IMG/VR virus record: IMGVR_UViG_3300016474_000093
Span: 1,417-65,416 of that record
Source: a virus
Lineage: Duplodnaviria > Caudoviricetes
Reading direction: 5' to 3' (one strand)
DNA: 64,000 bases
Position 1 is the first letter of the stretch; every line of letters starts with the position of its first letter. The notes below the pieces were generated by a model. It was not told the DNA's origin. It saw only the letters and a program-made list of their open reading frames with translations, and did not search any database. Below, piece by piece: positions 1-64,000 of this stretch. Both the position numbers and the translations under genes were made by a program.

Positions 1-1
1 A

Positions 2-1024
2 CCATCATTTGTTCCACGTAGCCCAGAAGAAATTCTAAGATCTATCCAAGGTGAACCTGGGGGCGAAACAGCGGAACAATACGGTAGAAGAGTAGGTCAA
101 TTAAATGTTGAGTCAGCCGGATTTGTTAAACCAGAACCCACTTTAACTATTAAGCAAGCTATGGAAAGGGCTAAAGAAGCTGATAAAGAAGCTGGTGTTG
201 ATCCTGAGTTCTTTAAGAAATTACAAAATCGTATAGACACTATGCGGGGTGAAGCTGAAACGGATAAAACACAGGCAGCTAACATGCGGCTTCTTGAGGC
301 TGGTCTTAACATACTTGGTGGAACCTCACCTTTTGCTCTTGTAAATATTGGTAAAGGTGCGTCCGAAGCTGTTAAAGGATTTGGTCAAGACCTTAAAGAA
401 TATCAAAAAGCTCGCAGAGAACTTGATAAAGCAGCTATTGAACTTCAGACATCTGAACAAAACGCTGCTAGAACTCAATCAGCCAAAGCTCTTGATATGG
501 TTGATAAATCTCAAACTCGATTTGAAAATGCTACAAATAAAGTTGCTGAAGCAAAATTAAATGCCACTAATAGTGCTACTAGTGTGTTTATGGCTCGTGA
601 ACAGTTAGAAAGTGGCGAAAGAAGAACCGCCGCTGAAATAGGTTCTAGAGATCGACAAATTGCAGCTCAGTTAGCACAGTCTGATAGACAAATAGCAGAA
701 AGTAGAACCGCTAGACTGGAAGCCTTAAACCTTGCACAAGATCAAAAATTTGTCGAAGGGTTAACAAAAGCGGAACAAGCTGCTACTAGTCCGTATGATG
801 CTCGTATTAAAGTTGTAGAAACAGCTTTAAGCAACCCGACAGCGGCTATTACTCCTAATTTTATAAAAGAACAGCAAGCTAAAATTGACGAACTTATTGC
901 TCAAAGAGCAGCGGCTGCAAATCTTGCTAGAGCAAAATATATAGATGCTCGTAGAACCGGTAGACCTACACAAAACAATGCTGTTTTATCCGCTGCTGAT
1001 AGAATTGCTGGAGTAGGAAGATAA
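2..1024 (+). CDS. Internal virion/ejection protein, coiled-coil, 5'-truncated by window edge
   Basis: Frame of ORF 161..1024 is open back to position 2 (PSFVPRSPEE...). Ala/Gln/Glu-rich helical sequence with a hydrophobic GLNILGGTSPFALVNIG segment, directly upstream of the giant virion protein. Confidence 0.6.
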   Translation, partial: PSFVPRSPEEILRSIQGEPGGETAEQYGRRVGQLNVESAGFVKPEPTLTIKQAMERAKEADKEAGVDPEFFKKLQNRIDTMRGEAETDKTQAANMRLLEAGLNILGGTSPFALVNIGKGASEAVKGFGQDLKEYQKARRELDKAAIELQTSEQNAARTQSAKALDMVDKSQTRFENATNKVAEAKLNATNSATSVFMAREQLESGERRTAAEIGSRDRQIAAQLAQSDRQIAESRTARLEALNLAQDQKFVEGLTKAEQAATSPYDARIKVVETALSNPTAAITPNFIKEQQAKIDELIAQRAAAANLARAKYIDARRTGRPTQNNAVLSAADRIAGVGR

Positions 1025-1025
1025 A

Positions 1026-4000
1026 ATGGATCGGCTATCTGCTTATGCAAAATGGTTGGTTGAAAACGAAGATAAAAAAGGCTCGCCTGATTTTGAAACG
1101 GTGGCGAATGCCTATAGGTCTTTGAGAGGGCAACCAACCGATTCTCTCGCAGAAGCCCAACGTGTTTATGATGAGCTTCATAAACCTAAAGAACAACCAG
1201 CGGCAGAGCCAAGGCCAGAAAAACAGTCCTTCTTACGACAAGTAGCAGACGTACCTATTGGTATAGCACGCGGTGCCGCGCAGGGTATCCGCATGATTGC
1301 GGATGCTTTTGGGCCAGATAATGTTGTATCGCAAGCCTACCGTGGTATGGAGGATATGCTGGGTGAGTTGTACTCGGCACAGGCTAAGAATGACCAGAAG
1401 AAGATAGCCCAGATCATGAAAGATGCCGAAGATAAAGGCATCGGTGATCAGCTTATTGCCGCAGTTAAGGCTTTTGGTACTGCGCCTGTTGATATACTTT
1501 CTCAAGCTCTTGGCACTGCCGCGCCAATTGTTGCTGGTGGACTTCTTGGTTCAGTCGCTAGATTAGGAGCAGCAGGTGTTGGTGCAGTACAGACTGGACT
1601 CGGCGCGGCGATGGGTGCAGGTACTGTCAAAGGTACGATCTACGAAGCTGTTAAAAGTGCGCTCACAGATTCTGGTGAAGATCCTAAAGTTGCCGAGCAA
1701 AAAGCTCGTGAGGCTCAATCCTATACAGGCGAAAACTGGGGCCAAGTTTTAGCAGGCACAGTGCTTGGTGGTATAGCTGGCAAATTTGGTGCTGAAGATC
1801 TTCTACTAAAACGCTTTACTCAAAAGGCAGCGCAAGAAGGTGCTGAAGCTATGGCACCTGGGGTGCTACGTCGCTCACTTACAGCAGGGGCAACTGAAGC
1901 TGTGCCTGAGATGGCGCAAGCTGGTCAAGAACAATTAGCTGAAAATGTTGCGCTGCAACGTGCAGGCTTTGACGTTCCCACGTTTAGAGGGGTTGCAGGA
2001 CAAGCAGCCCTTGAAGGTTTGGCAGGTGCAGGACTCGGTGCCGGGTTGGGCGCATTGCCTGGGACTACGCCGCGTGACCAACAAGCTGAAGAGTTTCGTC
2101 GTACGTTAAAAGACCAAGAACAAGAAACGACGACTGAAGAAACTGAAGAAACTGACGAAGCTCAGAAGAAAGCTAAGAAGTTAAAGCTTGAAGATCTTGA
2201 TCCTGCACAAGTTCAAACTACGCTCAAAGACTTAGAAAGATTCACGATTGACCCAGAAGCCCTAAAAGAAAGGGGCGTTAAGAATGAGATCAAGAATAGT
2301 CTTCGTCTTTTAGGCTTGCCTGAAACGCAAGTTAAAGGTTTTTTACGCGCCAAAAATAACCAAGAATTAGTCAATGCACTGACTAAATTTTTGACGCCTA
2401 AACCAGACACAGAGGAGAAACAAGGTGAGCAACTTGACCAACTTGACAAACAAACAAGTGGAACAAGCACTGATCTATCTGTCGGACCCGGAGGTGAAAC
2501 CGTTACCGGAAGAGCTGCACCACCTTCTACCGGCGGAATGGGGAGTGCTACAGATGCTTCTCAGCAGGTTGGAATGGGAGCGCAACAACTTGACACTGCA
2601 TTAATAGAAAAACTAAAAGTTACTCTTCCAACAATGACGGATGAGCAGCTTGATGATTTAGCAATAAAAGCTTATATGGGTGGAATGCCCAAAGTAGGCG
2701 CTTTTATAATGGAAGAAGTTAAAAAACGACAAGGAGCCATTAGTGCCGCTACGCCCCCTGAAGCCCAGCAAAAAGAAGAAGCAAGAGCAGAAGCGCCTGC
2801 TCAAGGAGCAGCAGTGGCAGCTCAACAAGCAGCCAAACCTCCTTCAAGCACAATTAACTCAGAAGCCGAAGCAAGAGCTAAAAAATTATTAGATGACGAT
2901 GAGGATTTTTTCATAGCTCAAGCTACTAGAGTAGGTACTACTAGAAAAGCAGTTGACAGATTAAGTGAAATGCAAGGTCTCTTGAAAGAGAACTTGACTG
3001 AAGAAACCCGACAGGCTGTTGCTGAACGAGTTAATAAAATTTCTGCGGAAGTGCAAAGAGGTAAAGCTGAGGTTAGGCAGTACCTTGACGATTTGTTGAC
3101 CGAACCTTCTGCTGGCACGGGCATAGCTTCTGATCTAAAGAAAATAGTGGATCTATATGACGAAGCTAGAGAAGAACTTAACAGGTACGCAAAAGAAGAA
3201 AACCCACAAGCAGCTACGGTTGGGTCTTCGTTTGATGATCTAACCAGAGATGAAAAACAGTATTACATCAATCAGCTAGAAAATAATACGCTTGACGAAG
3301 CTACGACAGCTCTGGAAAACCTTTTAGAATTTTCTGAGCAACGAAACAATTACATCAAAGAGCTAGGGTTAACAAGCTCTGATACTAGGCTAGATACACT
3401 TACCGCGTATGAAACAAATCGGAAAGAAGAAAGCGCTTATCGTGGGGTGTCTTTCCCTGCATGGAACGAACTAACGCCTCAAGAAAGGCAGACATTTGCT
3501 CAAATAGTGCCACGTATAGCAGGTAAGCGTGGGCCGTCTGGCGAAGCTATTACGTCTGGGTTTGCCGCAATTGAACCCACTGTTGCTGAAAGACAAGCAG
3601 ATATTGTCAGGAAAGAGACTGCGGCCAGACAAGTAACAGAAGCTAAACTAAAAGAAAGGGTAGAAAGAGAACGTGATGTTTCTGGGCTAAAAAGTCCACT
3701 GCCAGATGATATTAAACAAGATGTTATGGCAGGTAACTCAGATAAATTAATTGACTACTTGAGTAAGTCAGCTAAAGGACCAATTACTGAAACTGCTGAA
3801 CAAGCTAGAGACCGTAGAAAAAATAGACCAGGAGAAATCCAACCGTCTACAAGTCCGTTTCGTGCGGTTATTAATAGGATACTTGCTAACGTACTTAAGC
3901 CTTTAGTATCAAATGTCAAAATAAAGTATATACCTGAAAGTGATCTATCGGCTAATGGTCGCCCTAAAGACTTTATTGCGTCTTATGATCCAAAGACAAA

Positions 4001-7000
4001 TACTGTATATGTTACTGATCGTGGGTTAAATGAAACCGCTTTACTGCATGAGTATGTCCATGCGGCTACGATTCAATCTATATTTAAATATCTTAATGGT
4101 CGTCGGGGGGAACTTTCACCTGGGCAGCAACGCGGAGTTGCTGCAATCATTAAGATGTACAACCAATTAAAGAATAATACCACGTTAGGTAAAAAATATC
4201 CTACAGCGTTTTCAAACATCTATGAATTCGTTTCTTATGGCTTAACTGATCCTAGGCTAGAAAACGATCTTAGACGTATGAAAAGCGCAGCGTTTGCTCT
4301 TTACACTGACTTTGTTGAAGAAACGGAACCAAAAGACACCGACGTTATAAAAGAAATTGGTTACGCTCGTTATTTAGACCAAAAGAAAAAAGAGCCTGAA
4401 ATTGAGGTCAATGTTTGGCAACGTTTTGCTAAGTCGGTGGCTGATGCAATTGGGCTTACATACAGATATTCTAAACTTATTGTAAACAAACTTACTAAAG
4501 ACGAAGTAAAAGAACTTAAAAAATCCTACACGCAAGCTAAACAAAGTGATCTTATTCAGCAACTAGAGCAGGGTATAAAAGAAATTGAAGACGTAGAGCC
4601 TTCAGAAAATCTTGCGCAAACTGAAAAAGAATATAAAAAGCTAACTAAAAAAATTGATGAAAGCCTTAGAAAGCTACGCGCCTTTCTGTCGCAAGGGCTT
4701 GGAAAAGGCGAAACAGCAAGCTATGAAAACATTTCAACAGAAGAAGCTCAACAAAAAATAAATGAAATTAACAAGTCTGTCGTTACAACTGATCCTGCTG
4801 AAAAAGCTAAGTTTATAAACGAATATAAATCTCGCATCGAGAACAAATACAAAACTGATAAGCAGGTTGAAGATGCTTACTATAGAAGCGGTAGAATTAC
4901 TAGGAAACCATTTACTACAGAACAAGCTAATGAAATTAAGCGACTAGAAACAATTGTACAGATTAATAATCTTGAGGCGGATAAAAATCGAATAGCTGGT
5001 GATTTAAGTATATCGCCGTTGCTTACAGACATTGACTTTTCAAAAGTCACAACAATTGATCCTGGTTACCTTGGTAATGCTTTCGTAGAACTTATATCAG
5101 CATTTGAGGAAATTGCTTCTGCGCCTGAAACCATTCCTGACTTTAGATTACAAGAGGTTAGGAAAAACGAAAAAGGCGAATACATGGTTTACAAAGTTGG
5201 TAAACCAGAACAAGAAGAATTACTTATAACTGATGCCGAGGCTGAAAAAACTATCAAAGAAACGGGTAATCGTCTTGTGTCAAAGATGGAAGCTGAAAAG
5301 CCGACACTTGCCACAAAAACTCGTGCGCTTAAAGATGCTTTTAATAAAGATGGTCGTACAAGAATTATTGAGCAAGCACAAAACTATAGGTATAGAGTTG
5401 ATCGTATAAATAATATTTTACGTAGAGTTGGTAAATTAATATCGTTTGGCAAAGACCAAAACAACTTGGGTACGGCCTTAGCTACATCAGCAGGCCGTGC
5501 GGAAAACGCATACCAAAAGCATTTTTATACAGACATCAGTAAGGCCAATGACATGTTGGCCGATTTAGCTAAATCTATGAGCATCACAGTACAAGATGCT
5601 TTAGCTCGCTTACACATGTATGCAATTCACTTGCATGACCCAGAACGTAGAAAAATTAAATACCTGCGGGAAGTACCCCTTACTGATAACCAAGCAGTTA
5701 GGGATCGTGACAGCATCATAAAAGACGTAATTAAAATAGACCGAAATAAATTGGGCGACGCTGCGGCTAAACAAGAAGCTCAAAAACTGCTTGCAAAGTT
5801 GGAAGCACTTGTGGCGGCAAAGGGGGTTAAAACTTCTCCACTATTTGATATGAACAACGAAGCCTACAACACACTAGGCCCGTATAGCTTAGATCAAATA
5901 GAGGCATTTGGTCGTGCGTTTAGCGGCGACAATAAAACTAAAGCTGAAAAACTTATAGACGTACTTCAAAAGATTGAACAGACAACGATTGACCTTAACA
6001 AAAAATCAAACTACTTTTCACCGCCAGTACAGAACTTAGTTGATTTCTATGACTTTAAGTTTTACTTCCCGTTTAAGGGTAGACCTGATACTGGGCCTTC
6101 TGACTATCAATTAGATTACTTTGGACAAAACGTTGGTGGGGATCTTCAAGACAAACAAGAAGCTTTTGATGGTCGTATCACTGATGCAGATAACCCAATC
6201 CTGAATGTTCTTAATGAAGCTAGCAAATCCGCCATGCGTCTTGGTAGGCATGAGGCTGGGGTTACGCTTTCAATTAAAAACCTAATAGACTCAAAAATAA
6301 TCAGTGGTAAGCCTGTAAAGACAGTTTCGTTTGAACAGAGATTTGACAACAAACTTAATGAAGAACTTAAACGTGGCGTAAAAAATATATTTCATTATTT
6401 GCCCGACGGTAAAATTCAAATTTATGAAATCAACGATAGGCAAATGCTTGAGGCTATCAAGCGCCCGTTACGTGATGACAATTGGTTTATTGATAGTGTA
6501 GGTAAAGCCACAAGTTTCTTCGGCCAGATGCACACCCGCTACAACCCAGCGTTTGCGCCAATGGACTTTTTGCGTAACTTATTTACCTATGCAGGGGTGC
6601 TTGGTGCTGAGACTTCTGGCAAACGTGGACTACAAGTGATGTCTGAAATGGCTAGCATCTTAGCTACTAACGGCTTTACTAAAACTGCCAAATACTCACT
6701 TGCATTTAGTCGTGGTAACAAAGCTGAGATGGCTCGACTTGCCAACCTTGATCCTTTCTATAAAGATCTTAATGAGTACTACGAACTAGGTGGTCGAGTG
6801 GCATACCTGCAAGGTATTACCATTAAAGATAATCTTACTGATGCAGTCAACGCGGCAGACCAAAACGGTGTCATCAAGTCTTTAAGCGGGGCAAATAAAT
6901 TCTTTGATGCTTGGCTTGACATGTTTGAGATGTCCACTCGCATCGCCGCTTACCGTACGATGCGGGATCAGTTTGTAGCTGAAGGAATGTCACTTGAACA

Positions 7001-8318
7001 AGCAAAAATTGAAGCTGTTGCTTACGCTAAAAACCTTGCTAACTTTGAAAAGACAGGCATCAGGGGTAAAGAACTTGGCGCGTTTTTCATGTTCTTCAGG
7101 CCAGCAGCCACAGGTGCAGTACGCGCTTACGAAGCCTTGTCCCCAGCTCTTGACTATTTCAAATCCGACGAAGAACTCAAAAAGATAGTTAAGAAAGAAG
7201 CTGAAGATGTTGGTAAGTTAACCGACGCTGACATCAACAAGCTTGTCAAAGAATATCGCAACAGAACTAAGAGTGCTGCTACTGTGTCAGCTACTCTGTT
7301 TGGTGTCGGCGCGGCAACGTTCATGATGGCAGCAGCTATGGCTGGCGATGATGACGAAGGTAGGAACAAAGTCTTAACCGACGATACCGCACGGTGGGTA
7401 CGTAGTGCTCGATTCAATACCGGCCTACAGTCAGGCGGCAAAGATATTGTTTTGCAATTACCTTGGGGCTTTGGCCCCGGCGCTTTTGCATCAGTAGGTG
7501 CTCAGATCGCAGCCTTTGCATCAGGTTCGCAGTCATTCGGTCAGTTCATCAACAACGTCTTGGATGCTGGTGCTGAATCCTTCATGCCTATCCCGATTTC
7601 CAAGATCAACAAGTTTGAGCATCCTGTAGAAGCCGCTCTTGACTCTGTACTCCCCAGTGCATTGAAGCCTCTCTTTGAGTGGGCGATGAACATGGATGGT
7701 CTTGGCCGCGAGATTTACAACAACAGGCAGTCACGGAACAGTGATGCCTACACAGGCGGTGACAATATCCCAGAGTTTTTCAAAGATGCTGCCCGTCTGT
7801 TGTACAACATGTCAGACGGTAAGATCGACGTGTCCCCCAACACGATGTACTTCTTCGCCAACAACTACCTTGATGGCGTTTCTCGTCTTGCATCCTGGAG
7901 CTACAACACGGCGCATACAGTTGCCGGTAACCGAGACTTTGACTTCAAGACCGATACGCTTTTGCTCGATGCCTATCTGAAAGCTCCGTCTAACTACGAC
8001 GCACGGCAGTTCAGTGAAGTTGAGAAAGAAATTAAGGACCTTGAACGACGTTATCGTGCCTATACTTCAAGCGGCGATGCGGAGCGGATAGCTGACTATT
8101 TCCAAGAACATCCTTACGACAAGTCAGTTATCGACTACTACAACAAGTTCAACGGGCAGTTAAACAAGTTGCGTGAGCTTGCCAACAAGACAAGGACTAA
8201 TACAAACCTTACGATCAAAGAAAGGCAAGACCAAGTCCGCGTTTTGATTGATAACCAGAACAAGTTGAAATCAGCCTTTGTGCAGTCCGTTGCCGCGTAC
8301 GGTATTGAGCCAGACTAA
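1026..8318 (+). CDS. Large (2430 aa) internal virion/ejection protein of polyvalent type, with zincin-like HExxH motif and LPD38-like C-terminus
   Basis: Gly/Ala-rich hydrophobic N-terminal segments; YDPKTNTVYV...LLHEYVH motif (4047-4061); C-terminal LQLPWGFG/NMDGLGREIY region resembling LPD38; last gene of the late operon. Confidence 0.7.
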   Translation: MDRLSAYAKWLVENEDKKGSPDFETVANAYRSLRGQPTDSLAEAQRVYDELHKPKEQPAAEPRPEKQSFLRQVADVPIGIARGAAQGIRMIADAFGPDNVVSQAYRGMEDMLGELYSAQAKNDQKKIAQIMKDAEDKGIGDQLIAAVKAFGTAPVDILSQALGTAAPIVAGGLLGSVARLGAAGVGAVQTGLGAAMGAGTVKGTIYEAVKSALTDSGEDPKVAEQKAREAQSYTGENWGQVLAGTVLGGIAGKFGAEDLLLKRFTQKAAQEGAEAMAPGVLRRSLTAGATEAVPEMAQAGQEQLAENVALQRAGFDVPTFRGVAGQAALEGLAGAGLGAGLGALPGTTPRDQQAEEFRRTLKDQEQETTTEETEETDEAQKKAKKLKLEDLDPAQVQTTLKDLERFTIDPEALKERGVKNEIKNSLRLLGLPETQVKGFLRAKNNQELVNALTKFLTPKPDTEEKQGEQLDQLDKQTSGTSTDLSVGPGGETVTGRAAPPSTGGMGSATDASQQVGMGAQQLDTALIEKLKVTLPTMTDEQLDDLAIKAYMGGMPKVGAFIMEEVKKRQGAISAATPPEAQQKEEARAEAPAQGAAVAAQQAAKPPSSTINSEAEARAKKLLDDDEDFFIAQATRVGTTRKAVDRLSEMQGLLKENLTEETRQAVAERVNKISAEVQRGKAEVRQYLDDLLTEPSAGTGIASDLKKIVDLYDEAREELNRYAKEENPQAATVGSSFDDLTRDEKQYYINQLENNTLDEATTALENLLEFSEQRNNYIKELGLTSSDTRLDTLTAYETNRKEESAYRGVSFPAWNELTPQERQTFAQIVPRIAGKRGPSGEAITSGFAAIEPTVAERQADIVRKETAARQVTEAKLKERVERERDVSGLKSPLPDDIKQDVMAGNSDKLIDYLSKSAKGPITETAEQARDRRKNRPGEIQPSTSPFRAVINRILANVLKPLVSNVKIKYIPESDLSANGRPKDFIASYDPKTNTVYVTDRGLNETALLHEYVHAATIQSIFKYLNGRRGELSPGQQRGVAAIIKMYNQLKNNTTLGKKYPTAFSNIYEFVSYGLTDPRLENDLRRMKSAAFALYTDFVEETEPKDTDVIKEIGYARYLDQKKKEPEIEVNVWQRFAKSVADAIGLTYRYSKLIVNKLTKDEVKELKKSYTQAKQSDLIQQLEQGIKEIEDVEPSENLAQTEKEYKKLTKKIDESLRKLRAFLSQGLGKGETASYENISTEEAQQKINEINKSVVTTDPAEKAKFINEYKSRIENKYKTDKQVEDAYYRSGRITRKPFTTEQANEIKRLETIVQINNLEADKNRIAGDLSISPLLTDIDFSKVTTIDPGYLGNAFVELISAFEEIASAPETIPDFRLQEVRKNEKGEYMVYKVGKPEQEELLITDAEAEKTIKETGNRLVSKMEAEKPTLATKTRALKDAFNKDGRTRIIEQAQNYRYRVDRINNILRRVGKLISFGKDQNNLGTALATSAGRAENAYQKHFYTDISKANDMLADLAKSMSITVQDALARLHMYAIHLHDPERRKIKYLREVPLTDNQAVRDRDSIIKDVIKIDRNKLGDAAAKQEAQKLLAKLEALVAAKGVKTSPLFDMNNEAYNTLGPYSLDQIEAFGRAFSGDNKTKAEKLIDVLQKIEQTTIDLNKKSNYFSPPVQNLVDFYDFKFYFPFKGRPDTGPSDYQLDYFGQNVGGDLQDKQEAFDGRITDADNPILNVLNEASKSAMRLGRHEAGVTLSIKNLIDSKIISGKPVKTVSFEQRFDNKLNEELKRGVKNIFHYLPDGKIQIYEINDRQMLEAIKRPLRDDNWFIDSVGKATSFFGQMHTRYNPAFAPMDFLRNLFTYAGVLGAETSGKRGLQVMSEMASILATNGFTKTAKYSLAFSRGNKAEMARLANLDPFYKDLNEYYELGGRVAYLQGITIKDNLTDAVNAADQNGVIKSLSGANKFFDAWLDMFEMSTRIAAYRTMRDQFVAEGMSLEQAKIEAVAYAKNLANFEKTGIRGKELGAFFMFFRPAATGAVRAYEALSPALDYFKSDEELKKIVKKEAEDVGKLTDADINKLVKEYRNRTKSAATVSATLFGVGAATFMMAAAMAGDDDEGRNKVLTDDTARWVRSARFNTGLQSGGKDIVLQLPWGFGPGAFASVGAQIAAFASGSQSFGQFINNVLDAGAESFMPIPISKINKFEHPVEAALDSVLPSALKPLFEWAMNMDGLGREIYNNRQSRNSDAYTGGDNIPEFFKDAARLLYNMSDGKIDVSPNTMYFFANNYLDGVSRLASWSYNTAHTVAGNRDFDFKTDTLLLDAYLKAPSNYDARQFSEVEKEIKDLERRYRAYTSSGDAERIADYFQEHPYDKSVIDYYNKFNGQLNKLRELANKTRTNTNLTIKERQDQVRVLIDNQNKLKSAFVQSVAAYGIEPD

Positions 8319-8509
8319 GCCAACCGCCAGCACCGTACGCCCAGCACGCCATCTTCTACAACTGTGTAGCACTTTACCCGCACACCTGCTCGCTTAGATG
8401 TTTCGTCAATGACATGGTGGGTGTTAGCGATATGGACGGTAGGTATGAAAAAGCTCTCACCTACCTCCATAAACTCGTAGGGCAGAATCCACTCTGGTTC
8501 TTCAACCAC
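8315..8509 (-). CDS. Small hypothetical protein (64 aa)
   Basis: GTG at 8509 with GAGG upstream, overlapping the primase stop; the annotated extension to 8695 lies inside the primase gene. Confidence 0.65.
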   Translation of the reverse strand: MVEEPEWILPYEFMEVGESFFIPTVHIANTHHVIDETSKRAGVRVKCYTVVEDGVLGVRCWRLA

Positions 8510-11402
8510 AGGACAAGTCCTCTTCAAAGAGGTCGGACACATCCAGCTTAAACTCGTACCCGTGGATGTTGGATACGTTGAACTTCCACCCTGCACCAAA
8601 CCGCAACTTATACGGCGATACCATCTCTGTTGTGCCGTCCTTCCTCTTGATTCGTCCCTTGTTGAGAACGCCCTTGTGCAGTAGCTCTCCTTCAAACCCA
8701 GGGATGTTGATCTGTAGTTTCTCTAGATGCTCCCGCATGGCAGATGAGGATACAAACACCCTGCCTGTATCAACCTCCACACGAATCAGCAGCTTGTCAC
8801 CTCTTGGCTCCATCACAACTTTGCCGTTGTTAATCATCAGTATCGAATTCATATTGTTGGCTATGTATTCGTTGATGATGTCCTCGTAAGACTTCTTAGT
8901 CCTACGCTCTTGGTAGTGCATGTCCCAAAGTTCTTTGAGTACGAACTGATAGATTTCCTCAAGGTCATAATCAAGAATCTTATACTTGATAGCTATTTCC
9001 CCTGCGGCAAAAATTGCCGCCAACCCTCCTGTCCAATAGCTGTAGCCCGTGTCATCAACAAAGTCTTTAAGTATGCGTAGCTTCCAATTGGTGACAGTCT
9101 TTTTGGCGTTGTCAATGTTGTACTCGTATAACGCCTTAACAAACATCGGCCCTGCATGACCAAAGTGTTCCTTAAATGGATTGAACAGATGCTGACCTTC
9201 GCTTTCTGTTAGTCCGGGGGGCTTCTTAATATGAAACTCAAGTAAGCGACGAAGTTCACCCTCTGGGTTAGCTTTGCCTGTGGCAAAGAGTTTCTGTCTG
9301 TTCGACTGGTTGGTTGTCATCAGTACAAGCTGGCTTGAACCGTCCGACACCTTGCGCTCTAAGTTATATGAAGTCTGTAGCCTTATCTTCGGTTGCTCGT
9401 TCATAGGCAACTTAAATACGGCATCCGATATGACCTGTGGTTTGAAGTTCGATGTTTCGTCTATACCAACTAGAAGATTGCGTAGTGTCGTAGCCCTCTG
9501 ATAAATACCGTTAGAAGTTGCTCCGTCTTGGGTTGTAATTTTTTGTTTTATAGGATCGCCGAACACACTAAGGCCAGCTTGCAGAGCACCTGTCTTGCCT
9601 GATCCCTTTTCACCCGACAGACTCATAACAAGCCCACCGATATTTGTCATCGGCACAAGTATCGATCCAAACCCAGCGAGTAAAGATAGCCGGTGAATTT
9701 CAAACCCTGGTCTAAGAAATTCTTCAGCAGCCGTGCGCCAACCACCATACGTTCCATTCGGTCTAATGTGAGGCGACACGTTGCGTAGTGAAGGCGACAC
9801 AGGGCACTCAAAGTCACCCTTGGGCGTGATCTCGATGCCACCCGACACGAAGGACTCATAGTTTGCTGAAGTCCAACCCATCTGGATACGCATGTTTTCT
9901 GCTTTTCTCCTGTGAATAAAGTGCGAAGCCCATTTCATAAAATACTCCTTGAGTAATGCAACACCCTTGTCGTTGACCATGATCCCGTTGCTGTACAAAA
10001 ACTCTTTGTACTTGTCAGGCATCCCCAGATAGCGAAGCGGCAAGATATGCTGCGTGTCACCGTCTTGCGGCAATCTGATCATCAGTTGTAATGACTCACC
10101 TTCAAACGGACTTGTCAGTCGTTTGATAGGAACAATGTCATAGGGATAGACTTGATACGGTGCTTGCTGGATGCCGTTCTTGTCTGGTGCTGGTTGGAAA
10201 TAAATGCCACCGTTAGCTGGCCGCATGAAGGGGAACAAGTCAGGTGGGAACTTTAAAAATTCCTTCGGTATAGTCTCGCCGCTTTTTTCTTCTGTGTCGG
10301 TTGGCTCTGCGGGATCATCAGGACTTGGCTCTGCCAACTTAAGTCTGGCAACGATGCCGATTGGCGAGTTTGATCTGACTTTACCTTTGTACGGACATCC
10401 ATCACAACCGCCGGGGTTGAGACCTTCAAAGGCTTCACAGCCGTGTGCCCATCTTGCTTCGGCAAGACTTTGTTGAGCTTTTCGCTCGGTCTTTTCTGGG
10501 GTGTACGTTGGATGTCCCTCGGAGAGGAGATGGATTGCTGTATCAGCATCAACACACCTAGCGGCGACAGATATTCCAGCGTACCACATCGGCTCCTGAC
10601 AAGTAGCTGTGTTTTCGATGATCCATCGGATTTGGTTACATCCGTTTCCTGCGAGAGATTTTTCTGCGAGTTCTCTAAATTCAAATTCATAGTCGTCATA
10701 ACCAAGAAGTTTTTTAGTATCCTCATCAAGTCCACGTTTGACTTGAGCGAGGTCAAATTCAGCCACAGGTTTAGCGACCTCACCAAGACAAGATACGATC
10801 TCATCCAGTGAGTACAAGTTAATATCCGTGATGACTTCAGTTAGTGGCGGGTCAACTGCATCACAATTCTTGCCATAGTTGTAAGTGCCTGGAACCCGCA
10901 AGATCCTTGCTCTGTCGGCTGGCACAGCAGGGTCGATTACCAATCCATGATCAACGCATAATTGCTTGAGTTTCTGTGCGTAGGGTAACCACTCTTTAGT
11001 CGGTATCTCTTCTTTGAGAATCCAATAGACATGAAAGCCATTACCTGAATCAACCACAGTCGGCTCAGGCAACCCCATCTTCTCGACCCAACTGATCACC
11101 GCATCTTGTGCTTCATCCTTTGTTGCGTAGCTGTTCTTCTCTTTACCTACGTCAATATCTAAAAAGAAACTCTTGATATAGAGGGAGTCGTCTGCCGCCC
11201 GTGAGTAGGCTGTTTCAAACGACGACAATGCAAACCAAACATTAGTGTGGGCCTCCTTCTTTGCTTTTTCAATTAACTTATACAACTCTTCTAAAGATGC
11301 GTTTTCAGCAAACCTTTGCCGCATCCTGCTAGGCTCACTCATGGAGCACAAACAATAGTTGCCTTGGCTAGGCAGTATTGCCTCAAGAAATTTTTCGTAC
11401 AT
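8502..11402 (-). CDS. AEP (RepB-type) primase fused to DUF927-like/P-loop helicase
   Basis: FFLDID, VDSGNGFHVYW and RILRVPGT primase-polymerase motifs; central Cys cluster; Walker A SGEKGSGKT and Walker B GIDET. Confidence 0.85.
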   Translation of the reverse strand: MYEKFLEAILPSQGNYCLCSMSEPSRMRQRFAENASLEELYKLIEKAKKEAHTNVWFALSSFETAYSRAADDSLYIKSFFLDIDVGKEKNSYATKDEAQDAVISWVEKMGLPEPTVVDSGNGFHVYWILKEEIPTKEWLPYAQKLKQLCVDHGLVIDPAVPADRARILRVPGTYNYGKNCDAVDPPLTEVITDINLYSLDEIVSCLGEVAKPVAEFDLAQVKRGLDEDTKKLLGYDDYEFEFRELAEKSLAGNGCNQIRWIIENTATCQEPMWYAGISVAARCVDADTAIHLLSEGHPTYTPEKTERKAQQSLAEARWAHGCEAFEGLNPGGCDGCPYKGKVRSNSPIGIVARLKLAEPSPDDPAEPTDTEEKSGETIPKEFLKFPPDLFPFMRPANGGIYFQPAPDKNGIQQAPYQVYPYDIVPIKRLTSPFEGESLQLMIRLPQDGDTQHILPLRYLGMPDKYKEFLYSNGIMVNDKGVALLKEYFMKWASHFIHRRKAENMRIQMGWTSANYESFVSGGIEITPKGDFECPVSPSLRNVSPHIRPNGTYGGWRTAAEEFLRPGFEIHRLSLLAGFGSILVPMTNIGGLVMSLSGEKGSGKTGALQAGLSVFGDPIKQKITTQDGATSNGIYQRATTLRNLLVGIDETSNFKPQVISDAVFKLPMNEQPKIRLQTSYNLERKVSDGSSQLVLMTTNQSNRQKLFATGKANPEGELRRLLEFHIKKPPGLTESEGQHLFNPFKEHFGHAGPMFVKALYEYNIDNAKKTVTNWKLRILKDFVDDTGYSYWTGGLAAIFAAGEIAIKYKILDYDLEEIYQFVLKELWDMHYQERRTKKSYEDIINEYIANNMNSILMINNGKVVMEPRGDKLLIRVEVDTGRVFVSSSAMREHLEKLQINIPGFEGELLHKGVLNKGRIKRKDGTTEMVSPYKLRFGAGWKFNVSNIHGYEFKLDVSDLFEEDLSCG

Positions 11403-11419
11403 GGCAGTAGAGACAATAA

Positions 11420-11440
11420 GGGCAGGGACCAGCCCTGCCC
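11420..11440. promoter_or_regulatory. GC-rich intergenic hairpin upstream of primase
   Basis: gggcaggg-accag-ccctgccc, 8-bp stem, no T tail. Confidence 0.4.
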
Positions 11441-11455
11441 GTAGACAATCCCAAA

Positions 11456-11770
11456 TTAATTGGGGCCAGATGTCAGACTTTTATAGTATTCAATTGAGGA
11501 CTTGTAATCCTTGATCGGTAGCACTCCTTTTGCTAAATCTTCATCGATGATTTTTATGAGAGCTTGAGCTACAGGAACTTTATCTGCGTTCATAGGCTTC
11601 CCACGAAACCAACTATGCACAGTCATCCGACTGACGTTCATTAACTTAGCCACGAGCGTTGTATGTAGCTTTGCTTTAACACATCGTTTGGCAAGCAGAA
11701 TCTGGATACCGTCCTTGACGGTTTTGGTATCCAGATCCTTAATGAACTCCGCTGTATAGCTTCTAGGCAC
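11456..11770 (-). CDS. HTH DNA-binding protein
   Basis: TTLVAKLMNVSRMTVHSWFRG is a Cro/XRE-like helix-turn-helix. Confidence 0.65.
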   Translation of the reverse strand: MPRSYTAEFIKDLDTKTVKDGIQILLAKRCVKAKLHTTLVAKLMNVSRMTVHSWFRGKPMNADKVPVAQALIKIIDEDLAKGVLPIKDYKSSIEYYKSLTSGPN

Positions 11771-12587
11771 TTTTCTTAGCCCACTTCTTCACAAGATCAG
11801 ACGCAGTGCCATCGCTAGTAGCCGCGACCTCGGCACGTTGAGTGCTCTCACGTTTAGTGGGTTCACTGTCATCGTTCTTCTCGCCCTGATAAACCGTCAT
11901 CTTAACTGCATTGATGGCGGCTGGGGCTTGCCCTTGCTTGCGGATCGTTTCAAGGTCATTCGTATCGACCGCACCTTGAGGTGAAAACAGTACACGCGGA
12001 ACCTTAGCCTTCGTATCAAATTGCATCTTGGTAACCACCGCCCCAGCACTGACGTTATGGGACGCAAGCATCTGTACATACGGACGGAAGGGCCAACGAC
12101 CATTTTCTTCCTCTCCGAAAGAAGATGTTGCAGGAAGCACCAACTGATACACAGGGCCATCAAGCTGTTGAGGCAGAACTACCGCAGTGCGCCAAGACAT
12201 GCGGCAAGCTGTACCCGTACCACCTTGGCCTGAACCCTTGATCGCGTTAGGACACGCGGCACAGGTAGGCGACACAGGGTCTTGAACCTCTGCATCAGGC
12301 GTTTTGGAATCAGATGACCAGCATACTGGAGAAGATTTTTGCCCTTCTTTGTACGCACCTTCGTAATAGGTACGCGCCGGGTTATGAGCCATCTTTACAA
12401 AGATCACACCCATGCTTCGATCTTCAATCGAGGCTTGCTCTTTACCGTTGACAATCATACGGAAGGTTCCACCAGCGATGGAAATCCTAAAGTTCTGCAT
12501 ACCACCGGCAACTGCTTTGGTATCGTCATCGAGACCCTTGGTTACGATGGCGGCTTGCTGAAGTACTACTGCGAGATCGTTACTCAT
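11763..12587 (-). CDS. Single-stranded DNA-binding protein (phage type)
   Basis: FRISIAGGTFR, C-x2-C-x2-C pattern around CAACPNAIKGS..GTACR, flexible C-terminal tail; position in the replication operon. Confidence 0.65.
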   Translation of the reverse strand: MSNDLAVVLQQAAIVTKGLDDDTKAVAGGMQNFRISIAGGTFRMIVNGKEQASIEDRSMGVIFVKMAHNPARTYYEGAYKEGQKSSPVCWSSDSKTPDAEVQDPVSPTCAACPNAIKGSGQGGTGTACRMSWRTAVVLPQQLDGPVYQLVLPATSSFGEEENGRWPFRPYVQMLASHNVSAGAVVTKMQFDTKAKVPRVLFSPQGAVDTNDLETIRKQGQAPAAINAVKMTVYQGEKNDDSEPTKRESTQRAEVAATSDGTASDLVKKWAKKSA

Positions 12588-12599
12588 TTGACTAAACTC

Positions 12600-13037
12600 C
12601 TACTGGGTTAACAACTCATAATTGGGGGCAGTGATTACTGCGTCCCTACTTGACGGCTTGTACACCGTTACAGTGTACTCACGGGCTACATTTATGCCTG
12701 GGGGCAAGCCTTCTTTCTCACGCCCCACCATAAATTCTTCAAAGTTTGTTTCATGGACACGCTTCTGAAGCAGTTGCGGCGCTTTCTGCTCAATCACGAA
12801 TTCATAAAAATTGTTCCAGTCAGTGACGTGGAACCGTGACTTAACTTTACGACTAATAGTACCGCTTTGAGTACGAATGCTATCCGCACCCTGTTCAGCA
12901 CATAACTTCAACATCTCTTGCTCAAGCACAACCTGCTGTGCCTTCAGTGCCTCGTCCGTGGATTTGAACGTGGCGGCTAACTTCTCCCGCTCACCACGAA
13001 TGTTCATGAACGCACTGACGATATCATTCAGATTCAT
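12600..13037 (-). CDS. Conserved phage replication-module hypothetical protein
   Basis: ATG at 13037 with GGAGG RBS; IRTQSGT...VTDWNNFYEFV...LLQKRV pattern; between helicase and SSB. Confidence 0.65.
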   Translation of the reverse strand: MNLNDIVSAFMNIRGEREKLAATFKSTDEALKAQQVVLEQEMLKLCAEQGADSIRTQSGTISRKVKSRFHVTDWNNFYEFVIEQKAPQLLQKRVHETNFEEFMVGREKEGLPPGINVAREYTVTVYKPSSRDAVITAPNYELLTQ

Positions 13038-14406
13038 TATCAGCCTCCATTTCAGATGAATACAACTCAACTAACTTCTCATGTAAATCAATTTTGTTTT
13101 CCAACATGCGGTACATCTTTCTCTCTACTTCTGAACCTTCAAGATGAATCACAGTCATCTTGTTTTGCTGACCTACTCTATCAATACGCGCTACACACTG
13201 TATATAAGTTTCCACTGACATGACAGGCGACCAAAACACAATCGTATCTGCCGCTGTAAGTGTTATGCCATGCGATGCCGCTTGAGGTTGTACGACAAGC
13301 ACTCGCGGATTGTCCGATGTTTGAAATCTAGAAAATATAGCAGCACGTTCTCCTGCGCTGACTTGACCGTTGATGATCTCTGCTGTGTAGCCTCCTTTAA
13401 TAAGATGTTTGTGAACAAGCTCAATCGTATGTGTGTACGGAACAAAGACTATAACCTTGCGCTCAGTCTCTATCATCACTTCTTCAAGTACACGCAAGCG
13501 ATGCGATACGTCAAACTCTAACACTTCTCCAGTGTCTGTGTAAACAGCTCCACCAGAAATTTGTAACAATTTAGTAAGCATAGCGGCGGCATTGACTGCG
13601 CTGACTTTCTCACCAGCCGCTTTAATTAACATTTCATTCTTAAGTGATAGATAATATTTCTGCTGTTGTCCAGTCATGGGGGCGCTACGGCACTGATACA
13701 TGACCTCTGGCAAATCTAAGCACTCATCTTTAGTGAACCTGATCGCAGGTTGTAATACTTTATAGACCACCTCTCTAGCACCGGGGCGAGGCATCCACTT
13801 AAAATTAGTAACGGGAAACATCACCCTATCACGCCATGCGCCAAAAAATTTTGGTACATTTTCTGGACAGACTAGCTTGGCAAGCCCGTACGCATCCACA
13901 GGCGACTGAGAGGCAGGAGTGCCAGTCAGCATCCACAACCCTGTATAGGGTAGTACCAATGACTTGAGTGTTTTCCAGCGTAATGTTGTTGAGGTCTTAT
14001 AAGCGTTGGCTTCATCAACTACGATGAGATCAAACCCAGCGTTATAAATATCTTTAGCTACAATATTTACACCATCATAGTTGATGATGACGAACTCGTA
14101 ACCACCGTTGATAATTTTTGACCGCTTGGTCGCCGATCCATAAGCCACGGCTGTTCTACGGTGCATAGCAGTCTTAAATAGGTCTGCCTGCCATGCTGAA
14201 TACATAATTGATAGTGGGCAGATGATTAGCACACGCTTGAGGATGCCTTGGTTCATCAGGTAGTCACAGGCCCATATGACCGATGACGTTTTGCCCGTAC
14301 CTGCTTCGTTGAAGCAGAAAGCCCGTGGGTTGTCAGTTAGAAATTGTGCCGTCGTCTTCTGATGATCAAACGGCTTGAACATTCCGGGCCAACTATAGTC
14401 TTGCAT
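13024..14406 (-). CDS. SNF2-family (SF2) helicase
   Basis: Motif I EAGTGKT, motif II VVDEAN, motif III LTGTP, motifs V/VI HGITLTAA and QCVARIDRVGQ. Confidence 0.9.
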   Translation of the reverse strand: MQDYSWPGMFKPFDHQKTTAQFLTDNPRAFCFNEAGTGKTSSVIWACDYLMNQGILKRVLIICPLSIMYSAWQADLFKTAMHRRTAVAYGSATKRSKIINGGYEFVIINYDGVNIVAKDIYNAGFDLIVVDEANAYKTSTTLRWKTLKSLVLPYTGLWMLTGTPASQSPVDAYGLAKLVCPENVPKFFGAWRDRVMFPVTNFKWMPRPGAREVVYKVLQPAIRFTKDECLDLPEVMYQCRSAPMTGQQQKYYLSLKNEMLIKAAGEKVSAVNAAAMLTKLLQISGGAVYTDTGEVLEFDVSHRLRVLEEVMIETERKVIVFVPYTHTIELVHKHLIKGGYTAEIINGQVSAGERAAIFSRFQTSDNPRVLVVQPQAASHGITLTAADTIVFWSPVMSVETYIQCVARIDRVGQQNKMTVIHLEGSEVERKMYRMLENKIDLHEKLVELYSSEMEADNESE

Positions 14407-14419
14407 AACTTATCCATAA

Positions 14420-14605
14420 CTAAATTAACTTGTCACGCACGCGTCGGGGAAAATCCCCGACGATGCGACTAGACCTAACACGCCAGGAGGCTCCACTATG
14501 TAAAGCTGTAAACGCTGTCTAGTTGATGCGGTTTTTTGGGGTGTCCACTCACACCTAACGACTATGACGTTCCAACTGCCAAGAAACGCCCCCCGTCTGG
14601 ATCAC
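14420..14605 (-). ncRNA. Candidate structured RNA / long 5' leader of helicase gene
   Basis: About 200 nt without an ORF between a consensus promoter and the helicase ATG; stems acuagac/gucuagu, gucgggga-uuuu-uccccgac, ggugu/acacc and ggcguuuc/ggaacguc on the - strand. Confidence 0.4.
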
Positions 14606-14612
14606 AATTAAA

Positions 14613-14640
14613 TTATAGGGGCTAAATTAAATATGTCAAC
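14613..14640 (-). promoter_or_regulatory. Sigma70-type promoter
   Basis: TTGACA-N16-TATAAT on the - strand. Confidence 0.7.
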
Positions 14641-14950
14641 CCTTTTTTCTCTCTCTTTTGCTAACTTCCGAAACTAATTGTCGTTTGGAGTTACGTCGAA
14701 AGGATCTATTCGTACTTGGAGATTGTATTGTGTATCCATCTCCATTCGTACCTCCCTTTGATAGGGCGCGTCGATGAGCGATATCCTTACCCTCTCTTGC
14801 GTCTGCCGTACCATCATGATCAGCATCCTTACCGCGCTTGTCAACAGCTCGTCTAGCTCGTTGTCTTTCCATGCGGTCTGCATGTTCACCTCTAGCTTTT
14901 TGTTGCTGATACTCTTTTTTGTATGGCCTTGGTTTGTTGACGTAAGGCAT
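14636..14950 (-). CDS. HNH-like nuclease-family protein
   Basis: Start MPYVNKPR with AGGAG RBS; KDIAHRRALSKGGTN...STNRSF beta-beta-alpha-metal-like motif. Confidence 0.55.
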   Translation of the reverse strand: MPYVNKPRPYKKEYQQQKARGEHADRMERQRARRAVDKRGKDADHDGTADAREGKDIAHRRALSKGGTNGDGYTIQSPSTNRSFRRNSKRQLVSEVSKRERKKG

Positions 14951-14951
14951 A

Positions 14952-15611
14952 TCAACTCCTATTGAACTCACAAGTTCGCACGGCACAGTAGCCGCACAGC
15001 ACAGTCGGGTTAGCTAACCATTCATTGGTTGCGTGAGCCGCTTCCCACCGAGCGAGGTGAGGGGTGAAGTGTGCCCACAGATCGTCAGTTTGATCTCTTG
15101 TGTAGGCTTCGTCAACTATGACGTTGTGCATGATGAAGAACAACGCGGCCTTGATATTCAGAACCTCTGGGAAGTGGGCAAACACCATCAAACCCATGAG
15201 CTTCAACTGCATAGGATCAGGGTAGTTGGCCTTACCTGTCTTGTAGTCCACGATGTGTGCCGTGTCACCATCAACGATGATCATGTCAGCGATACCGCGA
15301 ACCCACCGATTTTTGTCCTCGTAATCACAAGCCTTGCGGTCAGGCAGTAGTCCCATCTTGTATTCAGGGTACTTGTTGCCTTCGATCTCCAGGATGCCAT
15401 CGACATAGCCTTGGTATCGCTTGTAATTGTTTGGAAGAGGTGTGCCATCTACAGCATACTTCTCTAAGGCTTTGTGAACTGCATTGCCATAGCGTAGAGC
15501 TTGCGTGTAGGGCTGTTGAAAGTTCTTTGCGATCTGGGTTTCGTAATGTCTACGTGGGCAACCCATGAAATCTTTTAGACGAGAATAAGACCAATTTATA
15601 ACTGATTCCAT
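14952..15611 (-). CDS. PD-(D/E)XK Cas4/RecB-like exonuclease
   Basis: WSYS..CPR, GIADMII..VDYKTG, QLKLM and C-terminal CGYC...C. Confidence 0.85.
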   Translation of the reverse strand: MESVINWSYSRLKDFMGCPRRHYETQIAKNFQQPYTQALRYGNAVHKALEKYAVDGTPLPNNYKRYQGYVDGILEIEGNKYPEYKMGLLPDRKACDYEDKNRWVRGIADMIIVDGDTAHIVDYKTGKANYPDPMQLKLMGLMVFAHFPEVLNIKAALFFIMHNVIVDEAYTRDQTDDLWAHFTPHLARWEAAHATNEWLANPTVLCGYCAVRTCEFNRS

Positions 15612-15622
15612 ACTAAGTTCTC

Positions 15623-17494
15623 CTATCCACACGCTCCGTAGGATAAACCATATTTGGCCTCACATGTGATAGGTAACCCAGGTGCCCAGCTTGGTCTAGT
15701 GTTCATACATTCTATGACATAGGCAAGGGCTTCCTCTAACTCATCTTCCTCTACGACAACCACCACAGCATCATGCACAGTCAACGCAGGTCGGTACTTT
15801 TTACTGATCAAGAGCATCTGCTCGCCGATGACACAACGTGCTAGTGCTTGCACAATATTTTCAACGATGGAGCCGCCCCAGACAGACACTGGACCCTTAC
15901 GTGATTTATAAACAATTCTAGATTTAGCTTCAGATGTGTCACGGATGATCTCAGGGTAGTGCAGATAAAACCCGTTGGGCAGTAACAAGCCCTCTGGACA
16001 GGCAGTCACGCAGTCGTGAACTCCTATGTAGTAGTCCTTCTTGTTCTTGGGCCAGCTTATAAGTTCTCCAAGAAAGTCATCACACTCGGCCCATAGGTCA
16101 ATGATCTTGTCGTTCTCTGATCTATAAAGATCAACGATGCGTTTAGCTTCGTCATCATCAACGACAGCCCCAGGCGGCTGAGTCTTTAAAGTGTGCTGTA
16201 ACTTGGCCGCACCTGTCCCGTACCCAAGTCCTAGTATGCAGGTCTTTCCGACAAAGCGTTCTATCGGATGCTCTTTTGATATGGGGCGGCCATATACTTT
16301 AGTTGCAAACTCAGAGTACACATCCCTGCCTTGAGCGAAGGCATCCACCACATCAGTCTGCCCAGCTAGCCATGCAAGGATGCGAGCCTCGATCTGTGAA
16401 GAGTCCGAGTTGATAACAACGTAGCCCTCATGTGGAACCACGGCGTTCTTCAATGTCTTTTTCTTTTTGTCGCGGCTAGGTAGGTTCTGGAAGTTAACCT
16501 TGTCTTGGCCCGCCCAACGTCCTGTGTGTGCGCCATAATATTTTAATGGTATTGGTAAGCGGCGTTGGTTACGCTTGCCTATGTCGATAAACCGCTCGAT
16601 GCGTGACTCTTCGATGGTTGACTTAGTGCCTAGACGCACGGCACAGAGTTGTTGAATAAACGGATCTTCGTGTTCTGTTAGCGCAATGAACCCTTCGTCG
16701 TTCTTAGCCAGTGCAAACGTAGGCTTGCCCGTGGTCGGGCTTTCTTTGATCGGCGGCTCTACGCCAAAAGATTTTAAAAGTTCGGCGAACTGCTTATTTG
16801 ATGCCAGTTTTTTCCTTACCTCTTCCTCAGTATTACAGCCCAGCTTCTCTTTGAGCGAACTAAGAAGTTCAGACTTCTCAGCTCTTACATCATCTAATCT
16901 TTCTAGTAAAAGGTTTTCATCCACAGTAAACACAGGATGGATGAACATGCGCAACGTGAGATTGATCAGGTCAAGCTCAGACTCAGGGAACCTTGGAGCC
17001 ATACACCCAAACAGTTTGTAAGTCAGCTCAACATCGTTAATACAATATTCGCCGTAACGTGCAAGCTCCTCTGGGGTGAAGTCAGCCTTGCGCTTACCCT
17101 TGGCATGGATAACTTCTTCGCCCTTCACCCCGATCTGATACCGCTCGGCCAAGACTTTGAGACTGCCCCCCGCATCCACACCGTGCAAGGCGCGAGCCAT
17201 ACACAGTGTGTCAAGATATTTTTGTGGAGAGATTTGTAATGTCCAGGCGAGCACGGAGCCATCGAACATCGTGTTGTGGCACAGTAGCATGGAGTCCCGC
17301 CAAGGCAATGACCTAAGATGTTTATTTAACATCTCACGCGACCCTGAAATCCAGTATGCGGGGGTATCGTTGATCTTGATACCGATACCGATAACTTCAA
17401 ATTCAGGGTGACGGACGTACTCCTCCGTCGTCAGTCGGGTCAGTGAAACTTCTTGACTGTAAAAAGTCTCTAGGTCTAATGTTATTAGGTTCAC
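15623..17494 (-). CDS. polA: Family A DNA polymerase with 3'-5' exonuclease
   Basis: ExoI LDLET; HTGRWAG; NFQNLP; motif A DSSQIEAR; motif B GKTCILGLGYG; motif C TVHDA. Confidence 0.93.
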   Translation of the reverse strand: MNLITLDLETFYSQEVSLTRLTTEEYVRHPEFEVIGIGIKINDTPAYWISGSREMLNKHLRSLPWRDSMLLCHNTMFDGSVLAWTLQISPQKYLDTLCMARALHGVDAGGSLKVLAERYQIGVKGEEVIHAKGKRKADFTPEELARYGEYCINDVELTYKLFGCMAPRFPESELDLINLTLRMFIHPVFTVDENLLLERLDDVRAEKSELLSSLKEKLGCNTEEEVRKKLASNKQFAELLKSFGVEPPIKESPTTGKPTFALAKNDEGFIALTEHEDPFIQQLCAVRLGTKSTIEESRIERFIDIGKRNQRRLPIPLKYYGAHTGRWAGQDKVNFQNLPSRDKKKKTLKNAVVPHEGYVVINSDSSQIEARILAWLAGQTDVVDAFAQGRDVYSEFATKVYGRPISKEHPIERFVGKTCILGLGYGTGAAKLQHTLKTQPPGAVVDDDEAKRIVDLYRSENDKIIDLWAECDDFLGELISWPKNKKDYYIGVHDCVTACPEGLLLPNGFYLHYPEIIRDTSEAKSRIVYKSRKGPVSVWGGSIVENIVQALARCVIGEQMLLISKKYRPALTVHDAVVVVVEEDELEEALAYVIECMNTRPSWAPGLPITCEAKYGLSYGACG

Positions 17495-18474
17495 GCTACA
17501 ACTCGGTATGCTTCTCGTTTACGAATTTCACCTTTGCCACGAACATAAGGGTTCCACCAATACGTACCGCTCTTTCTACATTTAAAATGCCCTCGTACAT
17601 AATGTGCTGATATATCTGAACGTCTAGATACTATGCCTGTAGGTGATACTGACTCTGATTCTGATATTGATAATACTGTATATGCTGGTGAAGAAAGCTT
17701 TTGTTTTAATCTTTTTCCAAATGCAGAGGATAAAATTTTCCCCGGTACACGCGTTGCGGTTATGCCAGACTTACAATTGATGAGCATCAATGCTGCGAAT
17801 AAATTTGTGCTTAATTCTTCTGAAGCTTCTTTAACTAATTTTGAAAGAATATCTTGGTCTTTAAAAAAGTCTAGATTTATAGATGGTAATTTTTTATTAA
17901 CTGCTCTAGAAATTATTGATGGTGAAGGTATTACACACATCTCTACCAAAGAATTAGGGAATCGTAGCAATGCCCTTGCACTGTTTTGTTTAATTTCTTC
18001 TGTTGGGTTTAGTATTATAGCTATCATCGATATTTCAGCAGTGTTAATTTCTTCAAACTCCCAATAAGGTTGTACTAACATCATATTTTCAAATTCAGGA
18101 TACGCGGTAATTAACGCTCCAGATATCGATATTTGATATAAACTAAGATCATCTTCTTTTATTGAAGATTGTTTTTTTCTTAAAGCTTTTACTTCTTCAG
18201 TATGTTTAAATTCAATAGCTATTTTATTGTAAGGCAGTCGTAAAGTAGATAAATCATCCGGCACTATATTTTCAGGCGAATTCATTAAAGCCTGTGCAGC
18301 CAAAGACAGCTCATCAGATAAAACAAATGTTTCTACGCCGTCATTAGATATACTTGTGCTATAACTTAAATTTACACTGGGTTTTCCTGGTATTTTAACG
18401 ATATCAAACTCTCCTGACACAATACGTGTTATCAGAGGTTTATAACGACCGTCATCCTTTCGTTTGGTTTTCAT
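17491..18474 (-). CDS. AT-rich hypothetical protein with basic C-terminal HxVRGH motif
   Basis: 327-aa ORF, visibly more AT-rich than its neighbours; ends SAHYVRGHFK...WWNPYVRG. Confidence 0.7.
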   Translation of the reverse strand: MKTKRKDDGRYKPLITRIVSGEFDIVKIPGKPSVNLSYSTSISNDGVETFVLSDELSLAAQALMNSPENIVPDDLSTLRLPYNKIAIEFKHTEEVKALRKKQSSIKEDDLSLYQISISGALITAYPEFENMMLVQPYWEFEEINTAEISMIAIILNPTEEIKQNSARALLRFPNSLVEMCVIPSPSIISRAVNKKLPSINLDFFKDQDILSKLVKEASEELSTNLFAALMLINCKSGITATRVPGKILSSAFGKRLKQKLSSPAYTVLSISESESVSPTGIVSRRSDISAHYVRGHFKCRKSGTYWWNPYVRGKGEIRKREAYRVVA

Positions 18475-18485
18475 GGTTCTACCTC

Positions 18486-18785
18486 TTATCTGGAGAATCG
18501 CCGCTCAATCTCTTCGGCTCTTGATAATGGTCTTGGCTCATGATCTTCCCTTTTTGTTTTGCCTTTGATGATTTCCTTCATGTGATACAGCGCGTAGTCA
18601 TAACCTTCGCTGAACATCTCGTTACGGTCTTGTTCATTACCCCGCATTTCCTCAATAGAGTTCAACAAATCCAGACGCTCATCTCGCACAGCTTTTTTGA
18701 TCATGGCTTGTACTTGTGACTCATCATACTGAGTGTCATCGTCGTAGGATCTTGGCTTCTGGTGCATGTTGTGATCCCCACTCAT
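18486..18785 (-). CDS. Hypothetical protein
   Basis: 99-aa ORF, 4-nt overlap with upstream gene, operon-like packing. Confidence 0.55.
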   Translation of the reverse strand: MSGDHNMHQKPRSYDDDTQYDESQVQAMIKKAVRDERLDLLNSIEEMRGNEQDRNEMFSEGYDYALYHMKEIIKGKTKREDHEPRPLSRAEEIERRFSR

Positions 18786-19027
18786 TTTTCACTCCTTGCT
18801 CGGATTGCTTGCGCGGCCACCTTTGTAATGTCTGACGCATATTCAGGATGTACAGCAAGCACATCACACACCTTCGCACACTCTTCACGTTCATGCGCGG
18901 CGACAAGGGCAGCGAAGCGTTCAAATATTGGTGCAAGGGCTCGCTCAATGGCCTCTTCTTGAGGTGTTTGTGGCTTAGGTAGCCGCACAGCCTCCCGCGC
19001 CATGCGGATTATTTCTTCTCTATCCAT
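18782..19027 (-). CDS. Hypothetical protein (EREECAKVC family of small phage ORFs)
   Basis: MDREEIIRMAREA...FAALVAAHEREECAKVC...AIRAR, a pattern common in proteobacterial phages. Confidence 0.65.
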   Translation of the reverse strand: MDREEIIRMAREAVRLPKPQTPQEEAIERALAPIFERFAALVAAHEREECAKVCDVLAVHPEYASDITKVAAQAIRARSEK

Positions 19028-19241
19028 GACTCTTCTCCTTTAGCTTGGCTTCAATGGCACGGAAATAATTAAAACCCGTACCTTTACCGGGCGATACTGC
19101 GGTCTTTTGCTCTGTCTCTAGTGCTTGGCGCAGGGCGGTAATGGCTTGCTTTCTGCTAACAAGCCCAGCATGACTTAGCGGGTCACTCTCCAACGCCTCT
19201 AGCGCCATCTGCATAGCTTCTCTGCTCTTGTTTTCACTCAT
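19020..19241 (-). CDS. Hypothetical protein
   Basis: REAMQMALEALE...ITALRQALE...FRAIEAKLKEK; overlaps neighbours. Confidence 0.6.
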   Translation of the reverse strand: MSENKSREAMQMALEALESDPLSHAGLVSRKQAITALRQALETEQKTAVSPGKGTGFNYFRAIEAKLKEKSHG

Positions 19242-19417
19242 AGCTTCCCCTCATCAAAATCAAACCAATCATTGATTTCGTCCATAACTGCATTGACAAT
19301 AGCTTCATTGATTTCGTGACGCTCAGGCGCGTTGTTATGTTCGTATGCTCGGTCATGCCCAAGAATCACACCGTCCAAAATACATTTATCAAGTAATTGC
19401 ATAAATTTTGGTTTCAT
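19238..19417 (-). CDS. Hypothetical protein (59 aa, absent from ORF track)
   Basis: Read by hand: MKPKFMQLLDKCILDGVILGHDRAYEH...DWFDFDEGKL; ATGA overlaps at both ends. Confidence 0.6.
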   Translation of the reverse strand: MKPKFMQLLDKCILDGVILGHDRAYEHNNAPERHEINEAIVNAVMDEINDWFDFDEGKL

Positions 19418-19599
19418 GCTCTATCCCCCGCATGTTGCTTCCATGTTTCTTTATCCTTCATACGCTGTTCGTACACTTCCATTAACAACTCTGCTGCTTC
19501 TTTAATCTTGAACTTTTCGTTAGTACAGTAATCAGGCAAGCCTTCGGCGTAACCCTCAAGCCATGCAGCTAACATGGCGAACTTATGTGCAGGACTCAT
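19414..19599 (-). CDS. Hypothetical protein
   Basis: 61-aa ORF coupled to neighbours. Confidence 0.55.
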   Translation of the reverse strand: MSPAHKFAMLAAWLEGYAEGLPDYCTNEKFKIKEAAELLMEVYEQRMKDKETWKQHAGDRA

Positions 19600-19816
19600 T
19601 ATTCCCTCCTGCGTTGCTTAGTATCCGTGCTATCTCACGGTCGATATACCAACGTGCTTTACGCAAGTCCTCAACCTGCTCATTCTTCAGGCCAGCTCTC
19701 CAAAGATATTTAATAGCATTGCCTACACAGAAATTCATGTGCTCGGTAATCTCTATACACTCGACACCGCTAGGGTGCTCGGTGTAATGCTTAGGATGGT
19801 TTACGGGATCGTTCAT
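19583..19816 (-). CDS. DUF3310 (SaV-like) protein
   Basis: DPVNHPKHY...ECIEI...GNAIKYLWRAGLK...EDLRKARWY signature. Confidence 0.85.
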   Translation of the reverse strand: MNDPVNHPKHYTEHPSGVECIEITEHMNFCVGNAIKYLWRAGLKNEQVEDLRKARWYIDREIARILSNAGGNNESCT

Positions 19817-19930
19817 AGTTTCTTACCTCCATAATTGCGTTTGCCACTAGCTCTTGCGCTTCACGCACAATGCTCCGTCTGCCTCTAAGTACACCGACTA
19901 TGAAGCCAGCTAAAAACCCACCCATACAAA

Positions 19931-20170
19931 TTATAAAATCTTCCATCCCTTCACCTCATTCGTCCATGATCTTTTCCATAATTGCATTGTCGTAAGACGT
20001 GCGTGTGCTTCTGTTAACTCAGTCGTGGTGTACTCTTTGCGTTCGTGCTCACGCCCTGGCCCTACCCACTTGTGTGACTTACTGTAGTGCGGTAAGTACG
20101 GCACACCACGCAAAATGAATACAGGTTGTGTTTCCGTTTCTGCTGGTTTGTTTAAATTCATTATGCTCAT
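19931..20170 (-). CDS. Hypothetical protein
   Basis: 79-aa ORF with GGAG RBS. Confidence 0.55.
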   Translation of the reverse strand: MSIMNLNKPAETETQPVFILRGVPYLPHYSKSHKWVGPGREHERKEYTTTELTEAHARLTTMQLWKRSWTNEVKGWKIL

Positions 20171-20343
20171 TTCACTTCTCCGTGAAGTCTTAATTTGATG
20201 CGCTCCATGTCCAGATCCGCAATACGCTTACGTTCAGCTATCACTTTAGGATCTTTCCAGGGATACGGTTGCTTAAGCAGTCGCCACTGTCTTTTGAACG
20301 TTTCGAGCACGTTTGTGCTTTCGCTTGTTGTCTTTATTTGCAT
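20167..20343 (-). CDS. Hypothetical protein (58 aa, absent from ORF track)
   Basis: AGGAG RBS then MQIKTTSESTNVLETFKRQW...RLHGEVK; ATGA overlap with the downstream gene and a 71-nt overlap with the upstream gene. Confidence 0.5.
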   Translation of the reverse strand: MQIKTTSESTNVLETFKRQWRLLKQPYPWKDPKVIAERKRIADLDMERIKLRLHGEVK

Positions 20344-20701
20344 CTCTTTCTCCTGTCATGTTGAATGGATCACTGAAAAAAGGTTCGGGCATGGTCACCC
20401 TCGTCTTAGAAAACTTCTTGCAAAACATCTGGTCTTCGTTTTTCTCCTTTACTTCTTTTGCTTTAGGCTCCATCGTTATAAATTTGTAGTGCCGCTCTGC
20501 CGTGATGTACGGTCTGTCAGGATCTTTCTTTAAGAAACTTTCAACACACCCCAACCGCGAAAGTCTGGTCATCAATGAGTAGACAGTGTTCTTGTCTAGC
20601 TGCACTTGCAACGCAATCTCTCTCACGGTCGGCGGTGTTACTCGTTTCTTAACGTACTTGAGTACCTTGAGTTGTTTATCGGTCAGGGGATGTGGGGTCA
20701 T
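20273..20701 (-). CDS. Winged-helix DNA-binding protein (LexA-N-like)
   Basis: LTDKQLKVLKYV...PPTVREIALQVQLDKNTVYSLMTRLSRLG. Confidence 0.65.
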   Translation of the reverse strand: MTPHPLTDKQLKVLKYVKKRVTPPTVREIALQVQLDKNTVYSLMTRLSRLGCVESFLKKDPDRPYITAERHYKFITMEPKAKEVKEKNEDQMFCKKFSKTRVTMPEPFFSDPFNMTGERDANKDNKRKHKRARNVQKTVATA

Positions 20702-20879
20702 CGAGTCGCTCCTTTAACCACAATACCGCGCAACGTGAGTGAAACAAGGCTTCCTCTGCGTGGTGCAGTGCTTGCTCATAACGCCCTTCGTTAACGTGCA
20801 TGTACACATTTTTTAGTGCAGTGTTCACTTGCATAAGATGTTTGCTTATATCTTCCATGATGTTCCTAAAATGGTGCAA
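20676..20879 (-). CDS. Hypothetical protein
   Basis: Short helical ORF in the operon. Confidence 0.5.
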   Translation of the reverse strand: MHHFRNIMEDISKHLMQVNTALKNVYMHVNEGRYEQALHHAEEALFHSRCAVLWLKERLDDPTSPDR

Positions 20880-21075
20880 GGGGTATGTCCTCTAAGTCCT
20901 TGTTCTTATCTTTGCGATAAGCCTTGACATCCTTGCGTTTGACTGTGATGTAGTCAGGGAACGGCCACCCGTCCGTGCGAGGAACTCTGATTAAGAGTTC
21001 ACCCGCTCGTGATTCCTTAACGAAGTAGCCAACCTGACCTGTGGATTTAACAACGACCTTATCGGGCACGTTCAA
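20866..21075 (-). CDS. Hypothetical protein (SH3-like beta pattern)
   Basis: 69-aa ORF overlapping neighbours. Confidence 0.5.
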   Translation of the reverse strand: MNVPDKVVVKSTGQVGYFVKESRAGELLIRVPRTDGWPFPDYITVKRKDVKAYRKDKNKDLEDIPLAPF

Positions 21076-21487
21076 GGATCGAAATCAGACGATTTTGGAT
21101 CTCTCGTAAGATGTGCATCTCACGAGTTAGCTGACCAATTTCCTTGCCCACTTCCTCAATCTCATACTGGATCGTTGAATTGATTGCGTCTTTTTCTAAA
21201 GATTCGTATACCTTTTTAGGTACTACTACAACATCTTTTTGCTTTACGTTCTCTGGTGCTGAGGTAGCAATCGCTGACGCGTCAGCAATCATTTTTGTAA
21301 TTATGTCTTTGTGGGCTTTAAAAAAGTGCCCGTCTTTCACGACGCGACCTTGTTCCAACATACGTGATAGAACTTTATAAATCGTAGTCGGACGAACCCC
21401 TAGTTGCGCTGCAACCGTTGAGGCTTTCATACCACCAGACTTCTCCAACATCTTGATGATCTTCTCATCATATTTTGCTTTACGCAT
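21059..21487 (-). CDS. Winged-helix protein with C-terminal coiled coil
   Basis: KIIKMLEKSGGMKASTVAAQLGVRPTTIYKVLSRMLEQGRV. Confidence 0.6.
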   Translation of the reverse strand: MRKAKYDEKIIKMLEKSGGMKASTVAAQLGVRPTTIYKVLSRMLEQGRVVKDGHFFKAHKDIITKMIADASAIATSAPENVKQKDVVVVPKKVYESLEKDAINSTIQYEIEEVGKEIGQLTREMHILREIQNRLISILERAR

Positions 21488-21779
21488 TTACTGCTCCTTT
21501 TAAATAATGGACTAAGTGAACTACATTTTCTTCATTGATAACTAAGGCTAAACCCCCGCATGACTCGATGCGTTCAAGGTTATCCAGTTGGAGTGCAGTA
21601 GGTAGTTTTCCACCTGACTTGCACTCAATACCAATAAATCTTCCTTTAAGACATACTAGAAAGTCAGGTGCGCCTGACCGACCAAACCCGCTTGTGACGG
21701 GCATGACGTAGTACGCACCAAGCGATTCCAGTACATTCTTTACGGACTTCTTGACTTTTGACTCCGGTGTGCTCGCCAA
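21480..21779 (-). CDS. VRR-NUC domain nuclease
   Basis: PESKVK...GAPDFLVC...IECKS...LPTALQ. Confidence 0.88.
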   Translation of the reverse strand: MASTPESKVKKSVKNVLESLGAYYVMPVTSGFGRSGAPDFLVCLKGRFIGIECKSGGKLPTALQLDNLERIESCGGLALVINEENVVHLVHYLKGAVNA

Positions 21780-22237
21780 TAGAATTCCTCCAAGTAAGGC
21801 AACGAAGGTTCGGTTGGTGCTAGTACAAACCTTCCATCACCACGGTTATAAACTCTGTACTCAATTACAGATAACTCATTATATTGACCTCCTTTCAAAT
21901 AAGTCAAGTCTTTTGTTGGGATGACTACAATAAAAAGTTCCGATGTGACATACCACCCTATCTCATAGAAATTACTGTTTCTAGGATGGTCATACATGCT
22001 CGTCACAGATATAAAGTCTATGTTCGCATCTGGCGATTCCTGACCCGCACGTATCATGGTTATCAACGATTTAATATTGTCTGGTAGAGTCTCTGGGGTA
22101 AAGATACGTACCATCCTGTCTCCGACATAGACTTCATACTTCCCATTGATAAACGCTACAGGCACACGATGATGATCAGGCATAGTCGCATGTTGTATCG
22201 GCGCTAGTCTGGTTCTAATATCCTGCGGGTTTCTCAT
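21740..22237 (-). CDS. Hypothetical protein
   Basis: Likely start MRNPQD at 22237; the track start lies inside the upstream gene. Confidence 0.6.
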   Translation of the reverse strand: MRNPQDIRTRLAPIQHATMPDHHRVPVAFINGKYEVYVGDRMVRIFTPETLPDNIKSLITMIRAGQESPDANIDFISVTSMYDHPRNSNFYEIGWYVTSELFIVVIPTKDLTYLKGGQYNELSVIEYRVYNRGDGRFVLAPTEPSLPYLEEFYWRAHRSQKSRSP

Positions 22238-23195
22238 CTGATGGCCCCTTTGCAATGAGAACGAAAGCATCTCTTTTAGTGACATTGTGATTGTCATACC
22301 GAGTCACAATGTCATAGTTCTCAAAAAAGTTGTCCGTCAGGGGAAACATCTTACTGATAGGTTGAGTTTCTTCCGCTGATTCATATTTCCTCAACTCATT
22401 CTCTGCGCCTACACGCCACATGCTTAACAACGAAGCTGCGTTGATAGGTAAGTCAGTAACATCATTGACGATGCGCCAGTCCTCAACAGGTACATACATC
22501 ATGTGCATACCCGCCGCAGTACTTATCTCTGCTTTACGCACCTCGGCAAAGACTGCGGGGGATCGTTCTGACAAGTAGATTACATAGGCATTGTCGAAGT
22601 ACGTGAGCCGCTCATTAAGCGCACTACGCTTGGTGTCTCGATCCATAAGTTTGACCATCCCCTCCTTGCATATATTAAATACTTGCTGAGAAATTGGATC
22701 TCCGTTAATGATATGCCGTGTGATGTTTTCACAGTCCTTTGTATCTAAATTTAAGTAGTAACCACCGTCAATACCTTTAGCCAGTTTGTTACGAACATGA
22801 CTCTTAGTTTTTTCGTATATATGCGGCAGGTTGCCGTACAGCTCATTTAGCTTAGGCTTGAAGGCTGGCACTTCCTTCTTGAGTTGTATCATCAACATCT
22901 TCAGCGATCTGGACTTGCGTGTCATCCTACTAAGCTCGCCTCGACCCTTCTCCTTCTTGATCTTATTGTGTGCGACGTTGTAGCAGACATGTACACCATC
23001 GAAATGATTGACAGTCTCAACAAACGCCAAGCCAAACAACATGCCGTTCGGATAGATAAGCGACATGCTGTCGAATCTGTAGTTGTACGGATACACACCA
23101 TAGACGGCATGTAGCTCAGACACCAAGCGAGTAAGGTGGTCTGACTCGCGTATAAATTTCTCAGCTTCAGGCTGTATGAATCGGTAAATTGACAT
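22215..23195 (-). CDS. Hypothetical protein (326 aa)
   Basis: Long ORF with AGGAG RBS. Confidence 0.7.
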   Translation of the reverse strand: MSIYRFIQPEAEKFIRESDHLTRLVSELHAVYGVYPYNYRFDSMSLIYPNGMLFGLAFVETVNHFDGVHVCYNVAHNKIKKEKGRGELSRMTRKSRSLKMLMIQLKKEVPAFKPKLNELYGNLPHIYEKTKSHVRNKLAKGIDGGYYLNLDTKDCENITRHIINGDPISQQVFNICKEGMVKLMDRDTKRSALNERLTYFDNAYVIYLSERSPAVFAEVRKAEISTAAGMHMMYVPVEDWRIVNDVTDLPINAASLLSMWRVGAENELRKYESAEETQPISKMFPLTDNFFENYDIVTRYDNHNVTKRDAFVLIAKGPSDEKPAGY

Positions 23196-23197
23196 GA

Positions 23198-24205
23198 TTA
23201 GTTCTCCTGTTTATCTGTGTGAATGACATACCCCCAGTTGCCTGATGGTATGGGTTTACCTGCTTCAATGGTTTCTATCTTGAACGCTTGCTCTTGCTCA
23301 TAAATTTCATCCAAGATAGATTTTTTAGCTCTGTCAAAGAATTTACTTCTATGGTTATCAATCAGCTCGTACAGACGGTTCGGACGATGTCTATAATTCC
23401 AAGGTACGCAGCTCATCTCGACTCTTCTCACGACGCGTGAGTACATGTCGTTGTTACCCAAGTTGTAGTTAATAGTTGAACTCAATCCAAAGGTCATATC
23501 TTCAACAATGTTCTGAGCACTTGCGGCCATGAAGAACCCCCTTGCGGCCTTGAACTCATCTTCGTATTTCTTCCGTATCAACTTCGTGAGATTTGTATCA
23601 AGACGTTTTACGTTAACGTAATAGTTGCAAGACTCATGCAGTCTCAGATCATTCAGATAAACACGTAGGCCAGGAAAGACTGGATGGACGACGCTACCGT
23701 TTTTCCCAAGCTGTGAATATCTTCTAAATGATATGTTAGTAAGTACCACCCCACCCCTACGTGAACTACTAAATAAACAAAACGACGGAAACAAACGATT
23801 GAGCATCGCTTGATCACCGAAGTATGGTTTCGATGCAAACGTAAAGCTGTCGTCTGTATGCACGTAGCCAAGCACCTGTTCATTGAGCTTGATCGTGACC
23901 GTGCCCTTGTTCTCGACGTAGTAGCGGCGACGACCATAACGACGATGGCCTAGCGGAAACTCTTTGCCACCCGAACCAGCGTAGGGTTTGTTCACCACTG
24001 TTTCTAGGCGTGGAGTTTCGTTTTGGTAAAAATATCTTCTGACTTGGGTTTCAAAAGACGGGTTTACAAAGTCCGCGTGTGATACACGCGGAAAGACATC
24101 TGCGTAGTTCATAGTTTCTCCTGGTTTAATACGACTATATTTCAGGCCGAATAACTTGTTCAGCCCAGGTAAAAGTTGTTTCAGTAATTGCTTTCTAGTA
24201 ATCAT
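23198..24205 (-). CDS. Hypothetical protein carrying an N-terminal major-capsid-protein mimic; second start at 24112
   Basis: First 25 aa match the MCP N-terminus (18/24 identical); an internal AGGAG-N5-ATG (MNYADVF) follows at codon 32. Confidence 0.75.
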   Translation of the reverse strand: MITRKQLLKQLLPGLNKLFGLKYSRIKPGETMNYADVFPRVSHADFVNPSFETQVRRYFYQNETPRLETVVNKPYAGSGGKEFPLGHRRYGRRRYYVENKGTVTIKLNEQVLGYVHTDDSFTFASKPYFGDQAMLNRLFPSFCLFSSSRRGGVVLTNISFRRYSQLGKNGSVVHPVFPGLRVYLNDLRLHESCNYYVNVKRLDTNLTKLIRKKYEDEFKAARGFFMAASAQNIVEDMTFGLSSTINYNLGNNDMYSRVVRRVEMSCVPWNYRHRPNRLYELIDNHRSKFFDRAKKSILDEIYEQEQAFKIETIEAGKPIPSGNWGYVIHTDKQEN

Positions 24206-25467
24206 TTGTCCATGAAAACTTTCTTACCTGTTGGTACGGTCAAATGTTTGTTCTGTGTGATCACCCACAGCAATGGGGCTGTGTGAGTCCATCTGATGTT
24301 GGATTCGACATGACCATCGGTGAAGAGGATGACGCACTCGGCATTGATGTTTTCCTTAACTAGGTATTCACTGACGCATGAAACTCTAGTACCGCCGCCA
24401 CCCTTGGGCTTGAGCATGTGCTGAAGTCCTGCATAGTTTCCCTGAAACACTTGTTCGCCATGCGTTTCTGCATCCCACCAGATAACTCTGACTTTCTCCG
24501 GCTCGACTGTTTCGCAGATAGAGACCAGTTCTGTAGCGAACGCGTTCAGCTCCTCCCCACCTATCGACCCGCTCGTGTCGATACCGACCACGATCTCACC
24601 GACAGTCTCACCCATTGCGACTGGGATATAAATATCGTTTGCGACCATGCGACGGTTGTACCTACGCCAAGAATATTCTTGCTTACCTACGCAGATAGAG
24701 CTGACGAACTCTCGCAAGACTTCCTTCCAGTCGATCTTGGGGTCAAGCAAGTTGTCGATGTGTCGTGGTTTGTCCCCGCCAAGTATCCCTGCAAGGATGC
24801 CGCCTTGACGCAACGCACCATCGATCTTCTCGCCTAGCTTCTTGATCTCCTCTTCGCTCAACTTCTTGAAGTCATGCTCGTCCATTGTCTTTTTGTAGTT
24901 GCGGAGCATGTCATCGATGTCAGTCGGCTCGCGGTTGTTGTTGCCCTTGAGTTGGCCTTCATCGTCAGGTGAACCGCTATCTTGCCCACCCTCGTCACCT
25001 TGCCCGCCGCCTTGCTCTTTCTCTTTGTCTATCCTCTGTTGTTCTTTCTTCAGATAGTCATAGACTTGCGTGACACTCCAGTCACGGAACATAGGATTCC
25101 ACAGCCAGCCTTCCCCGATCTGAATGTCTGGTGTGTTCCAACGTACGATGATGTCATTGACGACAAAGTCTGCGGCATAGTTCGCAAGCCTACTATCCTC
25201 TCTGAATATGTGCGTGTAGTGACTAAGGTGACGCAGGTACTTGTGACCAACCTCGTGCATGATCGTCGCACGGAGCAGTGGCTCATCGCATCTCTCAAGA
25301 TACTTCTCACCATAGACCACGTTAACGCCATCGGTGTAGGCAGTGGATACCTTCTTGTCCACTCTCGACTCACCCATCACGATGATGCCTGAGAACAGCA
25401 TCGTCTTCTCGTGTTTCATCAAGAAGATGTGGTTGCGCTTGAGCCTCTCGGCTTGAGATTCTTTCAT
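24202..25467 (-). CDS. DUF2201-like metallopeptidase plus vWA domain protein
   Basis: TAYTDG, HEVGH zinc motif, NYAADFVVND, acidic Gly-rich linker, MIDAS DTSGS, GGGGT, FTDG. Confidence 0.88.
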   Translation of the reverse strand: MKESQAERLKRNHIFLMKHEKTMLFSGIIVMGESRVDKKVSTAYTDGVNVVYGEKYLERCDEPLLRATIMHEVGHKYLRHLSHYTHIFREDSRLANYAADFVVNDIIVRWNTPDIQIGEGWLWNPMFRDWSVTQVYDYLKKEQQRIDKEKEQGGGQGDEGGQDSGSPDDEGQLKGNNNREPTDIDDMLRNYKKTMDEHDFKKLSEEEIKKLGEKIDGALRQGGILAGILGGDKPRHIDNLLDPKIDWKEVLREFVSSICVGKQEYSWRRYNRRMVANDIYIPVAMGETVGEIVVGIDTSGSIGGEELNAFATELVSICETVEPEKVRVIWWDAETHGEQVFQGNYAGLQHMLKPKGGGGTRVSCVSEYLVKENINAECVILFTDGHVESNIRWTHTAPLLWVITQNKHLTVPTGKKVFMDK

Positions 25468-25521
25468 GATATTTCTCCTGATAAAGAGGGGGCCATGCCC
25501 CCGTGAAATGCTAGTTAATTG

Positions 25522-26631
25522 CTAGCCAAGTAAGTGATGGTTAGCAATTGACCACTTGGTCACTGTCTCGTTGTAGCGAGCCAGTCGTGCCAACTTCGAG
25601 CGAAGCAAGATCACAAACCACAGCGTCTGGATCTCGACTTGCTTGATGCGATTGACAAACATCTGAAACTTGTTGAGCTTGTCCTGCGAGTCGATGTGAT
25701 CAAGAGCTTGGAAGATCATCAGCAAGAGCGGCGCAGTGTCGTTCTCGTCTGGCATCTTGATGCCCATCGGATCTCTGATGATGTTGTCAAACTTCTCAAC
25801 CTTAGACTCCATCTGTACAAACGCAGACATGTCACGGCCACCCCTCTCGCCAATCGTGCCGCACAAAAGCCCAAGCGTTACTGACTCCGGCAGCTTCGCT
25901 CTGATGATGGCATCACATTTCTCTAGTGAACGCGGCGAGACAAAAGACATCGAAGGCTTGCTCGGATGAAAGATGTACGGATTGTCCTGTTGATCTGGGT
26001 CGAGGTATGACTTCAGCATACGGGGATACACCGCTACCGTAGCCTTCACGATAGGGTGAATGTCTTTGTCCTGTGCCCATATCAACCACTCCTGCATACT
26101 CGGCTTCTGCATCTTGACGATGGTCAAGCGATTGGCAGTGTGAGCTGGCAACACATCTCCAACACCATCACTGGAGTTGTTCGACGTAGCGAACACATAC
26201 GATCCTTTGGTAAGCGGCCTGTCACCGACTGTCTTCTCCAAATACATTCTGGTGTAGATCGGTTGCAAGAGTTTGGGAACCTTCAGCGCCTCGTCGATAA
26301 GCACAACCTTGGGACGTGGGTTGTCAAGGTTAAACAGACTCGACACGTAGTACTCCATCGACTTAGTCGTATGGTTGGGTATCGCTGCGGCCAAGTCCAT
26401 CATCTCTTTGTTGGGGCCATCGATGTAGACGTAGTCGTACTTGTCATCCTCGAAATAGTCACCGACCTTGCGCCACTTGTCGCCGAACATCTCAGCTAGG
26501 CCACGCAGTATGGAAGTCTTGCCGCACCCAGGCTCAGACAAGACAAGGACAGTGTTGTGCTGACCGATAGCGGCGATAGCTTCGGTGGTCTGACTGATGG
26601 TCAGGGTTGGATAGGTTGTAATTGCAGACAT
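25522..26631 (-). CDS. MoxR-type AAA+ ATPase
   Basis: Walker A EPGCGKT, Walker B LIDE, ATSN, NRL and SPRS motifs; adjacent to a vWA gene. Confidence 0.88.
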   Translation of the reverse strand: MSAITTYPTLTISQTTEAIAAIGQHNTVLVLSEPGCGKTSILRGLAEMFGDKWRKVGDYFEDDKYDYVYIDGPNKEMMDLAAAIPNHTTKSMEYYVSSLFNLDNPRPKVVLIDEALKVPKLLQPIYTRMYLEKTVGDRPLTKGSYVFATSNNSSDGVGDVLPAHTANRLTIVKMQKPSMQEWLIWAQDKDIHPIVKATVAVYPRMLKSYLDPDQQDNPYIFHPSKPSMSFVSPRSLEKCDAIIRAKLPESVTLGLLCGTIGERGGRDMSAFVQMESKVEKFDNIIRDPMGIKMPDENDTAPLLLMIFQALDHIDSQDKLNKFQMFVNRIKQVEIQTLWFVILLRSKLARLARYNETVTKWSIANHHLLG

Positions 26632-26712
26632 GGTATTTACCTGTGTGATTAGTGTTTAATGGATAAGTGAATTACTAAGTGTGATTTCTGTATCACCCAC
26701 GTTTTACATCTA

Positions 26713-27591
26713 TTAAAACTTCATACCGAACTTCGACAGGATGTCATCCATGCCATCTTTAACTGTAGCCTTCACAGCCTCAGAGTCACGGATATCTTCG
26801 GCGGTATAGTTCGCAAGCACCTGTCGAGCCTGCTTGCGTATCGCCTCGATCTTGGGATCTTGGATGATGTTAAATGTCGCCAAGGTGTCGATCAACTCCT
26901 TGGCCCCCTGTATCGTAGACTCGTACACCTTGGGCCTACGCTTGCCCTCTTCTGGTTCTGAACAGGCATGAGCGATCCTCTCGATGTAGTCCAACAACTG
27001 TTCGCATGATGCGGACATGATCTCGTGAATCTGCTCGTTCGCCTGTTGTGAGTAATACTGATTCATATCCTCAATGATCTCTTGAGCCACAGCACAACGG
27101 AAGTCAGCCACAGGCACAGGTGCAATGTGTAGTTTCATGCTGAAGCGATTCCGCACCTCCTGCTCAGACGGGTACAAGGTCTTGTCGAACATCGTCCCCT
27201 GACTGAAGGCCATCTGCGCCACGATTGAGGGATAGTGTGCGACAAAGTCATCTACAAGTGTGGCATGTTCAGTCTCAAGGTCACGGTACTCGGCCTTGGT
27301 CTTTTCAAGGCGAGCCATTGGCAACAGACGCTGACTGCCCGCCCAGTCGTAGCTCAGACGCTTGAGCCAGTTGTAGACTGACTGACGGTGCATGAGGATC
27401 TTCTTGTGACGGGTGTCACCGGCAAGCAGATTCTGGATGAACTTGCCCGCCTCGCGGTCAGCGTTCTTTGCTGACGTAATCTCATCAGACACAGAGCGAT
27501 CTTGTCTTGTCGCTGACCAGACTTTCACCTCCACGTTAATGAGTAATGAGGCAGTTGCCAAAGAGATTAGATAATCGGGTTTCTTAAACAT
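26713..27591 (-). CDS. DUF3150-like protein
   Basis: LINVEVKVWSATRQD...YP....RNRF.MKLH..PVP pattern; usual position upstream of the AAA/vWA pair. Confidence 0.6.
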   Translation of the reverse strand: MFKKPDYLISLATASLLINVEVKVWSATRQDRSVSDEITSAKNADREAGKFIQNLLAGDTRHKKILMHRQSVYNWLKRLSYDWAGSQRLLPMARLEKTKAEYRDLETEHATLVDDFVAHYPSIVAQMAFSQGTMFDKTLYPSEQEVRNRFSMKLHIAPVPVADFRCAVAQEIIEDMNQYYSQQANEQIHEIMSASCEQLLDYIERIAHACSEPEEGKRRPKVYESTIQGAKELIDTLATFNIIQDPKIEAIRKQARQVLANYTAEDIRDSEAVKATVKDGMDDILSKFGMKF

Positions 27592-27685
27592 GATAACTAT
27601 TCCTTACTAAAGTGTGATGATATCAAGACCAATAAGTAGAACTAAACAAATTGTAATAAAAACCATACCCCAACCAACTAGTATT

Positions 27686-27868
27686 TCACGCACTCGTTAC
27701 CTCCTTTTCATCTACAAATTTTACTTCAATATCTCCGTAAGCACTGTGAGAATTTGTAAGATACTCATCTATCATTTTATCTTCAGCAGAGTTCTTATCA
27801 TATGCCTCTACTTCTACGTGCATCTGATACGTGACTGTTACTACGCCTCTATATTTCCTTATTCCCAC
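27686..27868 (-). CDS. Small hypothetical protein
   Basis: 60-aa ORF overlapping the upstream gene. Confidence 0.5.
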   Translation of the reverse strand: MGIRKYRGVVTVTYQMHVEVEAYDKNSAEDKMIDEYLTNSHSAYGDIEVKFVDEKEVTSA

Positions 27869-28068
27869 GGTTCTCTCCTTCCATGCTCGTAGTGCGCGTT
27901 CAGCACCATCTGTACATCAAAACTGTTGCCATACATGTCCATCTTGTGTTTGATTGCATACTCAAGGGCTTCCTTCTCGGTGTCAAAGAAGCCATAGACA
28001 TTTGCGGGTTCGTGTGGGAAGTAATTGAGGATCACCCACTTGCCTGTTTCCTCGTCGTTAGTTTCCAT
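27859..28068 (-). CDS. Small hypothetical protein
   Basis: GGAGG RBS; YGFFDTEKEALEYA motif. Confidence 0.6.
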   Translation of the reverse strand: METNDEETGKWVILNYFPHEPANVYGFFDTEKEALEYAIKHKMDMYGNSFDVQMVLNAHYEHGRREPWE

Positions 28069-28087
28069 TTCATCCTCCAGTTAAATG

Positions 28088-28312
28088 TTAATCAAACTCA
28101 GCACCGTCATAACATCCGGCAAAGAAGTGCGGACCAACGAAGGCTCGCACGTAACCCACAGCCCATCTGCGGGTTGGTTTAGGACAGTCTTGTCGCCACT
28201 CTTTGTCAGCGCGTGACGTGGGCCACTCGCGCTTCGGTTTCTCCAACGCCCACGCCAGCATCTTTCGCACCGTAGTGCGTTTGTTCTTGTAAAACGTTTT
28301 CCTGATCTTCAT
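28088..28312 (-). CDS. Small basic hypothetical protein
   Basis: GGAG RBS inside the repeated junction. Confidence 0.6.
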   Translation of the reverse strand: MKIRKTFYKNKRTTVRKMLAWALEKPKREWPTSRADKEWRQDCPKPTRRWAVGYVRAFVGPHFFAGCYDGAEFD

Positions 28313-28739
28313 TTCACTCTCCAGTTAAATGTTATTTAACAAACTCGTCAGGCACGTCCACCTCGTTTGTGAACTGATCGCACAACTTGCTTGCGACATA
28401 GCACCTCATCGCGGCTAGTAGGATGGTTGGGCCTCGGCCTTCTGATGACGTCAAGCCACCGTACCTTCTGTCCTCGTGCAGAACCTCGGCAACCCATGTG
28501 CCTTCTTCTACGCCCCATGTGCCGTCCCAGCATTTGAGTTCGATTCTCTCGCGTTCGATGATTGGGCCACCTTGTGCCCATAAGGTTGAAGGCGACACGG
28601 GGTACTCCCGACCGTAGTCGTCATAGGCAAAAGGGAAAGGCAAATCGGCGCACTTCGCCACTGCCCAGTCAAGGGCAGCACCTGTTAGTTGGTTTGTCTT
28701 GATCTTCATTTCACTCTCCAGTTAAATGTTATTTAACAA
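28303..28739. repeat. Perfect 40-bp direct repeats (28303-28342, 28700-28739) flanking the DUF2591-like gene; partial third copy 28066-28090
   Basis: tgatcttcatttcactctccagttaaatgttatttaacaa occurs twice. Confidence 0.9.
28332..28709 (-). CDS. DUF2591/NinX-like protein
   Basis: LTGAALDWAVA...SPSTLWAQGGPIIERERI...GPTILLAAMRCYV. Confidence 0.8.
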   Translation of the reverse strand: MKIKTNQLTGAALDWAVAKCADLPFPFAYDDYGREYPVSPSTLWAQGGPIIERERIELKCWDGTWGVEEGTWVAEVLHEDRRYGGLTSSEGRGPTILLAAMRCYVASKLCDQFTNEVDVPDEFVK

Positions 28740-28941
28740 GGCCGCCCTTGTTGTTGAGGCCAGCAAGCAGGTCTTTGCTCGTGATGAGCATGTAGTTGGA
28801 TTTGTGCATGGGGGCAACGCACCAGAGCTTGCGGGCTTCGATGCTGTTGAGTTCGCGGCAGTCCCAGCAGAAACCGTTGAGGGTATCGACGGGGTCGAGC
28901 AGATCGTGGCCGCAGTCGCGGCAGTGCATGTAACGGATCAT
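28729..28941 (-). CDS. Small zinc-finger-like protein
   Basis: Likely start MIRYMH at 28941; CRDC...CWDC. Confidence 0.6.
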   Translation of the reverse strand: MIRYMHCRDCGHDLLDPVDTLNGFCWDCRELNSIEARKLWCVAPMHKSNYMLITSKDLLAGLNNKGGLVK

Positions 28942-29030
28942 AGTGTTTACCTGATAAGAAGTTGTGGGTGAATTCACGCGTGCGTGAATCGCTAACTACG
29001 CGACAACAAATACTGCGGTACTACATTATT

Positions 29031-29039
29031 ATTATACCA
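29031..29039 (-). promoter_or_regulatory. Extended -10 promoter for the leftward operon
   Basis: TG-G-TATAAT on the - strand upstream of the 28941 ORF. Confidence 0.55.
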
Positions 29040-29100
29040 CAATTATGTTCTAACACAAGGACTATAATTAAGTTTTTTCAGCAGAGGATTTGGGGCAAAT

Positions 29101-29460
29101 AGCGTTCCGTACGTTCCGTGAAAAAATGGGGGGGTCAGAACGTTGGAACGTTGAAATGCGAATTTGTAAGTTGTTGATTTAAATAAATAAAAAAGAGTAT
29201 ATTTATAATATATATAGTAGTAGAGGTCCACGTTCCATGTTTTTTAGGGGTAGTTCCCTTTTTGAGCAAAATTAGGCGCTGACGGGTTTTGCACTTGCCG
29301 AGGACGTTCCGATGCCCGACACGAAAACGGCCAACCCCCCTCATACCTCAAAAACATGGAACGTTGGAACGTAACCTCGTAAGTCCTTGATTCTAAAGGG
29401 TGAGTAGCGTTCTGCGTTATAAAATTCACGCGAACGTGAATCGCTAATTAGCGGAACGTA
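29101..29460. other. Probable replication origin (iteron-like repeats plus AT-rich tract)
   Basis: About 9 copies of (G)GAACGT/ACGTTC(C) in both orientations around an AT-rich stretch at about 29165-29222; no credible ORF. Confidence 0.55.
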
Positions 29461-29470
29461 AAAAAGGTAG

Positions 29471-29499
29471 TTGACAAAATTTTATTTTGTATGTATGCT
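29471..29499 (+). promoter_or_regulatory. Sigma70-type promoter with no downstream ORF
   Basis: TTGACA-N17-TATGCT. Confidence 0.5.
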
Positions 29500-29523
29500 T
29501 CGCTACGAAGCATACATACAAAA
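29485..29523. repeat. Perfect 18-bp inverted repeat with 3-nt loop
   Basis: ttttgtatgtatgcttcg-cta-cgaagcatacatacaaaa. Confidence 0.9.
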
Positions 29524-29541
29524 CCCCGAAAGGGGTTTTTT
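29520..29541. terminator. Bidirectional intrinsic terminator-like hairpin
   Basis: aaaacccc-gaaa-ggggtttttt. Confidence 0.6.
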
Positions 29542-29575
29542 CACGTCCGCGTGAAACGCTATTTAGCGGGTTGTA

Positions 29576-29643
29576 TCAATTTAAAATGAAATCTGAGATA
29601 GTTCGACGCTTCAATTTAAAATGAAATCTGAGATAGCGACGCT
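29576..29643. repeat. Tandem duplication, 35-bp period
   Basis: tcaatttaaaatgaaatctgagatag at 29576-29601 and 29611-29636, each followed by (tt)cgacgct. Confidence 0.9.
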
Positions 29644-29690
29644 CGCACAGCACGCGCACAGAAAAATAACTGGCTTCAATTGACAAGGCC

Positions 29691-29724
29691 AAAAAAAAGT
29701 GCTACCCTGCAAGCAGGGTAGCAC
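29691..29724 (-). terminator. Intrinsic terminator after 29732..30358
   Basis: gtgctaccctgc/gcagggtagcac stem with T8 tail on the - strand. Confidence 0.85.
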
Positions 29725-29731
29725 CGAAAGA

Positions 29732-30358
29732 TTACTTGACCGACCAATATGCGGCGATTCTACGCTTGGTCAATTCAACATTAGCAGATGGGTCATTGCC
29801 ACGGGCATCAGCATTACGGACACGTTCAAGCATGGTGTCCATTGCTTTCTTTTCAAACTCAGCGAAGGCTAAAGCCTGAACGCGTTCCGCCTTTATGCCA
29901 GCCCTTTCTTTCCAAATCTTTTTAGCCTTACTGATTAGATCGCCTAAGCGATTGCTGACATAAGCATTTGTGTCGGTTTTCAAACCTTGGATTAGTTGAT
30001 ACCTAACCTTGTCCGAGGTTTTCATCTCATTTAACATTTGCTGGGTTACAGCGAAAGCCACGTTAACGTTCAACGCAAACTTTTCGACGTTCAGCTTTTC
30101 TATCTCTTTGGCAGATTTTTCAACATAGTTGCCATCGACAATGGCAAACAACCTTTCAGGCTTGATCGCTTCGCCGTAATGCAGAACATAGCCTTCGCTG
30201 AGTTGATCACGCTGTTCTTTCGTGAATTGATCGCCGCGTGAAAGGTCAGGGTTGCCAAGGGTCGGGATTGAAGCCATCGCATACCTTGCAACATCTTCAA
30301 GGTTGCTGTTGATTTTGGCCTGTTGATACCCTGCGTCACGTAATGATCTGATGTTCAT
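29732..30358 (-). CDS. Early protein, paralog A (208 aa)
   Basis: Own promoter, RBS and terminator; collinear similarity to 30595..31251. Confidence 0.85.
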   Translation of the reverse strand: MNIRSLRDAGYQQAKINSNLEDVARYAMASIPTLGNPDLSRGDQFTKEQRDQLSEGYVLHYGEAIKPERLFAIVDGNYVEKSAKEIEKLNVEKFALNVNVAFAVTQQMLNEMKTSDKVRYQLIQGLKTDTNAYVSNRLGDLISKAKKIWKERAGIKAERVQALAFAEFEKKAMDTMLERVRNADARGNDPSANVELTKRRIAAYWSVK

Positions 30359-30417
30359 AGTGTAGTCCTAGAAAATATCGGTTTGATGTTCATAGTGTAG
30401 TCCTAGAACATATCGGT
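30349..30417. repeat. Tandem 34-bp duplication (35-bp period) of RBS and start of paralog A
   Basis: tgatgttcatagtgtagtcctagaa(a/c)atatcggt occurs twice. Confidence 0.9.
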
Positions 30418-30440
30418 GCGGAATTGCATCCGATGAAATA

Positions 30441-30469
30441 CTTATACCCTTGTTCAATGATGTTGTACA
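30441..30469 (-). promoter_or_regulatory. Early promoter
   Basis: TGTACA-N17-TATAAG; shares GTATAAGTA with the promoters at 31302 and 31989. Confidence 0.7.
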
Positions 30470-30552
30470 GCATTTCACGGTGGCGTTAATCGCTAATTAG
30501 CGAGGCGCACACACAGCACGCGCACAGAAAAATAACTGGCATCAATGGGGCC

Positions 30553-30586
30553 AAAAAAGAGCAGCAAGGCCGAAGCCCTGCTGCTC
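30553..30586 (-). terminator. Intrinsic terminator after 30595..31251
   Basis: GC stem with cUUCGg loop and T6 tail on the - strand. Confidence 0.8.
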
Positions 30587-30594
30587 TAGTACTA

Positions 30595-31251
30595 CTAGCT
30601 CGCTGCTTTGAAAGCCGCGATCTTGCGCTTGATCAATTCGACGTCTGCTGTCGAATCGTTGCCCCTAGCGTCCGCATTGCGGACTCTAGTTAAAATGTCG
30701 TCTAGTGTTTCTTCTAACCAGACACCGAACACTTTGGCTTGTACGCGCTCTTTTTTGACGCCTAGCTGAGCGCGTCGAATCTCCTTTGCCTTGCGTATCA
30801 AGTCGCCTATTCGATTCGAAGCGTAAGCGTTGAAGTCGGTTCGCATCTGCTGGACTAACTGATACCAAGTTTTATCGTTAGTCTTGATGTCATTCATCGC
30901 GGCTTGCGTTATTGCGAAGGCAATGTGAACATCTAGCTTGCGCTTTTCGCCTTCGTGTTCATCGAATTCGCCTTCGAACACTTCGACTAGGTTACCGTCT
31001 GCTACTTTGAAATAGCGCGTTGGTTTTACTGCTTCACCAAAGTAAACCATGTAACCGGAGCGTAGCTCTTCGCGTTGCTCTTTGTTCATCTGGTCTTCGC
31101 GGCTTGCGTCGAGATCGCCAAGCGTTGGAATGCGAAGCATTGCGAAATGTGCAATGTCACGGATGCGCGACTCGGTCTTGCCTTGCTGATAACCAACGTC
31201 GCGGAGGGATTGCAATTTTAAGTCTTGCTCGACTTTTATGGGCTTAGCCAT
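30595..31251 (-). CDS. Early protein, paralog B (218 aa)
   Basis: SLRDVGYQQ...IPTLG...RVRNADARGND shared with paralog A. Confidence 0.85.
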   Translation of the reverse strand: MAKPIKVEQDLKLQSLRDVGYQQGKTESRIRDIAHFAMLRIPTLGDLDASREDQMNKEQREELRSGYMVYFGEAVKPTRYFKVADGNLVEVFEGEFDEHEGEKRKLDVHIAFAITQAAMNDIKTNDKTWYQLVQQMRTDFNAYASNRIGDLIRKAKEIRRAQLGVKKERVQAKVFGVWLEETLDDILTRVRNADARGNDSTADVELIKRKIAAFKAAS

Positions 31252-31301
31252 AGTGTTTCCCCTAGGGATGAATGTCGGAACCCGCCGACTCGGTACTAAT
31301 A

Positions 31302-31330
31302 CTTATACGCTTGCGCTATGACATTGTCTA
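31302..31330 (-). promoter_or_regulatory. Early promoter
   Basis: TAGACA-N17-TATAAG. Confidence 0.75.
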
Positions 31331-31418
31331 GGATCTCACGGTAGCGTGAACCGCTAAATAGCGGCACGCTCGCACAGCACGCGCACGGACACATAACTGG
31401 CATCAAAGATGATGGGCC

Positions 31419-31448
31419 AAAAAAAGAGCAGGGGCCGAAGCCCCTGCT
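31419..31448 (-). terminator. Intrinsic terminator after 31451..31654
   Basis: agcaggggc-cgaa-gcccctgct (cUUCGg on the - strand) with T7 tail. Confidence 0.85.
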
Positions 31449-31450
31449 TG

Positions 31451-31654
31451 TCAGTCGTTGGTTATGTGTGACATCATGATGCCGTATATGGCATGTTTTT
31501 GTAGCGGGCTGTATAAGTCCCATTCTTTCCAAAAGGACTCAGCAGGTCTACAACCGTAAGCGTCTTTGTGTAGGTCGCTAACTGTCCTATCTAGCTCATC
31601 TTCGTCTATGTCGTCTATGATGGCGTCGATGTCTTTTTTATCGAACTGAATCAT
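31451..31654 (-). CDS. Small acidic early protein (SDLHKDAYG.RP motif)
   Basis: AGGAG RBS; Asp-rich N-terminus. Confidence 0.7.
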   Translation of the reverse strand: MIQFDKKDIDAIIDDIDEDELDRTVSDLHKDAYGCRPAESFWKEWDLYSPLQKHAIYGIMMSHITND

Positions 31655-31697
31655 GATTTTCTCCTTGTGGAGGGCGGCGTTGCCGCCCTCCGTTGCG

Positions 31698-31925
31698 TTA
31701 TGCTAGCGTTGCTCTGCTAGCGACTAACCGACCGAACCGCGTCGTGATCCTCACGATGTGAGGACCGAACTCCCTGCCGTAACAGCGCATCCACTCCATC
31801 GCGTCGGCTTGTGTCCAAGCACGATGTGTGATCTTGATGTCACGTTCAAGGTCGATGACCTCGACGCGGTAGGGCTTCGCTGCTGCCCTGAATGCTTGCT
31901 TGAGCAAGCTAGTGACTTTGACCAT
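31698..31925 (-). CDS. Small early hypothetical protein
   Basis: GGAGG RBS; first gene after the 31989 promoter. Confidence 0.65.
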   Translation of the reverse strand: MVKVTSLLKQAFRAAAKPYRVEVIDLERDIKITHRAWTQADAMEWMRCYGREFGPHIVRITTRFGRLVASRATLA

Positions 31926-31988
31926 GATGGCCTCCTGTCATGTCAGACTCCCTCTGACTTGGGTTATGGGACGTTTCCCATGACTTTA

Positions 31989-32017
31989 CTTATACCAACC
32001 CCGACGGCCTTTGTCAC
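31989..32017 (-). promoter_or_regulatory. Early promoter
   Basis: GTGACA-N17-TATAAG. Confidence 0.7.
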
Positions 32018-32031
32018 GCATCCCACGGTAA

Positions 32032-32052
32032 CCCCACCCGCCCCCCACCCCC
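32032..32052 (-). other. G-quadruplex-capable tract in the early/late divergence region
   Basis: - strand GGGGG-T-GGGGGG-C-GGG-T-GGGG. Confidence 0.55.
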
Positions 32053-32174
32053 TGGATTGGCCGCGTCGCTCGCACCCCCCTACACCCCATAATTTGCACA
32101 AACGATTTATAATTTTTCAAATATAAAAACACCCCCCTTGTCTTTTAGGTACCATACGTTTACATTACGAACCT

Positions 32175-32765
32175 ATGCCAACATATATGTTAGACATAGA
32201 CCCCAATATCCCCCTGCCTGCCAACGCAGCAGAAGCCCTACCCCCCATGACACCAAAAGAAGAATTGGAGGTTAGGACTAGAACTATAAAACTTATAGCG
32301 GACCTCCAAGGTAAACCAATACATCCCAGCGATAAAGATAAAGACGAAGCTCGCGCATTGGCTAAGAAAATGGTTGAAGACCCCAAGGGACATATTCAAT
32401 TTAGTAATTACAAGAATGAAACCCTTGCATACCTAGCTGGTATGGTGTCCCAATATGATCAAATGATCGTTAGGGATCTTGCTGACTTCAAAATATTCGT
32501 TGTTAATAAGCTTGTTGAACAGACTGAATCAGGAAATGCCAAGGATGTTATTGCGGCATTAAAAGCATTAGGCGAAGTTGATGGCGTGGATGCCTTCAAA
32601 CGTCGGTCAGAAGTAACGGTGCAGATCAAACCCATCGATCAGGTGGAGAAAGATCTGTTGGCTAAGCTGGAAAAACTTGAGCGACTCACCAAATATGCCG
32701 ATGCTCAAGACATAATTGATGTCGAACCAACTCAAATTAACACCTCAGAAGATAGCGGCCCTTAA
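32175..32765 (+). CDS. Putative terminase small subunit
   Basis: Directly upstream of and overlapping terL; helical, ALKALGEVDGVDAF motif. Confidence 0.65.
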   Translation: MPTYMLDIDPNIPLPANAAEALPPMTPKEELEVRTRTIKLIADLQGKPIHPSDKDKDEARALAKKMVEDPKGHIQFSNYKNETLAYLAGMVSQYDQMIVRDLADFKIFVVNKLVEQTESGNAKDVIAALKALGEVDGVDAFKRRSEVTVQIKPIDQVEKDLLAKLEKLERLTKYADAQDIIDVEPTQINTSEDSGP

Positions 32766-34242
32766 AAAGCTACTTCCCCATGCTTCTCCAGATGAAAAAC
32801 GGGAGATTTTGCGGGATTTAGAGTTTTGGGAGTCGCAGCAAGCCCAATCGCTAGGGCAAAAGAAGCTATTAGCCTTCGCAGACCACGTATACCCAGGCTA
32901 TAAAGTAGGTCCACACCATAAAAGGCTGGCTAAAATCTTTGAAGATATAGCCAACGGGGTCAAAAAACGGGTAGTTGTAAACATTGCACCCCGTCACGGT
33001 AAATCAGAACTCATTTCTTACCTAGCTCCAGCTTGGTTTTTAGGTAAGTACCCACATAAAAAGATCATTATGGCTTCCCATACGGCTGATTTAGCCGTAA
33101 ATTTCGGTAGAAGAGTGCGAAATTTGGTGGCAAGTGATCCATATAAGCAAATTTTTCCACAGATTGAGCTGCAACAAGATTCAAAATCAGCTTCTAGATG
33201 GGGTACTAACTTTAATGGCGAATATTTTGCTATTGGTGTTGGGGGTGCTCTTGCTGGTAGGGGGGCTGACCTTTTTATTATTGACGATCCTCATTCCGAG
33301 CAAGAGGCTAAACAAGGAAGAGCAGACGTTTTTCTTCCCGCTTGGGAGTGGTTTCAGTCTGGTCCTATTCAGCGTCTTATGCCTGGGGGCGCTATTATTA
33401 TTGTGATGACACGATGGTCAAAACTTGATCTAACCGGTCAGGTTATTAACCACATGTCTAAAAATGAAGATGCAGAACAGTGGGAGATCGTAGAGTTTCC
33501 TGCCATTTTGCCAAGTGGTAACCCACTTTGGCCTGAATTTTGGCCGGTTGAAGAATTAAACGCTAAAAAAGCCTCACTTGACCCCCGCTACTGGCAAGCC
33601 CAGTACATGCAAGACCCAACTTCTGAAGAAGGGGCGTTAATTAAGCGTGAGTGGTGGCAGATTTGGGAGAAAGACGACCCGCCCAAATGTGAATATTTAA
33701 TTATGTCTTTGGATGCTGCCCAGGAAAACAATAATAGGGCTGACTATAACGCCTTGACGGTATGGGGAGTGTTCTTCAACGAAGAAGTTAACAATTACAA
33801 CATCATATTGCTTAACGCCATCAAAAAACGGATGGAATATCCTGAACTTAAGAAATTAGTGTTTGAAGAGTACAAAGAGTGGCAACCTGATTCATTTATT
33901 GTTGAGAAAAAATCCAACGGGGCTGCGCTTTACCAAGAAATTCGCAGGATGGGGCTACCGCTACAGGAGTTCACACCGAGTAAAGGACAGGATAAGATTG
34001 CCAGGGTCAATTCAGTGACTGATTTATTTTCATCAGGCATCGTTTGGGCACCTGATAAACGTTGGGCTAAAGAAGTTATAGAGGAATGCAATGATTTCCC
34101 CAGCGGCACAAACGATGACTTAGTTGACTCCACGACGCAAGCGTTAATGCGTTTTCGTAACGGTGGGTTTATTAGACTACCGTCTGATGAGCCTGAAGAA
34201 CCGATGATGTTTAGGCGTAAAAATCAATACGCCTATTATTAA
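32716..34242 (+). CDS. terL: Terminase large subunit
   Basis: NIAPRHGKS Walker A, IIDDP Walker B, MTRW coupling motif, nuclease SLDAA...VEKK...DDLVDS. Confidence 0.95.
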   Translation: MMSNQLKLTPQKIAALKKLLPHASPDEKREILRDLEFWESQQAQSLGQKKLLAFADHVYPGYKVGPHHKRLAKIFEDIANGVKKRVVVNIAPRHGKSELISYLAPAWFLGKYPHKKIIMASHTADLAVNFGRRVRNLVASDPYKQIFPQIELQQDSKSASRWGTNFNGEYFAIGVGGALAGRGADLFIIDDPHSEQEAKQGRADVFLPAWEWFQSGPIQRLMPGGAIIIVMTRWSKLDLTGQVINHMSKNEDAEQWEIVEFPAILPSGNPLWPEFWPVEELNAKKASLDPRYWQAQYMQDPTSEEGALIKREWWQIWEKDDPPKCEYLIMSLDAAQENNNRADYNALTVWGVFFNEEVNNYNIILLNAIKKRMEYPELKKLVFEEYKEWQPDSFIVEKKSNGAALYQEIRRMGLPLQEFTPSKGQDKIARVNSVTDLFSSGIVWAPDKRWAKEVIEECNDFPSGTNDDLVDSTTQALMRFRNGGFIRLPSDEPEEPMMFRRKNQYAYY

Positions 34243-34251
34243 GGATAGATC

Positions 34252-36729
34252 ATGGCTACAAGTAGCTTTTTTGACAAGTCGTTAACCCAGGCACCTATGG
34301 GTGTGCCCGGTAATTTTGATGCTGTACCTGAAATTGAGATCGAGATTGAAGATCCTGAGTCAGTAAAACTAGGACTTGGTGGGTTAGAAATTGTTATTGA
34401 GAAAGAAAAAGAAGACGACGAGTTTAATGACAACCTAGCTGAAAAGATGGACCCCAAGGAGTTAGCCACCCTTGCCGAAGATCTGTGTAGTGATTTTGAA
34501 GATGATATTTCGTCCCGCAAAGATTGGATGCAGACATATGTGGATGGGCTGGATCTGTTAGGACTTAAGGTTGAGGATCGGACTGAGCCTTGGCCTGGGG
34601 CGTGCGGGGTGTACCACCCCCTGCTGACTGAAGCTGTAGTGAAGTTTCAGGCTGAGACCATCATGGAGACATTTCCAGCACAAGGTCCGGTGCGTACCAA
34701 GATTATTGGCGAAGAAACAAAAGAAAAGAAAGAGTCTGCTAGTCGTGTGCAGGCAGATATGAATCATCAGCTTACCGATGTGATGATTGAGTACAGACCC
34801 GAGCACGAGAAGATGTTGTGGGGACTGGGGCTGGCAGGTAACGCGTTTAAGAAAATTTACTTTGATCCTGGGCTTGGTAGACAGACGGCGATGTATGTCT
34901 CCGCTGATGATCTTGTTGTGCCATATGGCGCTGCAAATATTGAGACTGCCGAGCGTGTTACGCATGTCATGCGTAAGACTAAAAATGAACTAGAGCGGTT
35001 AATGGAGAGTGGGTTCTACGTTGATGTGGAACTTGAAGAACCTAGCGATTCTCTTGATGAAGTAGAGAAAAAGATTGCAGAGAAGATGGGGTTCAGAGCG
35101 ACTACTGACTCTCGCTATAAACTGCTTGAAATGCACGTTAACCTTGATCTTCCAGGGTTTCCTGATAAAGATGAAGATGGTAAAAATACTGGGCTTGCGG
35201 TTCCCTATGTTGTGACTATTGAGAAGTCCAACGGCAAAATATTAGCGATTCGCCGCAATTGGAATCCTGATGATGAATTAAGGCAAAAACGTCAGCATTT
35301 TGTCCACTACCCCTATGTCCCAGGTTTTGGGTTTTACGCCTTTGGGCTTATTCATTTAGTAGGCGGTTTTGCTAAATCAGGTACATCGATTCTTCGACAG
35401 CTTGTCGATGCAGGTACGTTATCTAACCTTCCTGGTGGGTTTAAGACCAAAGGTATGCGTACTAAAGGCGATGACACACCGTTTGCTCCGGCTGAATGGC
35501 GTGATGTGGATATAGCCTCGGGTGCGCTCAAAGACAACATTATGCCGCTTCCGTACAAGGAGCCGTCGCAGGTGCTAGCTGCACTCATGGACAAGATCGT
35601 CGATGAGGGTCGTCGGTTTGCGTCCGCAGCAGATCTTAAAGTCTCTGACATGTCGGCTCAGTCCCCGGTTGGGACTACGCTAGCGATTCTGGAGCGCACG
35701 TTAAAAGTAATGTCGGCTGTTCAGGCGCGGATTCACTATGCGATGAAACAAGAGTTCCGACTCTTGAAGAAAATAATCGCAGACTACACGCCAGATAAAT
35801 ATGACTATGAGCCTGTGGACGGTCGTCCGAGGGCCAAGAAGTCAGACTACGACAACGTCGATGTAATTCCGGTCAGTGATCCGAACGCAGCGACAATGAG
35901 CCAGAAGGTGGTGCAGTACCAAGCGGTTATGCAGTTAGCGCAGACAGCACCGCAGTTATATGACTTGCCATATTTACATAGGCAGATGTTAGAGGTGCTC
36001 GGTATTAAAAATGCCGAGAAGCTCGTGCCGATAGAAGACGATATGAAGCCGACTGATCCTGTGTCTGAGAATATGGACATCTTGCAGACTAAGCCGGTTA
36101 AGGCGTTTATATATCAGGACCATCAGGCGCATATCACAGTCCATATGTCTGCCATACAAGATCCGAAAATCATAGAGATTGTGAGTCAAAGCCCACAAGC
36201 TTCGCAAATTGCAGCGGCATTAGCCGCACATGTTCAAGAGCATATTGCCTTTGAATATCGCAAACAAATTGAAGAAGCCGCTGGCGTTCCATATCCTGCA
36301 CCAAACCAGGAGATGGATGAGTCCACTGAAGTTGAAATATCCCGCTTAGCTGCTGCTGCGGCGCAACAAGTTCTACAGAAGAACAAGAGTGAAGCAGCTC
36401 AGAAACAGGCGCAACAAGCAGCACAAGACCCGATTGTGCAGATGCAGCAGAAAGAACTTGAGATCAAACAGCAAGATGTACAGCTCAAACAGCAGAAGAT
36501 GGCTATTGATGCTGCTGCCAAGGCTGATCAACTGGATATTGAGCGTGAACGTATTGCGGCTCAAGAGCGTATTGCTGGACTTCAAGTAGGGGTAAAAGTA
36601 GCTACATCTCAACGTGAATTATCTGCTCGTCAGCAATCAGAGGGTATGCGGATGGGCATAGAGACGGGCAAAGAGTTACTTAATAGGGCTAATCAGCAAC
36701 AAAAACCCCCGTCAAAGGATAAAAAATGA
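34252..36729 (+). CDS. Portal protein (P22-like, long C-terminal barrel)
   Basis: 825 aa after terL; EPWPGACGVYHPLL, GNAFKKIY, GFGFYAFG; Gln-rich coiled-coil tail. Confidence 0.88.
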   Translation: MATSSFFDKSLTQAPMGVPGNFDAVPEIEIEIEDPESVKLGLGGLEIVIEKEKEDDEFNDNLAEKMDPKELATLAEDLCSDFEDDISSRKDWMQTYVDGLDLLGLKVEDRTEPWPGACGVYHPLLTEAVVKFQAETIMETFPAQGPVRTKIIGEETKEKKESASRVQADMNHQLTDVMIEYRPEHEKMLWGLGLAGNAFKKIYFDPGLGRQTAMYVSADDLVVPYGAANIETAERVTHVMRKTKNELERLMESGFYVDVELEEPSDSLDEVEKKIAEKMGFRATTDSRYKLLEMHVNLDLPGFPDKDEDGKNTGLAVPYVVTIEKSNGKILAIRRNWNPDDELRQKRQHFVHYPYVPGFGFYAFGLIHLVGGFAKSGTSILRQLVDAGTLSNLPGGFKTKGMRTKGDDTPFAPAEWRDVDIASGALKDNIMPLPYKEPSQVLAALMDKIVDEGRRFASAADLKVSDMSAQSPVGTTLAILERTLKVMSAVQARIHYAMKQEFRLLKKIIADYTPDKYDYEPVDGRPRAKKSDYDNVDVIPVSDPNAATMSQKVVQYQAVMQLAQTAPQLYDLPYLHRQMLEVLGIKNAEKLVPIEDDMKPTDPVSENMDILQTKPVKAFIYQDHQAHITVHMSAIQDPKIIEIVSQSPQASQIAAALAAHVQEHIAFEYRKQIEEAAGVPYPAPNQEMDESTEVEISRLAAAAAQQVLQKNKSEAAQKQAQQAAQDPIVQMQQKELEIKQQDVQLKQQKMAIDAAAKADQLDIERERIAAQERIAGLQVGVKVATSQRELSARQQSEGMRMGIETGKELLNRANQQQKPPSKDKK

Positions 36730-36926
36730 GAGAAAACGTAGATGTATTACACCACCTCATTAAAAAATTTGACGCAGAACGTGAGCGCTTGACTACTGTT
36801 TTAGGTCAAGGGTTGGCGCAAGACCACGCAGACTACCGCTTCCAGTGCGGAGTTATTCGTGGATTATCAATAGCAGTTGGAATGCTGACAGACACAGCAG
36901 AAAGGTTGGAAGATTACGATGAGTGA
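36726..36926 (+). CDS. Small hypothetical protein
   Basis: DYRFQCGVIRGL motif; coupled to portal. Confidence 0.65.
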   Translation: MRENVDVLHHLIKKFDAERERLTTVLGQGLAQDHADYRFQCGVIRGLSIAVGMLTDTAERLEDYDE

Positions 36927-37320
36927 ACTCCTAGTAGGGTCTACAAGCGGCTCTGCGACGGTATTGCCTGAAACCGCCGAAGAAAAAGCGCGACAACTCC
37001 CTGATCCATCAGGTTATCGGATCTTATGCACAATCCCCGAGATTGAAGATAGGTTTGATAATGGCTTAATAAAAGCCGATGTCACGATGCACCACGAAGA
37101 ATTACTGACGACGGTGCTTTTTGTCATCAAGATGGGGCCGGATGCGTACAAAGATGAGAAGCGATTCCCGTCTGGGCCGTATTGCAAGGTAGGTGATTTT
37201 GTATTGGTACGTCCACACGCAGGTACACGACTAAAAATTCATGGTCGTGATTTTCGCATTATTAACGATGATTCTGTCGAGGGGGTTGTAGAAGATCCTC
37301 GTGGCATTAGTCGCGCATAA
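36919..37320 (+). CDS. groES: GroES-like co-chaperonin
   Basis: LPDPSGYRIL...GLI...VIKMGPDAY...CKVGDFVLV...GTRLKIHG..RIINDDSVEGVV. Confidence 0.8.
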   Translation: MSELLVGSTSGSATVLPETAEEKARQLPDPSGYRILCTIPEIEDRFDNGLIKADVTMHHEELLTTVLFVIKMGPDAYKDEKRFPSGPYCKVGDFVLVRPHAGTRLKIHGRDFRIINDDSVEGVVEDPRGISRA

Positions 37321-37331
37321 AGGGGTTAAAA

Positions 37332-38252
37332 ATGGCTGAACAAGAAAACGCCAACACTGATATTGAGATTGAAATTGAAGACGATACGCCCCCAGAAGAT
37401 CGCGGGCGGGAACCGTTACCCAAAGAGCTAGTTAAAGAGCTTGAGGAAGACGAACTGGAAGAGTATTCCGAGAAAGTCAAAGTACGCCTCAAGCAAATGA
37501 AAAAAGTTTGGCACGACGAGCGTCGTGAGAAAGAACGTGCGTTACGTGAACAGCAAGCTGCATTAGAAGTAGCTCAACGACTAAAAAGTGAAGTTGAAAC
37601 TTTAAGATCTAAAGCTACAGAAAATGAGGGTTACTTTGTTCAAAGTGCCACTGGCGCAGCGCAACTAGAACTTCAAGCTGCTGAGAAAGAATTTAAAGAT
37701 GCTTATGAGGCTGGGGATTCTGAAAAGCTTTTAGAAGCCCAACGTAAAGTTAATGAAGCAACATATAAATTACAAAGTTTAAAGAGTTATCGTCCGCCCC
37801 CTGTACAAACCCAGGAAACGGTGGTAGATTCTTCACAACAGTTAACGCAACTGCCTAAACTTGACGCTAAAACCGAGAGCTGGCGTAGACAAAATACGTG
37901 GTTCGGTTCTGACGATGAGATGACCGCTACGGCACTTGGATTAAATAGCAAACTAATCCGAGATCGCGGTAATCAATTTGTTGGTAGCGATGAGTATTGG
38001 GATATCGTTGATAAAACGATGCGTAAAAGATACCCCGAGTATGACTGGGGGGATGAACCTGCTGAGATTGAGACAAAATCATCTTTAGCACGTACAGAAA
38101 GACCAGCTACGGTTGTAGCTCCTGTTTCTCGCAGTACGACCTCCAAAAAGGTCAAACTTAGTCAATCCCAACTTTATGTTATTAAGAAGATGGGTATTAC
38201 CCCTGAACATTATGTACAGGAAATGATGAAATTGGAGCGTGCAAATGGCTGA
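37332..38252 (+). CDS. Putative scaffolding protein
   Basis: Acidic N-terminus, long coiled coil, C-terminal LSQSQ..KKMGIT..Y helix-turn-helix; head module position. Confidence 0.7.
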   Translation: MAEQENANTDIEIEIEDDTPPEDRGREPLPKELVKELEEDELEEYSEKVKVRLKQMKKVWHDERREKERALREQQAALEVAQRLKSEVETLRSKATENEGYFVQSATGAAQLELQAAEKEFKDAYEAGDSEKLLEAQRKVNEATYKLQSLKSYRPPPVQTQETVVDSSQQLTQLPKLDAKTESWRRQNTWFGSDDEMTATALGLNSKLIRDRGNQFVGSDEYWDIVDKTMRKRYPEYDWGDEPAEIETKSSLARTERPATVVAPVSRSTTSKKVKLSQSQLYVIKKMGITPEHYVQEMMKLERANG

Positions 38253-38694
38253 AAATCGTTTATCTAGAGAAGTCGAAAACCGTGAGAAAGCTTCTCGCCC
38301 TAAACAGTGGAAACGTGCTGATGTCCTACCCGAAGTCGATCCAATGCCTGGATATGTACCCCGTTGGGTTCGCATATCTTCGCTGGGTAAGGCTGATCCC
38401 AAGAATATCTCTGCCAAACTCAGAGAAGGCTGGGAGCCGGTAAGGGTTGAAGAGCAACCGAACCTCATGTTTATGCGCGATGAGAACAGCCGGTTTAAAG
38501 ACAATATTGAGATTGACGGATTGTTGCTCTGCAAAATGCCTGAAGAGTTCGTTAAACAACGCACCGAACACTTCACCAAAGTTGCCAAAGCCAACATGGA
38601 TGCTGTAGACAACAACTTTATGAAAGAGAGCGATGCTCGGATGCCACTCTTTGCTGAGAAGCGTTCAAAAGTATCGTTTGGTAGAGGAACTTAA
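38245..38694 (+). CDS. Head-module hypothetical protein
   Basis: PMPGYVPRWVR..DPKNISAKLREGWEPV..DGLLLCKMP. Confidence 0.7.
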   Translation: MAENRLSREVENREKASRPKQWKRADVLPEVDPMPGYVPRWVRISSLGKADPKNISAKLREGWEPVRVEEQPNLMFMRDENSRFKDNIEIDGLLLCKMPEEFVKQRTEHFTKVAKANMDAVDNNFMKESDARMPLFAEKRSKVSFGRGT

Positions 38695-38711
38695 CTTAAA
38701 CGAGGTCAAAA

Positions 38712-39542
38712 ATGGCTTATCCTGTTGTAGATGCCCCTTATGGGCTAAAGCCGATCAATTTGATCGGCGGACAGGTGTTTGCGGGTTCGACTCGTGAATA
38801 TGCTATTGCAAACGGGTACAGTACCAATATTTTCTATGGCGATTGCGTAGCTCTCGTCCGTGGTAATTTGGAGCGTATTTCCGTTTCGACAGGTACCCTT
38901 GGTACTCTGGTTGGCATTTTCCTGGGCTGCTCCTACACTAATCCCACCACCAAACAGAAGACTTGGTCGCAATACTGGCCCGCCAGTACCGCTGCTGGGG
39001 ACGCTGTTGCAATTGTCTGCGATGACCCTGATACGGTCTTTAAAGCAGTCGTTTGCTCGGCTACTACCGTTGTTGCTTCGGGCGCTCGCGCCATGATCGG
39101 CCAGAACTTGGCAATGATCAACAATACCGGAAGTACGCTTACTGGTGATTCCAAGAACGCTGTACTCGCGCCTAACGACACTCCTGCGACAACCGATGCG
39201 TTGCCCTTGCGTGTGCTTGGTTTGGTGACAGAGACCGCTGTTTCTCTTGGCAGTGCTACTTATTCCAGCATTTCTACTGCTACGGTTACCTGCTCGGCAT
39301 TGCCATTTGCACTGCCCGTGGGTACCGATGTAGGTTCGTTGGATTCAAGTGGTAATTACATTCCGTCCGGTTCGTTTGTAGATACGGCTGCTTCTGCTGG
39401 TGCGACTTCGTTCGTTTTGAACCAAGCTCCGTCCACAGCTTTTGCGGCTAGTGCAACGTTGGTATTCAATCAGTTTCCCGAGATTCTCGTAAAACTGAAC
39501 CACGGTCAGCACGAGTACTACTACGCTACGGCAACTGCGTAA
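38712..39542 (+). CDS. Capsid decoration/cement-like protein
   Basis: Beta-rich, Ala/Thr-rich, immediately upstream of MCP, GAGG RBS. Confidence 0.6.
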   Translation: MAYPVVDAPYGLKPINLIGGQVFAGSTREYAIANGYSTNIFYGDCVALVRGNLERISVSTGTLGTLVGIFLGCSYTNPTTKQKTWSQYWPASTAAGDAVAIVCDDPDTVFKAVVCSATTVVASGARAMIGQNLAMINNTGSTLTGDSKNAVLAPNDTPATTDALPLRVLGLVTETAVSLGSATYSSISTATVTCSALPFALPVGTDVGSLDSSGNYIPSGSFVDTAASAGATSFVLNQAPSTAFAASATLVFNQFPEILVKLNHGQHEYYYATATA

Positions 39543-39554
39543 AGGGGAACATAA

Positions 39555-40463
39555 ATGGCTATTTCACGCGCACAACTACTGAAAGAGCTTCTCCCCGGAC
39601 TGAACGCATTGTTTGGTCTTGAGTACGCTCGCTATGGCGAAGAGCACAAGGAAATCTACGAGACCGAGACTTCCGAGCGTTCGTTTGAAGAGGAAACCAA
39701 ACTGTCTGGCTTCTCCGCCGCTCCGGTGAAGAACGAAGGCAGTGCGATGGCCTACGATAACGCGCAAGAAGCTTGGACCGCTCGTTACGTCCATGAGACT
39801 ATTGCTCTGGGATTCTCGCTGACCGAAGAGGCTATCGAGGACAACCTGTACGACAGTCTGGCTAATCGCTACACCAAAGCCCTGGCTCGCGCTATGGCAT
39901 ACACCAAGCAGACTAAAGCTGCTGCGGTCCTTAATAACGGCTTCAATACTGCCTACACGGGCGGTGACGGAGTTGCTCTGTTCTCGACAGCACATCCTTT
40001 GATCTCTGGTGGCACCAACAGCAACACGCCAGCAGTTGCGGCTGACCTTTCTGAAACATCGTTGGAAGCAGCGGTTATTCAGATTGCAGCTTGGACTGAC
40101 GAACGTGGTCTGTTGATTGCAGCTAAGCCGAAGAAGTTGATCATCCCGTCTGCATTGCAGTTCGTTGCAACTCGTATTCTGGAAACGGAACTTCGCGTTG
40201 ACACGGCAGACAACACGATCAACGCCTTGAAGAACAATGGCTCGATCCCCGAGGGTTATGCCATTAACCACTTCTTGACGGATACCGACGCTTGGTTCCT
40301 GACGACTGACGTACCCAACGGTATGAAACACTTTGTCCGTGCACCTTTGACACAAGGAATGGACGGGGACTTCGACACCGGAAACGTTCGGTATAAGAGC
40401 CGCGAGCGTTATTCGTTCGGTTGGTCTGATCCGCTTGGGATGTTCGGTTCGCCCGGAGCCTAA
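39555..40463 (+). CDS. Major capsid protein (HK97-fold, Mu gpT-like)
   Basis: 302 aa; MAISRAQLLKELLPGLNALFG...TIALGFSLTEEAIEDNLY...RERYSFGWSD; followed by a terminator. Confidence 0.9.
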   Translation: MAISRAQLLKELLPGLNALFGLEYARYGEEHKEIYETETSERSFEEETKLSGFSAAPVKNEGSAMAYDNAQEAWTARYVHETIALGFSLTEEAIEDNLYDSLANRYTKALARAMAYTKQTKAAAVLNNGFNTAYTGGDGVALFSTAHPLISGGTNSNTPAVAADLSETSLEAAVIQIAAWTDERGLLIAAKPKKLIIPSALQFVATRILETELRVDTADNTINALKNNGSIPEGYAINHFLTDTDAWFLTTDVPNGMKHFVRAPLTQGMDGDFDTGNVRYKSRERYSFGWSDPLGMFGSPGA

Positions 40464-40474
40464 ACGGTACGAAG

Positions 40475-40501
40475 AAAGGGGGTTGCAAAACCCCCTTTTT
40501 T
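40475..40501 (+). terminator. Terminator after MCP overlapping a promoter (TTGCAA-N16-TATACT, 40483-40510)
   Basis: aaaggggg-ttgcaaaa-cccccttttt. Confidence 0.75.
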
Positions 40502-40519
40502 ATTTATACTAGCTGTATT

Positions 40520-40595
40520 CCGGGGTTAGCCCGGTGTATTAGACAGTCCCGGCTGACGACATGCAGACTAATACACCGATATCGCATGTGAGGAT
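40520..40595 (+). ncRNA. Candidate cis-regulatory RNA with pseudoknot
   Basis: 11-bp stem cggtgtattag/ctaatacaccg; loop acatgc can pair with gcatgt next to the SD of the 40599 gene. Confidence 0.45.
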
Positions 40596-40598
40596 CTA

Positions 40599-40922
40599 AT
40601 GGCGAATACAACTTTTAGTGGCCCAGTCATATCTGACAATGGGTTCGTAGGTACAATTACTGGTAATGTGACTGGTAATGTGACTGGTAATGTGACCGGT
40701 ACTGTAACTGGAAACGTTGTAGCTACGGCTGGATATATTCAACTTCGTACAGCTACAACCGCACAGATTGCCGACGCAACAAACGCAGTCAATACCACAG
40801 GTAAAGTTGCTGGCACTATCGTATTTAATACCACGCTAGGCACATTAAAAATTGCTACTGGTTCTAGTGCTACTAGCACTTGGGTAAACGCTGACGGTAC
40901 TACTGCTGTTACACCTAGCTAA
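40599..40922 (+). CDS. Structural hypothetical protein with TGNV repeats
   Basis: actggtaatgtg x3 (40659-40694) plus two degenerate copies. Confidence 0.7.
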   Translation: MANTTFSGPVISDNGFVGTITGNVTGNVTGNVTGTVTGNVVATAGYIQLRTATTAQIADATNAVNTTGKVAGTIVFNTTLGTLKIATGSSATSTWVNADGTTAVTPS

Positions 40923-40935
40923 TTAGGGGCGCATC

Positions 40936-41247
40936 ATGGCATCTATGCAATATGATGTCTTTGCGACCCAACCGCTAACTTCGACTGGTGATTTTTTAAA
41001 TCAGAATGGTTTAGCGGTTCCACGCGCAAGGATCAAAACAATTTACGCAGTAAATGGTGCGTCTGCGGGGTCTGTTGTTATTCGTGATGGCAGCTCTACG
41101 GGTCCAATTCTGTTGACGGTTAATACATCCACAAGCGCAACAGCAGGCTATACCATCATCCCACTCCCTGGCGAAGGTATCCTAGCTTCTACTGGGCTGC
41201 ATGGCACTGTTACGAACACTACATCAATGGTGATCTTCTATGGCTAA
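40936..41247 (+). CDS. Small virion-associated beta protein
   Basis: GSVVIRDG...IPLPGEGIL motif. Confidence 0.65.
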   Translation: MASMQYDVFATQPLTSTGDFLNQNGLAVPRARIKTIYAVNGASAGSVVIRDGSSTGPILLTVNTSTSATAGYTIIPLPGEGILASTGLHGTVTNTTSMVIFYG

Positions 41248-41500
41248 GACCCCGGCATGGCAGCGTAAGGAAGGTAAAAACCCAAAAGGTGGTTTGAACG
41301 CCAAGGGTCGAGCTTCTTATAACGCAGCTAATCCGGGTAAGCCTGGGCTAAAACCCCCCGCTCCAAATCCAAAAACTGAGAAAGACGCTAACCGGCGTAA
41401 GTCTTTTTGTGCAAGGATGAGTGGGATGCCTGGGCCAATGAAAGATGAAAAAGGGCGACCAACGCGCAAAGCGTTGTCGTTAAAGGCGTGGAAATGCTAG
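41240..41500 (+). CDS. Small basic protein (DUF6321-like)
   Basis: AWQRKEGKNPKGGLNAKGRAS...RRKSFCARM...KAWKC. Confidence 0.7.
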   Translation: MAKTPAWQRKEGKNPKGGLNAKGRASYNAANPGKPGLKPPAPNPKTEKDANRRKSFCARMSGMPGPMKDEKGRPTRKALSLKAWKC

Positions 41501-41901
41501 TCTGTACACGCTGCAAAGAGGAAAAACCAGAAACAACTGAGTTCTTCCCCCCACACAACAAAAAGCGTAACGGTTTAGATAGCTGGTGCCGTGCATGTCG
41601 GGCTAGTTATCGTAATAGTATTTGCCGAGGTAAATTTCGTAGTGTAATTACAGACGAAGCTTTAGCGGATATAAAAGCCACAGTTACGCAGTGTGTTATT
41701 TGTGGGGGTAATGGGCCTTTGGTTGTAGACCATGACCATATAACCGGAGAAGTAAGAGGAATGCTTTGCAACCACTGTAATAGAGGGCTAGGGCATTTCC
41801 GCGATGACCCAATGTTGCTAGAGTTTGCAGCCCAGTATCTCTATGCTTCAGCAGATGCTCCTGAGTGGGATGCGTACAAAGTTAAGGCGGAGCAATGTTA
41901 A
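41488..41901 (+). CDS. Endonuclease VII-like (His-Me) free-standing endonuclease 1
   Basis: CTRC...SWCRAC N-terminal zinc motif; CVICG...VDHDHITGEVRGMLCNHCNRGLG. Confidence 0.85.
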   Translation: MEMLVCTRCKEEKPETTEFFPPHNKKRNGLDSWCRACRASYRNSICRGKFRSVITDEALADIKATVTQCVICGGNGPLVVDHDHITGEVRGMLCNHCNRGLGHFRDDPMLLEFAAQYLYASADAPEWDAYKVKAEQC

Positions 41902-42150
41902 ATGGACCCAATTATTCTTTGGAATCTAATCACTTCAATCTTAGTAGGGCTGGTTATGTTCATGCTTAAGAACTCACATGAGGAACAGCAACGCATCCAG
42001 ATCTTACTAAACAAAACGAGGGAGGAAATCGCTCGTGATCACATCACTCGTGCAGAGGTTCGTGCAGACCTTGAAAAAATTATGGAACGCTTTGATACAG
42101 GCTTTGAGCGGCTTGAAGCAAAGATTGATGCACTTGCTAAAAAAGGATGA
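41902..42150 (+). CDS. Small membrane-anchored coiled-coil protein
   Basis: N-terminal hydrophobic helix then coiled coil. Confidence 0.6.
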   Translation: MDPIILWNLITSILVGLVMFMLKNSHEEQQRIQILLNKTREEIARDHITRAEVRADLEKIMERFDTGFERLEAKIDALAKKG

Positions 42151-42416
42151 CGAAAATGGGCGGTAAAGATATTCTCAAAGCACTTTCTCCTATAGCCAAT
42201 TTGGGCGGTTTAGCCGGTTCCGGCGCTTTAGGTCTTGTACCAAGTTTACTGTACAAAGATTATAAAAGAAGTAAAGCCGAAGAAGAGGCAGAGAAAGCTA
42301 AAGGTATGCCAGCAGGCGCTGTTCCTGGTATGAAAAAAGGTGGTTCCGTAGGTTCTGCTTCTAAACGCGCTGACGGTATCGCTCAGCGAGGTAAGACCCG
42401 TGGGAAGATGTACTGA
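42147..42416 (+). CDS. Small basic Gly/Lys-rich protein
   Basis: Ends MKKGG..SKRADGIAQRGKTRGK. Confidence 0.65.
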   Translation: MTKMGGKDILKALSPIANLGGLAGSGALGLVPSLLYKDYKRSKAEEEAEKAKGMPAGAVPGMKKGGSVGSASKRADGIAQRGKTRGKMY

Positions 42417-42709
42417 TGCCTACGGTAAGTAAAAAACAAGAGAAGTTCATGCAAGCAGTAGCGAACAACCCGAAGTTCGCAAAGAAAGTTGATGTCCCTC
42501 AATCCGTTGGAAAGGAATTTACGATGAAAAAGATGAACATGGGCGGTATGGCAGCAAGCAAGATGGGCGCAGTCAAGACCGCAGCTCCTAGCCGTGATGG
42601 TGTTGCTATGAAAGGCAAGACCAAGGGTAAGCAAATTGTCATGGCCGGTAACAAAATGAAACATGGCGGTAAGGTCAAGAAAATGGCCTACGGCGGTAAG
42701 GCGTGCTGA
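42416..42709 (+). CDS. Small basic Met/Lys-rich protein
   Basis: MPTVSKKQEKFM...SRDGVAMKGKTKGK...MAYGGK. Confidence 0.7.
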   Translation: MPTVSKKQEKFMQAVANNPKFAKKVDVPQSVGKEFTMKKMNMGGMAASKMGAVKTAAPSRDGVAMKGKTKGKQIVMAGNKMKHGGKVKKMAYGGKAC

Positions 42710-42710
42710 G

Positions 42711-42989
42711 ATGATGCTTTCTCGCGGGATGGGGGCGATCCGCGCTTCCAAGATGCCCAAGCCGGTTACTAAAGCTCGGCGGGATGACACCGATTTTAAG
42801 GCGTTTTCTAAAGGTGGCGAGTCCCGTGTGAACGAAGCTGGTAACTACACCAAGCCGGGGATGCGTAAAGCATTGTTCAACAGCATAAAAGCTGGTGGCA
42901 AAGGTGGTGCGCCAGGGCAGTGGTCAGCCCGAAAAAGTCAGTTATTAGCTATGAAATATAAGGCTCGTGGTGGTGGATATCGAGATTAA
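42711..42989 (+). CDS. Small basic protein (DUF5872-like)
   Basis: VNEAGNYTKP...GQWSARKSQLLA..YK..GGGY. Confidence 0.7.
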   Translation: MMLSRGMGAIRASKMPKPVTKARRDDTDFKAFSKGGESRVNEAGNYTKPGMRKALFNSIKAGGKGGAPGQWSARKSQLLAMKYKARGGGYRD

Positions 42990-43431
42990 GCGGTGTTCGA
43001 TGTGTGGGGAAGAAAAGCCTTTAACTTCTTTTAGAAATAGAGGCGGGTCGCAAACACACTTACTAAAAAGCCGTTGTAATACTTGCTTATTCAAAGAGCA
43101 TCGTCGTTGGACAGAAAATAACCCAGAACGTGTTAGGGAGTACAGAGCTAAAGATAGTTGGACTTTGGCTAAACGGTGCGCCAGAAGAGGTATAACACCA
43201 GAAGAATTGGTTGATAGGTATGAACGTCAGGAAGAATGCTGTGCAATTTGCAAAACAGAAATTGAACTGATCGACAGCGCCATAGATCACAACCATGAAA
43301 CAGGTGAGTTCAGGGGCGTTTTGTGTAAGCAATGCAATAGAGCACTTGGGATGTTTAAAGATAGTGTATCCACGCTTAAAAACGCCGTAGAATACTTAGA
43401 AGCTTTTGGGAGTTATGGTGATGGCTCTTAA
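42967..43431 (+). CDS. Endonuclease VII-like free-standing endonuclease 2
   Basis: CSMC...SRCNTC; CCAIC...IDHNHETGEFRGVLCKQCNRALG. Confidence 0.85.
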   Translation: MVVDIEIKRCSMCGEEKPLTSFRNRGGSQTHLLKSRCNTCLFKEHRRWTENNPERVREYRAKDSWTLAKRCARRGITPEELVDRYERQEECCAICKTEIELIDSAIDHNHETGEFRGVLCKQCNRALGMFKDSVSTLKNAVEYLEAFGSYGDGS

Positions 43432-43672
43432 AGCACCTCAGCAGAGTCTAAAGAATTGGACTGATCAGAAGTGGAGGACCAAAAGTGGCAAACCTAGCAC
43501 ACAGGGTTCAAAAGCAACTGGCGAGCGGTATCTCCCAGAGGCGGCAATCAATGCTCTTACACCTGCTGAGTACGCTGCGACAACAAGAGCTAAACGCGCT
43601 GGAAAACGCTCGGGAAAGCAGTTCGTCAAACAACCAAAAGGCATTGCTGCTAAAACCGCGAGGTACAGATAA
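43421..43672 (+). CDS. Small basic protein (DUF5872-like)
   Basis: QQSLKNWTDQKWRTKSGKPS...ERYLP...GKQFVKQP. Confidence 0.7.
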   Translation: MALKAPQQSLKNWTDQKWRTKSGKPSTQGSKATGERYLPEAAINALTPAEYAATTRAKRAGKRSGKQFVKQPKGIAAKTARYR

Positions 43673-43929
43673 TGGCTAAAAAGTTTCCTGATTTGACAGG
43701 CGATGGGGATGTGACCAAAGCGGACATTCTCAAAGGTCGTGGTGTAGAAGGGTTTAAAAAGGGTAAGTGGATTCAGTCTGCCATCTCTAAACCGGGAGCA
43801 CTTCGTGAACAGCTTGGTATTAAGGGTAAAAAACCAATTCCTGCGAAGATGCTTGATAGAGCTACCAAGGCTCCGGGTAAACTTGGACAAAGAGCTAGGC
43901 TTGCTAAGACTCTTAGAGGGATGAAGTGA
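43672..43929 (+). CDS. Small basic protein with EF-hand-like loop
   Basis: DLTGDGDVTKAD followed by KWIQSAISKPGALREQLG. Confidence 0.65.
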   Translation: MAKKFPDLTGDGDVTKADILKGRGVEGFKKGKWIQSAISKPGALREQLGIKGKKPIPAKMLDRATKAPGKLGQRARLAKTLRGMK

Positions 43930-44666
43930 GTACAACTTCAGGCACATCAGTCTTTAATCTTGACCTAAACGAGATTATTGAAGAAGCGTTTGAGCGGTGC
44001 GGATTAGAGGTTCGTACTGGATATGAACATCGCACGGCTCGTCGCTCTATGAACTTGATGTTTACTGAGTGGGCTAACCGAGGTATTAACCTGTGGACGA
44101 TTGAGCAAGGTCAAATCGCCATGACCACAGGTACGATAACTTATCCACTACCTGTGGATACGGTTGATCTTGTAGAACAAGTAATTCGTACAGAGTCTGG
44201 CATCCCTCAAACAGACATTAACATTAGTCGGATTTCGGTAGATACTTACGCCACGATACCGAATAAAAATGCTCAAGGTAGACCCATTCAGGTTTGGATT
44301 AACAGACAGAGCGGTCAGATCTATCCGCTCCCTGGACCCAATGGGACTAACCAGACTACGGGTGTGTTGCCGCCTAATATCAACGTCTGGCCTGCGCCAG
44401 ACCAAGACAACTTCTACACCTTTGTGTACTGGCGACTACGCCGGATGCAGGATGCGGGAACAGGCACAAACATCCAAGACATCCCGTTCAGACTCCTTAA
44501 CTGCCTCGTTTCAGGACTTGCTTACTACATATCGTTAAAGATACCCGAAGCAGTTCAGCGTGTACCTATGCTGAAAGAAATGTATGAAGAGCAGTTAATG
44601 CTTGCGTTATCTGAAGACCGCGAGAAAGCTCCGTTACGTCTCGCACCACGACAGTTGTTCTACTGA
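43926..44666 (+). CDS. Head-tail adaptor-like protein
   Basis: EIIEEAFERCG...ARRSMNLMFTEWANRGINLWT...NIQDIPFR. Confidence 0.7.
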   Translation: MSTTSGTSVFNLDLNEIIEEAFERCGLEVRTGYEHRTARRSMNLMFTEWANRGINLWTIEQGQIAMTTGTITYPLPVDTVDLVEQVIRTESGIPQTDINISRISVDTYATIPNKNAQGRPIQVWINRQSGQIYPLPGPNGTNQTTGVLPPNINVWPAPDQDNFYTFVYWRLRRMQDAGTGTNIQDIPFRLLNCLVSGLAYYISLKIPEAVQRVPMLKEMYEEQLMLALSEDREKAPLRLAPRQLFY

Positions 44667-44667
44667 A

Positions 44668-45090
44668 ATGCCTAATCGCTTTGCATCGGGTAAGTATGCT
44701 ATATCGCAGTGCGATAGATGTGGCTTTCGGTACAAACTGAAAGAACTTCGTGAAATTGTTATCAAGACTAAGAATGTTAATATCTTAGTCTGTCCTACTT
44801 GTTGGGAACCTGATCAGCCACAATTGCAACTTGGTATGTATCCTGTAGACGACCCACAGGCTGTACGCAACCCACGACCTGATACGACATACCGTGTCGC
44901 TGGTTTAAATGGGCTACAAATCAATACCACGACGACGCAACTGGGTAGCGGAGATCCCTCTGGTGGTAGTAGAATCATTCAATGGGGATGGGCACCTGTA
45001 GGCGGGGCAAGATCCTACGACACAGGACTAACGCCGAACAATCTTGTGCTGGGCATCACGCTGGGCACTGTTACTGTAAATGTTACATAG
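44668..45090 (+). CDS. Zinc-binding hypothetical protein
   Basis: ASGKYAISQCDRCGFRY...CPTCWEPDQPQL. Confidence 0.7.
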   Translation: MPNRFASGKYAISQCDRCGFRYKLKELREIVIKTKNVNILVCPTCWEPDQPQLQLGMYPVDDPQAVRNPRPDTTYRVAGLNGLQINTTTTQLGSGDPSGGSRIIQWGWAPVGGARSYDTGLTPNNLVLGITLGTVTVNVT

Positions 45091-45096
45091 GAGCCT

Positions 45097-45306
45097 ATGA
45101 TGGACAAGAAAGACTTAGCTCAAGATAAGAAAACCGCAGCCACAGCCGTGCATAAACATGAGAAAGCTAAACACAAAGGCCAACCACTGACTAAGCTTGC
45201 TAAAGGCGGTAAAACTAACGCCCAAATGAAGGCGTTAGGGCGTAATATGGCGAAGATTGCTAATCAAAAATCGCCCTCGTTTAAATATAAAATGGGAGCA
45301 AAATGA
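45097..45306 (+). CDS. Small basic protein
   Basis: AGGAG RBS; VHKHEKAKH..LAKGGKT. Confidence 0.65.
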   Translation: MMDKKDLAQDKKTAATAVHKHEKAKHKGQPLTKLAKGGKTNAQMKALGRNMAKIANQKSPSFKYKMGAK

Positions 45307-45449
45307 TGCACAATAAAATGCCAACGCCGGTGCCTGTCAAAGATACAAATAACGGTTACCCTAATAACATACCTAACACCCAGACTGTGAAAGTCCGTGG
45401 GACTGGATGTGCTACAAAGGGTACGGGCGCTTCTAAGAAGATGGGCTAA
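45303..45449 (+). CDS. Small protein (48 aa, absent from ORF track)
   Basis: MMHNKMPTP...VKVRGTGCATKG; overlaps both neighbours. Confidence 0.55.
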   Translation: MMHNKMPTPVPVKDTNNGYPNNIPNTQTVKVRGTGCATKGTGASKKMG

Positions 45450-46177
45450 TGAACTACGCTACCCTCTTTAAGACGGTTCAAGGTTATCTAGAAAACGACT
45501 TTCCGTCGTTTGTTGGGGTGGATTCGTCTGGATCGGGTACAGCCACGTTGACTGCAAAACAGCAGATTGATACTTTTATTCAACAAGCTGAACAGCGTAT
45601 TTATAATTCTGTACAGTTTCCAAGATTTAGGAAAACGCAAGCAGGCGTAACAGGCAGTTATGCCGTGTCTCCTTCGACGGCTATGTACCTAAACTGCCCA
45701 ACTGATTTTTTGGCGTCGTACAGTTTTATTGTTATCAGCTCTACGGGTAGTTATGAGTTTCTTCTAAATAAAGATGTGGAATACATCAGGGCCGCGTACC
45801 CTAACCCAACAACAACTGGGATTCCTAAGTACTACGCTTTATTTGGACCTACAACGACCGGGGGCACGATCACTAATGACACGAGCTTTATACTTGCCCC
45901 TACTCCAGATCAAGCGTATACAGTACAACTTAATTACTATGCTTACCCCGAATCAATCGTTACAGCTAGTACATCTTGGCTTGGTAATAATTTTGATTCT
46001 GTACTCCTCTATGGTGCTTTGATCGAGGGATATACCTATATGAAGGGCGAGGCGGATGTAATTGCTCAGTATACAAAACGGTACGAAGAAGCCATCATGC
46101 TTGCTAAACGTCTTGGTGACGGTATGGACCGCAGAGATTCTTATCGTTCCGGCCAACTTAGAGTGCCGGTGAACTGA
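45449..46177 (+). CDS. Tail/neck structural protein
   Basis: MNYATL...FIQQAEQRIYN...APTPD..Y...LLYGALIEGYTYMKG. Confidence 0.7.
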   Translation: MNYATLFKTVQGYLENDFPSFVGVDSSGSGTATLTAKQQIDTFIQQAEQRIYNSVQFPRFRKTQAGVTGSYAVSPSTAMYLNCPTDFLASYSFIVISSTGSYEFLLNKDVEYIRAAYPNPTTTGIPKYYALFGPTTTGGTITNDTSFILAPTPDQAYTVQLNYYAYPESIVTASTSWLGNNFDSVLLYGALIEGYTYMKGEADVIAQYTKRYEEAIMLAKRLGDGMDRRDSYRSGQLRVPVN

Positions 46178-46608
46178 TGGCTTTTACTGGTAACTACACA
46201 TGCAACTCCTTCAAGCAGCAATTGTTTGAGGGGGATTTTGATTTTTCGGCAACAACAGCTCAGACGTTTAAGATAGCTTTATACACAAACGATGCTACGC
46301 TTGATCAGACTACTACGACTTATACGGGTACGACTGGTGAAGTTGTGGCTACGGGCTACACGGCGGGCGGGGAGCTTATCACTCCTTCACTTGCTATTGA
46401 TAGTTCCACAGGGATTGCTTATATTGACTTCTCTAATGCTTCTTGGAGTGGTGCTATCACTGCTCGGGGTGCTTTGATTTATCGGGTAACAACTGGTAAT
46501 CCAACAATTTGTGTTCTTGATTTTGGTTCAGATAAAATCTCTACAACTACTTTTGTAGTTGAGTTTCCTCCTAATACCAGCACCGGCGCATTAATAAGGT
46601 TATCTTGA
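46177..46608 (+). CDS. Tail structural protein (paralog of 46812..47288)
   Basis: CNSFKQQL...FKIALYT...EV..GYTAGG..ARGALIY. Confidence 0.7.
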   Translation: MAFTGNYTCNSFKQQLFEGDFDFSATTAQTFKIALYTNDATLDQTTTTYTGTTGEVVATGYTAGGELITPSLAIDSSTGIAYIDFSNASWSGAITARGALIYRVTTGNPTICVLDFGSDKISTTTFVVEFPPNTSTGALIRLS

Positions 46609-46802
46609 TGGCAACAGTATTTACAACTAAAGGTAATATGGATGAGGCGCTTCTTGATAAAAAAGAAGGTGTCATCGACAACGATAACGAATACACTACA
46701 TGGGTAGAGTATTGGCATGAGGGTGAGCTAGTTCATCGTTCTGCCCACGTTACTTTGAAACAAATGCCCGCATTTGCGGGTGCGGAAGTAGCAACTTTTT
46801 AA
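46605..46802 (+). CDS. Small hypothetical protein
   Basis: TTWVEYWHEGELVHRSAHV. Confidence 0.6.
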   Translation: MMATVFTTKGNMDEALLDKKEGVIDNDNEYTTWVEYWHEGELVHRSAHVTLKQMPAFAGAEVATF

Positions 46803-46811
46803 GGAAATATC

Positions 46812-47288
46812 ATGGCTAATACCCAATCTATGTGCACTTCATTTATGGGGGAGCTTTTAACAGCTACTCACAATTTTGGTACTGCTCCAACAAGAGGTGC
46901 GTCTACGGCAGATACGTTTAAAGCTGCGTTGTATTTGACGACGGCTACTGTAAACGCTTCTACCACCGCTTATTCAGCTACTAATGAAGTATCTGGAACA
47001 AACTATACAGCGGGTGGGGTGTCGATATCTGGTTGGAACGCTCCAACGGCAACCAATGCTTCTGCTACGGCAGGTACGGCGTTTACTACCCCTACAGCGT
47101 CAATTACGTACACCAGCGTTACGCTTTCTACAGCTTTTGATTGTGTTTTGATTTATAACTCAACTCAATCAAATAAAGCAGTTAGTGTTCATACGTTCGG
47201 TTCACAGACGATTACGGCTGGTACGTTTACACTGACGATGCCTACAAACAACACGACCAACGCTTTACTTAGACTTGCGACGACATAA
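46812..47288 (+). CDS. Tail structural protein (paralog of 46177..46608)
   Basis: CTSFMGEL...FKAALY...EVSGTNYTAGG..VLIYN. Confidence 0.7.
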   Translation: MANTQSMCTSFMGELLTATHNFGTAPTRGASTADTFKAALYLTTATVNASTTAYSATNEVSGTNYTAGGVSISGWNAPTATNASATAGTAFTTPTASITYTSVTLSTAFDCVLIYNSTQSNKAVSVHTFGSQTITAGTFTLTMPTNNTTNALLRLATT

Positions 47289-47290
47289 TC

Positions 47291-47641
47291 GTGGCTTTTG
47301 TAATTGCTGATCGTGTACAGGAAACGACGACAACCACAGGCACCGGCACGGTAACACTTGCTGGTGCGGTTACAGGGTTTCAATCGTTTGCCGCTGTAGG
47401 AAACGGTAACACGACTTTTTATACGATAGCTGACCAGTCAGGTTCTAACTGGGAAGTTGGGGTCGGAACTTATACGTCTTCTGGTACAACTTTGTCACGA
47501 GATACGGTGCTGTCTTCCAGTAATTCAGGAAGCCTAGTCAATTTTAGTGCCGGAACTAAAAACGTATTTGTAACGCTACCGGCAAGCAGAACCACTTTTA
47601 ACGCTAAAGCGTATGGCACAACGATAATCTTTGGGGGCTAG
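47291..47641 (+). CDS. Tail fibre N-terminal-like protein
   Basis: ADRVQETTTTTGTG...WEVGVGTY...FSAGTKNVFVT. Confidence 0.65.
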   Translation: MAFVIADRVQETTTTTGTGTVTLAGAVTGFQSFAAVGNGNTTFYTIADQSGSNWEVGVGTYTSSGTTLSRDTVLSSSNSGSLVNFSAGTKNVFVTLPASRTTFNAKAYGTTIIFGG

Positions 47642-47643
47642 CT

Positions 47644-48006
47644 ATGGCTGCGCCGAATCTACTTAATTTGACGACTGCCACAGGAAAGACGGCTGGGCTA
47701 GCGGTAACAACTTCGGCCACAGCAATTGTAAGTAACGCTGCTGCTTCTGGAAAGTGCCTGAAGATCAATACATTAGTTGTCGCAAATATCACAGGATCTA
47801 CGGCAACAGTAACAGTTGATGTATACAAAAATGCTACAACGGCGTTTGATTTAATTTATCAAGCAACTGTCCCAGCCAACTCCTCTTTAGTTATTATCGG
47901 CAAAACCGAAACTCAAATTTATCTAGAAGAAAATGATAGTTTGAGATTGACGGCTGCGGCCAACAGTACGTTAGAAGCAGTGTGTTCTTATGAGGACTTG
48001 TCATAA
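47644..48006 (+). CDS. Tail-associated beta protein
   Basis: MAAPN...INTLVVAN...IYLEENDSL..VCSYE. Confidence 0.65.
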   Translation: MAAPNLLNLTTATGKTAGLAVTTSATAIVSNAAASGKCLKINTLVVANITGSTATVTVDVYKNATTAFDLIYQATVPANSSLVIIGKTETQIYLEENDSLRLTAAANSTLEAVCSYEDLS

Positions 48007-50358
48007 ATGCCTGTTGCATTAGGTGTTAATGGTGGAGTTCTTGGCTCTAATAACTTGCCAACGGCAACGACGTTTAGGGGTGTCTTTACTCCTAATGAGG
48101 TAGCTAGAGCAATAGCTCTTGGATTTTGGCCTGTAAATAAATCACAAGCTGTAACGGGTGTTGCTGGCTCTGGCGCATTAGGAACTTTAACTGTTGGTAC
48201 TACCGCCGACCCCTATTTTGAATACACCACGCTACTGCTTCCTGGCAACGGTACGAATGGCGCACAGAACAATACGTTCTTAGACACTGGAGCAGTCTTT
48301 ACTGGCTCCATAGCGGCAACAACCATGACAGTTTCAGCGGTTACGTCTGGAACAATTCTTATTGGTCACACAATTTCAGGTTCTGGTATTACCGGAGGAA
48401 CGACTGTTACAGCGCAGTTAACAGGAACGACTGGTGGTGTTGGGACGTATACAGTCAGTGCGTCTATGACTGTCGCAAGCACATCTATCACCTCAGCCTT
48501 CACCATCACCCGCAACGGCAACACGACACAGGGTACGTTTAGTCCGTTCTCACAGACTGGGTGGGGGAATTATTTCAACGGAAGTTCAACATTAGATACA
48601 AGTAATGCAGCTTTCAATCCAGCCGGTGCATTCACGATTGAGTTTTGGTTTTACGGCACTGATAGCGCAACAGCTACCCAAGGGCTAGTTTCTACTTGGG
48701 CTAGTGGTCTTAGTCCTGCACAGGGGATTCTTATATGGAAAACTGGCGCAAATTGTGAGATCCAAATTGGTAATGCTTCTACTGGCGGCACAACAATCGC
48801 TACGTTTACATGGGCAACATATTTAAATCAGTGGAACCATTTTGCGCTTGTTAGGAACAGCAGCAATAGTTGTGCTGTCTTTCTTAACGGTAATCGGCTT
48901 GCCGCTCCGGTTACTAAATCAGGATCACCGGGGCAGACTGCACTAACGATTGGCAGAGCATTTCCAAATAGCGCAAGTTCGTATTTCACAGGCTACATGT
49001 CTAATGTTAGCTTTGTTAGCGGCTCAAATGTTTACGACCCTGCAAGTTCAACAATCACAGTACCGACAACACCGCTAAGCACATCAACAACAAATCAAGC
49101 ATTGCTTACATGTCAGGCTAACCGTTTTATTGATAGCAATACAGCAACAACAGCTAAGACAATCACCCTTACTGGCTCCCCTTCCGTCCAAGCCTTCTCC
49201 CCATTCAACCCCACTGCATCGTGGTCTGCTGCGACTTATGGTGGGAGTGGGTATTTTGATGGGAATGGGGATTATTTGACATTACCTGCTGGTACTGCTT
49301 TTGCTCCTGGAACTGGAGACTTTACAGTTGATGGGTGGTTCTACGCTTCTTCGTTTTCTGGTGATCCGATTATTTGGTCACAGACAACGAGTGGTAGTAA
49401 TTACTTTATGTTGTATGTAAGCGCTGCTAGTAATACGCTTATTTTTATTGGATCAAATATTTCAACGTCAGGGGCAGCAAATCTTGTTCTTAATGCGTGG
49501 AATTATTTTTCTGTTCGCAGGTCGTCTGGAACCGTTACGGTTTACACCAACGGAACTGCCGGAACCGGCGGGTCAAACACATCTGATCTAAACAATACGA
49601 CTTATGTTCCTACAATTGGTAGATACACACATTCCGCAACAAACGCTTTTACGGGGTACATTGCAAACCTTCGTTATGTAAAAGGCACGGCAATTACGCC
49701 TTCCGGTGTTCCTACTACACTGAACACAGCAGTATCAGGAACTTCTGCGCTACTCAACTTCACCAACGCCGGTATCTACGATGCTACAAGTAAGAATGAC
49801 TTGGAGACGGTGGGGAATGCTCAGATAAGTACGACACAGAGCAAGTTTGGCGGAAGCAGTATGTCGTTTGATGGGACGGGGGATTATTTGCGCAGTCCAG
49901 CATCACCTCTTTTTAATTTTAACACTGGTGATTTTACGGTCGAGGCGTGGGTTTATACGTCTTCAGCCGTTGCTTACGCAACAGTTATTGATAAATCAAT
50001 TGGTAGCGGCGGCACTACAGGTTGGTTTCTAGAGTGGTCTTCAACAAGAGGTATATGGTTTTTTTATCAAGGAAGTTCTGCTTCAGCAGCTTATACGGTT
50101 GCAACGGGTCAGTGGTATCACTTAGCCGTATCAAAATCCGGTTCAAGTTTGCGTTTATTTGTAAATGGAGTTCAGCAAGGTTCAACCGCAACTGTAACTG
50201 CTGACATCACTTCAACATATGGAGTTTCGGTAGGAGCATCAAACGGAACTCCACAGTATCAATTAAACGGCTACATCCAAGACCTTCGCATCACTAAAGG
50301 CTACGCTCGATACACAGCCAACTTCACGCCGCCAACAGCAGCGTTCCCAACCCTATAG
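48007..50358 (+). CDS. Tail fibre/receptor-binding protein with concanavalin A/LamG-like domains
   Basis: Three repeats of F.G...FT[IV]E[FGA]W....W.H.A..R..GY[IM]...R motifs. Confidence 0.8.
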
Positions 50359-50367
50359 GACTAGACC

Positions 50368-50679
50368 ATGCAATACTGGACAAAGAACGGGTCTATCCCA
50401 AGCACTGAAACAGATGGTACGGAAGGCTGGCAACAGGCTCCTGCGCCTCCGACAGACGTTCCTGATGGCAAAGAGTTGGTATGGCTAAACTGGGAATGGA
50501 TCATCAGAGACCCTAAGCCAGCAGACAGGGCAGGATGGCAGTGGAACTGGCAGCACGAAGGCAAGACTTGGGTAGAGAGTGCTTGGCAAACATCGCCTTC
50601 AGAAGCAATACCCATTACAATCCCAGAAGCTCTAACAACAGATCAAATATCAAACCTCACCACCGCACAGCTCATATAA
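50368..50679 (+). CDS. Tail fibre-associated hypothetical protein
   Basis: Trp/Pro-rich, follows the fibre gene. Confidence 0.55.
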   Translation: MQYWTKNGSIPSTETDGTEGWQQAPAPPTDVPDGKELVWLNWEWIIRDPKPADRAGWQWNWQHEGKTWVESAWQTSPSEAIPITIPEALTTDQISNLTTAQLI

Positions 50680-50688
50680 GGCAACAAT

Positions 50689-51891
50689 GTGTTCGGTTTC
50701 TCAGCATTTGGCGGCGCAGCGTTTGGAGCCACAGGTGAAAGTGGAGGAGCGCCTATTACCGAAGGCTGGGGGTTCGGTCCTTGGGGTTCTGGTACTTGGG
50801 GGTACAGTGGTATTACCGAGGTTGCACTTACTGGCGTAGCTGCTACAGGTGCGGTAGGTGATGTAACCGAAATAAGTACGATAGATTTAACAGGAGTTGC
50901 CGCCACAGGTGCTGTAGGAAGCGTAACTCAAACAAGCATAGTTGGCCTAACAGGTGTAACTGCATCAGGTAGTGTAGGCAGTGTAACTGCGACTAACACT
51001 ATAGCTTTAACGGGTGTAGCTGCATCGGGCGAAGTAGGAACCCTTGATGTAAATATTACACCTGCGGTAGAGATCTCAGGTGTAGCGGCATCTGGTAATG
51101 TTGGTTCTGTATCGTTAGATGAACGGCAAATAGCGTTAACGGGTGTAGAAGCTTCTGGTGCGGTAGGTACTTTAACACTTACTAATACACAGACGTTAAC
51201 GGGGGTAGAGGCTTCCGGTGCGGTAGGTACGGTAACTGTAGCGTCTGGGCAAATAACTCCGATAACAGGCGTAGAAGCTTCTGGGTCAGTGGGGTCGGTA
51301 ACCCCAGAAGTAAACGTGAGTTTGGCAGGTGTAAATGCAGTTGGGTCAGTTGGGTCATTAGCTCCGGAACTTATCCAGAGTCTTACAGGTGTAGCCGCAG
51401 CAGGGGATGTTGGTTCTGTAACAGTAGCTGAGAGGCAGATAGCGTTAACAGGTGTTCAAGCTTCCGGGGCGGTAGGAAATGTAAGCGCATCTTTTGAACA
51501 GTTTGTAGCTATTACTGGGGTAAATGGTTCTGGGGCTGTAGGAAACGTTTTAACTGGGACTACGGTACTCACATCAGTTAGCAGTGCTGGACAAGTAGGT
51601 ATAGTTGAGCCGACAATAACGGTTGAGTTATCTGGGGTTGTAGCAGCGGGGGATGTTGGTAGTGTTACGTACACAATACCTGTTGAACTTTCTGGAGTTA
51701 CGGCTTCCGGGGCAGTTGGGTCTGTAACCACTGGACCTCGTACAGTACCTTTAACTGGTGTTCAGGCTCGAGGACAAGTTAATTCTGTTGGTGGTTTATA
51801 CTGGAGTTTGATTAATAATTACCAAGATGCTGGTTGGGCGTCCGGTGATAACTATCAAGATGCCCAGTGGGATCTTGTAGAAATGGAGTAA
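50689..51891 (+). CDS. Repeat-rich virion protein (LTGVxAxGxVG repeats)
   Basis: About 15 copies of a roughly 20-aa repeat. Confidence 0.75.
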   Translation: MFGFSAFGGAAFGATGESGGAPITEGWGFGPWGSGTWGYSGITEVALTGVAATGAVGDVTEISTIDLTGVAATGAVGSVTQTSIVGLTGVTASGSVGSVTATNTIALTGVAASGEVGTLDVNITPAVEISGVAASGNVGSVSLDERQIALTGVEASGAVGTLTLTNTQTLTGVEASGAVGTVTVASGQITPITGVEASGSVGSVTPEVNVSLAGVNAVGSVGSLAPELIQSLTGVAAAGDVGSVTVAERQIALTGVQASGAVGNVSASFEQFVAITGVNGSGAVGNVLTGTTVLTSVSSAGQVGIVEPTITVELSGVVAAGDVGSVTYTIPVELSGVTASGAVGSVTTGPRTVPLTGVQARGQVNSVGGLYWSLINNYQDAGWASGDNYQDAQWDLVEME

Positions 51892-51894
51892 GAC

Positions 51895-52884
51895 ATGACT
51901 GTTGCACGTACAACGCTTTTAGACCTCCCAATCATCACGACAGGTACAGAGTCTGGGTTGTGGGGGGACTATACAAACAACGGCCTCACACAGTATCTTG
52001 ATATTTCTATCGCTGGGATGTCCAACCTGACAAGTGCAAACTTTACGGCAGGTGCATTAACAATTGAAACCACTGAAGGTACAAATTCAGCAACAAACAT
52101 AGTAGCAACATCAGCGCAATACGCAGGCTTTCGAGTATCGTCACTTGCTGTTAACTCTACGATCACAGTAGGTAATGCGGGTACAAATCCTGGCAGGTCA
52201 TATCGACTTATCAATGCTGACTCTACATACACCCTAACATTTAAAGCCACAGGTCAAACCGGAGTTACTTTACAGCCGGGGCAGTCTGCTGTTGTAGCTT
52301 TTAACGGCACGGATTACGGAATTGTAGGTACGATTGGTCCGACGGTTCCGGTTGATAGAGGGGGTACAGGATTAGTTTCCGGAACTTCTGGCGGCATTCC
52401 TTATTTTTCTTCTACCAGTGCAATGACCTCTTCTGGAGCGTTAACTGCAAATCAAATTATTTTAGGTGGTGGTGCGGGGGCCGCCCCAACTTCATCCTCC
52501 CTTTTATCCACTTCTGCGGCTGTAACTTCCGGTACTTATATTAAAGGAATTGGGTACGCCGATACAGTCGTGGCATTAGGTAATACAGGAACAGCAATCA
52601 ATCTAGATATTGTTAGTGGCGGGGTGTTTACGGCAACGCTTACAGGAAACGCAACAATTACGCTTCGCTATCCTGTGTCTTCTGGGGCATCCTCTTTTAT
52701 CTTGATTCTGACCAATGACGCTACACCAAGCCGTACAGTAGCATTTTCAGGTGGTACTTTTAAGTATCCTGGAGGAACAGTGCCCCGTAGTACAGCAGCA
52801 AACGCTGTGGATATTTGGTTCTTTATGACGCCAGATGGGGGTACAACTTATTATGTATCGATCCCAATGGCAAATCTATCTTAA
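51895..52884 (+). CDS. Tail fibre-like protein
   Basis: GTESGLWG N-terminus, VPVDRGGTG motif, C-terminal ILTNDAT...FSGGTFKYPGG. Confidence 0.7.
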   Translation: MTVARTTLLDLPIITTGTESGLWGDYTNNGLTQYLDISIAGMSNLTSANFTAGALTIETTEGTNSATNIVATSAQYAGFRVSSLAVNSTITVGNAGTNPGRSYRLINADSTYTLTFKATGQTGVTLQPGQSAVVAFNGTDYGIVGTIGPTVPVDRGGTGLVSGTSGGIPYFSSTSAMTSSGALTANQIILGGGAGAAPTSSSLLSTSAAVTSGTYIKGIGYADTVVALGNTGTAINLDIVSGGVFTATLTGNATITLRYPVSSGASSFILILTNDATPSRTVAFSGGTFKYPGGTVPRSTAANAVDIWFFMTPDGGTTYYVSIPMANLS

Positions 52885-52896
52885 AGGAGTAAGAAA

Positions 52897-53130
52897 ATGG
52901 CTTTAACCGCAGAGCAACAAGCACAGGTTGATATTCAACATGCTATTGAAGTAATTAGACACACAAATCAATTAGAGCTTGAAGTGCGACGTGCAAAACT
53001 TGAGGCAATTCGTTTGGCAAAAGAAACGTTAATTGAGAACGCTCGCAGCAAGCCTGTGGACGCTCGTGATGTATCAGCAGCCGATATTCGTACTTTTGCC
53101 CAATCGCTTGTATCATACATTAACGGATGA
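52897..53130 (+). CDS. Small hypothetical protein
   Basis: AGGAG RBS; helical. Confidence 0.6.
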   Translation: MALTAEQQAQVDIQHAIEVIRHTNQLELEVRRAKLEAIRLAKETLIENARSKPVDARDVSAADIRTFAQSLVSYING

Positions 53131-53720
53131 TTCAGGGATTCGCGTACTTTCATGCCATCGTCTACCGTGATGAGCATCCTGAATGGGTTGATTATGCGTT
53201 AAAAGTCTCTCAAAAATACTTTGACGCGCAAGCTAGTGAAAGTGTCATGTGTCAAACAGATCATATGGGTAACGATCCTGATATGAAATTTTTAACAAAT
53301 TATCTGTTATCAACCGGCCATGATATTTTGACAAGTCAGGGTTACGATATGAATCGATATGAACTATATATTTCCGGATTGTGGGGCCAGGAAGTCAAAG
53401 GACATGGTGGTACAAATGTACATGTACATAAAAACAGTCAGCTTTGCGGTTGGTTCTTTTTAGAAGCTTCAGAAGGTGGCTCATACCCTGTGTATTATGA
53501 TACGCGGGTTAATAAACAAATGATTGAGCTTGATTTCTTGCCAAACGATGAAGTAACTAATGCAACTTCAACCATTCATTTTAATAACATTGTCCCCGGT
53601 ACTGTATTACTCGCTAATTCATGGATGCAGCATCAATTAACTCCAAACATGACAAAGAAGCCAACCAAAAGTATTCACTTTATGATTTCACATAGGGATA
53701 AATCATGCAGTATATGTTGA
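53127..53720 (+). CDS. Putative 2OG-Fe(II) oxygenase (TIGR02466-like)
   Basis: HVHKNS (HxH), PGTVLLANSWMQHQLTPN. Confidence 0.7.
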   Translation: MIQGFAYFHAIVYRDEHPEWVDYALKVSQKYFDAQASESVMCQTDHMGNDPDMKFLTNYLLSTGHDILTSQGYDMNRYELYISGLWGQEVKGHGGTNVHVHKNSQLCGWFFLEASEGGSYPVYYDTRVNKQMIELDFLPNDEVTNATSTIHFNNIVPGTVLLANSWMQHQLTPNMTKKPTKSIHFMISHRDKSCSIC

Positions 53721-54292
53721 CGCCTTATGCTGAATCAATTGAACCTTTTGTTTGGTGGGAAGGCGCTTTTAACGAAAAAGAGCTTGACTGGTTACAAGAG
53801 CGAGCCATTAAAGCTGATCAAAGAGCGCAAGTCGGTGGTGATCCTGATGGTGAACGTTTATCGCAAATCCGCCGTTCCCATGTGTCGTGGATAGGATGCA
53901 CTGATGAAACTAAATGGGTGTTCGATAAACTAGCTCATGCTGTGTCGTCTCTTAATTCGCAGTTTTATCGGTTTGATCTAACGGGTTTTGGCGAGGCTTT
54001 ACAGCTTACTAACTATGATCAATCTGAAAACGGGATGTATGGTTGGCATCAAGATTACGGCGGTAAACGCAGTGTAAGCAGGAAATTATCAGCAGTGCTT
54101 CAGTTGACTGATCCAGCGCAGTATGAAGGTGGCAATCTTCAGGTCTTAACGGCTGATAACCCAATAAATATTCGCAAGCAGCGTGGGCTTATTACGGTGT
54201 TTCCATCCTACACCCTTCATCAAGTTACGCCTGTAACACAAGGTAACCGCCAAAGTCTTGTGGCATGGCTTTCGGGGCCAGCATTTAAATGA
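53705..54292 (+). CDS. 2OG-Fe(II) oxygenase, prolyl-hydroxylase-like
   Basis: YGWHQD, RKLS, YEGG, FPSYTLHQVTPVTQGNRQSLVAW. Confidence 0.9.
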   Translation: MQYMLTPYAESIEPFVWWEGAFNEKELDWLQERAIKADQRAQVGGDPDGERLSQIRRSHVSWIGCTDETKWVFDKLAHAVSSLNSQFYRFDLTGFGEALQLTNYDQSENGMYGWHQDYGGKRSVSRKLSAVLQLTDPAQYEGGNLQVLTADNPINIRKQRGLITVFPSYTLHQVTPVTQGNRQSLVAWLSGPAFK

Positions 54293-54888
54293 ATACAAAG
54301 TACAAAGATTTTATTGGTATATATTCAGATGTATATCCTGAAGGTTATTGCCAACATTTGATTGAAGAATTTGAACGTCTGTGTATAAACGGCGCGGGCG
54401 CAAATCGTCAGCAATCTGAATCAGCGCTTCGTCACAAAAAAGATGATTTCCAAATTGGGATGAATATAAAGCATCATTCTCCTGCGGATTTTAAAGGTCA
54501 CAGCTCTGTAGATATATTTTTTGAAGGGTTGCAGCGCTGTTACGATACTTACTCCGAAAAATATTCTGTTTTGCACAATGCCGGAAGGCTCCGCGCTACT
54601 CAAATGAAAATGCAGCGCACTTCGGAAGGCGGCGGCTATCATGTTTGGCATTGCGAGCAAGGCGGCGAGGCAAATGCAAATCGTGCGGTTGTTTACATGC
54701 TTTATCTCAACACACTACCAAAAGGCGGAAATGGTGAGACTGAGTTTTTGTATCAGCATTTGCGGATTGATCCGGAAGAAAACACAATGATTTTGTGGCC
54801 CGCTGCATACACACATGCTCATCGAGGTAACCCCGTGTATGGCAACACATCAAAATATATTGTGACTGGTTGGTTTTACTACGATTGA
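54289..54888 (+). CDS. 2OG-Fe(II) oxygenase, prolyl-hydroxylase-like
   Basis: YHVWHCE, YLNT..GETEF, WPAAYTHAHRGNP...KYIVTGW. Confidence 0.88.
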   Translation: MNTKYKDFIGIYSDVYPEGYCQHLIEEFERLCINGAGANRQQSESALRHKKDDFQIGMNIKHHSPADFKGHSSVDIFFEGLQRCYDTYSEKYSVLHNAGRLRATQMKMQRTSEGGGYHVWHCEQGGEANANRAVVYMLYLNTLPKGGNGETEFLYQHLRIDPEENTMILWPAAYTHAHRGNPVYGNTSKYIVTGWFYYD

Positions 54889-54896
54889 GGTGATAT

Positions 54897-55841
54897 ATGC
54901 CTATTGGGGCGTCAAAAATTATTCTTGGTGGTAAGGTTCCTGGCGGGGCGCAAACTTTTAACACTTCCGGAGTTTGGACGGCTCCTGCTGGCGTCACCAA
55001 AATTTCAGTTACTGGGCAAGGTGGTACTGGGAATCCAGGTAATGTTGGAAATCCTGGAAATCGTGGTGGCGGCGGTGGCGGCGGTGGCGGCAGTTATAGT
55101 CTTTACTATAACGTTAGCCCTGGTAGTCCAGGTCGTCCTGGCGGTAATATAGCCGGTGGTGGGAATGGCGGATTGGCTGGTGGTAATCCAATTTGTGGTA
55201 ATCCAGCGGCTTGTTCGGGTAGTCCTGGTAATTCTGGTAATTCGGGTAATGCTGGCAACCCTGGTTCTAGTGGAGTTGCATCTTCTGCTTTTAGTTATAA
55301 TTTTGCTGCGGGGAACGGTGGAGCTGCCGGTAATGGTGGTTCTGGCGGTCCCGGTGGTAATGGGGGGGTTGGCGGCTCAACTTACCGCAACGGCATTGGG
55401 CTTACTGCTCCAGGTGGAAGCGGCGGGAGTATTGGAGGGTCATCGGGCAATCCGGGTAATGCAAGACCTTCAGCCAATCCGCCTGGGTTTACATCTGGGG
55501 GGAATGGTGGTGATGGTGGTTCTCCAGGGGGCGGAACTGGAGGGACTGGCGCGACTTATCCCGGTAATTCCAACTTTGGTAATACAGGAACGTGTGGCGG
55601 TGGTGGTGGAGGCGGCGGTGGTGGTTACGGTTATTATGGTCTCTGTTGTAACTACCACAGCGGTGGAGGCGGCGGTGGTGGTGGGGGTCGAAGCCCTTGC
55701 GCCCCTTCTGGGAACCCTGGTCCCGCTGGTAACCCAGGGACTAATGCCAACTATGCTTGTGTTTCTGTTACATCAGGAAGCAGCTACCCAATTACTGTTG
55801 GTTCTGGCGGCTATATTAACGTAAGTTGGAACCCGCAATGA
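54897..55841 (+). CDS. Glycine-rich, partly collagen-like virion protein
   Basis: Gly-X-Y runs (GNPGNVGNPGNRG, GSPGNSGNSGNAGNPG, GNPGPAGNPG), poly-Gly tracts, FNTSGVWTAP N-terminal motif. Confidence 0.75.
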   Translation: MPIGASKIILGGKVPGGAQTFNTSGVWTAPAGVTKISVTGQGGTGNPGNVGNPGNRGGGGGGGGGSYSLYYNVSPGSPGRPGGNIAGGGNGGLAGGNPICGNPAACSGSPGNSGNSGNAGNPGSSGVASSAFSYNFAAGNGGAAGNGGSGGPGGNGGVGGSTYRNGIGLTAPGGSGGSIGGSSGNPGNARPSANPPGFTSGGNGGDGGSPGGGTGGTGATYPGNSNFGNTGTCGGGGGGGGGGYGYYGLCCNYHSGGGGGGGGGRSPCAPSGNPGPAGNPGTNANYACVSVTSGSSYPITVGSGGYINVSWNPQ

Positions 55842-56305
55842 ATCAAAAAGACCTTAAGCGTTTGCGACAAAAAAATATTGACCGCATGGCTTTGGAAAAC
55901 GAAGCTAGCAATCTAACCCGTGCTAGGTCAATAACTGTGGGCACCGCTTTTGGCGGGACAACAGAAGTTAGTATGCGAGGTAACGGTGATCGTATTCTTT
56001 GGGTCATTATGCAGCCTGTTGAGGTTCTTGAGTTAATTAATCAACTTGCAGCAAATATCGGTTGTCATATTAACGTCAAGCCTCGTGATGATTTTGGTAG
56101 TTGGCGGCAATGGCGAGAAACTCCAAATCAGTGCATAGGCATAGGGTGGCCTGAGTGGTCTAATCACCCGCCAATTGCAAAAATACCTGCGTCTGAGCAA
56201 CAGCCCGGATTGAACTTCAGCAAGGATTCAAATCATGACAAAACTGTGGCAACTCAAAAAACTGTCAACCGGAGAAGCGTTAAACGAGCCGCAAAAACTC
56301 CCTGA
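55838..56305 (+). CDS. Hypothetical protein
   Basis: ATGA overlap; ARSITVGTAFGGTTEVSMR. Confidence 0.6.
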   Translation: MNQKDLKRLRQKNIDRMALENEASNLTRARSITVGTAFGGTTEVSMRGNGDRILWVIMQPVEVLELINQLAANIGCHINVKPRDDFGSWRQWRETPNQCIGIGWPEWSNHPPIAKIPASEQQPGLNFSKDSNHDKTVATQKTVNRRSVKRAAKTP

Positions 56306-56624
56306 AAATTGGGGACCAATCTTTGGGTTGCACGGCTTTTTGGACAAGTTAAGTGATCTGTCTTGGCTTGGTGAAGCCTATGCCGATCAAGGGTGGTTTG
56401 AGGTGGATAATGCGCTCACTGCCCAGATAACGTCTTCAACTGCTGATTTAGTTTGGGATAGAGCCAAGCAAATGCTGCGCGAGTCCGATTGGTCGATGCT
56501 ACCCGATGTACCGATGACTTCAGGAAATAAAGCTGCATGGATTGAGTATCGTCGTGGGTTGCGTGAAATCAGACTGCAAGCAGGTTTTCCTGACGACATT
56601 ACTTGGCCTATGCGTCCTGAGTGA
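56235..56624 (+). CDS. Tail fibre assembly chaperone-like protein
   Basis: SDWSMLPDVP...WIEYRRGLREI..QAGFPDDITWP. Confidence 0.75.
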   Translation: MTKLWQLKKLSTGEALNEPQKLPENWGPIFGLHGFLDKLSDLSWLGEAYADQGWFEVDNALTAQITSSTADLVWDRAKQMLRESDWSMLPDVPMTSGNKAAWIEYRRGLREIRLQAGFPDDITWPMRPE

Positions 56625-56848
56625 AGCATTACAAAATTAGGTTCAACAAAAGCCGAGGGCAGCGAGGGACTGTTGAGCATGTTTGGCGAGTTTTTGAAGA
56701 TGGGCAAGAGTACCTTGCGCGGCATTTGCAAATCCGAGTGCCATCATGGAGTGAATTGGACGCTAACGGTCACGATTACAACATTGCATGTCGGGGCCAA
56801 ATGTTATGGTTCTCTGATACGGACACAGCAGTAATCGTGGAGGAATAG
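56621..56848 (+). CDS. Hypothetical protein
   Basis: YKIRFNKSRG...VWRVFE. Confidence 0.6.
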   Translation: MKHYKIRFNKSRGQRGTVEHVWRVFEDGQEYLARHLQIRVPSWSELDANGHDYNIACRGQMLWFSDTDTAVIVEE

Positions 56849-57265
56849 ATGGATGACAAAACTCACGAGTTAGCGGTCCTCAAGGCGCAAGCCAGAATCA
56901 GGCTTGAAGAGCTAAAGGCTCAGGATTCAGCCAAGGAAGTTGCTGGGAAAGCAATCGGTGAAGATGGGCTGCTTTATATTTTTATGATTGTACTCGTGGG
57001 TGTTGGTGCATCCCTTTTCCTTGAAGGCGAAAAGATTGCTGCTGTGATGGGTTTGCTTGGCGCATCATTGACCGCTTTGATTCAAATGCTTAACGGTATC
57101 GCCGGAACTGCTGCTAAGCAAGAGAAGCCTGAGTTTGAAGTCATCAAGGATCTTATTCATCGTCTTGACAAGCTAGACCGTGCCGAACAACCCATGCAAG
57201 TGGATGTTGAAGGTAGCAAAGTCACGGTTAAGAAAGGCGCAGATCAAATTACCGCAAAGGGGTAA
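56849..57265 (+). CDS. Two-TM membrane protein in lysis cassette
   Basis: Two hydrophobic helices. Confidence 0.6.
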   Translation: MDDKTHELAVLKAQARIRLEELKAQDSAKEVAGKAIGEDGLLYIFMIVLVGVGASLFLEGEKIAAVMGLLGASLTALIQMLNGIAGTAAKQEKPEFEVIKDLIHRLDKLDRAEQPMQVDVEGSKVTVKKGADQITAKG

Positions 57266-57267
57266 TC

Positions 57268-57753
57268 ATGTTTGAACTACTTGGCGGCGGGTTGATGGGG
57301 TCCATATTTGGCGGCTTATTTAGGCTTGCGCCGGAGATCCTGAAGTTTTTAGACAAAAAGAACGAACGTCAGCACGAGTTGTCTATGTTCCAGCTTCAGA
57401 CCGACTTGGAAAAGCTTCGTGGTGAGTTTCGCATGGAGGAGAAGTACGTTGATTACTCCATTTCGCAGATGGATACGATTAAAGAGGCGTTTAAGGAACA
57501 GGCTACCACTGCTAAGGAAGCTGGCTGGCTTGCGTCTTTTATCACTGCTATTACCCGTCCGGGCCTTACTTGGATTGCTTTTGGCGTGTATGTGGCTGTT
57601 AAAGCAGCCGGTCTAACCATCGCCTTCCAAACCAACGCTAACTGGGCAGAGGTCTTGACCAAGTCCTATGATGAAGATGACTTCGCCATGCTCAATATGA
57701 TGTTGACGTTTTGGTTCGTTGGTCGAAGCATAGAGAAGTACAGTAAATCGTGA
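57268..57753 (+). CDS. Holin-like protein (3TM holin family-like)
   Basis: ITRPGLTW, TM helices, FWFVGRS; directly upstream of lysozyme. Confidence 0.6.
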   Translation: MFELLGGGLMGSIFGGLFRLAPEILKFLDKKNERQHELSMFQLQTDLEKLRGEFRMEEKYVDYSISQMDTIKEAFKEQATTAKEAGWLASFITAITRPGLTWIAFGVYVAVKAAGLTIAFQTNANWAEVLTKSYDEDDFAMLNMMLTFWFVGRSIEKYSKS

Positions 57754-58217
57754 ATGAAGCCAAGAAGCTTTGCAAGGATGTACTGATCAAGCCCTTTGAA
57801 GGGCTGGCAAAGCGTTTGCCTGATGGAAGAGTTCAAGCCTATCCTGACCCCGGAACTCGTGGACATCCTTGGACAATCGGTTGGGGGGCAACCGGCCCCG
57901 AAATTAACCCCGGCACGATCTGGACGATGCAGCAATGCGAAGAGGCGCTTGACCACCACATAGAGTATTTTGTACAGGGCATAACTAAGCTTTCACCTAA
58001 AATTCAGACCGCACTTCCTAGACGCATTGCCGCAGTGACTAGCTGGGTCTACAATTGTGGCCTAGGAAACTATCGGGTTTCTACGTTTAAAAAGCGCGTT
58101 GATGCGGGGGACTGGGACGGTGCAGCAGATCAATGTATGCTCTGGAATAAAGCTGCCGGTCGAGTTCTCCCCGGTCTCACTCGCCGACGCGCTGCTGAAG
58201 CTGCTTTGATGAGGTGA
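57750..58217 (+). CDS. Endolysin, GH24 lysozyme
   Basis: FEG...AYPDP..WTIGWGAT...YNCG...WNKAAGRVLPGLTRRRAAE. Confidence 0.93.
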   Translation: MNEAKKLCKDVLIKPFEGLAKRLPDGRVQAYPDPGTRGHPWTIGWGATGPEINPGTIWTMQQCEEALDHHIEYFVQGITKLSPKIQTALPRRIAAVTSWVYNCGLGNYRVSTFKKRVDAGDWDGAADQCMLWNKAAGRVLPGLTRRRAAEAALMR

Positions 58218-58220
58218 AGC

Positions 58221-58709
58221 GTGCCATTCCTCAAATTAAATTTTCGTCCAGGGATTAACCGAGATCAAACTAGCTATTCCGGTGAAGGTGGCTGGTATGA
58301 GTGTGACAAGATTCGTTTCTTTTCAGGCTACCCGCAAAAACTTGGGGGCTGGCAAAAAGCTACACCTTATTTTTATTTTGGTACTTCAAGACAGTTATTT
58401 AATTGGATAACGTCTTACAACGACAACTTACTTGCTGTAGGTACTAATAATCACGTTTATATTGAAGTTGGCGGGCAGTTTTATAATATAACCCCGATTG
58501 AACGTTCTGTAGTTGCTAGTATGCCTATTACTTCTGTTGAAGCAGAAGGTACAGTAAATTCTATTGGGTCTGTAGTTAGTACGGTCGCTCTTTCCGGCGT
58601 AGCAGGTACTGGAACTACAGGTTTTGTTGGCACTATTTCCCCTACGGATACGTCACTTCACATTTATGGTGTTAGCTCCACAGGTTCTACAGGTACAGTC
58701 ACACCATGA
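58221..58709 (+). CDS. Tail nozzle/stabilisation protein, N-terminal part
   Basis: FRPGINR...WYECDKIRF..GYPQKLGGW, then repeat-like Ser/Thr/Val/Gly segment and stop. Confidence 0.6.
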   Translation: MPFLKLNFRPGINRDQTSYSGEGGWYECDKIRFFSGYPQKLGGWQKATPYFYFGTSRQLFNWITSYNDNLLAVGTNNHVYIEVGGQFYNITPIERSVVASMPITSVEAEGTVNSIGSVVSTVALSGVAGTGTTGFVGTISPTDTSLHIYGVSSTGSTGTVTP

Positions 58710-60316
58710 TATCTTTTAGCGCATCTGACGGGTCTTCCACAATAACGGTTACTGACCCTAATCACGGTTCTCAAACTGGTGACTTTGTTACCTACGCTTA
58801 TGCTGTGTCACTTGGCGGGAATATAACTGCTGAAGTTTTAAACCAAGATTACGAAATTACAAAAGTAGACTCTAGCACCTACACCATACAGGCTAGGTCT
58901 ACCAATAAATCTCAGATTGTTCCTGTCCTTGCTAATTCTTCAGATGTAGGTAACGGTGGCACGCTTACTAACGCTTATTACGGCATACCTTCTGGATATG
59001 CGGCTACGACTTATGGATATGGTTGGGGTGCGGGTACTTGGGGTGGTATGCCGTGGGGTCTAGCTGCGCCTACCCCAGTCGTTTTAACTCAACGTGATTG
59101 GTGGTTTGATAATTTCGACAACGACCTAGTAATGAATATCCGAAAGGGCGCTATTTATTATTGGTCTCGTGGATCAATTTTGTCACCAGATACTGCGTTA
59201 GCTACACGGGCTATACCTCTCACTGCTTTACCGGGTGCGGCGGATGTACCTGAGAAGGCAATGCAAATTCTTGTATCGCAAAATGATAAACATCTTCTTG
59301 CGCTAGGATGTCAACCATATGCTGGGTTGCCTGGGGACTATGACCCACTACTTATCCGTTGGGCAAGTCAAGACGAACCGCAGATGTGGACTCCACTAAT
59401 TACAAACTCTGCTGGGTTTATTAAAGTTTCACGCGGTTCTGAAATTGTTCGTGGGATATCAACAAGACAAGAAACTCTTGTTTTCACAAATTCATCCTTA
59501 TATTCGTTGCAATATACAGGTACTTTAGATGTTTTTTCTTTACAAGAACTAGCTGATAACATATCGATTATCAGCCCTCGCGCAGTCACAACGGCAAATA
59601 ACGTAACTTATTGGATGGGCCAAGATAAGTTCTATGTCTACTCAGGGCAGGTGCAAACTCTACCTTGTACGATAAGGCAGTATGTATTCCAAGACATAAA
59701 CTTTGACCAAGCAAATCAAATTGTATGTGGCTCTAATGAAGGGTTTACCGAAATTTGGTGGTTTTACCCAAGTGCTAATTCAGATTGGAATGATCGATAC
59801 GTTATCTTTAATCACTTAGAAGGTGTTTGGTACTACGGTACTTTAGTCCGTACAGCTTGGCTTGATACCGCATTACGATCTAACCCCGTTGCTGCATACA
59901 CTGGACAAAATGATACGGTGGGGTACGAATATCAGCATGAGGTTGGAGTAAATGACGGCGATGCTCCGATGACTTCCTATATCCAGTCGTCTGATTATGA
60001 CCTCGGTGATGGTGAGCAGTTCATGCTCACCCGTCGGTTACTGCCTGATTTTAATTTTACAAACTCAACTGCTGCTACGCCGACAGTGACTCTAACGATG
60101 AAGCCCAAGCGGTTTTCTGGATCGGCTTATGCGAACACAGCGTCTGATTCTCAAAATGTAACCTCAACTTATGCAACGTTGGACCAATACACAGAGCAGG
60201 TGTTTGTACGTGCTCGCGGACGACAGATGGCGTTTAGGATTTCTTCGGATGGTTTGGGTGTTCAGTGGCAGTCTGGTTCGCATCGACTTGATGTAAGACC
60301 TGATGGTAAGCGATGA
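58706..60316 (+). CDS. Tail nozzle/stabilisation protein, main beta-propeller part
   Basis: DPLLIRWASQ, NSAG, YWMGQDKFY, EIWWFYPS, RARGRQ; ATGA overlap with the N-terminal part. Confidence 0.7.
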   Translation: MISFSASDGSSTITVTDPNHGSQTGDFVTYAYAVSLGGNITAEVLNQDYEITKVDSSTYTIQARSTNKSQIVPVLANSSDVGNGGTLTNAYYGIPSGYAATTYGYGWGAGTWGGMPWGLAAPTPVVLTQRDWWFDNFDNDLVMNIRKGAIYYWSRGSILSPDTALATRAIPLTALPGAADVPEKAMQILVSQNDKHLLALGCQPYAGLPGDYDPLLIRWASQDEPQMWTPLITNSAGFIKVSRGSEIVRGISTRQETLVFTNSSLYSLQYTGTLDVFSLQELADNISIISPRAVTTANNVTYWMGQDKFYVYSGQVQTLPCTIRQYVFQDINFDQANQIVCGSNEGFTEIWWFYPSANSDWNDRYVIFNHLEGVWYYGTLVRTAWLDTALRSNPVAAYTGQNDTVGYEYQHEVGVNDGDAPMTSYIQSSDYDLGDGEQFMLTRRLLPDFNFTNSTAATPTVTLTMKPKRFSGSAYANTASDSQNVTSTYATLDQYTEQVFVRARGRQMAFRISSDGLGVQWQSGSHRLDVRPDGKR

Positions 60317-60927
60317 GCTACTTTAATTTCGTTTCTCCTGTTTTACCGCTGCCAGCGCCGCAGTATGACGTTCGTCAACTTAATGAACTTAATCGTGTCT
60401 TACGTCTTTATTTTTCTAGGTTTGATAATTTTGTACTCCCATACGGTGCTTTCTACGACACGACAGATCAAACTGCTGCTAGTACAACAACTGCGTACCC
60501 GATAACGCTCAACTCAACTTCCTACTCAGTAGGTGTTGGTATAGACGCTTCCAACACTTCAAGGATTTACGTCAATACCGCAGGTACGTACAATATTCAG
60601 TTCAGCGCACAACTCGTTAATTACTCTAACCAGTCTGAAGATATCGACATTTGGTTCAGGAAGAACGGCACTGATATTGCCGATTCCAACACAAGATTTG
60701 GGCTTGCCGCTAGAAAAGGTCCATCAGACCCATACCACTCTGTAGCTGCTCTTAATTTCTTCATCGCGCTGTTAGCGGGGGACTATATCGAGCTAGTCTG
60801 GTGTTCAACTGAAGCGTATACTACCGCTGGGACAGGTGCGTATATTGAACATTATGCAGCTCCATCAAGCCCGCCAAGACCTGCAATACCATCCGTCATC
60901 GTAACGGCAACTTGGGTTTCTTCGTAA
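60313..60927 (+). CDS. Tail-associated hypothetical protein
   Basis: LRLYF N-terminus, GTYNIQFSAQL, IPSVIVT; C1q/TNF-like beta sandwich. Confidence 0.65.
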   Translation: MSYFNFVSPVLPLPAPQYDVRQLNELNRVLRLYFSRFDNFVLPYGAFYDTTDQTAASTTTAYPITLNSTSYSVGVGIDASNTSRIYVNTAGTYNIQFSAQLVNYSNQSEDIDIWFRKNGTDIADSNTRFGLAARKGPSDPYHSVAALNFFIALLAGDYIELVWCSTEAYTTAGTGAYIEHYAAPSSPPRPAIPSVIVTATWVSS

Positions 60928-60936
60928 GGAACAGTC

Positions 60937-61755
60937 ATGTCTATTTATTCTGCCCAACAACTTGCTAGCATGGGTCGCGGTAATGACAGCATGTTGGTTC
61001 ATATGACACCTAGAGAAGTCGGGGGTTTACAAGCTCTTGCTATGGCTCAAGGCGGGTCTCTTAGTATTAATCCAAGAACTGGTCTCCCTGAAGCTGGCTT
61101 CTTAGACAGATTACTACCGACAATCATTGGTGCAGGTCTTACCTTCTTTACTGGGATGCCTCCTATGATGGCAGCAGCCATTGTTGGTGGTGGCGAAACA
61201 ATTCGTACAGGCGATCTTGGTAAAGGCTTTATGGCTGGCCTTGGCGCGTTTGGTGGTGCTGGATTGGGCGGTGCGCTTGGTGGTGCTGAGTCGCTTGGAG
61301 CACGGGCCGCAAATATTGCAGAACAAACAGGGATTGCAGAGCAAGCACTTTCTTCTGGACCTTTAAATGCTGCTTCAGCGGAAACTCTTGGTAACACAAT
61401 GAGAACACGAGGTCTACAAGCCGCATCTGATTTTGCTTCACAACCACTTTTAGACCAAGCTAAATCAAGCCTTGCTACGTTAGGTCAGCCCGGTGGTTTA
61501 TCTAATTTAGGTAGTAACTTATTGGGGCAGTACGGGGGTAAATACGGTGCGATGGCTGCGGCCTATCCATTGGTAAGTGAGATTATGCGTCCACCTGATG
61601 TCAAGTTCCCTGAACAAGAGAAGTACGAAGCCAAACCGCCTGCGCTACCGATGCCGCGTGTGTATAACCCGATACAAAAAGACCCAAGAAAAATATCGAG
61701 TGAGTACAACTACTTTGAACCATCTAACCCGTATCCGGGATTCATGAGGGGCTAA
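60937..61755 (+). CDS. Internal virion/ejection protein
   Basis: GRGNDSMLVHMTPREV...NPRTGLPEA plus Gly-rich TM-like segments. Confidence 0.65.
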   Translation: MSIYSAQQLASMGRGNDSMLVHMTPREVGGLQALAMAQGGSLSINPRTGLPEAGFLDRLLPTIIGAGLTFFTGMPPMMAAAIVGGGETIRTGDLGKGFMAGLGAFGGAGLGGALGGAESLGARAANIAEQTGIAEQALSSGPLNAASAETLGNTMRTRGLQAASDFASQPLLDQAKSSLATLGQPGGLSNLGSNLLGQYGGKYGAMAAAYPLVSEIMRPPDVKFPEQEKYEAKPPALPMPRVYNPIQKDPRKISSEYNYFEPSNPYPGFMRG

Positions 61756-61757
61756 AA

Positions 61758-62567
61758 ATGGGTATAGGTATACTATCGCAGTTACGTTCTATCAGTAGAG
61801 GTAACGTAGCCTCGCCAGCGCCACAAAATCCGTACGCTTCACAACAATCCTTTCAAAGTCAATACGCTTCGCCTTTAGCTGGGTTAGGGGCTATTTTTAA
61901 TAGTTTTCAACAACCTAGCGCACAGCAACAACCTAGCCAACTTAGACCTTCAGGTTTGTTTACGATGGATATGGTGCCGCAGCAACAACCTAATCCTTAC
62001 GCAGCGCTATTTCAGCAACGTTACGTTCAACCAACTAGGCAAACCCCTGCGGAATTTGTACCTCAATCTGCGGAAGACTATATACCATCATTCCAACAAA
62101 TTGTTGCTCCTGAACCGGAAAGAAAGTTAGGGTTGTTTCGTGGTAGAAGAGGAAAAGGTGCTTCATCACAACCCACCCGAGGCGAACAAACTTATTTCAA
62201 CCGGCCTGTTGAAACTGCCCCTACTCCTACTCCTACTCCTACTCCTACTCCTACTGAATTTATCCTTGACTTCGGGCACGGGGCTATGCGCACTGGTGGT
62301 GTAATTAAAGCTGCTACAGGCCGATACCTTCAAGGTCCGGGGGATGGTACAAGTGACTCCATCCCTGCTACGATTGGTAACGCACAGCCTGCTCGATTAG
62401 CTGATGGTGAGTTTGTCATCGACGCACGTACAGTTTCAGAGATCGGTAATGGCTCATCAAACGCAGGTGCTAAGAAGCTTTACGCCATGATGGAGCGGGT
62501 ACATAGAGAACGTAAGAAAGCTAAACGTGGGCAGGATTCAAATGCAGACAGGTTCTTACCAAGGTGA
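61758..62567 (+). CDS. Internal virion protein with PT linker
   Basis: Gln/Pro-rich N-terminus; (cctact)x6 at 62220-62255; GPGDGTSDSIPA...LADGEFVI domain. Confidence 0.65.
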   Translation: MGIGILSQLRSISRGNVASPAPQNPYASQQSFQSQYASPLAGLGAIFNSFQQPSAQQQPSQLRPSGLFTMDMVPQQQPNPYAALFQQRYVQPTRQTPAEFVPQSAEDYIPSFQQIVAPEPERKLGLFRGRRGKGASSQPTRGEQTYFNRPVETAPTPTPTPTPTPTEFILDFGHGAMRTGGVIKAATGRYLQGPGDGTSDSIPATIGNAQPARLADGEFVIDARTVSEIGNGSSNAGAKKLYAMMERVHRERKKAKRGQDSNADRFLPR

Positions 62568-63009
62568 AATTCAAGTTTCAATGGTACCTAGAGAGTATGT
62601 TCTATATTGTTGGCCGCAAGTTAAAGAATATCTTCAAGGTGCGGCTGATTACACGTTTGGCAGGTACGAAGTAGAAGATATTCTTGACTCCATCATGGAG
62701 TATGACCATACGCTTTGGATTGCATTTGATACATCAGGAATAAAAGGTGCAGTAGTAACGCATTTTTGTCATTACCCTAGAAAAAAGTACCTTTCTATGG
62801 TGTTTTGCGGCGGTGAAGAACTTGATACATGGAAGCCTTCAATGCTTAAGCTTCTCCAACATTTTGCGTATGACAACCAATGCGACGGTGTTGAAGCTAC
62901 TGCTCGGCTAGGCTGGACTAAGATTTTTAAGGACGACGGGCATAAACCGTTGTGGCAGACTTTTCAGTTACCTGCGGCTGAAGCGGGTTTAGGAGTACAT
63001 CATGGGTAA
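62542..63009 (+). CDS. GNAT-fold-like hypothetical protein
   Basis: LWIAF..GAVVT..YPRKK...FCGG...W; start uncertain (62527, 62542 or 62581). Confidence 0.55.
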   Translation: MQTGSYQGEIQVSMVPREYVLYCWPQVKEYLQGAADYTFGRYEVEDILDSIMEYDHTLWIAFDTSGIKGAVVTHFCHYPRKKYLSMVFCGGEELDTWKPSMLKLLQHFAYDNQCDGVEATARLGWTKIFKDDGHKPLWQTFQLPAAEAGLGVHHG

Positions 63010-63997
63010 AGGTGACGGCGGTAGCGCACCAACATCACAGACGGTTACGCAGACTAACCTGCCTGAATACGCTCGTCCTTATTTTGAAAACATAATGAAC
63101 AGAGCGCAAGCTCAGTCTTATCAACAGTACGTCCCGTACCAAAACGAAAGGACTGCGTACTTCACCCCTGGGCAACTTCAGACCCAGCAAGAAGTTATGG
63201 GTATGCAAGATCCGTCTCAGCTTTATGACGCATCTAATATTGCATACAACACTGCTATGCAGTCTATGCGGGCTGGACAACATTATCAACCTGGGCAGTT
63301 TGGGTTATCTGGTTTTAGAGATGTTAATGCTGAAAGAGTTGGATCAAGAGACATACAAGCAGCTCAATCCGCTTACCGTCCAGAACTAAAAGATATTTAT
63401 ACGGCTGCGCCTGAACGCGTATCTACATACGATATTTCTACGGCTCAATTAGGAGACCCGCAACCGTTTAATACCCAAATCGCACAACAGTACATGTCTC
63501 CATACATGCAAAATGTTGTAGACATTCAGAAAAGAGAAGCTTTGCGAGATGCTCAAATAGCACAACTTGGGCAAAACCTTGCTGCACCAAGGCAGGGTAC
63601 GTATGGTGGGGCTAGACAGGCTCTTCTTACTGGTGAACGTGAACGTGGGTTGCGTACCCAACTTGGTGATATACAATCCACTGGGTCTGAAAAAGCTTTT
63701 GGGCAAGCGCAACAACAATTTGAACGTGATCGTGCGGCACAAATGCAATCTAGTTTAGCTAAACTAAATGTAGAGGCACAGAATGCGGCCAACAGACTTC
63801 AAGCGGCAGCTATAAATCAGCAAGCGGCGTTACAAGCCGCTCTTGCTAATCAGCAAGCTGGGCTTCAGACTCAGCAACTTAAAACGCAGTCTGAACTACA
63901 AGTTGAGATGGCTAATCTCACCAACCAACAACAAGCTGCTGTACAAAACGAAGCTAATAGGCTCCAAGCGTCAGGCATTACAAGCCGCTCTTGCTAA
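63002..63997 (+). CDS. DNA pilot/ejection protein, probably truncated or frameshifted at the window end
   Basis: TQTNLPEYARPY, YMSPYMQNVV, TYGGARQALL, Q/A-rich repeats. Confidence 0.65.
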   Translation: MGKGDGGSAPTSQTVTQTNLPEYARPYFENIMNRAQAQSYQQYVPYQNERTAYFTPGQLQTQQEVMGMQDPSQLYDASNIAYNTAMQSMRAGQHYQPGQFGLSGFRDVNAERVGSRDIQAAQSAYRPELKDIYTAAPERVSTYDISTAQLGDPQPFNTQIAQQYMSPYMQNVVDIQKREALRDAQIAQLGQNLAAPRQGTYGGARQALLTGERERGLRTQLGDIQSTGSEKAFGQAQQQFERDRAAQMQSSLAKLNVEAQNAANRLQAAAINQQAALQAALANQQAGLQTQQLKTQSELQVEMANLTNQQQAAVQNEANRLQASGITSRSC

Positions 63998-64000
63998 TCA

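Follow-up and report, generated by a model that had tools for sequence, protein, structure and literature searches.

Why should a tailed phage place a second version of the N-terminus of its major capsid protein (MCP) in front of a protein that lies on the opposite strand, in an operon with a MoxR-like ATPase and a vWA-metallopeptidase, and that is itself no capsid protein? The question is raised by one locus in a stretch of 64,000 nucleotides (the window, which covers nearly all of a 65.4-kb virus record). The open reading frame concerned, at 23198..24205 on the minus strand, encodes a 335-aa product (P0001) whose translation begins MITRKQLLKQLLPGLNKLFGLKYSR, and the MCP (P0002), a protein of 302 aa encoded at 39555..40463 on the plus strand, has the N-terminus MAISRAQLLKELLPGLNALFGLEYAR. 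Residues 2-25 of P0001 (ITRKQLLKQLLPGLNKLFGLKYSR; 24131..24202, minus strand) align without a gap with MCP residues 3-26 (the N-arm; 39561..39632, plus strand), and 18 of the 24 are identical, as the initial annotation had reported. This alignment scores 93 in BLOSUM62 and the best unrelated 24-mer, taken from all six frames of the 64-kb window, scores 35; no third copy of either peptide was found in six frames of the whole window, and the likeness is far beyond chance and unique in it.

The homology of P0001 to the MCP is limited to residues 2-27, and what I will call the tag is an optional 31-codon N-terminal extension (24113..24205, minus strand) that consists of a Met, the 24-residue N-arm copy (24131..24202) and the linker IKPGET. 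AlphaFold2 models it, with low confidence, as a separate helix (residues 4-19) followed by a disordered linker, outside the fold of the remaining protein. Going from MCP to tag, six residues change (S>T, A>K, E>Q, A>K, E>K and A>S); on a helical wheel they are not cleanly confined to one face, and they bring the net charge from +1 in the N-arm to +6 in the tag. It had been pointed out that four of the six make the peptide more basic, and they do; yet two of them, E>Q and A>K, also occur naturally in the N-arm of a 79%-identical MCP (P0025), which agrees with the tag at 20 of 24 residues, while its DNA (48/72) is no closer to that of the tag than the resident gene is. Between tag and resident MCP, 45 of 72 nucleotides and 9 of 24 third positions agree, and codon choice, read from the DNA, differs at 11 of the 18 identical residues, the same count as before.

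The sequence that has been copied is no ordinary part of the phage. The MCP is of the Phage_capsid_4 / Mu gpT-like kind (PF25209 at 55.1 bits against a cut-off of 27, PF10124 at 37.8 bits against 20.1, and phrog_371, major head protein); a PDB sequence search with it gave nothing usable and its AlphaFold2 model, built from 25 close homologues, reached a mean pLDDT of 36. Its first 24 residues are identical, save for one L/M position, in about 80 relatives in IMG/VR whose MCPs are 86-99% identical and whose scaffold proteins are 35-78% identical, so that no part of the capsid module is better conserved than the N-arm, and its pattern, MAI[ST]R.QL.KEL.PGLN.LFGLEY, can still be recognised in cultured kin with MCPs of 58-72% identity. 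The nearest cultured phages by MCP are Planktothrix phage Pag-Yong1, Synechococcus phage MinM2, phage DSL-LC04, the HTVC023P-type pelagiphages and, within the same 58-72% range, Roseobacter phages CRP-901/902.

On the plus strand the head genes run in the order terminase, 825-aa portal, GroES-like protein, coiled-coil scaffold candidate, two unknown proteins and MCP. The product of 37332..38252 is likely the scaffolding protein, having an acidic N-terminus, a coiled coil and a basic, helix-turn-helix-like C-terminus whose motif, KKLG[LI]TPEQY.RE..K.E, is conserved among relatives, together with a weak match to the C-terminus of Mu gpI. It diverges far faster than the MCP (78% against 99% between the window and the relative L010) and falls to 35% identity elsewhere among its homologues in L010-L089. 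No prohead protease family was recognised among the head-module reading frames or elsewhere in the window, the weak Mu gpI match on the scaffold candidate being the only hint of one. The GroES/Cpn10-like gene between portal and scaffold candidate (36919..37320, plus strand) matches Pfam Cpn10 at E=0.002, below the cut-off; its syntenic counterparts bear the annotation GroES in Pag-Yong1 and HTVC023P, and in the relative L105 the call is Cpn10, which suggests a chaperonin-dependent folding of the capsid protein like that served by T4 gp31. Directly before the MCP gene, 38712-39542 (plus strand) encodes a beta-rich protein of 276 aa (phrog_37556) whose homologues are shorter (206 aa in L105, about 195 aa in Pag-Yong1 and HTVC023P) and variable at their C-termini, and which may be a decoration or auxiliary head protein.

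The protein that carries the tag belongs to quite another module, transcribed on the minus strand in the order DUF3150-like protein, MoxR-like ATPase, DUF2201 vWA-metallopeptidase and P0001. The first gene (26713..27591) matches Pfam DUF3150 at E=2.8e-4, below the cut-off. The second (25522..26631; P0004), in a position like that of N4 gp24, is a MoxR-like AAA+ ATPase by phrog_1297 ('ATPase', 2.7e-38), its AAA matches in Pfam being weak and sub-threshold. The third (24202..25467; P0003) combines a DUF2201_N metallopeptidase domain (HExxH) with a DUF2201 vWA domain, at 81.9 and 64.7 bits and both over their cut-offs, and is N4 gp25-like, with 25-29% identity to such proteins of the Schitoviridae. 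The PHROG family that holds this last protein, phrog_1314, is named 'HNH endonuclease', a label that has spread to GenBank records of N4-like phages and that is probably an annotation error, because the Pfam domains disagree with it. The genomes are also strongly mosaic, the same capsid being found with a different early/middle module: in the relative L100 (record G001), the MCP is 99% identical to that of the window and the vWA protein only 38%, the DUF3150-like gene comes after the vWA gene and not before it, and the tagged body has no detected homologue.

Behind the tag lies the body, 304 aa (P0001 residues 32-335; 23198..24112, minus strand), which a profile search finds in 172 representative relatives and which, in all contexts examined, comes next after MoxR and the DUF2201 vWA-peptidase or is separated from them by a single small gene; the linkage of the tag to a MoxR/vWA operon protein, which the initial annotation had wished to see checked in relatives, holds wherever the tag was found. 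What the body is can be said mostly in negatives of defined scope, as it has no match in Pfam, PHROG, PDB folds or the ESM Atlas, Foldseek with the P0001 model finds nothing in the PDB at E<=0.001, a wide fold search (VIA) with the same model finds only helical-hairpin noise (best Z 4.2), Pfam finds nothing on ten distant family members, bar one unrelated RTX/beta-propeller protein, and neither megablast of the locus nor tblastn of P0001 gives a match among cultured phages. The AlphaFold2 model, of moderate confidence, combines beta-sheets with long helical hairpins. The tagged protein shows no sign of a capsid fold, given that it matches no such family in Pfam or PHROG and that the modelled body fold differs, and from the place of the gene in a replication-side operon I infer that it is non-structural. 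The peptide stands at the N-terminus of a non-capsid protein, perhaps not at the extreme N-terminus in one type of allele described below. The body gene is absent from five complete or near-complete relatives with MCPs 87-99% identical to that of the window, and there the N-arm peptide occurs only on the MCP.

How would the tag come to be translated? The stop codon of the vWA gene and the ATG of the tag overlap as ATGA at 24202..24205 (minus strand), an arrangement that would allow coupling by termination and reinitiation. The overlap is as originally described in the DNA of the window and recurs in most tagged relatives, but it is not universal, since one type of allele (L115-type) has a spacer of 37-42 nt instead. 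Fusion of the vWA protein to the tag by a programmed frameshift was considered and rejected, the sequence before the ATGA being non-slippery and variable (GACAAATGA / GACGAATGA). Further on, in frame, a second signal of the form AGGAG-N5-ATG (24110..24122, minus strand; AGGAG at 24118..24122, ATG at 24110..24112) begins the untagged 304-aa protein, and this signal, confirmed at 24112, is present in every allele examined, tagged or tagless, so that the untagged protein would be the constant product. Gene callers place the start at this internal ATG in 11 homologue clusters. With the second start conserved in this way, it is plausible from the sequences that tagged alleles yield two isoforms, one of 335 aa with the tag and one of 304 aa without it. 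A 539-nt contig from a metatranscriptome library spans vWA gene, spacer, tag and body and is weak evidence of transcription across the junction, DNA carry-over being possible.

The peptide was sought by a word-index protein search with residues 1-40 (covering proteins of 184-587 aa), an exact 20-mer scan of IMG/VR, a degenerate scan of metagenome contigs with LLPGLNKLFGLKY and searches of whole records. It does recur outside MCP genes, as the initial annotation had thought worth checking, but solely in front of P0001-type bodies; in four cultured relatives the N-arm peptide is present in a single copy, and in the distant body family (44% identity or less) the vWA stop is followed directly by the body start, leaving no space for a tag. 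Among close relatives (body 66-93% identity), comparison of the stretch from the vWA stop to the conserved AGGAGAAAC(T)ATG resolves several alleles at the junction. The 93-nt tag with ATGA overlap is found in the window, L001, L002/L114, L005, L006, L007 and L117. Two further alleles are tagless and non-coding, namely spacer A (L008, L118), of about 47 nt with the perfect palindrome AACTTATCGATAAGTT, and spacer B (L004, L009, L119), of about 43 nt. L115 is a composite in which the vWA gene stops at TAA and is followed by 37 nt of spacer B, the tag ATG and the full tag, as though the tag had gone in between spacer B and the Shine-Dalgarno sequence; alleles of this type may start upstream at TTG or GTG, which would place 11 residues ahead of the N-arm copy. 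Wherever it occurs (the window, L001, L002, L005, L006, L007, L115, L117), the tag is 93 nt long and in frame. An apparent frameshift between tag and body in L111 (IMGVR_UViG_3300049043_000359, labelled a provirus) was rejected as biology, as that contig has many short, broken reading frames throughout and the shift is most likely an error of assembly or sequencing. The palindrome of spacer A, 16 bp and followed by a T-rich run (for example L118:2268-2316), may be an operator or a weak terminator between vWA gene and body, the energy of its hairpin not being significant against shuffled sequences.

The tag is dispensable, being absent from many close relatives (L004, L008, L009, L118 and L119). 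Nor do the alleles track the descent of the body gene: tagged sequences as a single clade are rejected (AU p = 3.7e-51), at least five changes of tag state are needed on a body-gene tree of 14 rows, and spacer B and the tag each have homologous copies in both the 66% clade and the about-90% clade, for all of which the simplest reading is that these are old alleles exchanged by recombination through conserved flanks. Contigs from public sequencing runs place tagged alleles in one river and one aquatic sample, and one deep lake metagenome holds the ATGA-tag, L115-type and tagless spacer-B alleles together. The phage lineage is widespread, near-identical DNA to window positions 23600-24700 occurring in freshwater, river, lake and aquaculture metagenomes from at least 10 studies between 2017 and 2025.

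Now considering that the tag can be done without, has the peptide been kept for what it is, or has it merely been carried along? The codon differences had been taken to point to selection on the peptide and against a recent duplication. The second half of that argument stands, since tag and resident MCP differ at pS 0.88 and pN 0.20 (Nei-Gojobori, with synonymous sites saturated) and the tag is no recent copy of that gene; the first half does not follow from these values alone, which are no proof of selection on the tag, as it could have been captured from an MCP gene that had already diverged. The better test lies within the tags themselves. Among 7 distinct tags there are no indels and no stops, and pN/pS is 0.26 for the 24-residue core and 0.36 for the 31 codons (0.41 for the body), values that come from about 14-19 substitutions in related sequences. 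Replacements are confined to the polar positions 7 (L/I), 10 (Q/T/E), 22 (K/G) and 24 (S/R) and to the linker, and LLPGLNKLFGL shows several synonymous changes and no replacement at all. RNA structure was rejected as a cause of the nucleotide conservation, the folding of the tag RNA being unremarkable (z = -0.36), and the constraint would therefore act on the peptide; on these patterns I hold with moderate confidence that the peptide is translated and constrained. The initial annotation had named absence or frameshifting in close relatives, combined with neutral substitution, as what would count against it: the absence is real, and the neutrality is not seen, the dN/dS comparison that it had asked for showing a peptide constrained where present (pN/pS 0.26-0.36). 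That the tag feature is real, conserved where present and polymorphic in populations can thus be said plainly, and it is well supported that an optional 93-nt allele gives the protein after the MoxR/vWA pair a copy of the MCP N-arm that has diverged and is maintained by selection.

The same data bear on the rival explanation that survives best, although I consider it unlikely, namely that the tag is an expression device or a hitch-hiking relic, a fragment from a diverged MCP gene that took the place of the spacer and couples the body to translation of the vWA gene, while the peptide itself is inert. The alternative alleles are non-coding spacers, as though the locus were primarily a junction that sets expression of the body, the L115-type allele resembles an insertion of the tag into spacer B, the codon differences could reflect divergence between MCP lineages, and, compared with the gene that hosts it, the tag appears younger or more mobile (pS between the window and L002 is 0.19 for the tag and 0.51 for the adjoining body). 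An inert peptide, however, would sit poorly with a pN/pS below 1 within tags, with an N-arm core spared replacements despite synonymous changes and with a frame and length so strictly kept, and a donor is missing, as neither IMG/VR nor the metagenome contigs yielded an MCP that has the DNA of the tag or the sequence ...LFGLKY. One record with a 'KTLL' tag, the form seen in the 66% clade, has no MCP on it.

The reading that I favour, tentatively and while stopping short of calling it probable, is procapsid targeting: the tag would be an interaction peptide taken from the MCP, and through it a minor isoform, made by translational coupling, would reach the assembly partner of the N-arm. Ribosomes ending the vWA gene would restart at the overlapping ATGA and make the tagged 335-aa isoform, a minor product tied to translation of the vWA gene. 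The tag keeps the invariant core of the N-arm (the hydrophobic positions, PGLN, LFGL and Y) and so should bind whatever the N-arm binds, making the same protein contact that the N-arm makes in head assembly; if it does, targeting a subset of the operon protein to procapsids is the most economical mechanism. In other HK97-fold phages the contact of the N-arm is with the C-terminal helix of the scaffold or with a neighbouring capsid subunit. In 80alpha, for instance, the C-terminal helix of the scaffold binds the helix of the capsid N-arm through hydrophobic contacts (PMC5644958), and the scaffold candidate described above is by analogy a candidate partner here. Part of the operon protein would then be drawn to assembling procapsids, either to be packaged and delivered to the next cell or to have its activity coupled to assembly, and the coexistence of tagged and tagless alleles suggests that the benefit is conditional.

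Procapsid targeting is held no more firmly than this because the tag far exceeds the N-arm in basic character, because no prohead protease could be recognised and because the tag is dispensable. With the tag at +6 and the C-terminus of the putative scaffold also basic, an electrostatic fit identical to that of the N-arm is argued against, and with no prohead protease recognised in the window, a T4-like step of cleavage and release has no candidate enzyme. A complex prediction that paired the scaffold candidate with residues 1-60 of the tagged protein scored 0.00, which is informative neither way. A bolder and distinctly more doubtful version of the idea would have freshwater phages related to HTVC023P use their own N-arm as a portable signal for procapsid loading, with a 93-nt cassette, shuffled by recombination and held as a balanced polymorphism, setting whether the MoxR/vWA-associated protein is also pre-packaged and travels with the DNA.

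Less probable again than the relic is that the N-arm peptide is a recognition or processing signal, shared by the two proteins, for a protease or chaperone, through which the operon protein would share the processing or folding control of the MCP; the adjacent DUF2201 metallopeptidase-vWA/MoxR pair, a host protease and GroEL acting with the phage GroES-like protein are among the candidates. There is a precedent in the Prp motif of 80alpha (PMC5744158), the tag always adjoins the metallopeptidase-vWA gene and the head module has its GroES-like gene, but the same invariant N-arm is found in complete phages with vWA proteins of only 38-45% identity, and also in a record, 87% complete, in which no vWA gene was found, tagless alleles adjoin the same MoxR/vWA genes, and no cleavage of this MCP is known. 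Short capsid peptides can also be ligands of defence systems, as the Gol peptide of T4 is for Lit. That the tag is a decoy or antagonist, an early/middle protein that shows a basic, non-activating epitope to a host defence sensing the conserved N-arm, is nonetheless the most improbable of these explanations, for although an invariant N-arm would make a good immune target, and a presence or absence that is shuffled by recombination and co-occurs in one sample is often seen in accessory counter-defence genes, two capsid sensors of recent description, Avs7 and Dsr1, read the fold of the MCP over extended interfaces and not a 24-residue arm (bioRxiv 10.64898/2026.01.04.697583), and the tag is under purifying, not diversifying, selection.

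If the tag does work through the contacts of the N-arm, as procapsid targeting proposes, the shell protein would itself have given rise to a natural signal for loading the capsid. Tailed phages would then have a new way to stock up on proteins before the next infection, and the tag would offer a ready-made handle for loading cargo into HK97-fold shells and the first experimental entry to the widespread phage module of MoxR, DUF2201-vWA and DUF3150 (N4 gp24/gp25-like). The tagged and tagless alleles in one water sample amount to a natural deletion mutant, from which fitness and host dependence could be read in populations. Even if the tag were only a coupling relic, it would show that a piece of a gene under strong constraint can live on as an extension at an N-terminus.

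How does this compare with known systems? In principle, short N-terminal peptides common to head proteins and other proteins are known, from the capsid targeting sequence (CTS) of T4 and from the Prp motif of 80alpha; in the literature, no description was found of a non-capsid protein that carries a paralogue of the capsid N-arm, or of such a paralogue occurring as an exchangeable allele. The T4 CTS (IPI-III, Alt) is the closest analogue in function, and the likeness lies in a short N-terminal peptide on unrelated proteins that brings them into the assembling prohead; proteins carried in this way can be injected and serve accessory or anti-defence roles. The CTS, of about 10 residues and not copied from the capsid N-terminus, attaches to the scaffolding core and is cut off by gp21, the prohead protease, whereas here the peptide is a 24-residue paralogue of the MCP N-arm, no protease was recognised and packaging is only proposed. 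Encapsulin cargo-loading peptides, which are short and terminal and dock cargo inside an HK97-fold shell, are usually C-terminal, are unrelated to the shell sequence and serve a non-viral compartment, unlike this N-terminal copy of the MCP. Among MoxR AAA+/vWA pairs (RavA-ViaA and the N4 gp24/gp25-like proteins), the tagged gene is a conserved downstream operon member, and no such system is known in which a peptide derived from a capsid marks the substrate. In 80alpha, the capsid protein, the scaffold and ribosomal protein L27 share an N-terminal motif and are all cut by the host protease Prp, and the motif is also found on non-homologous proteins of other phages (PMC5744158). Both cases, then, have an N-terminal capsid sequence that recurs on a non-homologous phage protein; the 80alpha motif is a host-protease site of 13-14 residues that mimics a ribosomal protein, with an FF|A motif to which neither tag nor N-arm has an evident likeness (PMC5744158), while here the phage's own MCP arm stands on a non-structural operon protein with no known cleavage. 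A mirror image is CpmB of SaPI1, in which a short helical peptide mimics the C-terminus of the 80alpha scaffold and enters procapsids (PMC5644958): CpmB copies the scaffold side of the contact and comes from a parasite of the phage, whereas here it is the capsid side that has been copied, and by the phage itself.
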